Part shown: piece by piece, positions 1-64,000 of the stretch | Layout: every line of letters begins with the position of its first letter | How positions within the stretch are numbered: position 1 is the stretch's first letter | NCBI GenBank assembly: GCA_020536535.1 | Contig: JAHLWZ010000823.1 | Location: 1-64,000 of the forward strand | Length of the DNA stretch: 64,000 nt | Source: Pelomyxa schiedti | Taxonomy: Eukaryota > Protista > Evosea | Reading direction: 5' to 3' | Translations under genes and position numbers: made by a program | Notes under the pieces: model-generated | Databases searched by the model: none | What the model was told of the DNA's origin: nothing | The model's input: only the letters and a program-made list of their open reading frames with translations

Positions 1-122
<122 letters not shown>

Positions 123-196
123 GAATACCACTTTTAAGCATTCTATATATAACCCTTTTCAACTCGTCTGAAATATCAAGCTTGTGAGCATCCACT

Positions 197-433
197 CCCT
201 TCCTCATCGCATCGTCTTCGATTCGTTTGAATGGTTCAGCCAGTTTTTTTTTTTTCCCCCCACCACCCCACATGTATCATCCACCTGACGCACGAGGTGA
301 GCACACACACACAACGTGAGGGACAGACACACTTACGTTCCGCCCCGAGTCATTGAGAATCACAAGGTGCCACTTCTCCTGATCCAGCTCGGCCTCGTTT
401 TTTTCCCTTTTGCGAAATGTTCCGTCGCACGGA
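197..433 (+). repeat. Left arm of ~240 bp imperfect inverted repeat (partner 1820-2063)
   Basis: 320-433 (ggacagacacacttacgttccgccccgagtcattgagaatcacaaggtgccac...) is the reverse complement of ~1820-1934 with few mismatches; similarity extends to ~197/2063. Confidence 0.93.
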
Positions 434-561
434 TGTAGAGCCAGCACCGCAGCCGTCAATGACCACGTGTTGCTGGCAGCACCAGCACATGATCTCCCAC
501 CAAAAATCAAGCCAGTCAAAAATTGCGTTTTAGGTAAAGTCTATTGGATGGGGGTCGTGTA

Positions 562-1839
562 TCATGAGAAGAGGGATGAGTGTTGATTGATGGTGGAGAC
601 GGGGGCAAACATATCGAAAGTGATCACAGGAAGCCCAGAAGAGGCATCAATGACGTGTATCTTCCTGTCACTTTCACTGACTGCAAACAGGAACCCACAC
701 CCGGCAATGACCTGGAGGAAGTGGTCAGTCGTTTGGATGCACCGCACTGGATGGTCAGAGTTGTGGCAGTCCCACAGTTCGTATGACATTTTATAATCAA
801 AGGCCTTCCCAACGCAGAATATGCAGTCATTCAGCTGTGACAGGTCAGAGCACCTGGTTGACAGCAATTTCGTTAAACCTGTTCTGGAATCGACTTGGAA
901 GACTTTGTCATCATCATTGCCCCATGGCATAACAATGAAGACAACAGAGCCACGAGTCCTCTTCCTCCTGAAAACAAGTGCTTGGGAAACCGGCAGCTTG
1001 AAAGGCACAGAAACCAATGGGGACTGCGCCAACACCGAAATTCTCTTGGATTCGTATGTCTGCCGTACATCGAACAGAGTGCATGAAATGGCCTTGCTTG
1101 AATCACAGCAAAAAATGAACAGTGCCTCGTCAGGAACCACATTATTCAAAAACAGCCTCGTCGAGGTGACTCCCTCCCCCGGCATCCACGGTACCTCAAT
1201 CCCAGCCGCAGGTACAATCCTCCCTGGCGCGTTCCTATAAGAAGTGAATTCCAGAATGCAACTGACTTCCATCGTCACTCTTTTGCTTCCACCGCCGCCA
1301 GAACCTGTTCCCGTTCCGGGAGAATTCTCCCTCCCGCACGTGACCCACCACCTTGCGTTGACTGCGTCGCACAAAACATATGCCCTGCATAGCTGCACAG
1401 ACCCGGCCGTGCCCCTCCCAGTTCCAGTTCCCCGGCCGGTCTCGCTGAGATCGACATCATCATCCCTCCGGAGTGTCAGCGTAGTGACATACCCGACGTC
1501 CCTCCGCGCCGAGACCCCGGGGGCCAGCCACCACCGCCACTCCAGGGTGCTGACGCGGCCGCGGGGGGTGAGGCCCAGCGTGGCGCGGGACACGCCGAAC
1601 AGCACCGTCCGGGGCTGCACCGCGAGGGCGACCGAGGACGCGGTGCCCAGGACCCAGTCGAGCCAGATGAGCCGCGCCAGGGCCGGGACCGAGAGCACCG
1701 AGCGCGCGGGGCTGCGCGAGCCGCAGCGTGGGTGCGACGACGCCGCAAGAGCCGCGAACTGGTCCACCGCGTTGACTGAGCATGACGCCGCCACTGCTGG
1801 AAGCTGCTCCGGCTCTGGCTCCGTGCGACGCACGGACAT
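562..1839 (-). CDS. Intronless hypothetical protein with N-terminal 'AVDQFAALAASSHPRCGSRSPAR' motif and beta-rich C-terminus (lineage-expanded family)
   Basis: 441-aa ORF, first plausible ATG at 1839 (MSVRRTEP); motif resembles a large family of Pelomyxa-type hypothetical proteins (from memory, unverified). Confidence 0.75.
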   Translation of the reverse strand: MSVRRTEPEPEQLPAVAASCSVNAVDQFAALAASSHPRCGSRSPARSVLSVPALARLIWLDWVLGTASSVALAVQPRTVLFGVSRATLGLTPRGRVSTLEWRWWLAPGVSARRDVGYVTTLTLRRDDDVDLSETGRGTGTGRGTAGSVQLCRAYVLCDAVNARWWVTCGRENSPGTGTGSGGGGSKRVTMEVSCILEFTSYRNAPGRIVPAAGIEVPWMPGEGVTSTRLFLNNVVPDEALFIFCCDSSKAISCTLFDVRQTYESKRISVLAQSPLVSVPFKLPVSQALVFRRKRTRGSVVFIVMPWGNDDDKVFQVDSRTGLTKLLSTRCSDLSQLNDCIFCVGKAFDYKMSYELWDCHNSDHPVRCIQTTDHFLQVIAGCGFLFAVSESDRKIHVIDASSGLPVITFDMFAPVSTINQHSSLFS

Positions 1840-2063
1840 TTCGCAAAAGGGAAAAACGAGGCCGAACTGGATCAGGCGAAGTGGCACCTTGTGATTCTCA
1901 ATGACTCGGGGCGGAACGTAAGTGTGTCTGTCCCACGTTGTGTGTGTGTGGGGCCACCTCGTGAATCAGGTGGATAATACGTGGGGGGTGGGGGTGAGGG
2001 GAAAAAAAAAAAACTTGCTGAACCATTCAAACGAATCGAAAGACGAGGCGATGTGGAAGGGAA
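1820..2063 (-). repeat. Right arm of the inverted repeat; contains the upstream region and start codon of the 562-1839 gene
   Basis: Reverse-complement match to 197-433. Confidence 0.93.
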
Positions 2064-2198
2064 ACACAAGCGGATGACCGAAGTGCACTGCCCAAGCGGA
2101 GCACAAGGCCCCCCATGGTTGGATTTATTCGCGTCACCCTGGTAGAGGCCCCACTCCAGGAGTTTGTGTGAAGAGCTGCAGAACGTTTTGGCCCCCCT

Positions 2199-2250
2199 CC
2201 CGCCACCGCCACCGCCACCGCCACCGCCACCGCCACCGCCACCGCCCCCC
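2199..2250. repeat. (CCGCCA)n hexanucleotide tandem repeat
   Basis: Direct reading, ~8 units. Confidence 0.95.
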
Positions 2251-3061
2251 ATGTGTGTCTTTTTCTTTTTTTTTTATCAGTGCTTTGTTGGGTTTGTTTT
2301 AGCACATCATTTGAGTATAACTCCTTCTGGGACGGGGCCCTATTGTGAGTTGCTTGTTTGCACGCGGTATTTTCCGTGTTAGAGTCTCAGCAAGGGCTTC
2401 TGTAACGTGAGCAGGTTCAAGGTGTCGCTTCACCCATAAGTATTGGATTGCCGAGATTTTTTCCTTAAAAGTCCGGATTCAGAGAGCATTCTCTTGGAGT
2501 GCACTTAAATACAAATCAAAACAATGAGCTCTGGTGATACTTCGCTTTGGGTGCGGGTGGCCCAGGTCCGATTCCTGGCGAAGGGGAAAGTCAAATCCTC
2601 TTCGTGGTTCAGTGGCAGAATACCTTCGTTTCACCAAGCGCAGCCACTCCGTTAATCATTTTTTTCCCCTTGAACCCCATAACAAAGCGATCTGGCCCTG
2701 GCCCACCACATGTTTGTTTCTTCTCTTTTTATTATCCTTTCCACTGACGAACCAACGCAGGAGTGGGCAAAAGAAAGAAAAAGTACTTACTTTGCCAATT
2801 AACAAATCTAGACCTGATGGTGTGTGCCCAAAAAAGATCCTCAAATGTCCCAAGTGCAACGCTTCTGGACCGCACTGTGTTCTTGAATCTGTGCACTGTG
2901 GGCACACCCACTATGACTGTGTACTATTTGCAATTTGAGTTTGGGATGTATTTCCCGTAGAGGCAATGCATTTCAGCAGCAGTATGTAGCAATGGCTAGG
3001 ACAAACCGACAGCGACATGTTCGCTCTTCTTTTTCTAAGTGGATAATGCATATCTGGAGCC

Positions 3062-3447
3062 CAGGGGCGGTCATTTTACATAGAGGAAAAACCACATGAT
3101 GTAATTTAGGGCGGTAACCTATCATTTCCTGTGTAAAATGACCGCCCAGGGGCGGTCATTTTTCACTTTGTATCCTGCAGTCAAAAACTCCAACCAGAGG
3201 TCCCACAGAGTGTTGAACAGGTTAAAAAAGTGTTTCCCCCCATTTTCCAGCCGTCGGTGCCCATGACAAGGCTCTCAGACCCATCGGTCATCAGTTCTCA
3301 GAAAAAACTCCGAGAGAAATCGTAGTGCCGGGAAGCCACCGTTGTGCAGGACAACGTAAGGTGGACATGCCGTGCAGCCGACTGGTATCTCGGCTGTGGG
3401 GTGGAGTTTTTGACTGCAGGATTCAAAGTGTAAAATGACCGCCCCGG
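3062..3447. mobile_element. Two abutting MITE-like elements (3062-3147 and 3147-3447) sharing the terminus CAGGGGCGGTCATTTT(A/T)CA
   Basis: ggggcggtcattttaca...tgtaaaatgaccgccc (short element); ~45 bp TIR ggcggtcatttttcactttgtatcctgcagtcaaaaactcca vs tggagtttttgactgcaggattcaaagtgtaaaatgaccgcccc; no clear TSD. Confidence 0.8.
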
Positions 3448-3597
3448 TTTTTGTTTCTGCCGTGGGAGGAAAAATAATTTGTTTTGTTGATCATAGTAGA
3501 CTAGTTCACAATTTTACTTTGGCACCAAGACTTCTGACGCCGTTCAGCTTTCCGCAACTTGGCATTAGCTTTAGAACTGCTATTCTAAGCGTCACTC

Positions 3598-3787
3598 ACT
3601 CACACTTTTTGGCATCAATGGGGCAGAAAAGGGACTGGTTCTCTGTACCCTGTGAAGGGAAAATTCTGAAATCTCTGGACCACATCTGGACCAGACACGT
3701 TCTACCGTGTCGTGGTCTTTCCAGCGTCTGAGGAGCACCACATGGCAAGATCCAAAGACCCAAAAAATTAAAAGTGTGAGTCCCAAA
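3598..3787. mobile_element. Degenerate MITE related to the element at 62219-62802
   Basis: agtgtgagtcccaaa at 3773-3787 is identical to the right TIR at 62788-62802; actcacactttt (3598-3609) is inverted to aaaagtgtgagt (3770-3781); shared internal tctctgt(a/g)ccctg..aaggga and ctggacca motifs. Confidence 0.65.
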
Positions 3788-3807
3788 TATTCCTTTTTTT
3801 TTTTCCC

Positions 3808-6145
3808 TCACAGAGCCACATCGTCGATGAGGAAGACGCCGAACTTTGAGTCTGATGTGCCTGAGTTGTCGGGTGAATCAACAACGATGAGCTGGTTGGT
3901 TGATGGAATCCAGGAAGTCAACCTCACATACTTGCCAAATGTTGGGAGTGTGTTTCTGTAATTGTAATCATAATCACCAGTTGTGGTGTCAAACACCCCA
4001 TCGACCACCCCACAGGCGTGAGTGTTGCCAAAGTAGAACCTCCCACACACAACAAACGCAAAGCCTACCCTCCTCTTGGTGCGAGGGACAGTCCACGTCT
4101 GCAAGATGGCGAGGGAGTCGGGGTCCACCCTCGTGATGTGTATGTGGCTGTTGTCTGGTGGTGCGTGAAGCGCATACAGCACACCCCCTGCGTCGACATA
4201 CCAGCATGTGTCTGTGTCTCCACCCCAGTCCCACGCTGACTGGCCAGAGTAGCCTGCGTTTGGGAGTGGTGCAGTTGCTACTATTGACCCGTCACTCACA
4301 CGCACCTTGGTCATTGTGGCTTGGTTGTACGGGGTGCAGTAAACGTGGCCGTTGTGCACAGCCTGGTATGTGCCACCGGGGCGGTTGGGCATGCCCTTGA
4401 GTGTGAATTGCCTTGGGTTGGTGTTGTTGAGGAAGCTGGTCATGTTTGCAAACTCTGTAAGTTGCAGAGTGGCATAGGAACTGCTCCAGTAGACTTTTCC
4501 GGTTGTGTTGTCAACAAACAGCTTCTGTGCCTGACGGAATGTGGTCGAGGGCACCATCTGCCCAAGTTGTTTGAGCTCCCTCATTGCTTCGGGAACAAGG
4601 CGACCAAGTGATGAAATTGTTCCACAAACGGCAGTTGAGTCACATTCAAATCTCACCTGTTTGCATTTTTTGTGTCATTTTACATTTTTTTTGGATGTGG
4701 AAAAGAGATACCTTCAATTCATTTGGTGCTGGAGAGTCATTCTCGGCACCTGAATCGCAAAGGTTTTTGACACGAGAAGTGAGAGTGTAATTGACAGCCA
4801 CGAGTTGGAGGTCAGTGAACCTCATGGTTGCCTGTTGTGCGTATTCTTGTGCTTCTTGTGCATCCTTCATCTTGTTGTCGCATTCATCGATGTGTTCTTG
4901 GAATGTCTTGAAGGGGTGAACACATTGTCAGTGTGTGATTGGCGTAACAGACAAGTTCCTACCTTTTTCGCAGTTTCGGTGATTGTCTTCAGTTCTGAGA
5001 GCATCAATGCCTCCCTGGAATTGACAGCTGCAACAATCTTGGCAAATTCAGTTCGTATCTCTGCTTCAACTTTCTCTGAAACTTCATCTGCGTTTTTGCA
5101 GCATCCCTTTTGGGTTTTTTTTAGTTGTTGTTGTCGAATTGGGAGAAAACACAATTGCAGTGAGTTTTGAAAGTGAAAGCTTCTCCAAACACGATGACAA
5201 CTTGGAGCACAGTGAGGCAATGTTCTCCTTGAACTTGGAGCTCAGGTCAGAGGAAAACACAAAGTCGTGATTCTTGTGGTCAATCAATCTGATAATTGTG
5301 TTAGTTTGTAGTTGGAAACAACCCGATGACGCAACAGGTCCCAAATCAGAAGAAAAAAGAAAAAGGAACACACACGTGCAATCACGGCAAATCAGAGACT
5401 TGTCAGTGTTGCAGTACCACCGCAGTTCCTCATGTGGATGCTTGGAACAAAGTGCTGGTTTGGGTTCCGCGGGTGTGACACTCGTCTGTGTCCTGATTTG
5501 ATCCACAGTCACAACCTGCATTCGACGTAGTGTGAATGATTTAGTTGGTGGAAGCAGCTAGCTCTAAATAAACACTACACTACATTGTGGGAGGCAGTCT
5601 TCCTCGCACGTGAGTGGTGTGCCTTGTCATCAGCACACAAGAACGCCCCGCACGTTGGGCACCACCACGGCACGTCGTGTGATCCGCACTCGACGCACTC
5701 GCGCGGCGGCGCGGCAGTCGTCGTAGTGGTCCCTGGTTTGTGTGTCCCGCCCTCGGCAACAAGTGGAGCCAGGTCCAACAGGTGGCACTTCCAAAGGTCG
5801 ACAGGGAACCCCCCTTGTGGAATTGCGGCCTGTCGATAGGTTGTGTTGAATGACTGTTTGTTTATTGGTAAGTAAAGGCACAGAGAGGGACCTGGAATTG
5901 GCACACAGGGCACCTCACTGACGATGGCGACGATGTGGCGGGGTTCCTCGCTGAGGGGAGCTCGCCTCGTGAACATAGAGTGATACATTCGAGGCACAAA
6001 CTGTGCAAACACGGCAGTAGCCTGACGGTGGGGTGAGTGCGAGGGTAATTTTAAAGTTCGGGCCGGGAGTTGTTCACCTGGGGTCGCGGAAGAACGAGGA
6101 GCAACACGGGCACGTTATTGGCGCTGTCACTTCCCTCTTGTCCAT
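3808..6145 (-). CDS. TRIM/RBCC protein (RING-HC, two B-boxes, coiled coil) with C-terminal olfactomedin domain; multi-exon
   Basis: RING CPCC..LPCLHSLCLEC..RCPVC; B-box1 CVECGSHDVPWWCPTCGAFLCADDKAHH; B-box2 CSKHPHEELRWYCNTDKSLICRDC..DHKNH; last exon LPNAGYSGQSAWDWGGDTD..VD..ITRVDPDSLAILQTW..AFVVCGRFY matches the olfactomedin pattern. Confidence 0.88.
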
Positions 6146-6943
6146 GAGAGAAAGTTGGCTGAATAAAATAATCAACAGACCGGAACGCTTCAATTTTCGT
6201 TTTCGAGTCAGTGTTTTGGGAAAGTTCCCAGAAGGGAGTGATGAGGCCTCAATCAATCCCTTTGATTATTCCTAGAAGGAGCCTTTTCTTTACCTCAAAA
6301 CTATGTGACTTGTAGTCAAAGCACCTGGTCACTGATTGAAGAGTCCCGCATGCGGGAATCAGGTGCGCGACGGGAATCTTTCTCCCAAAACGCTCCCGAA
6401 CCCTCCCAAAACGTTAAAAAAGTTGGAAATTACAGCACTGATTCAAGAGACAGATCAAATAGCAATCAGGCTGGTAGACAAGGCTAACAACCAATAGCTT
6501 AGAAGAGAATAATAAACTCGTTTGAAGACAAGGCGGTTTTGTGATTAGTGAGGTGACAGGGTGCAACAGCACCACAATCCACATAAGAACAGCCTCGTTA
6601 AAGAAGAGTTTAGAAAGGCGGATAGAAATCGAACGAGAAGGAGTGCGGTGTGTGAGTTCTAATCCTTGTTTCCGGTGCGCCACAACCAGCAAGAAAAAAA
6701 GAATCTGGTACGCTACACGACGCTCGTAATAGCGACTTAGCTTTTCCTTCACAAGACCAAATAACTCAAACGCAACAATAGTTTATTCACCACTCAATTA
6801 GTCAACCAATTTAACGACCATTGTGATCTCGTTGAAACGGAGATCTTATAAATGCTACGCAGGGGAATGGTGCCAAAGGTGTCAAGCTTAGCTTTGGTGA
6901 ATCTCTTGCCATTCTAATCCCGCGATCTAAAGTCTATCTCACT

Positions 6944-8132
<1,189 letters not shown>

Positions 8133-8872
8133 ATAAAACACCCACCGCATCATTCCTTTCCCACCATCACCTTGTAGTATTTTGAATAATCAAAAAACAC
8201 ATTTCGTTGCTATTGTGGCCATTATACACAGTACCAATATGGGACAAATGCGTGGTCCCCACGCCAGCTGTACGTGGCTCAGTGACAAATGGCCTAATGT
8301 GGGAGCGTCGGGTACAAAAGCACACCAATCGAGTGGGCAGAAAGAAAAAGAAAAAACTGGCAACTGTGGGGAATTGGCACGCGGAAAAAATTTGGCCTCT
8401 TATTGGTGTGCGAATGCCATGGTGTGACTTGTAGTTGTTGTTGGAACTGCAGTAACGACTGTTAGGACTGTGGGGAGCTTCTTCTTGGGTGTGGAGAAAG
8501 TGGAACTTGGCTGTGGAGGGTTGGTGAGTCACGGGATAAGATAATTACTGACTTGCGTGCCTTTCATCCGTTCAGGTAGGGTTGGGTGCCAGTAGAGTGC
8601 AGCACAGGGTATCACAGTGCAGTACAGTCAGTCAGTGCGTGATTACGGAGCTCACTCCGTCGGTGCCATGGACAGTCAGGCATTTGGCGTGGTAAACAAG
8701 GCAGTCCTGAGAGTTAAAGTGAGTGTCGTGCAACAAGGGTGAGGGTTTTGTACCTCAGTCCGATGTTACACATCATATCTTGCATGAGGCAGTGCTAAGC
8801 GGTATGGTTGTTTCCAAAGATACACCAATCATCCCAAAATCCCAATAATCCTCCTCTGACTCTGGGGTTTGG

Positions 8873-9511
8873 TTAGATTTTTCGTGGAGAAGAAAGTTTA
8901 TTACCTTGGGTTGCTTGGGTCTTCGTACTTGTTGTTTTATCAGTAGGTAGGATTATGGGCTGAGTGGGGGTGGTGGGGCGATTTAAGTGCTGGCGAAAGA
9001 CCCTGTGGCTCACCTTCTTTTCGTGGCGGTTTTGCTGTACTATGGTCCGATGAAATCCGAAGGGTTTCGTGTTAAATTGATTGCCCGGTGTGGGGGTAAA
9101 TATTTTTGTGTTAAAGAAAGGTGGTGGCTGTTGGTTATTGTTGTTGTGCTGGGATGGGGAAGCAAAGGTGGCCGTGTGGTGGTGGATGATGTGTTGATTG
9201 TTGTTGCCTGTGAGTGTGATTGGAGTTCTTGAAGGTAGATGTCTTCGTGGCAGCGTGATCACCATGACGGCGTTGTTCCGTCCTCGCGGCGTGCACGGTC
9301 CCATCATCGGGAGTCACTGGGTCCTGCGGCGAAAGATTCGAGTTAGCGACACCAACACACGTGGGTGAACAAAAAAACACGTAGAAAACAACGAAAGGGG
9401 TGGGGGGAAAAACACGCGAGAGATCGGTATGTGTACCTGTTCACGTGTGCATCTAAGAGCGATATCGGGTTCACGTTTCGGCACAGTCGCCGTCGCTCGC
9501 GTGCGTGTCAC
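8873..9511 (-). CDS. Possible low-complexity hypothetical gene or pseudogene fragment
   Basis: ATG at 9511 followed by a GT-AG intron and Q/H/N-rich codons; no domain recognised; downstream frames contain stops. Confidence 0.3.
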
Positions 9512-11428
9512 TTTGGTTGGTTTTTGGTTTTGGTTTTGTTAAAATTTTTGGTTAGATTAATCTGCGGGAGGGATAAATACTGCGAAAAGGAAACGGTGAC
9601 GCCTGCCAAAACGGCAACTGTTACAGTTGCTCCGCCCAGTTGTGCGTACAATTGAATAGACTCTGAGACTTACACTCGCAAATCACCGCATACTGGTTGG
9701 GCTTCCACTTCCGTCAGACTCGGAGATAAGGCTCCAAAGGAAGACCGCGGAGTAGATCTTGATCATCAACAAAGAATTCATCGTCCATAAACGTTCCGTC
9801 AGGTGTCCAAACGACGTTCAGACGGAGCCCGTGTGTTTCGGTGTGCATGCAGTGCCCTGGAGACCGCCGCCCGCTCTGCTCGCCACACAGTCAAAGTCAA
9901 TTGTGGGACCGTGCGTGCATCGTCACCTGGGGGCGGCGGCGTTGTTGTACGTGGCTGGCTAATGCGTCGCCTCACACCAAGCCACTGTCTCGCGATGCAC
10001 CTCGGAATTGTGGGACACACCGCGCCGTATCGGTGCACCCTCGGTTGCACGTCAAACTCTCTCAACAACGTCGAGGTTGTCTCCCATCATAATTGTGGCC
10101 AGAAGGGTTTTCCGTCGCACGCGCGGTGGCCATAAGTGTACGTTGTGGCTGACGGGACAAGGGACAAGACAAACCCACGGCACAATCGCCCGTTGTTGTA
10201 ATCATCGTCGATGTTCGCACGGTCGTAGTTCGGCGTGGTTTTTTTTTTTTTCCGTTTGTACAAGAATACTCGGAATTGCCAATGTGCCCATCAAGGTTCA
10301 CCATCATCACGCAAAACCGTACGCGAGCTTGGTTCAACCAACAAATGTGAGTTTCGTGTGTTCGACTTGTGTTTGTAGTGCTCCTTAGTGGGCTGTTTGA
10401 CTTCAGATGATAATTCAAAGGAACTTCCACTAGCCAAACTTTTTTCTCATAGTTCAGGAGCTACCGGTGGAGCGAAACCCACCATCACTACGAAGAGTGC
10501 CATCCAAAGATTCAACTTCAATGATGGGAGGTGTGGATATCTTCTCTATTATTAGCTGTGCTATGTGGTCACCCTTTTGCTACTGTTTTGATTTAGAGTT
10601 TAGAGTGGGTCTGTCTCTCAAACCTTGGAAAGGTGCCTGTGCGAAATTGAATAACAGAACTTGCACATGGCCTCTATAATCTAATGTTGTTTGTTAGTTG
10701 TTGTCAAATGTGATAAGATAAACCTACCGGAATCAATGGCACCAGCTCCAGCATCAATGCCATGGTTAAGAGCAAGTGAAGAGCGCGGCGCTGCAGTGAT
10801 GTGTTACATTTCCAATTGCGTTACTCAATAGCCCCAGATAGTGGAATGCCACAAAACCTATTCGCCCATAGTGGCCAGATGGAATAGCAACAGCAATATC
10901 AGTGGGCACCAGTACTCTCCATCACTGGTATCACAATGGGTGCAGCACTAAAAAAAAGTAAAACAAATAAATAAAACTCTCCTATTCTTGCAGCACAAGG
11001 AGCATTTGGAGCAGCACAAAGAGTGGGTGTTGGGAGTGCATTTGAGAGCGGGAGTGGTGGTGCATTTGGGGGCAGCATTTGGATTGGAGCGGTGCATTTG
11101 GGGATATCAGCAAGCAAGCAGCACGGGCATCGTTTACAACAGAGCTCTATTATATTTTGCCAAACCTTCTCTGATAGACACGGAAGTGCTTCTCAGTGGA
11201 AGGAGAGCCCTCAACAACAACGTTCAACAAAGTACAGCACCGACACACAGTCCTCCAATACGCCACCACAGCCAAATCATCTCGAAAGCAGGGCAAAAAA
11301 AAAACGGTTGAGAAATCAAAAGGCGGCACTGAACCGACATTTGGTTTGAAACATGTTTTTTTTTTACGTTGGTACCTGCTTGTGTTGTACAATAGATAGA
11401 AATTCATCCAAGAACAAGAAGCAAGGGC

Positions 11429-14400
11429 TCAGGAGCTGGACTGCAAAGCACCCTCCAGAGCCCTGAGGGTCTCGGTGGCACCATTCTTGTCCAGAATCGA
11501 TCTGATCCTGGCCTCATTGGAAGCAAGGTGGGCACGCATCCAGACGAGAGAATTGGCAACTACTTCGGGTGGGACTGTTGTGGATTCGGCCGGCGCCGAT
11601 GTGTCCGGGATGTTGGCTATTTCATCCATCCAGTCGTTCATATCCGGAAGGCTTCGGGCTATGAATTCGTTCATGTTTTTCATGAAGGGCTCCTTGCCGC
11701 CAAATAGCACTGTTTTGAGTTATTGGGGATTATTGTATTTTGGTTGTTGGGTGTGGGAGTGAGAGGACGAGTAGAGGAAAGAAAGGAAATGGTTACCTCC
11801 GTTCGCAAGGTTTTGAAGAACTTTGCATAGAAGTACAAGTTGCCTCTGTAGTCTTGGAGTTGGTGGTGCCTTGAGCAAGGCATAGACATGCGGTGATGTA
11901 ATAGAAGGACAAATCTGTGGCGAGGTTTAAGTGCCTTCGGTTTTTCATTCATTATTGGTTGGAAGTTACTCACAAAGCGCAAGAATACAACTCCTCCAAT
12001 AGCGATATGCGCAACATTCTCAACATCTGGGAACCTCTTTGTCACATTTTCTCGGATGCACTTTACAAGGTACCGCACTGTCTGCGGCATATCCTTATTG
12101 GATGCCATGATAGCAACCAAAAGGGTGCGTGATCTCTGAGCCAAGAGATAGGATTGGGCATCTTCATCCATCCCACCTTTCATCAGATTTGGATCGATTT
12201 CAAAATCAGTTCCAAGCATGGAGGCAGTATGTGTGCTGGAAACACTTCCATCTGTATCCTCCATCTCAACATCACCACTTTTTTGCGACTTCTTTTCGTG
12301 ATGTTTTTGGGCCCGGTCAGCTTGGTCAGCAAGGAATGCAATTTCACCAATGAATTTTCCAAGAGTTTTCCACAGATAAGGCACACCAACCATTTTACTG
12401 TAAGACCTGAACATTTTACTGGCAAAGCTATTTGCACGGAAAAGAAGATTCTCACCTTGCACTTTTTTTACCTCTTCTTCAATAACGCTTGATATAAGTG
12501 ACAGAGCACCTTGTGGAGAGGCTGCATGCAAATAAACAAGCGAGCTGGAAACTTTATCCGACTCTGTTGCTTGTGTCACTTCAAAAACAGCTTGTATCAT
12601 AGCAGGATCAAGCAGAATTCTGTGCAGCGGCTCCCAATTTGGAGCTTCATAACCCTTAGGGAGCGCAGTATTGTTTCCGTCATAAGAGAATCTGTTGAAG
12701 TCCGCGTGATCTTCGGGATCAAATACAAAGAGTGCAATGGAACGTTTACGAGAAATGACAATCAAACAAATAGAAATTCCTAACATAGCTGCCAGCAGAA
12801 CAACACCACCAGCTACTGAAGCACCTATAATCAAGGGTAGGTTTTTATCATCAGATGATAGCGATGGTTTGTATTCCAAGAATGAAAATTGCCTTGCATC
12901 ATTTGTGTAAGGTTTAGTGTCACGGAAGACATAAACATCATAAACCCCGAAAAGGGTGTTGTTGATAAATGGGCTCACAAAGGAAATAGCTTCTGTACTT
13001 GCCCATTCGGCATTAACAGTTACCCAATAGTCTTCAGTATGGTTATGAATCTTTTCTTGGCTATGCAACTTCACCTTATAATCAGTAGCATTGATGGCGT
13101 AATTCAAAGATACAGTCACAACGTCTCCACCAAGAGTGAGACCACTTTGGGGGGAAATTTGTGTCAAGTAGGGGCAAATCCGTGTTCCAACTGGTTCTAA
13201 TGGCGGGAGAGCAGTGTAAGTGCATGACATCATGTCTAAATCCCATTTGCATATGTCGATTCCTCTGGTGAAGCAGGAAGCACAGCTATTTACAGTTTCT
13301 GCGCCGCAATCAAGCAAGCTTACCTGATAGCCGTCATTTGAGGTGTCGCCATTGTCGTAGGTCACCCAGACACCACCGACTTGCTCTTGGAGAAGCAGGT
13401 TCGCACCTCGATAGAAAAAGGAGTGGGTTGTGCTGTCAATGTGCTCCAATTGAGGGAATGAACATGTCACAAAGGTAGAGTTATTAATTGCAGTTGCAGT
13501 CGGTGCTTCCAAGCCATCTTCGGTACTTTTGATTAAGGAACAGAGATACTGCTGCTCGGGTACCAATTCGGATAAGTATATGTACACATCCTGTGGTGCT
13601 GTGATAAGTTTTTTGTCTTCATGGTACATGTTTTCAACGCGATTAATCTTTGGGAAATCCATGGCTCTCCAGTCTGGGGCACAGTCCACCTCAGACGCAC
13701 ACTTACGGTTCTGCATACACCAAAAGCATTGTTCTTGAGGTTTCTGCTTACAGCTTGACCAGGACAGTATATCCGTTCCGTTTGGATATCGGCAACTGAA
13801 TACTGCCCAAGACTTTGCTGTTTCTGTATACTGCCTGACTTCAGTTCCGGTAATCACGGAAATTGAAATATAAACAGTGGAGACATTCGATATGGAAGAT
13901 AGACCTGTCGGTATGTAACACGCAAGTACCGTGTCACTTAGCACTGCAGCGGTTGAATTCAGAGAATTTCCAGATGAAAGCCCCCAGTTGCAAGAATATG
14001 TTGATGACGTGACAAAGTGCCACCCAGTACTGATCTCAGCACTTACGTAATCCAATAAGTTTTCAGCCGTGTAGTCCAATCCACTGACTGGGGAAAGTGA
14101 CACAATGGTAGGGCATGATGGTGATGTAGCATCAACTCTGGTTATACATTGCGGTATGGGATTACTCACCCACTGACAAGATCCAGTGCATGTCGTGCAC
14201 GAATGGAAGACACTGCACCCAGTGAAATTGAACGCGATAATGTCAGAGAACACTGAGTCTTCCACAATCGAATCGTTATACTTGAGTACCAGGGCGGCAC
14301 TCCTCCAGTCATCAGTGAGATTGAAGAACGGTGTGAAGCAATAGAAAGCGTTCAAAGATGTGTCCAACGATGCCATTGTGATTCCCAATAACCCCCAGTC

Positions 14401-16650
14401 ACAGAAGAAACTAACTGCGGCGGGAGGAGCCCAGCCTGCAGATATTTTAATTTTAGTTGGAACGGTCGCTGGTGCCGAAAGAGGGTAGACCGAAAGGATT
14501 GCCGGACATTGGAATTCTGTAGCTTCCCCAGCTATAGGACAAGAAACGTTGCAGTAGCTTGACAATGAGCACCAATTGCATGAGGGAATCCCATGACACT
14601 CTGAACAGGTACTAAAAAAGGAGCAGTTATCGAAAGCGAAGGTCAAGACCAATTTATCGTATAGAACCGCTCCATCGAATGTAGTGTACAGGGAGGCTTT
14701 TGTTTTTTCATATGCAGTGCCGCTAGGAAGACTTGGTGAAAGACAAGAAATTGTGGTTCCTCGAGCCACAGCGGATGTGTAAAACGAAGAGTTGGCAAAT
14801 TTCCACCAGCACTTTACAGTTACATTGGGTGATGCTGTAATATCCCCGGAAGTTGTGATATCTACATTCATAGGGAGATTCACTATTCCTGATGTTGGAG
14901 TGACCCGGTTGGGAATTGGACAGTTTGTTGGGTTTGTGATGACTGTAACCCCGTTTGCGGATGTCCAGTTAGCATACTGCGGATAGTATTTGTAGAAGCA
15001 GATGTTGTTGTATGGTGACCACCCACACAGAATGGAATCACCTTCAGTGCAGGAACTGCAAGAACGGTATTGCTCACAGCTTGCAAACTGGTACTTGATT
15101 ACAACAGGAAAGATGCCGGTTGCAAAATGGATGTTTCCAAGAAGTGAATAATATGTCGAATCAAAAAAGTACCCAGTGTTATGTGCAAGGCTATGCAGCT
15201 CATAGGCGGTATCAGTTATGCGTGGAGGTTTTGTCACGTAGTTAGCTGGATATCCATCTTTATCCGTTGTCGGAGAGGTGCCAATTGTCAAAGTTTCTTT
15301 TGCTTCATTATTTCCGTACACGAACTTCATAATGCAGTCCCCTCGGATATAGAAATAAACAAGCTTGTTGGTACCATCAGCAAAAATGACTACAGGGATC
15401 TTACTTAAGCCCTGATAGGTTACTTTATCTTCCGTGCTCCTAGTCCATATGACTTCCCCACTGAAATCTATTTCCATCATTTTCCCTGCGTCGGTACCAA
15501 CAAAAACGCGTTCATTAGGCACATCCAACTCAACGCAACTGATTTTGGCGGTGGCCTCACTGTGCAGAGGTTTAAAACAGTTTTCATATTGCCCTGTTGT
15601 TGAGGCGGCCCTAATGCAGGAGAAGTTGAAAAGCCGTACATCTCCATTGGCATCACCAGTGACCCCCATGCCATCCCTTGATTTCACCATCCTCGGTATT
15701 TGCAAGTTGAGCAGTTGCTCCTCTCCTGAATAACAAGTTGTAATAGTTTTCAACTTTGAAGAGTTCACAGTCCGAGGAGGGAAAGGTAAATTCTCGTGAT
15801 TGACGTAGGAATTGTTTGCAATATAGTGAGTGAAATTGGGGTACGCCAAATTCTTCTCAGCAAAGCCGTCGGTCCATACTGTAATGGGTGGTGTAACATC
15901 AGAACTTGCAATAAACAGTCTTGCCACCTCCCCAGTTGTTTGGCTGCTATTCTTGGTTTGGAAATACCATCCCAGCCCATAATCTGGCATTCCCTTCGCG
16001 CTGTACCCCCCATCACCTCCAGGCATGCTCTCCTTCCAGTCAGCCGTATCAAACACATATTCTCTCTGTGTCCCCAGAGCGCGAAATACAGTCTTGTCAC
16101 TTTCATTCCGCACCTCGAACGCCAGCAGATGCGCAAAAGCGGCGTTGGTGTGGTACATCCCCTGGTCATAAAGCCTGTACCTTACAATGGGGATCGGGGT
16201 AGAGGAATCCGGTTCGGATTCGAGTGACAGGAGAGACACAAAAGCACTATCAAAACCCTCAGGGTAGCCGTCGGTGTCCTGGTAATAGTAGGGCCACCCT
16301 TCATTGGAAATAAAGTGAACCCAGAGAGCCGATTTCGATAGCGGGTTCAGAGTGGTACTGAGAGTTTCCGAATCCAACAAAACTCCTGAGAGGTGGTTTC
16401 CGCACCAATAGCCGGCCCACATGGAAGTAGTTGTGAAGTTGTTGTTTGTTAGCGCAACGAAGTTTAGAACATGCGTATTCGACGTTACAACCGATGCTAT
16501 CATCCATATTGCTCTAGGATTTTTTTTTTTTTTTTTCTTAGCGATGGGTATAAGGCACAACCAGTTATGCGGTTTTTGTAATAGAGAATCTATTTCTTTA
16601 TTTCATTTGGGAAACGCACAAGGACGACAGTACCGCCAGCACCGAAACCA
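11429..16650 (-). CDS. Plexin-like single-pass receptor: beta-propeller-like region, 5 PSI-IPT/TIG pairs, TM helix, cytoplasmic RasGAP domain
   Basis: PSI motifs such as CEQYRSCSSC..CGW..C..CP and CSFFSTCSEC..CNWC; IPT PYLTQISPQSGLTLGGDVVTVS; TM LIIGASVAGGVVLLAAMLGISICLIVI-SRKR; RasGAP LFRANSFASK, IGGVVFLRF, KVLQNLAN, FGGKEPFMKNMNEFI; 5' end approximate (MVSVLAVLSS at ~16650). Confidence 0.88.
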
Positions 16651-16667
16651 TTTTTTGTTGTTTTTTT

Positions 16668-17822
16668 TTGTGTTGCTTTTCATGGAAGCTGCAGTTTTAT
16701 CGAGATTCTGAAAAAACGAGCGACAACGAGAAAAAAATTGCAGCAGTGTCGGCAGCCGCTACTTTCAGTCTCCCCCACAGGCGCGCGCTTAGCAATTGTG
16801 GGAGGTGGTGGGTGACCTCGGCCAAGCAAGACCACGGCGTGTCGAGTCTGTTCGACGACGACCCCGGCACGTTCTGGCAGTCGGACGGCAGCGCACCGCA
16901 CTCCGTGTTCGTGGAATTCGCAGCCCCCGTGCGTGTGTCGGACGTCGCGATACTCGTCGACACCAACGACGACAACTACGCGCCGTCGAGCGTGCGCGTG
17001 CACGCCGGGCCCCTCGCGTCGGCGGTAGGGTCCCGCGTCGCGGCCGAGCGAACGGGCGTGGCCGAGGCCGTGCGCGACTCTGGGGCCGCGGGGCGGGGCT
17101 GGGTCGTGATCTCCCTGGCGACGCCGCGGGCGCAGTTGCAATTGCACGCGCACGCGCTGTTGCAGTTGCAGTTGCATATGCAGATGCAAATGCAACTGCG
17201 GGAGGCCCAGGAGGAGCGGAGCGCCGTGGGTTTTGTGTTCCAGATTGAGCTGGTGGCGATGATCAATGATGGGAAGGACGCGAGGCTGCGAGGACTGAAG
17301 CTTTTTACGCCAGATTCGGAACCTGAACCAGAAATGGGACTGGAGATGGGGCTACAACGCGAGGAAGAGGAGGAGGAATTGGAAGATGCTGCGACGGCGT
17401 TGGCCCATAATTCTATTGGGAACCGCGTGACACGAGCACAAATGACGCCCCTTTCCCCATTCAGCTCGCATTTAACTCCTATGTCTCCACTTCGTCCTTC
17501 TGGACTTATGGGAATTCCACCGTCTGTCCTCAGCCCCAGCCCATGTGGCTTTATTCAGCCCAGCACACCAACAACAAATGGAACGCCGTTTCTATTTCCA
17601 AACGGCACCACCACAGGCCCTTATACCTCTCTTCCACACAATGCACAACCACAACAGCCTATGTATTACCCTGCATCTGCAACTCCAACTGTAGTGCCAC
17701 CAACATCCAACATTCAAGCTTCTGGAATAGGGAGAGATTTAGTTTCCTCTCTTCTAGGCACCTCCATCAAGGGCACCTGGACTGACCCAGGTTTTGTTGT
17801 AAGGAATCAGTCCCTGAGGTAG
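16668..17822 (+). CDS. APC10: Anaphase-promoting complex subunit 10 (DOC domain) with low-complexity insertions
   Basis: WWVTSAKQDHGVSSLFDDDPGTFWQSDGSAPH..F..DDNYAP..NDGKDARLRGLKLF, plus C-terminal IR-type tail (..FVVRNQSLR*); exact start unclear. Confidence 0.82.
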   Translation: MCCFSWKLQFYRDSEKTSDNEKKIAAVSAAATFSLPHRRALSNCGRWWVTSAKQDHGVSSLFDDDPGTFWQSDGSAPHSVFVEFAAPVRVSDVAILVDTNDDNYAPSSVRVHAGPLASAVGSRVAAERTGVAEAVRDSGAAGRGWVVISLATPRAQLQLHAHALLQLQLHMQMQMQLREAQEERSAVGFVFQIELVAMINDGKDARLRGLKLFTPDSEPEPEMGLEMGLQREEEEEELEDAATALAHNSIGNRVTRAQMTPLSPFSSHLTPMSPLRPSGLMGIPPSVLSPSPCGFIQPSTPTTNGTPFLFPNGTTTGPYTSLPHNAQPQQPMYYPASATPTVVPPTSNIQASGIGRDLVSSLLGTSIKGTWTDPGFVVRNQSLR

Positions 17823-17996
17823 AGGGTGAAATTGTGCATCTTTGTTCCCTACACTTTGATTAGGGATTCCCTAATCAGGAATCTTCTTTATTCTCGCTGA
17901 ATTTCAAGAATGAAACACCGCTTCTGTCAAGAAGAATTTAATTTTTGTGCGATCGCAAACAGCCGCGCGTTTTGTGTGACAGTAGTCCCGGTCGAT

Positions 17997-20900
17997 ATGT
18001 GGCCCAACCAACCCAGCGACGCCAAAGTTGTTTCCGTCGATCATCCTACCCATAATTTTGACACGCATCACCTAAAGACAGTCGGAAAACCCAGTACCCT
18101 GAGAGGAAAAAGTGAAATAACTCCACTTAGGAAAGACGGGGTTCGTTATGTCCCTTTTTTTTATTTTTAAACTTTAATTAAGGCCACTGTTTTTGAAAAA
18201 CTTGGTATGACACTAATTTCAGAGAGCACAATCCCTTTTGTGTGCAAACTTCTCTTCTTTTCACTTAGCCACTCATATCTTTTTTTTTCCTCCCAATCAA
18301 GGAATCAGCTTCACCAAGAGGTGTTGGGTCACCAAGGGGATTTCCATCATCCCCAAGAGGTGAGGGTTTTTTATTTCTCCTTTAATGTACCTTGACAATG
18401 CTTTTTTACTCCAACAAATAACTCTAAATCCAGATAAAAGAAGAACCCTTGAAGTTGAGCCACAACCAAACCCTCCAGTATTCAACACCTTAAATTCCAT
18501 CAAGCATCAATATTAACAAGTCCAAATAGGTGCTTCCTTCAAGACGCAATAGAAGTGTATCTGTTTCTAGTAGGGATAATGTGTGGGTCCCAAGTGGGTT
18601 GCTGAACCTCTCTTCACTACCAGTAACCACTACAGTGCCACCCACTCCTACAGTTACTCCTGCAATCCCTACTCTAGCAGCTCTTCCAGTAGCAACCGTT
18701 TCAGCAGCAGCGAACTCTACTCAACCCACTGTGCCGCCTGCACCACCAGAAACACAGTGCAGCAACTCGAATTCTCATCTCCTACCTTCTACCGTAACGA
18801 GAGGTAGGTCTTCTAGTTTATCTACAAAGCTTGATGAAAAACGGTTTGCCAGAGATGCTTTCATTTCTCGTGCTCACTTCTGGTACAGCAACCTGGATAA
18901 ACAAGTATTAACTCCCGAAATTCCCCGAAGGCCCACAAATAAAGTGTGTTGTGTGGAAAGGAAATAAAGAGTAAATCTATGCAGAGTTGCACCGGTACTG
19001 ATCGAACGCCACATGTTGGTGCTCCCAAAGTAATCAAAGCCAAACAAGCACCTACCAGGTACCTGGTCTCCCTTTTTCGTAGATCTCACTCCTTTCAGGA
19101 CTTATGTCCATGGCACCATGCCTAGTGGGACTGAGCTATGTATTAACATAACAACAACATGGGGGGATCCTTATTATGTTGGCTTGTCCGGCATTGATAT
19201 CTTCGACAGTAGTGGTGAATACGTCAACGCCATTGACACAAACCCTATTGTAAGTTTAAAAAACCGTCTTAAGTGAAAAACCACCTCTTACAACAGTGCA
19301 CAAGTCGCATTACACATCCCCACAAGTAAACAAACAAAAAAGATCAAAGGGAACCCTCCTGACATTAATATTCTGGAAGAAAATGGTGATGATCCACGGA
19401 CATTGGATAAGATATGGGATGGTGTTTCACGTACTTGTGACGATCAGCACGTCTGGCTTGCTCCATTCACTTCTGGTCAGGACCACTGGATTTCCATAAC
19501 GTTGCACCAGACAACAACAATATCACTGATTCGACTCTGGGTACACTTCTCCTTTGGATAGTTTTGCCCTTAATTTAATACAGAACTATAACAAATCTCG
19601 GATTCATTCATATCGTGGAGTTCGAAATGTTGAGATATTTTTCGATGGCCTGCCGATATTTGTTGGTCTGCGAAACTTTCTATTGCAGCACCTTCTCATC
19701 AAACGTTAGGAGAAATATCAAAAGCCCCAGGAAGTTTACAAAATGCTGATGCTTGTGCTGAAGTTAGTTATTTACGTACTTACAATTTGTCAAATATTCA
19801 TCATATGCTTAGTACATACTATTTACCACTGACGAGGCAATTCTTGCTGCCATTGAAAACAATGATCCTGTATTTCATTGTCATGTATCTCATATGCTTA
19901 TGGGTTAATACTGCGCAGTTGGCACCTTTGTGTGAAGTAGACTTAACTTCGGAACTTTCAAGACCAGGAACCGCTGGAGATAATTCGAGTACTGTGCCAG
20001 AGGAAGTTCCGTTCACAGTTGCGCACCACATCATTTTACTTTTCTTTCTTATGAAGTTAGGTTCCAGAAGCTTCGTCGGTTCCTGAGTCAAGACCTTCGA
20101 CAATGGCCTGTCGAAATGGAGACACTGCTGTCGAATGTGTTGCAGTGAAAAAGATTCAATTTAATTTTAAAGAAACATGGGGAGATCAATTTTATTTAGG
20201 CCTCACTGGGATAAGGGTAGGTTTCTTCCATTGTGTATTATTCTGAACAATATAGGTTTACGATCAAGATCTGCAACCAATTGCACTCTCTGAAGCCAAT
20301 CTTTGGGCCAAACCTAGAGATATCAATGAATTAAATGATAGTCCAACTGATGATCGCACATTGGACAAGTACCTTCTTAGAAACCTACCTTATTCTTATT
20401 GCTTCATTGTTCCTTAGGCTTGTTGATTCATATAATGTCACTACAAATGACCACCATATGTGGCTCATTCCATTTTCTCCAGGGGGTGACCACCTCTTGG
20501 TAATTACTCTGGATCAAATCACTCCCGTCTCGTTCTTCTCTGTATGGAACTACAACAAATCCCAGGAAGACACGTACCGAGGGGTAGTTCAACTCTTTTT
20601 ACAATTGAATAACCGCTTCAAGGCGAAAAGGGTTGTCATATCACTGGATGATAGGGTGGTGACTCCTCCAGAAGGAGTGATTTTCCGAAAAGGTTCAATT
20701 ACCTCTTCTTACGGCAAGTCTCAACTCAATACCCAGCCACCGGGAATTTTGCCTTTGACTTTGGACAATGTTTTCAGTTGTCAAATCTAGCAAGTTATGT
20801 ACCAAGCCCCCGAGATGTATCAGTGATCTCGACTCCATCTCCCTGTGGATGTATGGTTTTTTTTAAAAAAAACATAAAAACATTCGAGATTTACTCTCCA

Positions 20901-21683
20901 AGTCATTTGGAAGTTTGTATTTTTATCTACTTGGGGTGATCCATTCTACCTTGGTTTAAATGGACTTGAAATGTACAGCCGAAATGACTACAAACTGGAT
21001 ATATCTCTCAGAAGTAAAGAAACCTTCACATCCCACATACTAAATCCGCCTAGATGCTGAGGCTGTGCCAAGAAGTGTAAGCATTCTGGAAGACCTGAAA
21101 TCTGACCCTCGTACACTCGATAAACTGTTTGATGGACAAAACAATACCTATAATGCCGAACACATGTGGCTGGCACCCTATGCCCCAGGCCAGGTACCAT
21201 TACCTTATATCTCCACAGTGCATTTACTATGTTGCAGCCTGTTGTACTTTTTGTTTATTTTGAAGTCCCAGTCTCCGTTTCATATATAAAAATATGGAAC
21301 TATGCAAAAACTCCATCTCGTGGTGTTGAGCAACTGGAAGTGTGTAACAAAAAAAAACCAACTTTCTGTATTACTAACTCTTGCCGTTCGTTTTCCTGCA
21401 GCTCTTTGTGGATGATATTCTCCTCACAAAGTGCTTTCTCACACCAGCACCAACACCCCCAACACCCACCAACCCACCAACACCACTTCCAGACTTTGCT
21501 CAGATAATATACCTGCACCAATACCAACCATTCACTGACAACAACATGCAAGCAGTCACATTCATCAACAACAGACAAATTGTACAACAAGCAGCAACTG
21601 TTGCTGCCACTAGCACACCCACATCATCAACTGCACCTCAACACCAGTCATTCAGCAAAAGACCCCCTACATCAGCAGTATGA
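17997..21683 (+). CDS. KATNIP: Katanin-interacting protein KATNIP/KIAA0556 homolog (3 DUF4457 repeats), many introns
   Basis: Three repeats of TWGD.(Y/F)Y(V/L)GL.G, D.RTLDK, H(V/M)WL.P(F/Y), WNY(N/A)K(S/T)..RG. Confidence 0.88.
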
Positions 21684-21909
21684 GGATTTGTCACCCTTTT
21701 TTTCCTTAACACAATTTTGTTGTCTTTTTTGTCAAAAACCACAAAGAACTAGCAAGGAACACATTTTTATGTTTGCCTCCATCGCGTTTCGCTTTTCTCT
21801 CTTTTCTTTCACTTACGGGAAATCAATGTGTATTTTTTTTTCCGCCTGGCGTTCCTGTTTTTTTTCAAGAAAGCCAGATCTTTCCATTTATTATTATCAC
21901 TGGACTACC

Positions 21910-24569
21910 ATGAAGGTTGCTGCAGCCCTGGGATCTCGTAAGTGTGTCTTGTGCTTGAAGGCCGTGTATTACGACCAGTCTGTTGTGCCGAATCAAACGA
22001 CGGGTTCAATTTTGCACAAGGACTGCTTTCGGTGTTGTAGGGTAACTATTGCCAATACCACCAACAAACGGCGTAGTACTTTTCGTATTTTTGAAAAAAA
22101 AATTGCGTTTACTAAAGGTGCCACATAGTGTGGGAAACAACTGTATAGAGGATACTTTGGAGAGCAAGGTGGCCTGTATTACTGCTTGCATGACTTTAAA
22201 GCAGTGAAAAGTGGCGGCGGTACTCCTCTCTTATCTCGCGCTATCTCTATGCCTGTTATTACGCGGACCAACCAAGCGTCTTATAAACCTCCACCTCCAC
22301 CAACGCCTGTAACATCCACTCCACCTGCGGAACCGTCGCCTCCTTCACCCACGCCTCCTATTGCACCCGTAGCTGCAGCCCCGCAGCAGCCAAGTGACAA
22401 CGGCTTGCCCCCCATCCCAAATTCAACGCACCCTGTTGAATCAGGGCAAACCGAAACCCCCACTGTCGACAGCGGCTCCCCCAATACACCACCACCAATC
22501 ACCACTCCAGTCGACAGTTCCTCCAATACACCACCACCAATCACCACTCCACCAGTAAACCTTGAACTCGATAACAATGACTCCACAACACCAAAAGCAA
22601 CACCTTCACTTTCTGACCAGGTTGCCCCTCAAGCGCAGTCTGCACCACTCACTCCTAGCCGCGAATGTGAAGAACACAACGCGGAAAGTTCATCGGCAGC
22701 ACCTACCGCCAGCCCGTCTCCACAACCATCACCCCAAAAAATACCTGTACACTTAAACACACAATCACGCGGACGAACTGACCTTAGTTCCACCATGAAG
22801 ACTGCACTCAATACACGCACTGCGGCAATAGGGTTACTAGCAAAACGAAGTAATCCAACACCTGCCACAAGTAATAGCCCATATTTAGCCTGCAGTCTAA
22901 CTTCAAATAGACCCTCTTCTTACACCGACAACAAATACGAGCTCAAGTCAACCTAGCACCTCTCAAACCGCCTCCACAACCAATAACACTCCTGATAAAA
23001 AGCCTGCTCCTCGAGTTGCCCGGCATTCCATTTCTTTAAGCCTGTCAGCATTATCATGCCGCACGTCGGCAATTGGACTAATGACAAGAACAGCCCCCAA
23101 ATCCTTTGCCCCACCTCCCGTTGAAAGTACTTTTACTGCGCCTTATTGGAGTGCTTAACCCTTTGGCAGTGCCGCCTGGAGGAACCAATATTTCTTTGAT
23201 GGGTTCGGAACTAGATTACGCTGCCAGGTTGGCAAAGGCACGTAAGGAGCCAATGTGGAATGAGGCAGGAAAAAACCCTGGAGTGGAAGTCTGGCGAATA
23301 GAAAACTTCCAAGTAAAACAATGGCCAAAAGAACAATATGGTATCCTTGTCTGATTGAGATATGTTAGCTGACGAAAATCCTAAACTAGGTTCTTTTTTC
23401 TCTGGCGATAGTTACATTGTGTTAAATACGTCAGTGAAAGGCTCGGATGTTCACTTCTGGCTGGGAGAAGCAACAACCCCCGACGAATCAGGAACAGCTG
23501 CCTTCAAGACTGTTGAGTTGGTTTGCCACTCTCCCTAACTTCTTTCTGAACTAACCGCACATCAACAAAAAAGGCCGATGCTCTTGGAGGCGCACCAGTA
23601 AGTAATCGGTGGTACAAATAATAAATATCTCACCCTGAGTCAGATCCAGCATCGTGAAATCCAAGGGTTCGAATCTGCCAAATTCCTAAGCTACTTTGAC
23701 GGCCACATTACAATTATGGAAGGAGGCATTGATTCAGGATTTTCTCATGCAGAAACAACAGTCCTGGAAGCAAAGAAACAGCCCATATTGTATTGGATAA
23801 AAGGCACTTCGAAATATTGCAAGGTCTGCAAAGTACCTGCAGTCAGAGACAGCCTAAACTCTGGTTGAACTTTTCTTGTAATCTTTTCCTGTCTCACTCC
23901 CAAAAACAGGAGGTAAAACCTTTATACTTTCTTCGGTATTGAATAACAAGGGATGCAGATGTCTTTGTTTTAGATCTGGGGGATAAGCTTTACCAATGGA
24001 ACGGTGCTCGTTCCTCTGTAATTGAGCGTTCTAGGGCACACGCTGTATGTGACAGTATAGTGTACTCAAGAAAGGGTTCGTACTGCTCAACAGTCGCCAT
24101 AGAAGAGAATGCAACGGAATTTGAAGAATTCTGGAGTTTGTACCCAACTCTTTTGTAACATGAAATTGTTCCCAGCTAAAGCAATCTAGTCCCATTGGGT
24201 GGACACGGGCCTATTAAATCTGCCGAAGAAGGTGGACAGGATGAAGACGCCGCCAAAGAGCTGGAAACCAAACAACCACCCTCTTTATACCACCTCAGTG
24301 ATGCCTCTGGGACTATGGTTTTCCATTTTGTAGCTAAGGGGAAACTCTTACGATCCATGCTGGACTCTGACGACGCCTACATTCTAGACATTGGAAATGA
24401 GGTGTTTGCCTGGATAGGACGGGGAGCCAGCGGCAATGAGCGGAAATTTGCCATGCAGTACGCCGTTGAATACTTACTCAGCGCCGGCAAGCCAACGCAA
24501 TTGCCCATCACACTTATTCAGGAGGGCAATGAACCCGAGGGATTCTTCACAGCCTTTGTCTACGAATAA
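21910..24569 (+). CDS. LIM domain + Pro/Ser/Thr-rich linker + three gelsolin domains (severin/fragmin-like)
   Basis: [32 protein letters not shown]; gelsolin [64 protein letters not shown]. Confidence 0.85.
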
Positions 24570-24666
24570 ACAACAGGGAAAGAAAAAATGCAAAAAGAAG
24601 AAAAGTGTGAAAACAAAGCTCTTTTTTTGGTACCTGAAAGCTTTTGTTTTGTTGCTTCTTGTTTCT

Positions 24667-27600
24667 CTAGAGAGCAAGAAGAGCAAGGGAGACGATGAGG
24701 GCTGAAATTGTGAGATGGGCATAACCAGCACCAGAAATTGAAAGGCTGGTGTCTGTGCTTCCCTCTGACGACTCTTCCGATGGTTCGGAATTGCTGCTGG
24801 ATGATGATATCGATTCCAGTGACTCGTCGATAGATATCAGAGAGTACGACGATGCGGAAGTATCCGGGACAAGGCCGCACTCGTAGCGCTTGCCGTTAAT
24901 GCAGGTGGACACTGGGAATGTGGCGTCCTGCTTGCAGGAATTGCACTGGTAGTCGGAGCACTCGAACTTAGTAGTGACGAACTCACCGTCGCAAGACACG
25001 GCGTAGTAGTCGGGAGAGAAGTACTCGATGTGTCTGCAAGTTGTGGTCTTGAGCCATGTGACCGAGGTGGCAGTGTCCTCTTCGCAGGTCGGGGAAGAGT
25101 ATGAGAAAACTCCGATACTGAGAGGTGTGAGGAAGGAACAGTGAATTTTTTTCAAACACGTACCCCTGAACGACATCAAAATCGTCTTCAGGCACACAAT
25201 CGGTGGAGTACCAAATGGCATCTTCTCCGATGATTCCCTTGTAGGTGCAAACTGTTGGGTCTGTATGACAGAAACGAAGCAACGGCCCTTGCTTCCAGAA
25301 CGGGGTGGTGTCACATTCTACATACATACAAGTTATGCACATAAAGAACCAACAGGCACATACGTGAATCTTTATAGTAGATGTCCAAATCCCATGATTT
25401 GTGCTCGTAGGCTTCTCCACAGTCCACATTGAACCAGTAATTATAACGGTCATCATCATCAAAACATCCAATAATGTCCCAGTCATCCCCAGTGGCTTGG
25501 TACTCATCTAGATAGCAACCTTCATCATCCAGACAATACTGGGAGAAGCAGGTTTCGTCCTGTGAAGGGTCATCTCGTAATTTTTAATTGAAAAGAGTAC
25601 CCAAACAGAGCCTTCATAGTCATCGCACTCAAAGAATATGCCCTTCTCCGTGGTGAAACTGTCGTAGACGCAGGAAGGGGTCAAGGCCACCCAGTAACTA
25701 TGGGAGACTGCACAAGAACCCCAATAGTACGTTAACATAATTGGCCTAAAAAGGGCTTAAGTACAAGGAGGCAGCTACATTACATACTGCATGTTATCAA
25801 ACAAGGGAACGGGATCTGGTTCAGACAGAGTGCAATACTGGTAATACTGGAAATCACTCTTCCAAGAGCCCTTGTCGATACAGTAGTCGGACCACTCCGT
25901 TGTCAGATACAACAATTCACCAGGGATGAGCTCGTTTGCTGTGCTGAGTAAAAAAAAAAAAAAAGAATAAACGCAAAATATACCGCTGATAGTCCTTGTT
26001 TCAATAACTTTGTATGCCGGGTTAGAAGGCCCACAGGCGATTGTGTAAAACTGCTGATGTGAAGTTGACCAATAACAGTGTTCATTAGTTTGGCTTGTTG
26101 GGGAATTTTGTTCGACATATGTTCCCGCGCACCCTTGTTTGCAGTTGGCCGCGTGGCAACGATTCAACTTCGAAGGTAAGAAAAAGAAAAAAAGAAAAGA
26201 GCGGGAGAACCTCCATGGTGGCATATTTTTCATCACATTCGAAGAAAAGACGTTCGTTACTTTCTTCTTCAAAGACACACTCCGGGCTATAAGAAATGAA
26301 ATGTTCTGAGGAGGCACAAGAGGCATCGTTATGATAGTAGTAGAGAACCATGGCACTGTGGGTTGTTAGTTGAAGTAGCGTCAGAAACTATACCGTTCCC
26401 AGAAGGACCAGGGATCAGGAGAAGCGTCAGCGCACTCCCAGTACTCGTCAAAGTCTGAACCAACAACGCAACCGCGATCAGCACAGTTGGTTGTGTAGAA
26501 GACTTCAACTTGAATCAAATTGCCGTCCTGGCAGTCGGTACCATCTGAATAGTTTTAGTTTTCCCCCTCACAGTGCGAAAAAAACCTCTTTGTCTCGTGT
26601 AGTAATGTATGACCTGGTACCCTGAGTGAAGAGGATAGCAAGACAAAGTGTAATATTGAGAAGAAGAATATTGTCGGAAGCACGTTTGATCGTGCAAGTA
26701 GTGGTAACTGCTGTAGGGCTGTATAAAAACACTCTCTGTGTCACAAACATCACTGGTACATGCATCACATTGGTCTTCCTGTTAGTGGTCAGAAATTCAT
26801 TAAAGTATGAAACAGTACCCAAAGATAGCCTTCTTCACATCGGTATTTGTAGCCTTGGTTGTAGCTGTAGTCCCAGAGGCAGGTCGGAGAATAGGCAAAC
26901 CACTCAGCTGGGGTGCCGGTACATAGCGTGTCGCCGTTTGCAAACTGCGTATACATGACACCACTGTAAGAGTAAATGAGTTGTGCCTCCGGATAAAGAA
27001 TCATTACTTGGGCATATATGTGTAAAGGTTGGGTACAGTACTCTTGCATTCCCAATACTCTTTCCATTCAGTAGTCTCGTATCCGTCAAAGCGGCAACCG
27101 CGCGGATTGCAGTGGTCATCATAAACAGCGGACACGGAAAGAAGATCCCCAGTAAGGCAGGTATCCCCAGATACTAAAGAATTCAGAAGGAATAACAGAA
27201 GGACGGAACACACGGTTCTCGTCTGTGTAATACGAAATAACTTGATAGGCATTGTTGATTGGTGAACACGAAAGCTGGAAGTAGCGGGTCTTCCCCGCAC
27301 TGGAGTCGTACCATTGTCGGCAGGTACCAGAAGAGGAGTAACCATTCAAAATAGTACTTACTTGCGCACAGTCGTGCAAGCATTGATCGTCACTGGGGCA
27401 TGAATAGTACTGGAAGACAGTAAGAAAGAAAATGTGTAAATAGAAGGACCGCACGTAAATGGCGTCCTCGCTTTCTACACAATCGTAGAAGTACCCAGTT
27501 GTGGAGCCTTCCCGAGTAAAGCAAGTTGGATTGTACACAGACCAGCCAAGTTTCGTGGAGCAGACGTAGTCGTTGTACTCCTCATAATAAATGCCACTAC

Positions 27601-30600
27601 AGGTATTATAAGCGGGGGAGGGGGGGGGGGGGCTAAATCATACTATTGCCAATAGTCATAGGGATTGGGCTCAGTCGTCGAACACTCCCAAAACTCCCTG
27701 TTCTGCCCGGAATAAGTATTTCCATAAGCACAACCCTTTGGATTGCAGTAATCGGTCCAGTAAACTTTAACTTGGACCAACTCCCCAAGTGTGCAATCGT
27801 CTATCGGAATTTAGTTCAAGACTGATTAAAAGACTGTACCATTCGAGGAATCGGTGTAATACTTGATTATTTGATAAGCGCCATTCGGGGGAGAGCACTC
27901 CAGAGAGTAGTACTTGGTTCCGGAGCTGTAATATGACCAGCAAGTTCCATAGGCCAAGGAAGGTGACGATGAAGGAGAAAGAGTTATGTAATTGTCACAC
28001 GAATCCAGGCAGTTGCCCATAGTGCATTCCTCCATCTAGATAAAGATGGAGACAGGTTAACGGTTGTACTGGTAGCAGAGTGGTACCTGAAGTGTGCCTT
28101 TAGTCTGAGCACATTCATAGTAATATGCTGTGTCGTCCCACGGACTCCACAAACAATCTTGATTGTAGATCTTCACTGATGATACTGTGTTGCAGTAGTC
28201 GGAGTAATACTGCAGCACAACAGGGCTTAGGGTGGTAAGAAATTAGCAAGAAAAAAAAAAGAATTAAAAAATTACTTGGTATAGAGGGTGTAATAGTCGA
28301 CAGGGGTATCCACACAAGACCAATGTTCAATCCACGAAGTTCCATAAACACAACCCTTTTCTCGGCAATAATTGTCGTACACCACTGAGGTGTAAAGTTC
28401 ATCACCACCCGTGCAATTGTTCTCTTTTGATACAAGTGTTATTTAAAACCATCTTGCACTAAAATGGGAAGGAAACCTGTATCCAAGTACGCTTTGTAGG
28501 TAATCACTTGGTATGCTGGATTATAAGGATAGCACGACAAAGTGTTCCAGTACCCATTGTAGGAGTAGCACGAATAGGCAAGGTAAAGAACGGTGGCGGA
28601 GTTATACGACCCCCGGCAGGTGGTGGAAGAGTAATAAGAACGTTCCTGGGAATGATGTCAGTTTATTGGCAAAAGTCTCACCCCTACATAAATAGAGTTG
28701 CTGCTGCAATCAAAGTATACTGTTTCGGAATGGTACTGATCGGAGATACAGTCCGGGCTGTAGATATTCACATCGTAAAGATTATAGTCCTGGCAAGAAG
28801 ACCCAGTGTATCGCTTGTTGACAATGGCACTATTCCCCGTTTACTTAGAAAGAAAAAAAAAATTACTCACTCAGGCCAGTAGCTATATGGATCAGGTTCA
28901 ACAACAGAGCAACTCCAAAACTGATTTTCCGCACCCGTGTTGTTCTTCCAACCGTAGGGAATGCAATTAGGGGTGTAACGGACGTTAATGCTTTTCAGCA
29001 TATCGGAACCTTCATTAGTAAAGGTGAGAGCTGAGAGCACTGTAAAAAAAAACCATACTCAAATCAGCTTTCATGGTGTAGTACTCGATAATTTGGTAGG
29101 CGGGGTTATCCCTGAGGCAATCCAGATGGTAGTAATTATCCGTCTCTGAACCAAGGTAGCAATCAGATGCACCAGATGAAGCGGACTCTATTGTTTTTAA
29201 TGTGTACGGTGTACTGTCACAATACCAACCCCAGTCCATCTAAGCCAACTTAATAAATACAAAACAGAAGTGTAAGTTTGTTTGCAAACTTCAATTGATG
29301 TAGGGGCAGTGCAATCTTCGGTAAAATACTCCGAAAGTGTGTTCGAATATACACAGAGAGGATTATATTCGTCCCAGTAAAACGGTGTGGCAGCGCAGTT
29401 TGCAGGATTTGTGCCAAAGTATCGCAGTAAATAGGCACTAGAATGATGAGACAATTGTTGAATTGCACATGTCGTACTCTGGAATGACAGAATAAAAACC
29501 AGGATCTGAAACAGAGCACGTCCAACTTTCGTACCAATTACCGGAAGAAACACAAGGTTTCTCCACACAGTACTTAGACATATACGTTCGTGTGCTCAAG
29601 ACCTCCGGAATTCCCCCAGAACAAGAAGAAGTACCTGTTTACTTTCGGGAGTGCTCTATGTGAAAATGAAGGGAAATACCATAGGTGGCGACCGTCTGGT
29701 ACGCCGGATTAGAGGCACTGCACCCAAGCACGTAATGGTAGTCGGAAATTGAGTCCAGGTAACATGTTGGAACCTGCCATCCGTCTGCTGTTACCACAGG
29801 ATCAGTGCTGCTACAACCAGTACAGGATGAATTACAGCCCGATAACTAAAGAGAATGAAACGGCCCCAGAAAGAGAAGGCTAACAAACCAAAGAAAGAGA
29901 ACTGTCCTGGCAAGAAAAAGTTTGGTAAGTAAGCGAGTTTTCGTCATAAACACATTGTGATGTAGAAAGAACTGTACTAGAGACAGCAGTGCACTCCTTT
30001 GAAGAAGAGTACTCCAGTGTATAGGGTCTGACACAAGTGAACCAATAGAATGTGGAGGAAAAAATTACCCAGAAAACTCTGGCTTAAGATCCACGGGGTC
30101 CGTGCTGCACTCCCATACTTCCATCCAGTCACCATCACCTTGAGTGCAGGGCGCCTCGTGACAGTAACCATCCCAATATACTTCCGCTTGGACTAGCTGG
30201 TGAGCATAACATTCACCTGTGCTTGCATTAGAAGAATACCCGACTTGGTGACAAAAACCAGATGCATTGTGGGCATATCGCCTGATAACTTGGTAAGCAG
30301 GATTTGGGGGCCAGCACGAAAGTGAAAAGTAGCTCGAGTAGGAACTGCCCTCATAACATTTTTCAGCATCTGCAGAAGGCCCTGCAGACTGTTCCACTAC
30401 TACAGCAGAAAGCTCGGAAGTACACATGGCGTCGGAGTATCTGACTTCCTACAAAAGGTGAGAACAAGGTGGCATTTCTGTTTCTTACTTCTAAAACTCC
30501 GTTATCACAGCGATAGCCCCAGTAAGAAGATGAAGTTTTATCACCAGCACAACTGGGAGAAAAAGAAACCGTTTCAACAGGGGTAGTACAAGTAGAGTCA

Positions 30601-32977
30601 CTGTCATAGTACTTAAGAACATAAGCACTGTGAGGGACTGTTAGCTAATGGCAGGAGAAATGCAATCTGACCTGCTCCACTGAGAATAGGAATCCGGTGC
30701 TGTATCTACACATTCCCAGTTGGTCATCCAACGGTCCATGGCCACGCAGCCACGTGGGGTACAAAAGTCGTCCTGGTACCATTCAACACGAATTGGGGTC
30801 CCCCCAGTACAAGACCCTATCGGACAGGTGAAATTGCAAAATTTCGCACAGAAGGCGAAATACCAGTGACATTATGGGTGTAATAAGTGATGACTTGGTA
30901 TTTCCCAATATTGGTATCGGTAGAACATTCTAACGTAAAGGAATTTCCGTCCCCAGAATCTATCGGACAATCCCCAAACTGTGAATCTGGGGTGCGTACC
31001 GAGTCCGTGAGAGCGCACTGCGTGCAGGCAGAATCACACTGATATAACTAGGAAGTGTTACACAGGCACCAAGTAACAGAGATACACTTTTAGGCTATTA
31101 TCATGACAAGTAAACGAGTATGCCGTATTGGAAACAGTATCGTCAACAAGACAACTTGGGGAATAGGCAGTCCATCCAGCTGATGTCCCACAGCTTGTAT
31201 CAGTATAGTCTGGCTCGTTCATTTCATTTTCGCTGTAAGAGCGAATTAAACAGACGGAATAGACCATAGAAAGTACCTCGGGAAGTACGAGGAAGAATAG
31301 TAAGAAGAATACGAACAAGTCCAATCAGCGTCAAAAGTTTCTCCAGCCACACAACCAGACCAACAATAACTTAAATAACCAAGTGACTTTACTTCAGCCA
31401 ACTGACCGTCACTGCAAGTTGTTGCTGTGTATAACAAGGGTATGAGGGGGAAAAAAAAATGAGGAAGGGAGTTGTACCGCCAGACTTGTGCGTGTAAAAA
31501 GAAATGTACTGGTACTGGTATGATGCAGAAAAGGGGTGCTGAGCAGCATAAGAACTCCAAGTAGACACCCAGTAGCAACTCCCGGAATTTTGAAAATAGG
31601 CTGTTGAGGAAGAGTACAGGCAGTTATCTTGACAATATCTGGAGTTGGTGCAGGTGTACTCCTTTGCTATTTTTAATAGATTCCTTGGACTTGTAATATA
31701 TTCCGAACCTGGAGATAGGAACCAGATTGGCGATAATAAAACCCATTGTTGGTGGATTCATCCCAGCGACAAGTGGCGGTGTAGGCTCGCCATCCCTTGG
31801 AAGTAGTGCAGGCAGTTTGGTAAAGATCGTATCGATTAGAGCTGCATAACGTGAGCTGTTTACATACACTGCATAAAACACTCACCCTCCAGGAAAATAA
31901 TTTGTCACCGACGGACTGCTGACACAGGTGCGTTCTTCCCAGAAAGAGCTTCCGCGCCACCACCCTTGTTCCTGGCAATAACTTGACAGGGTGGATGCCT
32001 CTACCCACGCAAGGTTTTCATCATAGCGAACCAACTCTCCAGAGCCATCTAGCTAATTCAGAAAAAAAAAAAAAGCGGAGAACTTCTACCAACCTTTTGG
32101 CGGTGTATAATGCTTAATAACTGGAGTGCGAGAGTAGGGAGGTTGACAGGTTAACAGTACGTAAAACATGTTCGTATTGTCATAGTAGCAAGATCCCCAA
32201 GAATAGGTGTTAAGAATATCACTCTGATACGAGACGTCATCACAACTGGCAGAAGAGATGGATACCTAGTGTTCATAAATTTTTGAGAACATATCAACAG
32301 AAGAAATACTGTGAGCGACGGGTCTCCTGAATCGTCGCAAGTGTATACAGTACCATAGTCGTCTTTATCATCCCACACACACCCTGGATTATAGGCAAAC
32401 CATCCATTGAAAGTAGTACAAGTGCCGTCTGGGAATGTGTAGAAGTAGTACGGCCTAATCTCGAGTTAAAAAAAATCCCAATATTTGAATCAGTGCAAAC
32501 GTTTTCCAAACGAAATCAAATGGGGTAGGCTCAGCATCCCAACATTCAACAATAGTGGTACCATCACACGGAGAAGCTGTGCAAGAAGTACCAATCTCCA
32601 TTCTAATGTATTTCAAGTAGTACTCGCTTTCACACGTACCTATTGTGCCAAAAAAAAAGAGATTAAGTTCAATTTAAAAAACAATAACATTAATCAGTAT
32701 TAAAACTGTTCGTGCAATACATACCCTTCACAGATCCAGCATAGGTCTTTGTTACAATGTACACCGGTGGGAGAGACGAGCTGGACTGAGAAGATGACAA
32801 TGATTGCGAAGACGAAAGAGAGTCAGAAGAGGACAACGATTCAGAAGAGGACGACGACTCAGAAGAGGATGACGACCACGAGGAAGATTCCGACGAGGAA
32901 GATTCCGAAGAAGAAGACAATTGACCGTCAGTGACAAGCACAATGAGTGCCAGCACCAACAGTGCTTTAGATAACAT
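24667..32977 (-). CDS. Giant Cys/Tyr-rich repeat cell-surface protein with signal peptide and predicted GPI anchor, many introns
   Basis: N-term MLSKALLVLALIVLVTDG plus Ser-rich tract; recurrent C.P.N.AYQ(V/I)I.YY motif about every 600-630 bp; C-term Ser-rich stalk and SGAG-YAHLTISALIVSLALLAL*. Confidence 0.8.
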
Positions 32978-34019
32978 TCGCTTTCTGAAAGTTTGGCGTT
33001 AATGCCCGGGTAACGAACGTTGGGTTTTTTTTTTGTTTTTAAGTTTGGGTGTGTGCCGGTAGCTTAAAAAGGGGGAGTAGGACAAAAAGTTGAAGAGTTG
33101 TTTCTGGAAAGCGGTTAAGATTTTTTTTTGATGGTGGAAAAGTCGTATTTAATTTTGGGCTTCCTATTACGAACTGTAACGAAGTTAAGGTTGTTTTGGG
33201 TGTGTTTGATGTGCCGTCCTTTTGTGGAAAACAGTCTTTTCCTGTAAGGAAGTGATCACTTCGCCACAGATCTCAGGAGTTTGGGTTGCTGAAGCGAACT
33301 TAGTGAATGAAAAGGATATGTCTCCCTAGCAGCCTGTGGAAAATCAGGATATGACTACTGCAAGAGTAAACATTTCCAGAGAAGGAGACCCGAGGCTTCT
33401 GTGTTGTCAAAGACAACAGTTGCTGAGTTCAAAACTCAATAACTCAATACTGTTAGATATTAAAGACATTCCTTAAATAATGATTGAGGAAAACTACTTA
33501 GGAGTTAGTCCGACTGTGAGCAGCGCCCACATTTAAGGTCGGCACCTCAGATAACCAAAAGTAACTATGTTGTTTGAGCCTATAGTTACTGGATAACTCT
33601 TATATTTAGTGGTAAGTGGTGTCCACACCAGAAATACTTCAAGAACGATGTGTTACTTTTAGAATAGTGTTCGGCTGGAGGGTACAAACTTCAATATTGA
33701 ACGAAGCAGATGGAATGTAACTCAGATGATACTGATAGTACTCTTTTAGTTTTGTTTGATTTCAAGGTCGACAGTAGGGGGGCATCTTGACCTGGGGGAA
33801 AGTTGGTGGCACCTTGGAAAAAGTTTTATACCAACAAAAAAGAACAAAGGGGAAAAAACAAAATAAAGTACCAAAATACACCCCAAGGCACACGTGTGTT
33901 CATGAACGTATTCAAGTATTTGTGGCCAACAAAGGGACTGGATATCATCCATTTACACTACTGAATCAACCAAAAAAAAAAAAAAAAAAAGCCTGCCCGC
34001 CGAGTCGAAGTCCCACAAT

Positions 34020-35190
34020 CGCCACTCTACCACAACCGCCCAGCCTCAGGGACACCGTTGCGACTCACATCGACTCTGTCCTTGAGGCATCCCATAAACC
34101 AGATACACAGGTCCAGGACCACTTCAGCGGTGTTCCTCACCCTGCTTGGCGACCACATCGAGCTGACACCCCTGAGGTTCGAACTTTTGAAAACTTTTTT
34201 TGTGGAATTCGCTCCCATGATTGCCGAAAAAAAAATCCAAGGGTACACCAGTGCTCTACCCAGTTAAAATTAGAAGCAATGGCATGACACTGAGTGACAA
34301 TGGCATTTAAAGGAGGACATGCAGCAAGGATTTTTGCTTGGGTGAGTTCCAGGCAATGTGCCATGCAACACACAGGAATTACTGTGGGATGAGATTCAAT
34401 GGCCGCTTTTAACCCCTTTGTTTCAGCATGCTCATTATCACAGGTTGCACCAACAACTGTGGTTGGGGATGCCTCTGGAGTATGTTTTAAAATAATGAAA
34501 CAGACAGCAATGATACCAAGCTCAGTAAAACACTCATTAATCAAATGGGTATAATCCTCAGCATATGTGCTGTTGTTTCCCAGGTTTTTGAGTTTCCAAA
34601 GGTAAGAGATTCCACCTACTGTGACACAAAACGCAATGAGCTTGTTGCCTGAAATGTCTTTGCCACCATCAAAAGTCACAGCTTCATGAGCTGCCACAAA
34701 CTCAGTGAGGCCTTTCCAAAGCCAATCATACAGTAGATTAATCCAAGCATGAATCTTTTCGATTTTAACATCCTCCATACATGATATTAACCTTTTCAGG
34801 TGATGCCCCATAAATCTTCTCAGGGCTCAGGATACGACGGAAATAAGGGAAGAGAGTATGGAAAAGGGAAGTCCAAGAATGGCAAATGTTAAAGCTACCT
34901 GTGCTGCATAAGGATGTTGGTGGGAAAAGGGAATTTTTGCTAAGTCCGGGTATCCTGTCAGCAAGGACTGCTTGGACCTACTTGTTGATTGTTTGTGTTG
35001 CTGTTGGTGTTGGTTCTTGGGACTTTGTGACAAATTTATGTGCTCTTTCCAAGTAGTAAATATTGCCGGTTAGTAAATGATTGACTAGTGCTCCTTTACC
35101 AGGTGGTATTTTAGAGATTCGTTGAGAGGCAGACAGGAACAGGGAGACCTGGAGGCAAAAGCACGTGCATACCCAGAAGAATGCGTGTGC
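34020..35190 (-). mobile_element. Degenerate hAT-superfamily transposase (DUF659-like) remnant
   Basis: VTFDGGKD (first catalytic D), ATCDN (second D), CMAHCLEL (CxxH); upstream LKYHLVKEH is BED-finger-like; broken by stops and frameshifts. Confidence 0.78.
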
Positions 35191-35767
35191 AGCTCGGCTC
35201 CATTCGTCTTCTTTGAGTCCCCAATATACTCACCTCCAATCTCCAGGTCCTTGCCTGTATTCAACCTCCCCTCCTCCCTCGTTCTCCCTCCTTCTCCGGC
35301 GTTCTCCCTCGTTCCCCCACACCCACTACACAATGTAGTGATTGTTGTGCTTATGTGTAGTATCTCGGTGGTGTTCTCGCACTCCGTTTTAGAATCAAAA
35401 AGGAAAAAAAAATTCGGTTCGTTAGAAGTGTAGGGGGGAGGCTGTCGAATTTTTTCTCTTTTCTTAGGCGTCCAGAAACGGGTGGTCCTTGGGTAAAGTG
35501 CCACAGCGAAGGTATGTGTAACACCGGGTACACACCCGTACCTCGTAGTCATATCCTGTCAGTTTGGAAACAACTCTAGGTATTTGTTAGATTGCTTGTT
35601 TGCTTGTTTGTTCAGTTGTTAGTTTGAAGAGTGTCTTGAAAAAATTTGGGGGTGTTACCGGTGGCTGACACATTGATAGCAAAAAATATTTCTACAACAG
35701 CGGCAGTGGTGCCTTCTGGCGAGAACTCCGAAAACAACCCCGCATTGGCATTTTGAGATAGTCGAAT

Positions 35768-37981
35768 CTAATGAGTGAAGTGTCTGTTTGCTGCTTGTTT
35801 GGTAGTTGTACCTTTCTTCCACATCGGGTACTTGGACTCAATTCTCTTGTCATCAGTGTAACGTTGCCTATACGTAGTAAACGGTGCTATAGCTTTTCCA
35901 GCCCAGGAAAGGGGCACTGTGACAGGCAGACAAGCATAGTGGGCAACATACGAAACTCCTGGAATAATGTCAGAAAGATAAGTGCGTTTTGAAGGAGAAA
36001 CCCAAAATAGGTATGAACCAGCGTGCATCTGAGTCCCACATGAACTTCCGGGTAAGAGAATACCCAAACCTCTTAGGAGCAGACCTTATTCCTGTGGAAA
36101 GCAACACCTTTCAATTATGTTTCTATGTGGTAAGGAAAGCATACCTTGATAAAACTCAATGTTTTGATCAACTTCTTTCTCGTATGGTTTCCACAGTTCT
36201 TTTTTGAACCTCAGTATCTTTTATTTTTTGAGAAACGAATAAGATTTCTCCAAAGTGTAAATTTACACAGCCACTTTTTAACTTAGTTGAAATAACCTGG
36301 AGACGTTTCCAAGCATCTCTCGCCGCATTAAAAGAGTCTCCACATATTACTTGATAAAAGCGGGTGCACACCCTTTGTAGTTTGCATAGGCTTGGGATCT
36401 TGGAAAAATTACTTTTGTAAACCCTGCTCCCGTACACACATCAAAGAAAGAAAAAATATACTTCAGAACTGGAATAATGAATGAGAGAAAGCAGGAAAGT
36501 GGGTGCCTTACGTTCATCCGACAGTGACAAGAAACTTGGAGGATCTGCAATGAGTACCAAATCCGATTCTTCACCAAAAAACATGTTGGACAGTAAATGA
36601 GTCTCAACAATACTATTCATTCTTGTGAAAGTTAGTGCAATATCCAGATATGTATCATTGAAATTAGGACAAACCGTTTGGAACAAAGTTGCAAGGCACG
36701 CAAAGCAGTGAGAGGCAAAAAGGACACAACGTGAAGCAAAATAATAGTTGGGAGAGATTGAAACGGATTTTCTTCATCCACTACAACGTAAAAATCGGTT
36801 TCCCGCAAGGTACTAGAGGGGTTTTTGTGTATTAATACTGGGGATTCTGATTGTCTTTCTGCTCTAGAGGTTGACCCTGTTCGCCTGTGTGGTGCAGGTT
36901 GTGCCACATCAACAGTATCCGTAGGTTGAGTAGTTAACATGCCCAACTCAACCTGTTGTGAATATGTCATGTACTGTTGCATGTATTGATCCAGATATTT
37001 ATTGAGATAGTCCTGCCAGATTGGACCTCTTACAGACGAGTCATTCAGAAGGGACACAAGAGTTGCTTGTTGTTGCTGGAGTAAACTTCTTTGTTGCTCT
37101 GCCTCTTCCGCACTCAATGGCACAGGTTCTGGCTGAGGCTCAAGTTCACAAGAGGACGGTGGAGTGAGGGCACACGTTTGCAAACCACGCCCTTGCAAGT
37201 TTGTTATCTGATCCTGCAGTTGCAAGTACAGCGCATTCAATTGCTCTATCAAATGTTGCTCCGCTTCGATTCTGAGCCGAGCCAAAACCACTTGTTCTTG
37301 CTGTTGCTGTTGGAGTTGCACTTGCAGTTGCTCTTGTTCTCGCTGACGTTGGGGTTCACCTAATTCACATTCACATTCAGTCCCTTGGTTCACACCGGTT
37401 CTCTCATCAGATATATTCCCGGAAACGGCACAAGAGCGAGAAGACGTTGGCATCAGGCACTGGGACTGGCCCAGCTGCTGCATCAGTTGCATTTGCTGAC
37501 GTGCGAGCAACTGCGCCTGCTGTTCCGTCATCTGGCCGTCCCTGCTTCCATCTGCTTCCAGAATCCGAGATTGATGCTGGGAATGAGACTGCGGGCCGCA
37601 CTGAGCACCCAAAGGAGGAGATCGCAGTCGAGGCTCTGGAGAATCATACGGCGACAGATTCGCGGCGGCACCTCTGCCGACCGGGGTCTCGGCCTCCAGG
37701 GTCGTCTGTAGATCCGGGGGCCAGTCTCCGCTCCACGTGATCACGGCCTCGGCCTCCTCGCCCTCCCGGTTCCCTCCCTCGCTCCCATAAGTCCCATCGT
37801 GCCCCCGCCCGTGGTGCCTGCTGTTGCTGGCGCCATCCCCTGCTCCCTGAGCGCCCTCGTGCGTCGTGCGCGTCGTCGACGTCGTCACCGCTGGTGCTGC
37901 AGGTGTAGATTCAGACGAGGTTTCACGCGAAGCCTGAGGCGGAGGTGAGGTTTTGCGCCCCACGCCGAACCAGCCCCACAT
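35768..37981 (-). CDS. F-box protein with Q-rich N-terminus and two F-box-like motifs
   Basis: FQSLPTIILLHVVSFLPLTALRALQLCSKRF; second motif FLSLSDE..LKYIFSFFD..LCKLQRVCTRFYQV. Confidence 0.7.
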
Positions 37982-38189
37982 CCAAATTGTTTTGTTGTTT
38001 TTGAATTTTTGTATTTTTGTTTCGTGGAGCGTCAGATTTCACATTTTTTTTGGCTTCCAAGAGATGAAGTTTGTTGTGTTGGTAGCTGACGAGGTCAACT
38101 TTTTTTAATGTTGTAACTGAACGTTTGTTAACTTAGGTTCCCCTTGGAATGGAATGGCTGCACATGCACTTTGTTTGCAAGTTGGAAAA

Positions 38190-40549
38190 CTAGGATTTGG
38201 CTGGTGCTTTGCCTTTGTCATGCCTTCTCTGCAGTGCTAGGGCTTCGGCAAGAGCTTTTTCGTGTGCAGTTTTGTTGTTTTTGGTGCCGGAGTCGGATTC
38301 ATCGCTGCTGCTACTGCTACTGCTACTGCTGCTTGAACTGCTGGATTCACTGCCGGTTTTGGTTGCGTTGTTGTGTTGGCTTCTTTTTCTGGATGGTGGT
38401 GGTGGTTGTTGGTGGGGAGGCTCGGCCTCGGGCTCCGGTTCCGGTTCGGCTGGTGAGGAAGAAGATGCGGCGGTGTTGCTGTTGTTGTGTGATTCTGATG
38501 ATGTGTTTTTGGTGGTTTTTGTGTGGGTGTCTTTGGTCTTTGGTGTGGAGCGGCGGTCCACTCTTCTTCTCTTGGGCTCGGTTTCTTTTGGCTTTGATTT
38601 GCTTGACTTAGAAGTTGCTCTGTGTGGGGTGTCTTCTTCATCGCTTTCGTTTTGGGCTTGTGCATGGTACACACCAGGAATTCGATTGGGCATCAGACTC
38701 AGGCCTCCTGGTAGTGTTTTGGACATTTCCTTGTGAATTGTAAACGATTTGCCCCAAATTACGGACATACAATCCATCTCTCATGGCTAAATTCAACAAC
38801 ATGCTGTTTGTATCTTACTTCTTCTTTTTTATTGGGAGGCTCACGTACACCTGTAGTAGTTCAGAAAGATCTCATTTTAGAATATCACGAAGCTTTACCA
38901 ACTTTCGGTTGATGGGGTTCACCAGTCACTTCCACCATCCCTTCTTTAACAAGGAAGCTAAGATAGAACAAATTTTCCACAGACTGACTGGGGGAGAGGC
39001 AAAAGTAGTTAGCAACCAGCCCTCTCAAACGGTCAAACCTGAAAGATCCTGGATTTATAATTACATATGCAAGTGAGGCAGGACCATGTGTGCGTGTATA
39101 AGTCTTGAGATTGTTGAACATTGTCTGAACTCTATTACTTGTTTCTTTATCTTCGTCTTTGGGTTTCAGTTGATTGACCTGTAAAAGGTCAAAACAGAAG
39201 CCTTAAAAAACTTGGAGTAAAACCTCTTTTGGCTTAACGACTTCATGTAGCTCTTTGGATCGTGCCTGTGTGGCTCTCTTCCTCTTTTCCTTTTCTTGTG
39301 GAGGTAGGGCTGTTAAAACCCCTTGCCTGTGGAGAATAAGTGGTGGGAATTGCTTAACGGAAATAAAGGAACTGAAGACAATATAGATGCTATGGAGTAG
39401 GAATGCGGACATAAAATGGATTGTTGGGGTTGTACAGAAGAACTTGGAAACGGTGCCACCCAAAGTTTTGAAACTTAATTGAGATGGATCCACTTCATCA
39501 ACAGGGGCTGATGCAGCATGGTGAGCCTCTTGGTTGGCCTGTAGCGTGCTCATATGATGCTTTAGCCTCTGCACAAATGATGAACATGTCCAATTATGGA
39601 GTCTGGAGGTTTACTAACGTAAGCACTCAGCATTTACTCTAAATTGATCACATTACGTTGTGGTAAGTTTTGATGCTTCCTCATCAGCTAGCACAGAGAC
39701 ACTTTCAACTAGATCTCCATCCAGCTGTGCTTCTCTGGGGTTGGTAACTGAAGATAAATAAGTACAGTGTTCCTTTTTTTTAAAAAAAAAAAAGAGTGAG
39801 ATACCTTTTTGATAGAGTTCATCGGCGTTTTTTAGTATATCATACAATCTGTTTGTTTCACTGATCACAGTGTCCTTTTTCAAGCCTTGTTGTATGAGGA
39901 ACATGGAAGCATACAAAACCACTTCATACTTGCAGATACAGTATCGTTTAACAGATACCGATATCTTCGGCGAATATCTCGCCTTTCTACTTCAGTTTGG
40001 TTCTATAACAACTCAGCCAACAGTATACAAACAAAAAAAAGAGAAGTGGCAAAGGGGGGGGCAGGGGGAAAAAAAAAAAAAAGGAGGGGGTAAAAAAACC
40101 CCAGCAGCAGCGGCAGTTGTTGTGGTTGTTGTTGTGGAGGTCGTCGCTGTAGTGGTTGGCCCGCCGGGCACCGCCGCGTCGACCCCAGCCCCCGCCGCCT
40201 CATCGAGAACGTCTGGTTGTGCGATTGCTGCTGATTGCCGCTGCTGCTGCTGTTGCCGTTGCTGTTGTTGTAACAGTTGTTGTTGTATTTGCTGCTGCAT
40301 AATTTGTTGTTGTTGTTGACTCTGACTCGGTGGGCTTTGATTCTGACTCTGACTTTGACTGTTCACAATCGGGGCAGCTACCTCGTCGGTTTGTTGGGAG
40401 GCGGAGGCGGCCTGTGTGCCTGCCTCCCCGTCATTATGGGAGCCGGCTTGTTGGCTTTGGCTTTGTTGTGATGATGTGTCTTGTTGTTGTTGGCTTTGGC
40501 TTTGGTCCTGTTGTGCTTGCACAGGCTCGGTGCGACGCTGCGCCTGCAT
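38190..40549 (-). CDS. NSE4: Smc5/6 kleisin subunit NSE4/EID family
   Basis: ADELYQKVTNPREAQLDG; FF.TTPTIHFM; IINPGSFSQSVENLFYLSFLVKEG (Nse4_C signature). Confidence 0.87.
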
Positions 40550-40891
40550 CTCTAAAGGGGACAACTTGGTCGTGCAAAATGAGGCCTTCCCCGAAGCTGA
40601 TTGTTGATTGGCTCCGGTGAAATGCGAGTTAGTTCTCAAAGCAGAGTTAGGAGCGAAACACGTAGGCATCCGCTCTGCGGGTGCTGCGAGTAGCCTTCTT
40701 GTTACCGATGAGACCCTCTTCTCTGAGGAGATGTGTCATCAATCTTCAATTGTGTAACGTCAGATAAATTGCGGGTCCCCAGTTAAGCTTTGAGAAAAAG
40801 AACATCAAAAAAACCTAATAATTATCCCTCGCCCACAGGACACGCAGACCCACCCCTAGATCCGCAACAACCGCATTTTTGCTAGTTAAGA

Positions 40892-42534
<1,643 letters not shown>

Positions 42535-42638
42535 AAAGAAACCCTAAATTCTACTAGCCACAAAGTAGTTTGTGGAAATCAAATTCTTGTGTCCAACAAA
42601 TTCGTGAGATGGTAGTTTGGAACCAGGGTGTTGTTCAG

Positions 42639-44289
42639 TTAGGATAGGAATACATCGGGGTCAGGAATGATCGGAAGGTGTTTGACGTATCGCGGGTCGT
42701 CGTCCTCAGTTCGTTCCACTGTGGTGACGTCAACAAGCTCGCTGCCGTGCAACTCCAGAATTTTCGTGCGCTCGGCGGCCCTTTTTGCCGCAGTCCTGGC
42801 CTCCATTGAAGTGTTGGCGCCAAACTGCGGCGGGGGTTCCACGTCTTCCTTGCTGATGTCGAACTCGTCCTCGCGCTCCACGTACTCCACGTTCTCGCCG
42901 AGTTCCACGAAGCCGGGTGCGAACGCGCTCCAGTTCTCGGCGTAGGTCCGGCCCCAGACATACAGGACGCCGCTGGTGCTGCACGATACAATTATGGGCT
43001 TGGCCGGGTGCCATGCCAGGTCCATGATGCCTTCCATTGGGCCTTCCAGGACTTTGTACATCAGGCCGTGTTTATTCCATATATCTGTGGTTTATAGTTT
43101 AGCAAATGCATTGCCTAGGTCACACCATACTTACACAGGTTGTGTTGAGATTTTGAGGCTGAGCCTGCTATAATTAGCTCCCCACTGGGACTGAACCCGC
43201 ATTTCTTCCATTGAACCTTTTCTACAGGATCCACAAAGTCTCTGAAAATGAATCAGGAGATTACGAAACAATAGAATTGTACCTTGGATGTGTTGGAGAG
43301 GCAGTCTCGCAATATCGTACAGTTTTATCAGCACAGTTTGCCAAAAAGAAATTACCATCATTGGTGAATTCAATTGATTTGATTGCTGAACTGCAAATCT
43401 TCTCAGACCGTTCAACTACCAGTCCATCCAGCCGCACAACGGTCAATACTCCGTGACTGTTTCCCAAGAAGATGTGATTACCATCGGGTGTGAAGGATGC
43501 TGCAAAACCACATGCTGTCACACGTTGCCTTTTCGTACTGGATGTCGAAACTGAGGATGACACATTGTCATCAACATATGGTAGAGGAGTGGTCTCCACA
43601 GAGCACTGCCCCACGCCTTCCTTCTTCTCTCCCAATCTCAACAACACAGGTACCTGCAGAATTGCATTTTTGGGTAGGTAATTAACATCCTTTCTCCAGG
43701 CAAAAAAAGAAAAAAAAGAAGAAAGCCACCCCATCCGAAAATAACTAAACAAGCAAAGCCCAAAATCACAAAAACAACATTGCATAAAATAATAATGACA
43801 ATAACAATAAAAATAACAATAACAATAACATATCAAACAAAGACACCAAGGGCGTTACATACACACATCATAAAGAGGCCAGACGAGCACGACGTCGTTG
43901 TCGCGAGGGTGCATCTGAGCCAGCCACACGGGCGTGTCGAACGACGCGACGGCGACGACGTACCCCCCGGCCACGTCCCACACGCTCGCGGTCCAGTCGG
44001 CCGACGCCGTCGCGAGCCTCGCGCCGTCGCGCGACCACGACAGCGCCGTGATGGCGTGCGTGTGCGCCGCGAAGCTGCGGGCGACGCTGCGCGTGTCAAA
44101 GTCCCACACCACCACGCGGCCGTCGTGGCACCCGACGGCCAGCAGCGTGCCCCACCGGTTGAAGGAGCACGCGGTGCCCAGGCCCTCCTCCAGCACGTCC
44201 TCGACCAGCTCCGGGCACTCGTCCCCAGGCAGCATCGTCAGGCTCCCTCGGTTCAGCACTCCGCTGCTCCTCTGCAGCTCCACATTCAT
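42639..44289 (-). CDS. RBBP5: RBBP5/Swd1 WD40 subunit of COMPASS/Set1 complex
   Basis: FNRWGTLLAVGCHDGRVVVWDFDT; WSAFAPGFVELGENVEYVEREDEFD signature. Confidence 0.93.
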
Positions 44290-44449
44290 CTCTGTTGTGT
44301 GTCCGTAGTGGCCACAGCTTGGCGGGGATTTTTCTTCTTCACAAACCTAAAACAAAATTGATGCAGAGCCGAATCTGTTACTGAAAGAAGAAAAGCATAT
44401 GGTCCATCTCAGTGATTGCAACCATGTGTTACCTCTGGTATGCACTGAT

Positions 44450-46608
44450 TTATCAACCAAAGCCCCCACAAGTTCCTGTCTACCTTTTCGGTTAAAGCAC
44501 GATTTTGTTTACAGAGAATATCATGTTGTGATCAATTTTTGTCTATTACTTTGGATACAACGGCGTTAATCACCAAGCCCCATTTTTTTGTAGGCAGTCT
44601 ATTACTTTTTCCGAACCAAAATATCCCGTGTGTGTCCTGGCTATTGGAAAGTAAGGATTGTTGTAGTGAGGAAAAGAACAAACCAATGCTCAGCATCGAG
44701 CATCCCTTCTGCTGGTAGTTGGGGTTGGCTCCCAGCTTGATTATCATACCTATGCCTCGGACTAATTCGTTCACCATTGGGGTGCCAGTGGAAGCTATTA
44801 GAGATGCAAGACCTTCATTTAAGGTACTCTGAGGCATGGAAGAAGTCATGGCTCGAAGTGCTGCCTCTATCTCTGGGACAGCATAGTACTGCAAAACATT
44901 CTACAAGTAGTTAGGATGGAATTTCAATTGCGTTTTGGAAGGTGGAAGTCTTCAACCGCAGCAATGTTGACGATATTGTCGGTATTTGGTTCCGGCTTCA
45001 TGAACGTTAGGAGTACCTTTTAAGGGAAAAAGATAGATGAGTACTCAGCTGTGTTGAATCTAATCTTACTTTCATCCTGTCCTCACTATTGATATAGGGT
45101 GGGTGGAGAATGAGGTTATACAGTTCAGCCTTGTTCAAGGATACTAAGTCTTGCATCCAGTTAGGTAGAGACGTGAGTCTCTCTGGACAAATCAGATTAA
45201 TGGAGTTGGTTTCATGGTAGGGCATGCACCAGTTAGGTCAAGAAGAATTCGTCGTAAAATATTGGGATCTTCAACAATGGTCAAAACTGCATGCAAAAAT
45301 AATTGGATGGTGGTGTGGTGAGTTCTAGGGTCCAATGGTACTGAGCTGTCATACAGCCAGCTAAAAGAATCATCTAGGTTCTCCGATGATTGATGCAGGC
45401 ATCTTACCCAAAGCCCTAAAACGTTTTCATTCAACGCTAAAGCAAGCTCCCTTGGCAGCTTTGATGATGCATTGCTAGACAAATACTGATTGCATCGAGG
45501 AAACTTGTGTGTAAGAGCACAAATTATGTAGTCCACTATTTCCGCTGGAAAGAACCTGGGTGGTTCGTATTTGGCTGCTTTCAGTAGGACTTCAAATATC
45601 TAGAAAGTTGGATATGAAGATTGAGAGTTGTAGGTGAGATAAGGAACCTCGGAGGCATCGGCAAGCAGAGCTTGGCGAAAACAATCAGGACTAGGCTTTG
45701 CGCCATGTCCTAAAAGCTTCTGAACAATAATCATATTTTTTGCCTTCACTCCCACCTCACATAGAACTGCAGACAAGGCGGGACCACCTGCATTAATTGT
45801 GGCTTGAGCACAAGAGTCCATCTGAAAAGTTCAGAAAAAATCAAAGTGCAGACATAAATACCGTCTCCCCCAGGTTCCTGAACGAAGGAAAACACAAAGT
45901 TCCTGTGTGGTACGCAGGACACATCACAGAGAAAAAGTCCCACAAGCCAGCTTTATGTGCAATAGCTATAGGAGAAAGGTTTCCACAACATTCAGCACTA
46001 GTGCAGTTACTCTCCACATTTGCTCCATGTAGTGATAGAAACTTTACAAGAACAAGATTTCTGTGCTTCACGGCCTCATGAAGTAAAGTGTGCATATATG
46101 GAGTAGGTCTGTAAATGGAGGCAAAAAACAACCCAGAAAATCCAAAGGTTATTAACAGCAAGGAAAAAGAGTTAGAAACTAAACAAGGTTCCAATCCTCC
46201 ACACGCGCGTACGTACGTCTTCAAAAGAGCGCCGATAGAATCGCTGCACGCGAATTCCAACTCAGCAAAGTCCCAATCAAGATACGACGTGAATCCCTTG
46301 AACACAGCCTTGCCGAGCCACTGGCGGCCAAACGACGAGATCTTCATCGCAGCCACCGGCGGTATCCGCGCAGGCGCGATTTTCTGCTTTTCCAGCAGCG
46401 GCCAGATGTAGAACCAAGGGCCGAAGAACCTGCGCCAACGGCGGCACGTCGCGGACGCGTGGTGCAGGCTCACCAGCGGCGTCAGGGCCGCTTCGAAAAC
46501 GTCGAGGCCGCCACCGAATTCGGTAGATCTGTGGGAGCACAAATAAAGTGCCACGGATCTCAGCGCCACCGCACCCAACCCCGTCCACCCTGATTCCGCT
46601 GTGTCCAT
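44450..46608 (-). CDS. Ankyrin-repeat-containing hypothetical protein, multi-exon
   Basis: TLLHEAVKHRNLVLVKFLSLHGANVE, IVQKLLGHGAKP, IIKLGANPNYQ; 3' end approximate. Confidence 0.65.
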
Positions 46609-46846
46609 TCGTCCGTCGGTTGTGGGTTTCTGTGAAATTTGTTTGGCCCCCTTCGTCGGTTTTTCGTTGTGGGGGAGAGTGTCTGTGTTGTGACTGAGCC
46701 ATATCCTTGCATCTGGAATGTAACAATGCAAATTAAAGTCCACGGTACACTCGCCAAAAACTACCTTCACGCTGAAAGTTCTGTGATACCGGTATCACAG
46801 ATGCCTTTATTTTTCCTCCTTTGTTGCTTTGGCAAAGTGGCTTGTT

Positions 46847-48577
46847 TTAAGAGAAAGTGCCCATTGCTTTGAGGTCGTTCATAACCTCTTCTTGTTCCTT
46901 GACTGCAGTGTGTATTGCAGAAAGCTGTTTGTGCTTCTTGTCTCTGAGCTGGAATGTGTAGAAGTTGGGAAGCAGCCTGCATGCTCCAAATCTGTTCTCA
47001 GGGTCACTCTTCAGCCTGCGCAGCACCCTCCTATTCACTTTATGCCCTTGCACAACAACTCCTCCAACCCTGGCTGCTGGTTCATCCTGTCCTGGAACCC
47101 TGATGAATCCATCGGCATCTGGCTTGTTGGCTTCTTCCCGCTTCTGCTCCATTTCCTGCGCAACTTTCTGCTGGTAGGCCTGCGCCCGCTTGTTGGTGAA
47201 GTTTGCGAGGTGCTCGTGGTATGCATCGAGATTGGTTGGTAAGTATGTGTACATTTCGGTTTGCCATTTCCTGAGCCCGCAGGTGCGAAGCGGTACCTTT
47301 AAAGGTCAATACAGTTATGTGTACCTTGTAAAGTTACCTGTGCTGTAACGTGAGTTAAATCTAAGGCAGCAACCAGCCCCTTTGAGCTCTCAAAGGAAAC
47401 ATAGGCGTTGGTACATCGGTCTTGAGGGCAAACAGGTGGGAATGGTGACCTTGTCTCCAACACAATTGTTATGCTGTCGATTGGGCCACACCTGTCGAAA
47501 ACGGCATGGAGAAAATCTTTTTAAAGTGTTATTATTTCTGGGTGAGTGTTTTTCCATACCTTCGGGTATTTGTGGGGGTAAGTTCAGCACAAACAGCGTT
47601 CTTCTTCTCAGTTGAGCAATATCACTTTTTGTGTTTGCCAGAATGTCCGACTCCAGCCCTTGCTCGTCCATATTCTCCGCCGACTCTGGGTTTTCCTCAG
47701 GTCTTTTGTCATCTGGCGAAGAAGCAGCCTCATCATCAGCGTCACTCTCCGTGTCTGATGATCCCTTTGATTCCAAGGATTTCTGGATCACCTTCATCAA
47801 CTCGCCGCGCTCTCTCTGGTGCGAGTCCCTCCTTCTGACCAAGTCCCTGAGCGGCTTCTGCTCCTCTCTCCTCAAGCACCTCGTGTACACGATCCTCTCG
47901 GTCGGCGGGCCCACCGGTTTCCCACAGTCCACAATCGTGCACCCCACCCCGACGGCGTGGAACCCCCCGACGAGCCCCGCCCCCCCGCCGCCCCCCGTCC
48001 TCCCCTTGCTCTCCTCCTCCAGCCTCGCCTGCACCTCGTCCTCCCCGTCCTCCTCGTCCCCATCCCCCTCGCCCTCCTCCCCGCTGCTGCCCTCCCCGTC
48101 CTCCACGTAGTCGTAGTCGTAGCCGTCGTCGCCCGCGGCGCCGTCCGCGTCCCCCGAGTCCGCGGCGAGCCCGCCGCCCAGGACGTAGGGGCCGGCGCGG
48201 GGCCGCCCGCCGGAGCCCGGGGCGTCGAGGAGGTCGCCCAGGACGTCGAGCATCGCGGGGCCGTAGAGCTCGCGCTCGGCCTTGATCTTGTCCGAGAGCT
48301 TGCGGCGCGTGGCCGAGCCCGCGGCCGCCGTGCGCGCGAACTTGGACGACCGCGTGGCCGCGGCCTCGACTTTGACAACGGGCATCTTCTTCTTCTTGCT
48401 CGCCGTAGACGTCGCCTTCGCCTTCGTCTTCTTCGAGCTTGAGGTGGTTGTTGTTGTTGCTGTTGCTGGTGGTGTGGCTGTGGTGGTGGTGGTTTTCGAT
48501 GATGAAGCCAGGAGTGGGTTGCGGGCGAGGGGCTTGGCTTTGGTGCCCTTCATGGCGGGGCCTTTTGATAGTTTCAT
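46847..48577 (-). CDS. RRP7: Ribosomal RNA-processing protein 7 homolog
   Basis: K-rich/acidic N-terminus; RTLFVLNLPP (RRM-like start); PDADGFIRV; LLPNFYTFQLRDKK C-terminal motif. Confidence 0.8.
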
Positions 48578-48886
48578 CAGTGGACGAGGCTGGGTCGCGG
48601 TTCACGAGAAACGAAACCCCGCAAATAACGACGTGCAATTACAAAAAGAAGAAGAAAGAAAAAAAGACTGGGCTCAGAGAGTAACTTCTACTAGGGATCC
48701 GCGCTGTACTCAGGCGAGAGAAGATTCGAATACGTGGTTCCGCCCAGAGTTGTGTCTCTGAGAGTTGCATTTAATTGATGTGCACAGTGCAATTTCTCAC
48801 ATTTGGGGTTACAAACGGTGGCACATTTCGGCGGTTTGTCGTATTGATCACTCCTCCAATACGCGTTGAAAAATAAGGGTGGTGCA

Positions 48887-50627
48887 ATGGCAACATCTGC
48901 TACTTCTTCATTTGATTCCCTGTTCTCCCCGTCCCCTTATGAATCCCCTGCGCCCACGGCCACAACGGCGACCGGCAAGCCCATCGAGAACTCCCTCGTG
49001 GATGCCGTCCTGGGCTCCCCCGCTCCTGCTCCCATAATGACGTCGGCTGCGGCGCCGCCGTCGTCCACAAAGTCGGTGTACTACACGGGCGAGGCTACGA
49101 CCGGGAGCGTGGCGGTTGACGTAACAGACGAACCGCCGCCGTCGTTCTCGTCGTCCGGATTGGGGTCAGATTCGGCAGCGTCCGAGCCTGCAGCTGGAAT
49201 TGTGGGACTGGAAGAGGACCAGGCGTGGGTCAGGAAGAGACAAGCTAAATTTATCAAGGGGGAGCGTAGAATATGCATCTCTTTGACAATTGCAACCGTG
49301 TGTCAGTGTAGTGGCAGTAAAATCTTATGTTCTTATTATTTTTGTGTGTGTGTGTGCCTTTGTTGTCATTGGTACTTTTATTTTGTACCTTTTTGGCGAT
49401 TCCTTTTAACTTGGATTTGTTTAGATTGCGTTCTTTATTTGCCTTTTGGTAAGCTTCATTGTCAAGAGAGATTTTGGTACAAATTACTCTTGTGGATTGC
49501 TTTAACGTTTGTTCCCCAGGCTTTTATTACGCGCTGAATATTATTTACTTGTTTTATTTTGGAGTTGGGTGTGGTATGCCTTACAGTATGTTGTGTTGTT
49601 ACTTACTTTTTGGTAGCCATGATCTGGGCAGTCCCAATTTTGAAGCTCTGTCATAAAAATGAAGAAGCCGTTCGACCATGGCAGTTACCATTTTTTGAAT
49701 TTTATGCACTACTTTCCATTTTGATGCTTTTACTTGCTGAAGCAGTTAGTTTCCCCCCTTTTTGCTCTTTCATACAAACCTCAATTTTTTCTTTACAAGG
49801 CAATTATAAGTTTTGCCATTTATATGCCTGAATATGTAGATTACCAGTATGCTTTCCTATTCTCACTGACTAACTGGTTCTAACCAAACGAAGGTGTAGG
49901 CATATTTCTGCATGTGATACTTCAGATATTGATCCGATTGTGGGACTTGGTATCGCTCTGGCATGCTTTACAGCAGTTGGCTTGGTTTTATTCTGTGTGT
50001 GGCCACTCCGTTTATTGTGTAAATGGGTGTCCATCATTAGAAAGAGATCCAACCTGCCTGCCACAAGAATGACACCAATTGTCATGACACTGGAAAAATA
50101 TTTGCCACGGTACTTGGATTTGCTTCGTCTTGCAACTGAGGCATGCAGTGCTATTATCATATTATACTTGGATTTACTCTATCTCTTTCTTTCAATTGCG
50201 GAATGATTTCTTACACATGGCTAGAAAGGTACAGCTGCCTTCAGGAGGAATGCCGAGTTCATATGTAAACTTTCCTGCTGTTTAATTGCAGTGTGGATGA
50301 TTCTTCTTTTCTTTTCCTGTTTGGTGTGTTATTCTCTTCTACCTTTATTGCCTGGTTACATTCCCTGTATTCCACAAAAAGATTATCAGTAGTATACGAG
50401 AAGGACTCCCAACGGGATTGGTTCTTTTCTGTGATGTCTACGATTTTATATGTTGTCCATACATCCAAACCCAACAAAACACGAAACACAAAACACGAAT
50501 CACAGGGACCAACACCAACATGATACATACAGGTTACATTCTCTTGGTCTCCTTGGCAGAAGGACTCAAGGCCACAGGCAATGCTGCTGCTACTGTCATT
50601 CTAACCAATGCCACATCCACCATGTAA
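48887..50627 (+). CDS. Multi-pass membrane protein of unknown function
   Basis: S/P/A-rich N-terminus followed by several hydrophobic exons separated by short GT-AG introns. Confidence 0.6.
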
Positions 50628-50727
50628 CCAAAAAAAAACCTCCCTGACACCGGGGGGATCGATCAAAAAGCTCACCTCCAATCTTCGTCTTTCTTTTTTT
50701 TTTTTTTTTTAATTTTAATCCAAGCCA

Positions 50728-53397
50728 ATGTCAGCGGCGGGTGGAGACGAAGACGACTGCGTGATCGTGTCTTCCACGTCGTGGTCGAAGGGTACCGGCA
50801 GCTCGACGACGTCGTCGACTGCGAAACCGCGAAATCAGCCTCTGCTTCCCACTCCCGCTCTGCTCCCAACCCCTCCGCTCCTTCCAACTCCCACAATTCC
50901 TGCTGGGCCCCCCTTTCTCGGTGTATCACGTGCCACTGCCTTTCCCTCGTCGTCGGTGGCCATTTCCAACCCTAGACGTGAATCTCCCTCTACAACCACA
51001 GCACAACAGCAACCACCACCGACACAACAACAACAGCAATTGTCTGGTTTTGCCTCTTCGTCGTTTTCTGGATTGCAGGGATTGTTGTCATCTGCACGAG
51101 ATAAAAACCTGCAGCAGAAACGAGATAAGCAACAGGAAAAGGCTGAAGGAGAAGGCGAGGAGGCTGAGGAGGCAAGAAAGGACGAAATCGTAGCCATCGG
51201 TGAAACTGTGGATGCCGAGGTTTGTGATGGCAGCGATGCCAAAGTTGCTGAAAACAACACTGAAAATGCCAAAACTGCTGTGGGTGAGAGTGAGAATGAG
51301 AGTGAGAGTGCTGACTTGGAATGCGACGAGGGTCCTGGTGAATTGGCAATGCTAAGAAAGGAGAGTAAGTTCGATAGTATCTTTCCTCTTCCCGTCTTAT
51401 CCTCGAGCAAGATGCCAAACTCAAGAAGGAAAATGCTACGCTCAGAGATGGCTGCTCTGCTCCGGGAGCTATGTGTACTGTGCATTACTTCCCTGGAATG
51501 CATCCGTATGTAGCTTATTCAAAGCAGGAAATCCAAGGCTAATGTGAGAAATAGTCAGTGGAAGAGACAAATTGATTTCATTCTTCGTAACATCTCTTGT
51601 GTTAACGTGAATGTATCAACATTTGGAGAAGTACAACCTTCCCCAATGGCCCAAGAACCATCAACTAAAACGGAGATTATGGAATATCATGGCCTTTTTG
51701 TTGTCGAGAAAACCAAACCAGATACTGAGCAACTCCCTATGCGAGCTTTATACAGGCAATTTCCTATCCCAGTTGACATCCTCACTTCCTCTTGTTCTAT
51801 CTTTCCTGTAAGTTACGGTTATTGAAGATTAACGACACGACATATTGAATATTGTCCCATCAGCCAGCAAACTAATATTCTCATTAGCAATATGGCAGAA
51901 GCTGTTGGAATGAGCTCTAGTGTTAGTGAGAGCATCAAATGGGGGAATACGTGCTACAACTGTGGAATGCCTGGTCACAACTTCAACCAATGTAGCCTTG
52001 TAAGCTATTTTATTTTCTCTGTTCTTGCCATCCCTAATTTGGAAAAATAGCCTATTGATCACCTGAAAATTCGGACTACTGCAGGGTCAACATCTCCGAG
52101 GATCCCTAACAGTCGCTATTACGGGTTTATTCCTTTTTTCTTCTCGCACATGAATTTATTTATACCAAGAGGTGCACCTACAAGGGGATATTCACCTTTT
52201 GAAGCGTCGAAGTCTCCCCCATCCCCACATCGATACAGGCAGTCTGCTCAGGCCCCATCTTTGGTAGAGCGCCGCATCGCTTCACCACCACTTGTAAGTA
52301 CACCAACAAGGGGTAGGGGAGACAATGACAGATATCGAAGTAAAAGAAATAAGAGCAGAAGCACAAGTAAGAGTCGGAGCAGAAGCAGGAACAGGAGTAA
52401 GAGTAGAAACAGAAATAGGAGCAGAGGCAGAGGCAAGAGCCGGAGCAGGAGCAGGGACAAAGGCAGAAAAAGGAGCAAATCCTGGGATAGATACAAGCCA
52501 AACTCTAGAAGTAGATCAAAGGACAGAAGCAAGAGCCCCGAGAAACCAACGCCTAGAAAGAGGCCTTCTGATACAGCAATAACAGGAAGCGAAGTATCTG
52601 TTACCCCAAGTGCAGCGCCCGTTATACCTTCACCTGCCCTAAATTCAAACACTCAACCATACCCTCCAAACTTACAACCAGCAAATGCTCCATTGCCACA
52701 ATGTAGCCAAACCTTCGTACCCGTCCCCCTTTGTTACCCTTTCGGAGTTGCACAGCCTTACCCTGCACCCTTACTACAGCCTTCTCCAGTACGAACTGTT
52801 TACGGGTCCCAAGTGACACTCCCTCACCCTTCACCTGTGTTAGAAATGCCCCCGCCTCAGTGGTACGTTCCACCTCCGGCACCCCTGAATGCACCACAGC
52901 AAACTCCGCAGCCAAGGCCGGACCAAGAAACAACAGTCGACCAGCTTCAACCGCCTCAACCAGTACCATCATTCCCACCTCCACAATTGCAATCACAATT
53001 ACAATCACAATCGCGCCGGCAGGCAAACACTGAACCACAAAGACCAACTCAATCAACCCAAAAGCAAATCCAAAACCAAAATCAAGCACAGTCAGTGCAG
53101 TCAGCAGCCCCAACTCCACAAAATCAGGCCATCCAAGCGGCCGTGACCCCCATACAGACAGCAGAACCTGCTGAAACAACCTCACAAGCATCAACAAAAC
53201 CAAATACACCAATGCCAACAACACCAACACCCACAACACAACCCACAACTGCGGTAGTAGTAGCAGCTACACCCACCCCAAATAAGGCCAGCACCACGAA
53301 TACAGCAGCAGAAAGCTTTGGCCCACCAGCCCAAATACCGTCAGGAAAATGGAAGGAACTGAAGGGGATTCTGCAGGCGCGCAGGCACAAGTTCTAA
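50728..53397 (+). CDS. Hypothetical protein with RS-repeat and Pro/Gln-rich C-terminus
   Basis: Co-oriented ORFs 50728-51513, 51544-51825 and 52150-53397; SRSRSRNRSKSR tract. Confidence 0.65.
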
Positions 53398-53657
53398 TTA
53401 AGGCTACCTTGAACTATTGGATTTGTCTCTGGCCAAAGGAGTGCCCTCTGTGAGGCGAGATCTCGCCGTCGCATCTCGTTCGGAGAAGCAGATCTTTCCC
53501 TTTTTTCCGCCAATCAAGTGAAAAAAAACAACAAAATTCTGTCAACGAGAACAACAAAAAACAAAAAAAAAAACAAAAAAACCTCGGGGCGGCACACCGG
53601 CAGGGACAGCAGTGTCGTCAAAACGAACGTGTAGATCTTGTATACTGTGTGGACGAT

Positions 53658-56273
<2,616 letters not shown>

Positions 56274-56510
56274 CGGAATGCCACATGAAATAATGTACCC
56301 ATGTGTCGCCATTTCCAAGACAGTTTCTTTTTTTTGTAATCTAATCGCCACAAGTTGGTGGTCTTGCATTGGATAAATACAAATTTACCCGAATCTATTC
56401 TGGACGTAAGTGTCGGTTTCGCTTTTTATTTTTTTTTTTTTTTTGTATTTGACAAGCCAATGAGAAGGAAACAAACGTAACGGAAAAATAAAGGACGAGG
56501 CCAGGGGCTG

Positions 56511-57800
56511 ATGTCGCAGTTGTACAAATTGGACGCCCATCTCTCCCTCCCTCCGCTTGTCAAATTTGGGGGCAACGCAGGGAAACGCAAGGTCACAAAG
56601 TGCGCCGCCAAGCCAACTGAAACGCTGCTGAGCGAACTCCAATGCGCCGAGTTCAAGTGTCTGCTTCAGGCGTTCCTCAGTCCCCAGCCGCCAGCCACCC
56701 TTCAATGCGGGTGCGTCAATTACCTGCCCGCGAGCGGCAACAGCCCGACTGGCACGCTGGTCGTCGTGTGCCTGAGAGACAGCGAACTGGACATGGACAA
56801 GTGGGTGATAGTCTGCAACCACGTGGGCGAATTCCCCGTCGGGGGGTGGGATCCACCCAAATTCCCTGAGCACATCGGCGATAATCCATACACCTGCCTG
56901 CTTGGCACCGGTCTCCTGAATAGCCACTCTCAGTCGAAGAAGCGCCCAGAGGCCCGGCGAATTTGCTGCACTCCTCACACCACACAGATCACAAGGGAAA
57001 TCGGAAGCCCAACGCAAGGACAAGATGTTGACTACTTGCGGTATTGCCGCGAATTTGCGAAGGAGGTTGAAGAGGGACGGTGGGGGTACGGCCGTGAACC
57101 CGACCACTATTCTTTCCCTGACCTCCAGGGACCCCTTGAAACGAATTCCAGGGACCCTACATTCTGGAGCCCACTTTTCAAGTTGCGCACGGCTTGGTAC
57201 TTTGGAAAGCCATACTTCGACCACCTTCCCGGTATCGAGATTGCAATGATGCGGTGGTTGCTTGCGAGGAGTTTGACACTCCCTAGTTACATTGACAACG
57301 TAATGAAATCCAAGTTGAGACTCACGTGCGGAGAAGAAATGCCACCTTGGTATATGATATTCACAAAGAATGAGGAGAGCCAGCCAACTTCACACATCCT
57401 TGTGGAGCTTTTCTTCAACTTCCTTGGGCTTGTGCAGAAACAGTACCCCCAGTTCATGTCTAAGCTAGTCACTAAGCAGCCAGTGTCATTGCATTTCTTC
57501 ATAGTTGGTGATTACACTGGAACCATACAATTGCGTGAAATTACTGTTCCAGCAAAGCCCCCGTGGCTGCAGCCCAAAACTCCAGTCAATTTCATCCAGA
57601 GGGATGACAATTTGAGAGCATCTCTATCTGATGTGTTCCAGAAGCAGTGGTGGGGTCGTGGGAACAGTGAAACTGATGTCTGTGATTGCTTTAATGACTT
57701 TGAGCCTGAACAGCAACAAAGGTTTCGTGATTGCTATAGCGCAGGTTACAGTGGGAGCACATTCCTGGACCTGTATAGACAAACCTTCCACAGCTTATAG
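56511..57800 (+). CDS. Hypothetical globular protein (429-aa single ORF; may have short 3' exons to ~57962)
   Basis: Long ATG-initiated ORF with complex composition; no family recognised. Confidence 0.7.
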   Translation: MSQLYKLDAHLSLPPLVKFGGNAGKRKVTKCAAKPTETLLSELQCAEFKCLLQAFLSPQPPATLQCGCVNYLPASGNSPTGTLVVVCLRDSELDMDKWVIVCNHVGEFPVGGWDPPKFPEHIGDNPYTCLLGTGLLNSHSQSKKRPEARRICCTPHTTQITREIGSPTQGQDVDYLRYCREFAKEVEEGRWGYGREPDHYSFPDLQGPLETNSRDPTFWSPLFKLRTAWYFGKPYFDHLPGIEIAMMRWLLARSLTLPSYIDNVMKSKLRLTCGEEMPPWYMIFTKNEESQPTSHILVELFFNFLGLVQKQYPQFMSKLVTKQPVSLHFFIVGDYTGTIQLREITVPAKPPWLQPKTPVNFIQRDDNLRASLSDVFQKQWWGRGNSETDVCDCFNDFEPEQQQRFRDCYSAGYSGSTFLDLYRQTFHSL

Positions 57801-58202
57801 GTATGAGCGGGTGATGTGAAAAACTGCTGTAGAATAACACTGGGTGTTTAAAAACTTTTTTTCTCAGAGGCCTATGAGAAGCTTGCCATTAGTGGCCTTC
57901 ACAGTTTCCCTAAACTGCCAAGTGGAACGGACCCTGAATACAGTCCAGAGTCATCTATGTAGATAATTGATAGATCGGGGTTTTCCAGATAGGTGAGGCG
58001 AAGCCTGTCAAGGTGACTGGGTGTCATGGTATTCTCGTCGTAATCACGATGTAGGCTCCAGGAAAATCTTGTGCGATCTGATTGTGAGTGCGCACCATTT
58101 CAGTGGATTATGTCCTCTGGGTTCCCGGGCAGCTACAGCAACTGCGAGGCTCTCAACTCAAAAACCACAAGAAAAAATTAAAAGTATTCTTTCACGGAAT
58201 TG

Positions 58203-60121
58203 ATGGTTTCCCAAAACAAATTTGACATGAACATACCACAGGTGGCGCAGTTCGTAGTGAGAGTGTGTCGCGATGCAATTGCGCGCACACAAGAAACAGG
58301 GTCTTCTGAACAATTATGGGGGAAGGTTGCCGAATCCGCATTAGCTTTGAAGTACTTTTCGTCGTCTGAAACTGTTGTTCAAGTACGGGTTTTTTCCCTT
58401 TGTATTTGCATTTGTTCAGCGTTGCTTTAGAGTGCATTTGTGGAGGCTGGAGCAATTGACATGGTTGCTGAAATGATTACTAAAACTATCGCTCGTCGTC
58501 CCAGTGGTACGTTATTTTCTTGAATGGGAAAAAAAAGGCTTCACTGACACGTGCAAGACTCTAGTTATTGTCCTATATTGGAAGGCGCACTGCATTGCAT
58601 ATGGAGTTTGTGCATTGGTAAAGATGAATTATTCGTGCACATACTTTAAATTACTGATTGAGCGGGGGGGGAGGGGGGGACGGATTTACTAATGAACATT
58701 CAGGGAATGCGGGAAATAAACTGAAAGTTTCGTCTGCATTACCTGTTGTTTTGCAGATCCTACGGCAAGACCTCCCCAATCAAGTCCTGGAGGTAGCTGT
58801 TATGGTCATTTGGAGTGCATGCTATGGCGTTCCCTGTAATCAACAGTGCGTGCTGAACAGTGGAGGAATAGAAATCATGGGTATGAGCACCAGGAAATCC
58901 CTTTTTAAGTGTATCCATAGAAAATTTGATGTGCAATAAGACACAACCGAATTCAAGTATGGAGCATGCTATTACTGGAGCCATTTGGCATCTTTCGACT
59001 CTTGTGGAAGCAAGTGTGCACATTAAACTACTTTTTTCAAATAAGAATTGATAGGACTGCCCATTGCAAAAAGTAAAATCATGGCGCGTCTTCCAGTTAT
59101 AGCCTGCAATGCCTTTAATGAGGAAGAACACAACAATAGTACTGAGAGTGCGGTTTGTCCCGTTCATAAAATAATATGCAAGCTCATTTTACTCAAGTTA
59201 GCTATTTGCTGCCCTAGCAATCGGGTTCATAACTATGGATCTTTCCTCTGCCCCTTTAGTTAAAAGTTGTGGTGGTATAGACGCCATCGTCACTTTCATT
59301 AGGGGTAGAGATCACACACGATACTCCCTTCATGGGCTTGTGTGGACCACCTTTGATCCTCTTGTTCAACTCATTTCATCTGAGAACGCCCCAATAAGAT
59401 TGTTGGGTGTTTTTCTTGTTGCATGCTTGTCAAGAACCACCGAGCTGACTGCAAAACTGTTCATGAGTGGAATAAACACTAAAATACTTGCTTATTTGCA
59501 TGCTCCCATGGAATCCCCGGCAAGTGTATGTGAGGTCAAATTGAACGAGCTCTACACATTCATTCTAGCCAATTGGAACATTTCCTCTGTTTCAGAGTGT
59601 TCAAAAGAGGCTAGTGTCACAAAGAATGAATCTCTAGAGCGTGTTCTTACTTCAATTGGGTTTCCACCTAGGTTCGCAAGAATATACATTTCCTCCCCTT
59701 GATGAAAATTCAGACTCATTGAGCATGTGGCCAGCAATGGTCACGATCTAGCGGAATTGCCTGACTCCCTGGACTTGACACATTCCCAAAGAATTATTCT
59801 TCATAACGCCTGGAAAACAATGTGAAATTCTGTTCCTTGATACGGTTAACGTTCTTTTGCAGAAACACCAACTTCGCTTGTTCGACTCTGACACCCATAT
59901 CAATGTGCACTATTTGCATGGATTCTCACTGTACAGTGTACTTTGATCCATGTGGGCATAGAGCAGCATGCGAAGCATGCACACACATATTATTAGCTAG
60001 TAACGAAAGATGCCCTTTATGCAGAGCAAAAATCTCCGGCTTTGTTGCGCCCTTGCTCCCCCAGTATGTACAATTTGTCTACCAAAACAAAACTTCTCGC
60101 TCTCACTTCTACAGTAATTAA
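58203..60121 (+). CDS. ARM-repeat protein with C-terminal C3HC4 RING (probable E3 ligase)
   Basis: ARM-like NQQCVLNSGGIE, LVKSCGGIDAI; RING CTICMD..FDPCGHRAACEAC..CPLCRAKI. Confidence 0.75.
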
Positions 60122-60589
60122 ATCACACTCACCTAAATAACCCGCACAAACCCATTCATGCCTTCCGCTCTTCCAGCACTCAGTGCATAATTCTGATATG
60201 ATTCTTGTAGGATTGACCCTCCTGCCAAGTGTATCCTCTGTGCTGATTCTGCAATCTCCTGTATATTCGTTCCGTGTGGACACGGGCTCTGCTGTACCAC
60301 CTGCAGCCCCAAGCTCCCACAATGCCCATTGTGCCACGCTCCAGTGGCCCGCACCATCACGCTGCTGTGAGAGCAATCTTCAAATTCTTTGTTGCCGGGA
60401 GTTCCAAGCCAGATTTCGCCCGGAACTTAGCAATATTTACGCCGCATTTGAAATTCAAGATGCCAAGAACCCCGGGCCAACTTGTCACCCCTACATAAAA
60501 ACAAAAGAAAACCACGAGCAAGAAAACCGCACCAAGAGCGCGCAGACGCGTGTTGTGAGTGTCGCTTATTCGGGAGTGTGTTGATAAAG

Positions 60590-62180
60590 ATGTCTCGACA
60601 AGGAGGGCCGACAGTTGAAGAGCTGTCTGATGACGACCTAGAGGGGACAGGCTGCGGCGGCAACATAAACAACAACAGCAGCAGCAACAGACCCGGCGAG
60701 GGCAGTCGTTCGGCTGCGGCACCGCCTGCGACGCATGGGATTGTGGAGGAGCCAGAGGAGTACTATGGTGGTGGACATGTGCCTCCCTCCTCCTCCTCGT
60801 CGTCGCACCATCACCACGGTCACCAGCACCAGCAGAACAGGCAGCACCCGCAACAGCAACAGCAGCAGCAACAGCAACAGCAGTACCAGCAGCAACGGCG
60901 GGAGAGTGGTGGTAGACAGCAGCAGTACCAACGGGGAAGCTATGGAACAAACCCGATGGATCCTTTTGGAATGGACGACATGTTTTCTGTATGTTGGCAT
61001 CTGTGTTTGCTTAGAATGGGTATTTATTTTTGTTGTAGGGAATGGGAATGTTTGGACGTCCTGCAGCTGCAGACCCTTTTGCGATATTTGATTCCATGTT
61101 TGGGCAGTCCGCCTTTGGAGGTTCCCCTTTCGGAGGTACCCCCTTTGGCTCTTTTGGATTCCCGTCATTCCCCAGTTTAATGGGGCCTGGGAACAACGGC
61201 GGGCATGGTGGGGGTTCTTCTTACAGGTTCCTGTCCCTATTTTCCTACTTGAATTAATCTGTTGCAAGCTATTCCTCAAGTTATATGTCGTCCTCTGGCG
61301 GTCCCAATGGAAAGCCTGTGTTTTATGAAGCCACCAAGACGCAAAGAGTGGGCCCTGGTGGGGTACACTTTTCTCCCTGTTCAGCTTGTATGTTACCATT
61401 GATCCCAGATTTCTGAGGAACAAATCACAGAAAAGGATTCCAGAACTAAGACTAGTCGAATGGAAATTAATAGAAGTATTGGGGATCGATCCCGCTCCAT
61501 ACAACAGGAAAGGATTGGGTCTGGCCCTATTCAGACAACAGAGGAACTTGTGGGAGTAAACCAAGGTTACGAATTTCCGTTGAATCGCTAACACTCACTC
61601 GGGTTCTCTTTCTAGATGAGGCAAATGCCTTCGACTTCGAATGGCGGCAACAAGCCAACCAATCATTTTTAGGTACTTCTTGATTTTGCAGTAAAGAATA
61701 TTCCATTCATTGTGAAAAGGTATAGCAGCACCACCACAGGCTAAACCCACATTGGCTATCGAAAATGTACCGCAAGATAGCGCGAGAAATGCACAACCTC
61801 ACTCTCAGTATCAAACACACCAATCTCAATACCAGACGCAGCCTCAATACCAGGCTACGCATCAAACACAGCAACCTCAATTACACACAGCACAACAACC
61901 TTATCACACAGCACAACCACAACCGCAATATACGCAACATTCACACCATCCCATGCAGCACCAACCGCAGTTCCCGACAACTCCACAGGCACAATTTCAT
62001 ACCCCTCAGTCACAACAGCATTACAACACCACACCGCAACACACAATCCCAGTTCAACCCCAACAACAAAGAAGTAGTGCACCCTCTCGCACACCTTCCC
62101 AAACTCAACAACCTAGTAGCAACACATCCACTTCCCCTTTTAACTACCTACAGCCCTACCAACAAAACCGGCGAAGTTAA
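60590..62180 (+). CDS. Myeloid leukemia factor (MLF) family protein
   Basis: F/G-rich segment, then YSSSYMSSSGGPNGKPVFYEATKTQRVGPGG-ISE...DSRT..RMEINRSIGDRSR...DEANAFDFEW; Q/H-rich tail. Confidence 0.82.
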
Positions 62181-62218
62181 TTACATTATTGATTGAGTGA
62201 CAACAATACAAAAACAAA

Positions 62219-62802
62219 TTTGGGACTCACACTAGGGGGTTTTTGGTCCAAAAAACGAAAATCTGGTCCAGGGGAAAAAAAGCCGGTCCGTAAAAAAAAA
62301 TTTTTTCTGTGAATTTCTGTGGTTTTGTCACAGGGTGTGAGGCATGTGGTTGTCAGAGCTTGTTGTAACATGGACAACTCAATATTATTGTCACAACCAG
62401 CAACAGTAATGACTTAAAACCAAGGTATTGAGTCAACGTCACACTGAGGACAAGTCACCTCCAGAGAGACACTGTGCCATCTCAGTACAACTTGTTATGG
62501 GTGACTACAACAGCATTGCCATGCACATTTAATGTCCTCTGTGCCTGCTGCATGTGTGTTTATTTCACAGAAAAAAAGAATTATTTTTCCGGACCGGATT
62601 TTTTTTTTTCTGGACCAGGGCACTTTTGGGCAAAAAAAATTCCTTTCTCCCTTCAGGGCACAGAGACTGCTGCAGGACCAAGCACATTTTCTGGTCCACC
62701 CTTTGGGCCAGCTAAATCCAAAAGAGCAGATTTTTCCATCCACCCCCGACTGAGAACAACACTCTGATTCATCAAAACGAATTTTTTAGTGTGAGTCCCA
62801 AA
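62219..62802. mobile_element. MITE-like element (584 bp) with perfect 16-bp TIRs
   Basis: tttgggactcacacta (62219-62234) / tagtgtgagtcccaaa (62787-62802); internal inverted block ~62265-62315 vs ~62563-62620; repeated ggtcc/ggacc motifs; no TSD seen. Confidence 0.8.
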
Positions 62803-62853
62803 GTTAGTTTCTCAACGCTTTTAAACCCAAAAGCGTCGTACGTCACAGATAAG

Positions 62854-64000
62854 ATGGCAGCCACGACCAGCGTAACGGATGTAAAGATAGAGTTGTCGGC
62901 GCTTCACATTGAGTTTTGCAAAGGGTCGGCCGCGCACAACTTCATTCTGAGAGTGACAGACCACTCCACAAGATCTTTTTGGCAGTCTCAAATCGATAGT
63001 GAAGGTGCCTCAGCCTTGACCAAGGTGGGAACCTTGTTTTTTTTTACCCATCTCCTGTGACGCCGCACAAAGGGGTGCATTTTGGATACAAAACACTTTG
63101 AGAAATACCTACAAGACAACCTAACACACCCCTCGACTGCAGCATTAAGGGTTGGTTTCTTTTTTTTTTCCTGTCCAGTCAATTACAATTTCTTACCTTT
63201 TCTCTCGTTGCAAAGACATCTGATGGAAGTCTTAAATTGACTTTTCCACTGTGCTTTCCTTATAGAGAACCAGATAATTTTGTGATAAATATGCCGTGTA
63301 CTAGGTGGACATTCGAGAATCTCTCAGAGCTTATGCTGGACATGTCTGAGCAGGTTGAGATATACCACCTGTAAAGAGTAATTCATTATCCCGTTCAGAT
63401 CAAGATTTTGCACAACGAAAATGAAGTTTTGAAGAGGTTTTTATTTTCTGAATCCACTTTGAAACATTTCACAAGCCTGGAACCACTCATCAAACGAGTA
63501 TTCTCAGTTTAACATTGTTCCAGTCAATTTTTGATGATTCTCAGGGATTTCAGCCACTGCTATTTTTGGATGGGGCTGACATGGGGTTCTCCACTGAATC
63601 TTGGACAACCACTGGGTTGCCAACTGGGCCCTCTCGGAAATACCTGGAATACAACACAAAGGTTGTATCCCAGTTGGCTCTCATTGATCCTGCTTCCCAA
63701 AGATACACTGTTCTGGCACTCCCTTCTCCAACAACTGCCTTGGCTTTCTTCTCTGTAAGCTTTCTGAACCTTTTTTTGTGGATCTGACATTCTTCAGGAT
63801 CCAGCAACAGTTTCATTAGAGGTTATAGATGGATGCCGCTCTCCATTGCAATTGATTTATGGAACGGATCCGGACATAACAACAACACCAAACTGGAGGA
63901 AGAACTCAATGTCAGGCCCTGTGGGGAATTGTATGTGTGTGCGTTTGGGAGGATGGCTCCACCAGCAATGGGGGGATAACTTCCCACAAGACAGTCAAGG
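62854..64000 (+). CDS. Hypothetical multi-exon protein, probably continuing past the window; N-terminus weakly resembles an XRCC4/CCDC61-type head plus coiled coil
   Basis: MAATT..FILRVTDHSTRSFWQSQIDSEGASALTKG..FEKYLQDNL, then coiled-coil-like IKILHNENEVLK; short GT-AG introns. Confidence 0.5.

Follow-up and report, generated by a model that had tools for sequence, protein, structure and literature searches.

The stretch of DNA analyzed here (the window; 64,000 nt, positions 1 to 64,000 of contig JAHLWZ010000823.1 in assembly GCA_020536535.1) comes from Pelomyxa schiedti, an amoebozoan belonging to the Archamoebae. Positions 3808-6145 of its reverse strand hold one gene of eight exons encoding 636 amino acids, in which exons for a RING, a first and a second B-box (B-box1 and B-box2), and a predicted coiled coil are followed by a single last exon encoding an olfactomedin (OLF) domain (Table 1). 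Spliced in phase, the eight exons give one open frame that begins with the ATG at 6145 and ends with the TGA at 3810-3808, and the coordinates given in the preliminary description of the locus proved exact. The seven introns are of the GT-AG type and measure 46-103 nt. An alternative intron 5 (donor 5191, acceptor 5087) would yield a 617-amino-acid model; paralogs conserve the longer form of exon 5 from end to end, and the GenBank model of one of them, P0001, agrees with it. Pfam and other sequence searches of the window gene were run exon by exon, the joined protein being only translated and scored for hydropathy, while full-length analyses used paralog P0001, which is 73-75% identical to the window copy in the OLF part.

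Table 1. Exons of the P. schiedti gene, with positions in the window and the basis of each assignment
Feature	Position	Strand	Basis
Exon 1: start codon and first RING zinc-ligand pair (C-x2-C)	6078..6145	-	Kept in paralogs (tblastn, 57-86% identity)
Exon 2: remaining C3HC4 RING (C-x-H-x2-C-x2-C ... C-x2-C)	5892..6021	-	Cys/His pattern and weak Pfam matches
Exon 3: linker and B-box1	5584..5829	-	Cys/His pattern; paralog aligns with TRIM28 RBCC structure
Exon 4: B-box2, first part	5376..5515	-	PF00643, E 2.8e-7
Exon 5: H-x2-H closing B-box2, then first part of predicted coiled coil; alternative donor 5191	5153..5288	-	Joined translation
Exon 6: predicted coiled coil; alternative acceptor 5087	4963..5106	-	Joined translation and paralog conservation
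Exon 7: end of predicted coiled coil and linker	4712..4906	-	Joined translation and paralog conservation
Exon 8: short linker, five-bladed OLF propeller, TGA 3808-3810	3808..4656	-	PF02191 and fold model

The domain order RING, B-box1, B-box2, coiled coil, and OLF, which had been read from the letters of the DNA, is intact in the window gene and recurs in about 15 paralogs. All eight RING zinc ligands are present in the joined translation (C12-x2-C15 ... C27-x-H29-x2-C32-x2-C35 ... C60-x2-C63). Searched alone, RING exon 2 gave weak Pfam matches (E 0.002-0.004, under the cut-offs), and the RING of paralog P0001 scored 21.7 bits against PF00097 (cut-off 21). The PF00643 match of B-box2 reached 31 bits in the window gene and 44.5 bits in P0001 (cut-off 24.1). 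B-box1, encoded on exon 3, stayed under the Pfam cut-offs (18.5 bits vs. 27) in its matches to an ANCHR-like B-box (E 0.0023) and to zf-B_box (E 0.0072), and its Cys/His pattern is legible in the joined translation. Residues 20-293 of P0001 align with the solved TRIM28 RBCC structure (E 3.3e-19), and TRIM3, TRIM2, and MID1 also match. This alignment covers the predicted coiled coil through residue 293, and a single helix was predicted with low confidence at residues 209-320 in the full-length AlphaFold2 model of P0001, which was built from five sequences, had an overall pLDDT of 55.6, and was used only for this long helix. One paralog carries the automatic GenBank name "TRIM71".

By its sequence and predicted fold, the last exon is a five-bladed olfactomedin propeller. 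The OLF motifs quoted in the preliminary description all lie within the 282-amino-acid frame at 3808-4656 (reverse strand), and the PF02191 search that it had advised for this interval returned a match with E 2.9e-26 (93 bits, cut-off 23.9). Solved OLF domains of noelin, myocilin, and latrophilin match the exon with E values from 1e-22 to 1e-11 (noelin 1.2e-22). The AlphaFold2 model of the exon (pLDDT 91.8) contains 20 strands arranged as five groups of four, and the structure search performed with Foldseek, likewise advised, gave OLF domains as all of the best 50 solved matches (E 1e-20 to 7e-15), with TM-scores of 0.67-0.76 when normalized by the model and 0.57-0.84 when normalized by the matched chain, at 16-25% identity. 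No other propeller family gave a Pfam match on the OLF exon, and neither NHL nor filamin matched in the window gene; with no such Pfam match and with OLF as every listed fold match, an NHL or Kelch propeller in place of OLF was rejected.

The reported lack of a signal peptide was borne out, the N-terminus being the RING itself and the maximum 19-residue Kyte-Doolittle mean amounting to 1.15; a hydropathy scan of the joined window protein revealed neither a membrane segment nor a hydrophobic N-terminus. The positions whose side chains bind calcium in animal OLF domains, which we take to be equivalent to myocilin D380, N428, and D478, are occupied in the window copy by C151, F199, and S248, whereas among 32 animal-like rows the first position is D in all 32, the second N in 26, and the third D in 20; the noelin alignment agrees. 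The absence of a hydrophobic N-terminus or membrane segment, together with the replacement of the animal calcium ligands, points to a cytosolic protein. The two cysteines whose disulfide links the N-terminal segment to the F-x-x-C-G strand in animal OLF domains are apparently retained in most copies: C204 of the F-x-x-C-G motif is kept and another cysteine lies near the exon start, in an N-terminal segment that aligns poorly and has pLDDT below 50, while in three paralogs K, W, or S takes the place of the F-x-x-C-G cysteine. The OLF exon also contains three N-x-T sequons, and both these and the cysteine pair might reflect an earlier secreted state.

Bacterial OLF domains were surveyed by a GTDB scan with an OLF alignment, and the phylogeny consisted of quick trees together with an AU test that covered 36 rows and used the LG+G4 model. 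In this survey and phylogeny, which the preliminary description had called for in view of possible horizontal transfer, the window OLF domain groups with Myxococcota and protist OLF domains, not with animal ones. The Pelomyxa OLF domains fall in a single clade (SH-aLRT 100) that lies outside that of the animal domains (also SH-aLRT 100), and their nearest non-Pelomyxa counterparts are found in Myxococcota, at 36-41% identity. In a library of 1.84 billion proteins the close relatives are all labelled P. schiedti, and a word-based protein search with a limited length window returned Pelomyxa paralogs and one shark protein only. OLF domains also occur in BTB-BACK-OLF proteins of Mataza sp. D1 (P0016) and of one Logan contig (P0017), and assembly GCA_003202625.1 (QFZN01) encodes related B-box-coiled coil-OLF proteins without any RING. 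The OLF domain appears to be of a calcium-free type common to Myxococcota, probably exchanged horizontally, with the direction either way. Such a domain would have become attached to a TRIM scaffold that the amoeba already possessed, with duplication of the resulting fusion as the next step.

The P. schiedti genome contains at least 22 OLF exons, of which about 15 are preceded by the same collinear TRIM exons; the RING exons are retained in at least 10 paralogs. Copies are spread over at least 12 contigs, among them three measuring 467, 164, and 101 kb. With dS between copies ranging from 0.07 to 0.38, the TRIM-OLF family, comprising about 15 genes of the same exon structure, is recently expanded. 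The same genome holds more than 300 B-box candidate exons (all 150 that were scored matched) and a TRIM-NHL gene. Amino-acid differences between the TRIM-OLF copies are concentrated in the loops of one propeller face, faces being identified by the order of the strands and the canonical topology of propellers rather than by coordinates: pN/pS is 0.79 in the D-to-A and B-to-C loops, 0.25 in the bottom loops, and 0.28 in the strands, and entropy is 1.24 bits vs. 0.51 bits (Mann-Whitney p 2e-6). In a sliding-window analysis of pN/pS along the OLF exon, no interval was clearly above 1, the pattern being one of relaxed constraint on one face. The variable face is consistent with a putative target-binding or recognition surface.

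That the TRIM exons and the OLF exon belong to one gene is confirmed at the level of sequence. An AG acceptor is located exactly at the OLF exon start in 15/15 junctions checked, exon 7 closes in phase 0 at a donor (GT or GC) situated 26-94 nt before the OLF exon, and the OLF exon opens with 24 codons that include no start codon, are conserved in frame, and are under purifying selection (pN/pS 0.27-0.43). Collinear exon order is retained in copies down to about 48% identity, and transcript-informed GenBank models join the domains (RING, B-box, and OLF in P0001; B-box and OLF in P0002 and P0152). These observations weigh against the OLF exon being a separate neighboring gene, or the joined model an annotation chimera, with the TRIM-like gene stopping at the coiled coil. 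We regard this explanation as very unlikely, even though stand-alone OLF genes do exist, such as the divergent copy on contig C867, a single 385-amino-acid frame with no upstream TRIM exons, and although many copies carry a methionine at OLF-exon position 34; this methionine is absent from L027, L031, and L035. It is extremely unlikely that the locus represents contaminating DNA of an animal or other eukaryote instead of a Pelomyxa gene. TRIM and OLF are both regarded as animal features, and the assembly, obtained from seven micromanipulated cells, needed decontamination (PMC8887013). However, the seven introns of the window gene fit the 7.43 introns per gene published for the P. schiedti genome (PMC8887013), which counts both for the gene model and against contamination, and the close relatives in the large protein library all bear the P. 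schiedti label. Animal contamination was rejected on the spread of copies over many contigs, the intron density, the placement of the OLF clade outside the animal clade, and the absence of the animal calcium site.

We consider it likely that the gene product is a cytosolic protein of the TRIM type (RBCC) whose C-terminal putative target-binding module is the OLF propeller, which would probably be used inside the cell to pick targets. The analogy with TRIM-NHL proteins drawn in the preliminary description is apt, the same genome containing a TRIM-NHL gene. If the protein works as TRIM-NHL and TRIM-SPRY proteins do, its coiled coil would dimerize it, the RING would recruit a ubiquitin-charged E2, and the variable OLF face would bind the target to be ubiquitinated, with different TRIM-OLF copies directed to different targets. 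E3 activity, the nature of the bound partner, and a defense role are inferences. Alternatively, a protein of TRIM architecture might be no ubiquitin ligase, acting instead as a multivalent scaffold or selective-autophagy receptor, with cargo bound via OLF and assembly via the B-boxes and coiled coil. The last RING cysteine is followed by Q in the window copy and by H in P0001 instead of the Arg/Lys "linchpin" of many active RINGs, and the B-box-coiled coil-OLF core exists without a RING in GCA_003202625.1. Moreover, some animal TRIM proteins are autophagy receptors (PMC5758549). Nevertheless, the intact zinc ligands of the window copy and the retention of the RING exons among paralogs argue for selection on the RING, and we judge a non-ligase function to be distinctly improbable. 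Returning to the cytosolic TRIM-type protein with a target-binding OLF propeller, a bolder and rather doubtful proposal is that TRIM-OLF proteins are diversified cytosolic receptors that recognize and ubiquitinate non-self or symbiont surfaces, with the OLF domain captured from or shared with Myxococcota. Free in its cytosol P. schiedti carries a bacterium and a methanogen (Ca. Syntrophus and Ca. Methanoregula), and its vesicles house a probable parasite (PMC10579272). If the proposal is true, a TRIM-based repertoire for cell-autonomous immunity would have been invented independently outside the animals.

To our knowledge, OLF domains have been studied almost only as secreted, calcium-binding animal modules, such as myocilin in glaucoma, latrophilin in synapse adhesion, and noelin. 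A literature search on TRIM with olfactomedin, and on olfactomedin in Amoebozoa, found nothing relevant, and the P. schiedti genome paper mentions neither olfactomedin nor B-box (PMC8887013). A calcium-free OLF domain placed on a ubiquitin-ligase scaffold in the cytosol of an amoeba would broaden the known range of the OLF fold, and the Pelomyxa domains offer natural calcium-free variants for structural work. In Dictyostelium, the sole TRIM described is a single TRIM37-like gene (PMC3503706; PMC5758549). P. schiedti has at least two TRIM propeller classes, NHL and OLF, and their presence in an amoebozoan, together with the abundance of B-box candidate exons, indicates that large TRIM repertoires with swapped C-terminal sensors are not restricted to animals. 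Both the link to Myxococcota and the parallel occurrence of BTB-BACK-OLF proteins in Rhizaria suggest repeated recruitment of OLF as a substrate adaptor for E3 ligases, following its exchange between bacteria and protists.

Among known systems, TRIM-NHL proteins (TRIM71/LIN-41, TRIM2, TRIM3, TRIM32) share with the Pelomyxa gene a front part made of RING, B-box, and coiled coil and, at the C-terminus, a beta-propeller, which is target-binding in TRIM-NHL; their NHL propeller is six-bladed, in contrast to the five-bladed OLF propeller of the Pelomyxa gene. The RBCC of TRIM28/KAP1 (PDB 6h3a) is the best solved sequence match of the front half (P0001, RING to coiled coil), but TRIM28 is nuclear and ends in a PHD and a bromodomain, so that the scaffold alone is held in common. 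Animal OLF proteins (noelin/OLFM1, myocilin, latrophilin, gliomedin) belong to the same Pfam family and have the same five-bladed fold; they are secreted or exposed at the cell surface and most bind calcium, whereas the Pelomyxa gene encodes no signal peptide and places OLF after RING, B-box, and coiled coil. Myxococcota OLF domains (MSP62909.1; Polyangium and Polyangiales MAGs) resemble the Pelomyxa domain in that D-I-C replaces D-I-D and the second of the calcium positions is aromatic. They differ in being bacterial, in the cysteine-rich Stig1-like repeats in front of the domain, and in lacking a RING or B-box; most of them also carry N where Pelomyxa and animal domains have the F-x-x-C-G cysteine.

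BTB-BACK-Kelch (KLHL) adaptors of cullin-3 and BTB-BACK-OLF proteins (P0016 and P0017) likewise combine an E3-associated N-terminal scaffold with a substrate-binding propeller, which in the protist versions is OLF. Unlike a RING ligase, however, BTB-BACK-OLF would be a cullin-3 adaptor, and its OLF domain lies on a neighboring tree branch, not on the same one. Among vertebrates, the finTRIM genes of fish constitute another expanded TRIM family besides the TRIM5 cluster. In such vertebrate expansions the variable domain is B30.2/SPRY and positive selection has been demonstrated, whereas the Pelomyxa family shows relaxed constraint on one face. Yet vertebrate expansions such as the TRIM5 cluster (PMC6677749) resemble the TRIM-OLF genes in being lineage-specific and clustered, in comprising recent duplicates, and in varying at the surface loops of the C-terminal domain.

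On the minus strand of the window, positions 6145-3808 are best read as a single gene of eight exons, with splice sites read from the sequence and checked by script. Its introns are 46-87 nt long and GT-AG throughout, every junction is in phase, and the product comprises 636 aa. A shorter product of 617 aa would result if intron 5 were instead spliced from donor 5191 to acceptor 5087 (103 nt); the 636-aa form is preferred because the extra codons are conserved at full length in paralogs and because the GenBank model of a paralog uses the longer form. The P. schiedti genome (52.4 Mb, 5337 scaffolds) has 7.43 introns per gene, and its genes were predicted with Augustus, followed by PASA/EVM refinement with transcript data (PMC8887013).

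Exons of the TRIM-olfactomedin (OLF) gene in the window and the related tandem genes of locus L041
Feature	Position	Strand	Basis or source
Exon 1	6145-6078	-	splice-site reading
Exon 2	6021-5892	-	splice-site reading
Exon 3	5829-5584	-	splice-site reading
Exon 4	5515-5376	-	splice-site reading
Exon 5	5288-5153	-	splice-site reading
Exon 6	5106-4963	-	splice-site reading
Exon 7	4906-4712	-	splice-site reading
Exon 8 (OLF)	4656-3808	-	splice-site reading
P0078-type tandem genes (L041)	QFZN01006693.1 116-2032 and 2215-4083		4.2-kb contig of GCA_003202625.1

The translation begins with a complete C3HC4 RING, continues with a B-box1 recognizable by its Cys/His pattern and with a B-box2 (PF00643, 31 bits; cut-off 24.1), and then runs through approximately 150 helix-prone residues into the OLF domain. 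The final exon encodes 282 aa with a Pfam match to OLF (E 2.9e-26) and to no other family, and in sequence searches it matches the solved OLF domains of noelin, myocilin, latrophilin, and gliomedin. Its structure, predicted with a 67-row alignment as input (pLDDT 91.8, pTM 0.89), comprises 20 strands forming five groups of four. Since the best 50 Foldseek matches of this model in the PDB are all olfactomedin domains (E 1e-20 to 7e-15, TM 0.67-0.84), NHL or Kelch as a better match for the exon is ruled out. The OLF identity proposed in the preliminary description is therefore borne out by Pfam, sequence, and structure searches, and all the olfactomedin motifs it quoted are present in the exon. 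P0001, a GenBank P. schiedti protein used as a paralog stand-in for full-length analyses, matches the solved TRIM28 RBCC over residues 20-293 (E 3.3e-19), with shorter alignments to TRIM3, TRIM2, and MID1/2. Its full-length model, which is poor (five-sequence input, pLDDT 55.6), shows one helix over residues 209-320 followed by shorter helices, an arrangement resembling that of TRIM coiled coils.

The P. schiedti genome contains 23 PF02191 matches at 22 loci, and exon-by-exon tblastn found collinear RING, B-box1, B-box2, coiled-coil, and OLF segments at approximately 15 of the 22, with OLF identities of 48-77% across these loci. An AG acceptor (AG/GTGAG) lies exactly at the start of the OLF open frame in 15/15 copies, and exon 7 of the paralogs is followed by a GT or GC donor wherever the alignment extends to the exon end. 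The OLF exon lacks a start codon at its 5' end, yet purifying selection acts on the 24 codons with which it opens (pN/pS 0.27-0.43). Independent GenBank models fuse RING, B-box, and OLF in P0001 (644 aa) and B-box and OLF in P0002 and P0152, and a separate HMM search placed 10 B-box matches approximately 1 kb upstream of OLF matches on the same strand. Collinear loci, acceptors, codon constraint, GenBank models, and B-box proximity thus form five lines of sequence evidence arguing that the TRIM and OLF exons belong to one fused gene, and the in-phase model together with the collinear loci upholds the domain architecture originally proposed. The divergent copy on contig C867 (L038:2569-3726) differs in having its OLF in a single 385-aa frame with an unrelated N-terminal 115 aa and no TRIM exons upstream; it splits off first within the Pelomyxa OLF clade and is consistent with a stand-alone OLF gene predating the fusion.

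Several copies show peculiarities of their own. At L024, L025, and L027, the intron 7 donor is GC (AAG/GCATGT, AAG/GCACGT), which gives GC-AG introns ahead of the OLF exon; such introns constitute 1.59% of P. schiedti introns (PMC8887013). L032 (contig C575) carries a tandem pair of OLF exons (1395-2285 and 2378-3281) behind one TRIM front end, the second being spread over two frames. On contig C1061, only 88 bp separate the first exons of the head-to-head TRIM-OLF genes L026 and L028, which implies a shared bidirectional promoter region. The GenBank model P0004 (P. schiedti, 1061 aa), which opens inside an OLF domain and ends in RasGEF, probably represents two merged genes or a truncated copy. 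Elsewhere in the window, a gene at 7175-8083 (plus strand) encodes polyubiquitin with three or more ubiquitin repeats; ahead of it, at 6914-7150, both strands carry degenerate ubiquitin-like fragments. A single 1626-aa open frame at 11680-16560 (minus strand) combines a PSI plexin repeat (E 3.7e-9) with RasGAP (E 4.5e-20), a plexin-like makeup in an amoebozoan, and an open frame at 16668-17822 (plus strand) contains the domain of anaphase-promoting complex subunit 10 (APC10, E 7.5e-23).

The N-terminus of the product is the RING itself and the highest 19-residue Kyte-Doolittle mean is 1.15, in agreement with the earlier claim that a signal peptide is absent. The three calcium side-chain ligand positions of animal OLF domains were located via the motifs D-I-D, x-[AS]-F-x-x-C-G, and x-D-Y-N-P in a noelin-like match; in the window copy they are occupied by C151, F199, and S248, which we take to be equivalent to myocilin D380, N428, and D478 (myocilin numbering). 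Among animal-like rows, the residue is D in 32/32 at the first position, N in 26/32 at the second, and D in 20/32 at the third, and the remaining non-animal rows have N/C, an aromatic residue, and S/F/Y. The window protein is thus predicted to be cytosolic, with a calcium-free OLF domain. The F-x-x-C-G cysteine is present in most Pelomyxa copies (K, W, or S in three), and its possible pairing partner, a cysteine near the OLF exon start, lies in a segment modelled at pLDDT <50.

Among the closest 25 pairs of OLF exons, dS is 0.07-0.38 and dN/dS 0.35-0.63, values pointing to recent duplications and only moderate constraint. With blades inferred from the order of the DSSP strands and from the canonical propeller rule rather than read from coordinates, so that D-to-A and B-to-C loops ('top') occupy the face opposite to that of A-to-B and C-to-D loops ('bottom'), pN/pS is 0.79 for top loops, 0.25 for bottom loops, and 0.28 for strands, reaching 1.0-1.2 in four individual top loops. 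Per-site entropy is likewise 1.24 bits in top loops versus 0.51 in bottom loops (Mann-Whitney p 2e-6). One OLF face therefore shows relaxed or diversifying change, short of proof for positive selection.

In a library of 1.84 billion proteins, the best matches of the OLF exon are GenBank P. schiedti proteins. A representative search returned 243 proteins at E ≤1e-3, and among the best 150 of these, 57 proteins of 380-1100 aa were scanned with Pfam. For most of the 57, the setting of OLF is extracellular: SUEL lectin, GAIN/7TM, noelin N-terminus, TSP1, ZP, VWA, and, among bacteria, MopE, Stig1, or Por-tail. B-boxes occur in 3/57, two from Pelomyxa and P0078 of GCA_003202625.1. The P0078 gene and a tandem neighbour share a contig with a G+C content of 57%; both genes lack introns and a RING and consist of B-box1, B-box2, coiled coil, and OLF. 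The same protein is also represented in several of the Logan runs (SRR23300979-86). In its domain order P0078 is collinear with the Pelomyxa TRIM-OLF protein, and its OLF forms a long branch placed away from Pelomyxa OLF. BTB-BACK occurs in 2/57, P0016 (Mataza sp. D1, Rhizaria, EukProt) and P0017 (L046, Logan ERR11260144), which carry an OLF propeller where cullin-3 adaptors carry a Kelch propeller.

In GTDB (one genome per species), the relatives of this OLF type that were found are confined to three MAGs of Myxococcota, one each from Polyangium, Polyangiales, and a Baikal Myxococcales (38-39% identity). Quick maximum-likelihood trees recovered animal-like and Pelomyxa OLF domains as one clade each (SH-aLRT 100 for both), a Myxococcota/metagenome group as sister of the Pelomyxa clade (SH-aLRT 84), and BTB-OLF protists as the next branch out (93-96). 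Constraining all eukaryotic rows to one clade was 21.4 log-likelihood units worse (p-AU 0.03), a marginal rejection with groups partly named after a tree was seen. The Pelomyxa-Myxococcota grouping and this marginal rejection make it likely that OLF was exchanged between bacteria and protists, in either direction.

By analogy with established TRIM biology, the protein would dimerize through an antiparallel coiled coil, and each dimer would display a pair of RINGs and a pair of OLF propellers. A ubiquitin-loaded E2 would be recruited by the RING and B-boxes, and target binding would fall to the variable OLF face. The cytosol of P. schiedti houses a bacterium as well as a methanogen, both of them free, and a probable parasite resides in vesicles (PMC10579272). 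Because prokaryotes live free in its cytosol, TRIM-OLF as their recognizer is an attractive, albeit speculative, idea. The interpretation as a TRIM E3 ligase ending in OLF is supported as far as computation allows. Full-text literature searches brought up no publication describing TRIM fused to olfactomedin, nor any that deals with OLF in Amoebozoa, and the P. schiedti genome paper mentions neither olfactomedin nor B-box (PMC8887013); the family is undescribed in the searchable literature and bears only automatic GenBank names ('Olfactomedin-like domain', 'TRIM71').

The 52-Mb P. schiedti genome contains >300 B-box candidate exons, of which 150 were scored, 150/150 at E ≤0.01. At L063 (G000:C892:15500-19800, plus strand), collinear open frames encode a RING-like segment, B-box1, B-box2, coiled coil, and NHL repeats, so that P. 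schiedti has at least one TRIM-NHL class gene; contig C42 (L064) holds a second candidate. At L047 (contig C966), a B-box1 and B-box2 open frame (1851-4070, minus strand) is followed on the same strand by a Sel1-repeat open frame (827-1825, E 1.1e-38), which may represent another C-terminal class. Given the >300 B-box exons and the TRIM-NHL gene, OLF is one of several C-terminal classes on an abundant TRIM scaffold. In contrast to this repertoire, Dictyostelium has only one TRIM37-like gene (PMC3503706, PMC5758549).
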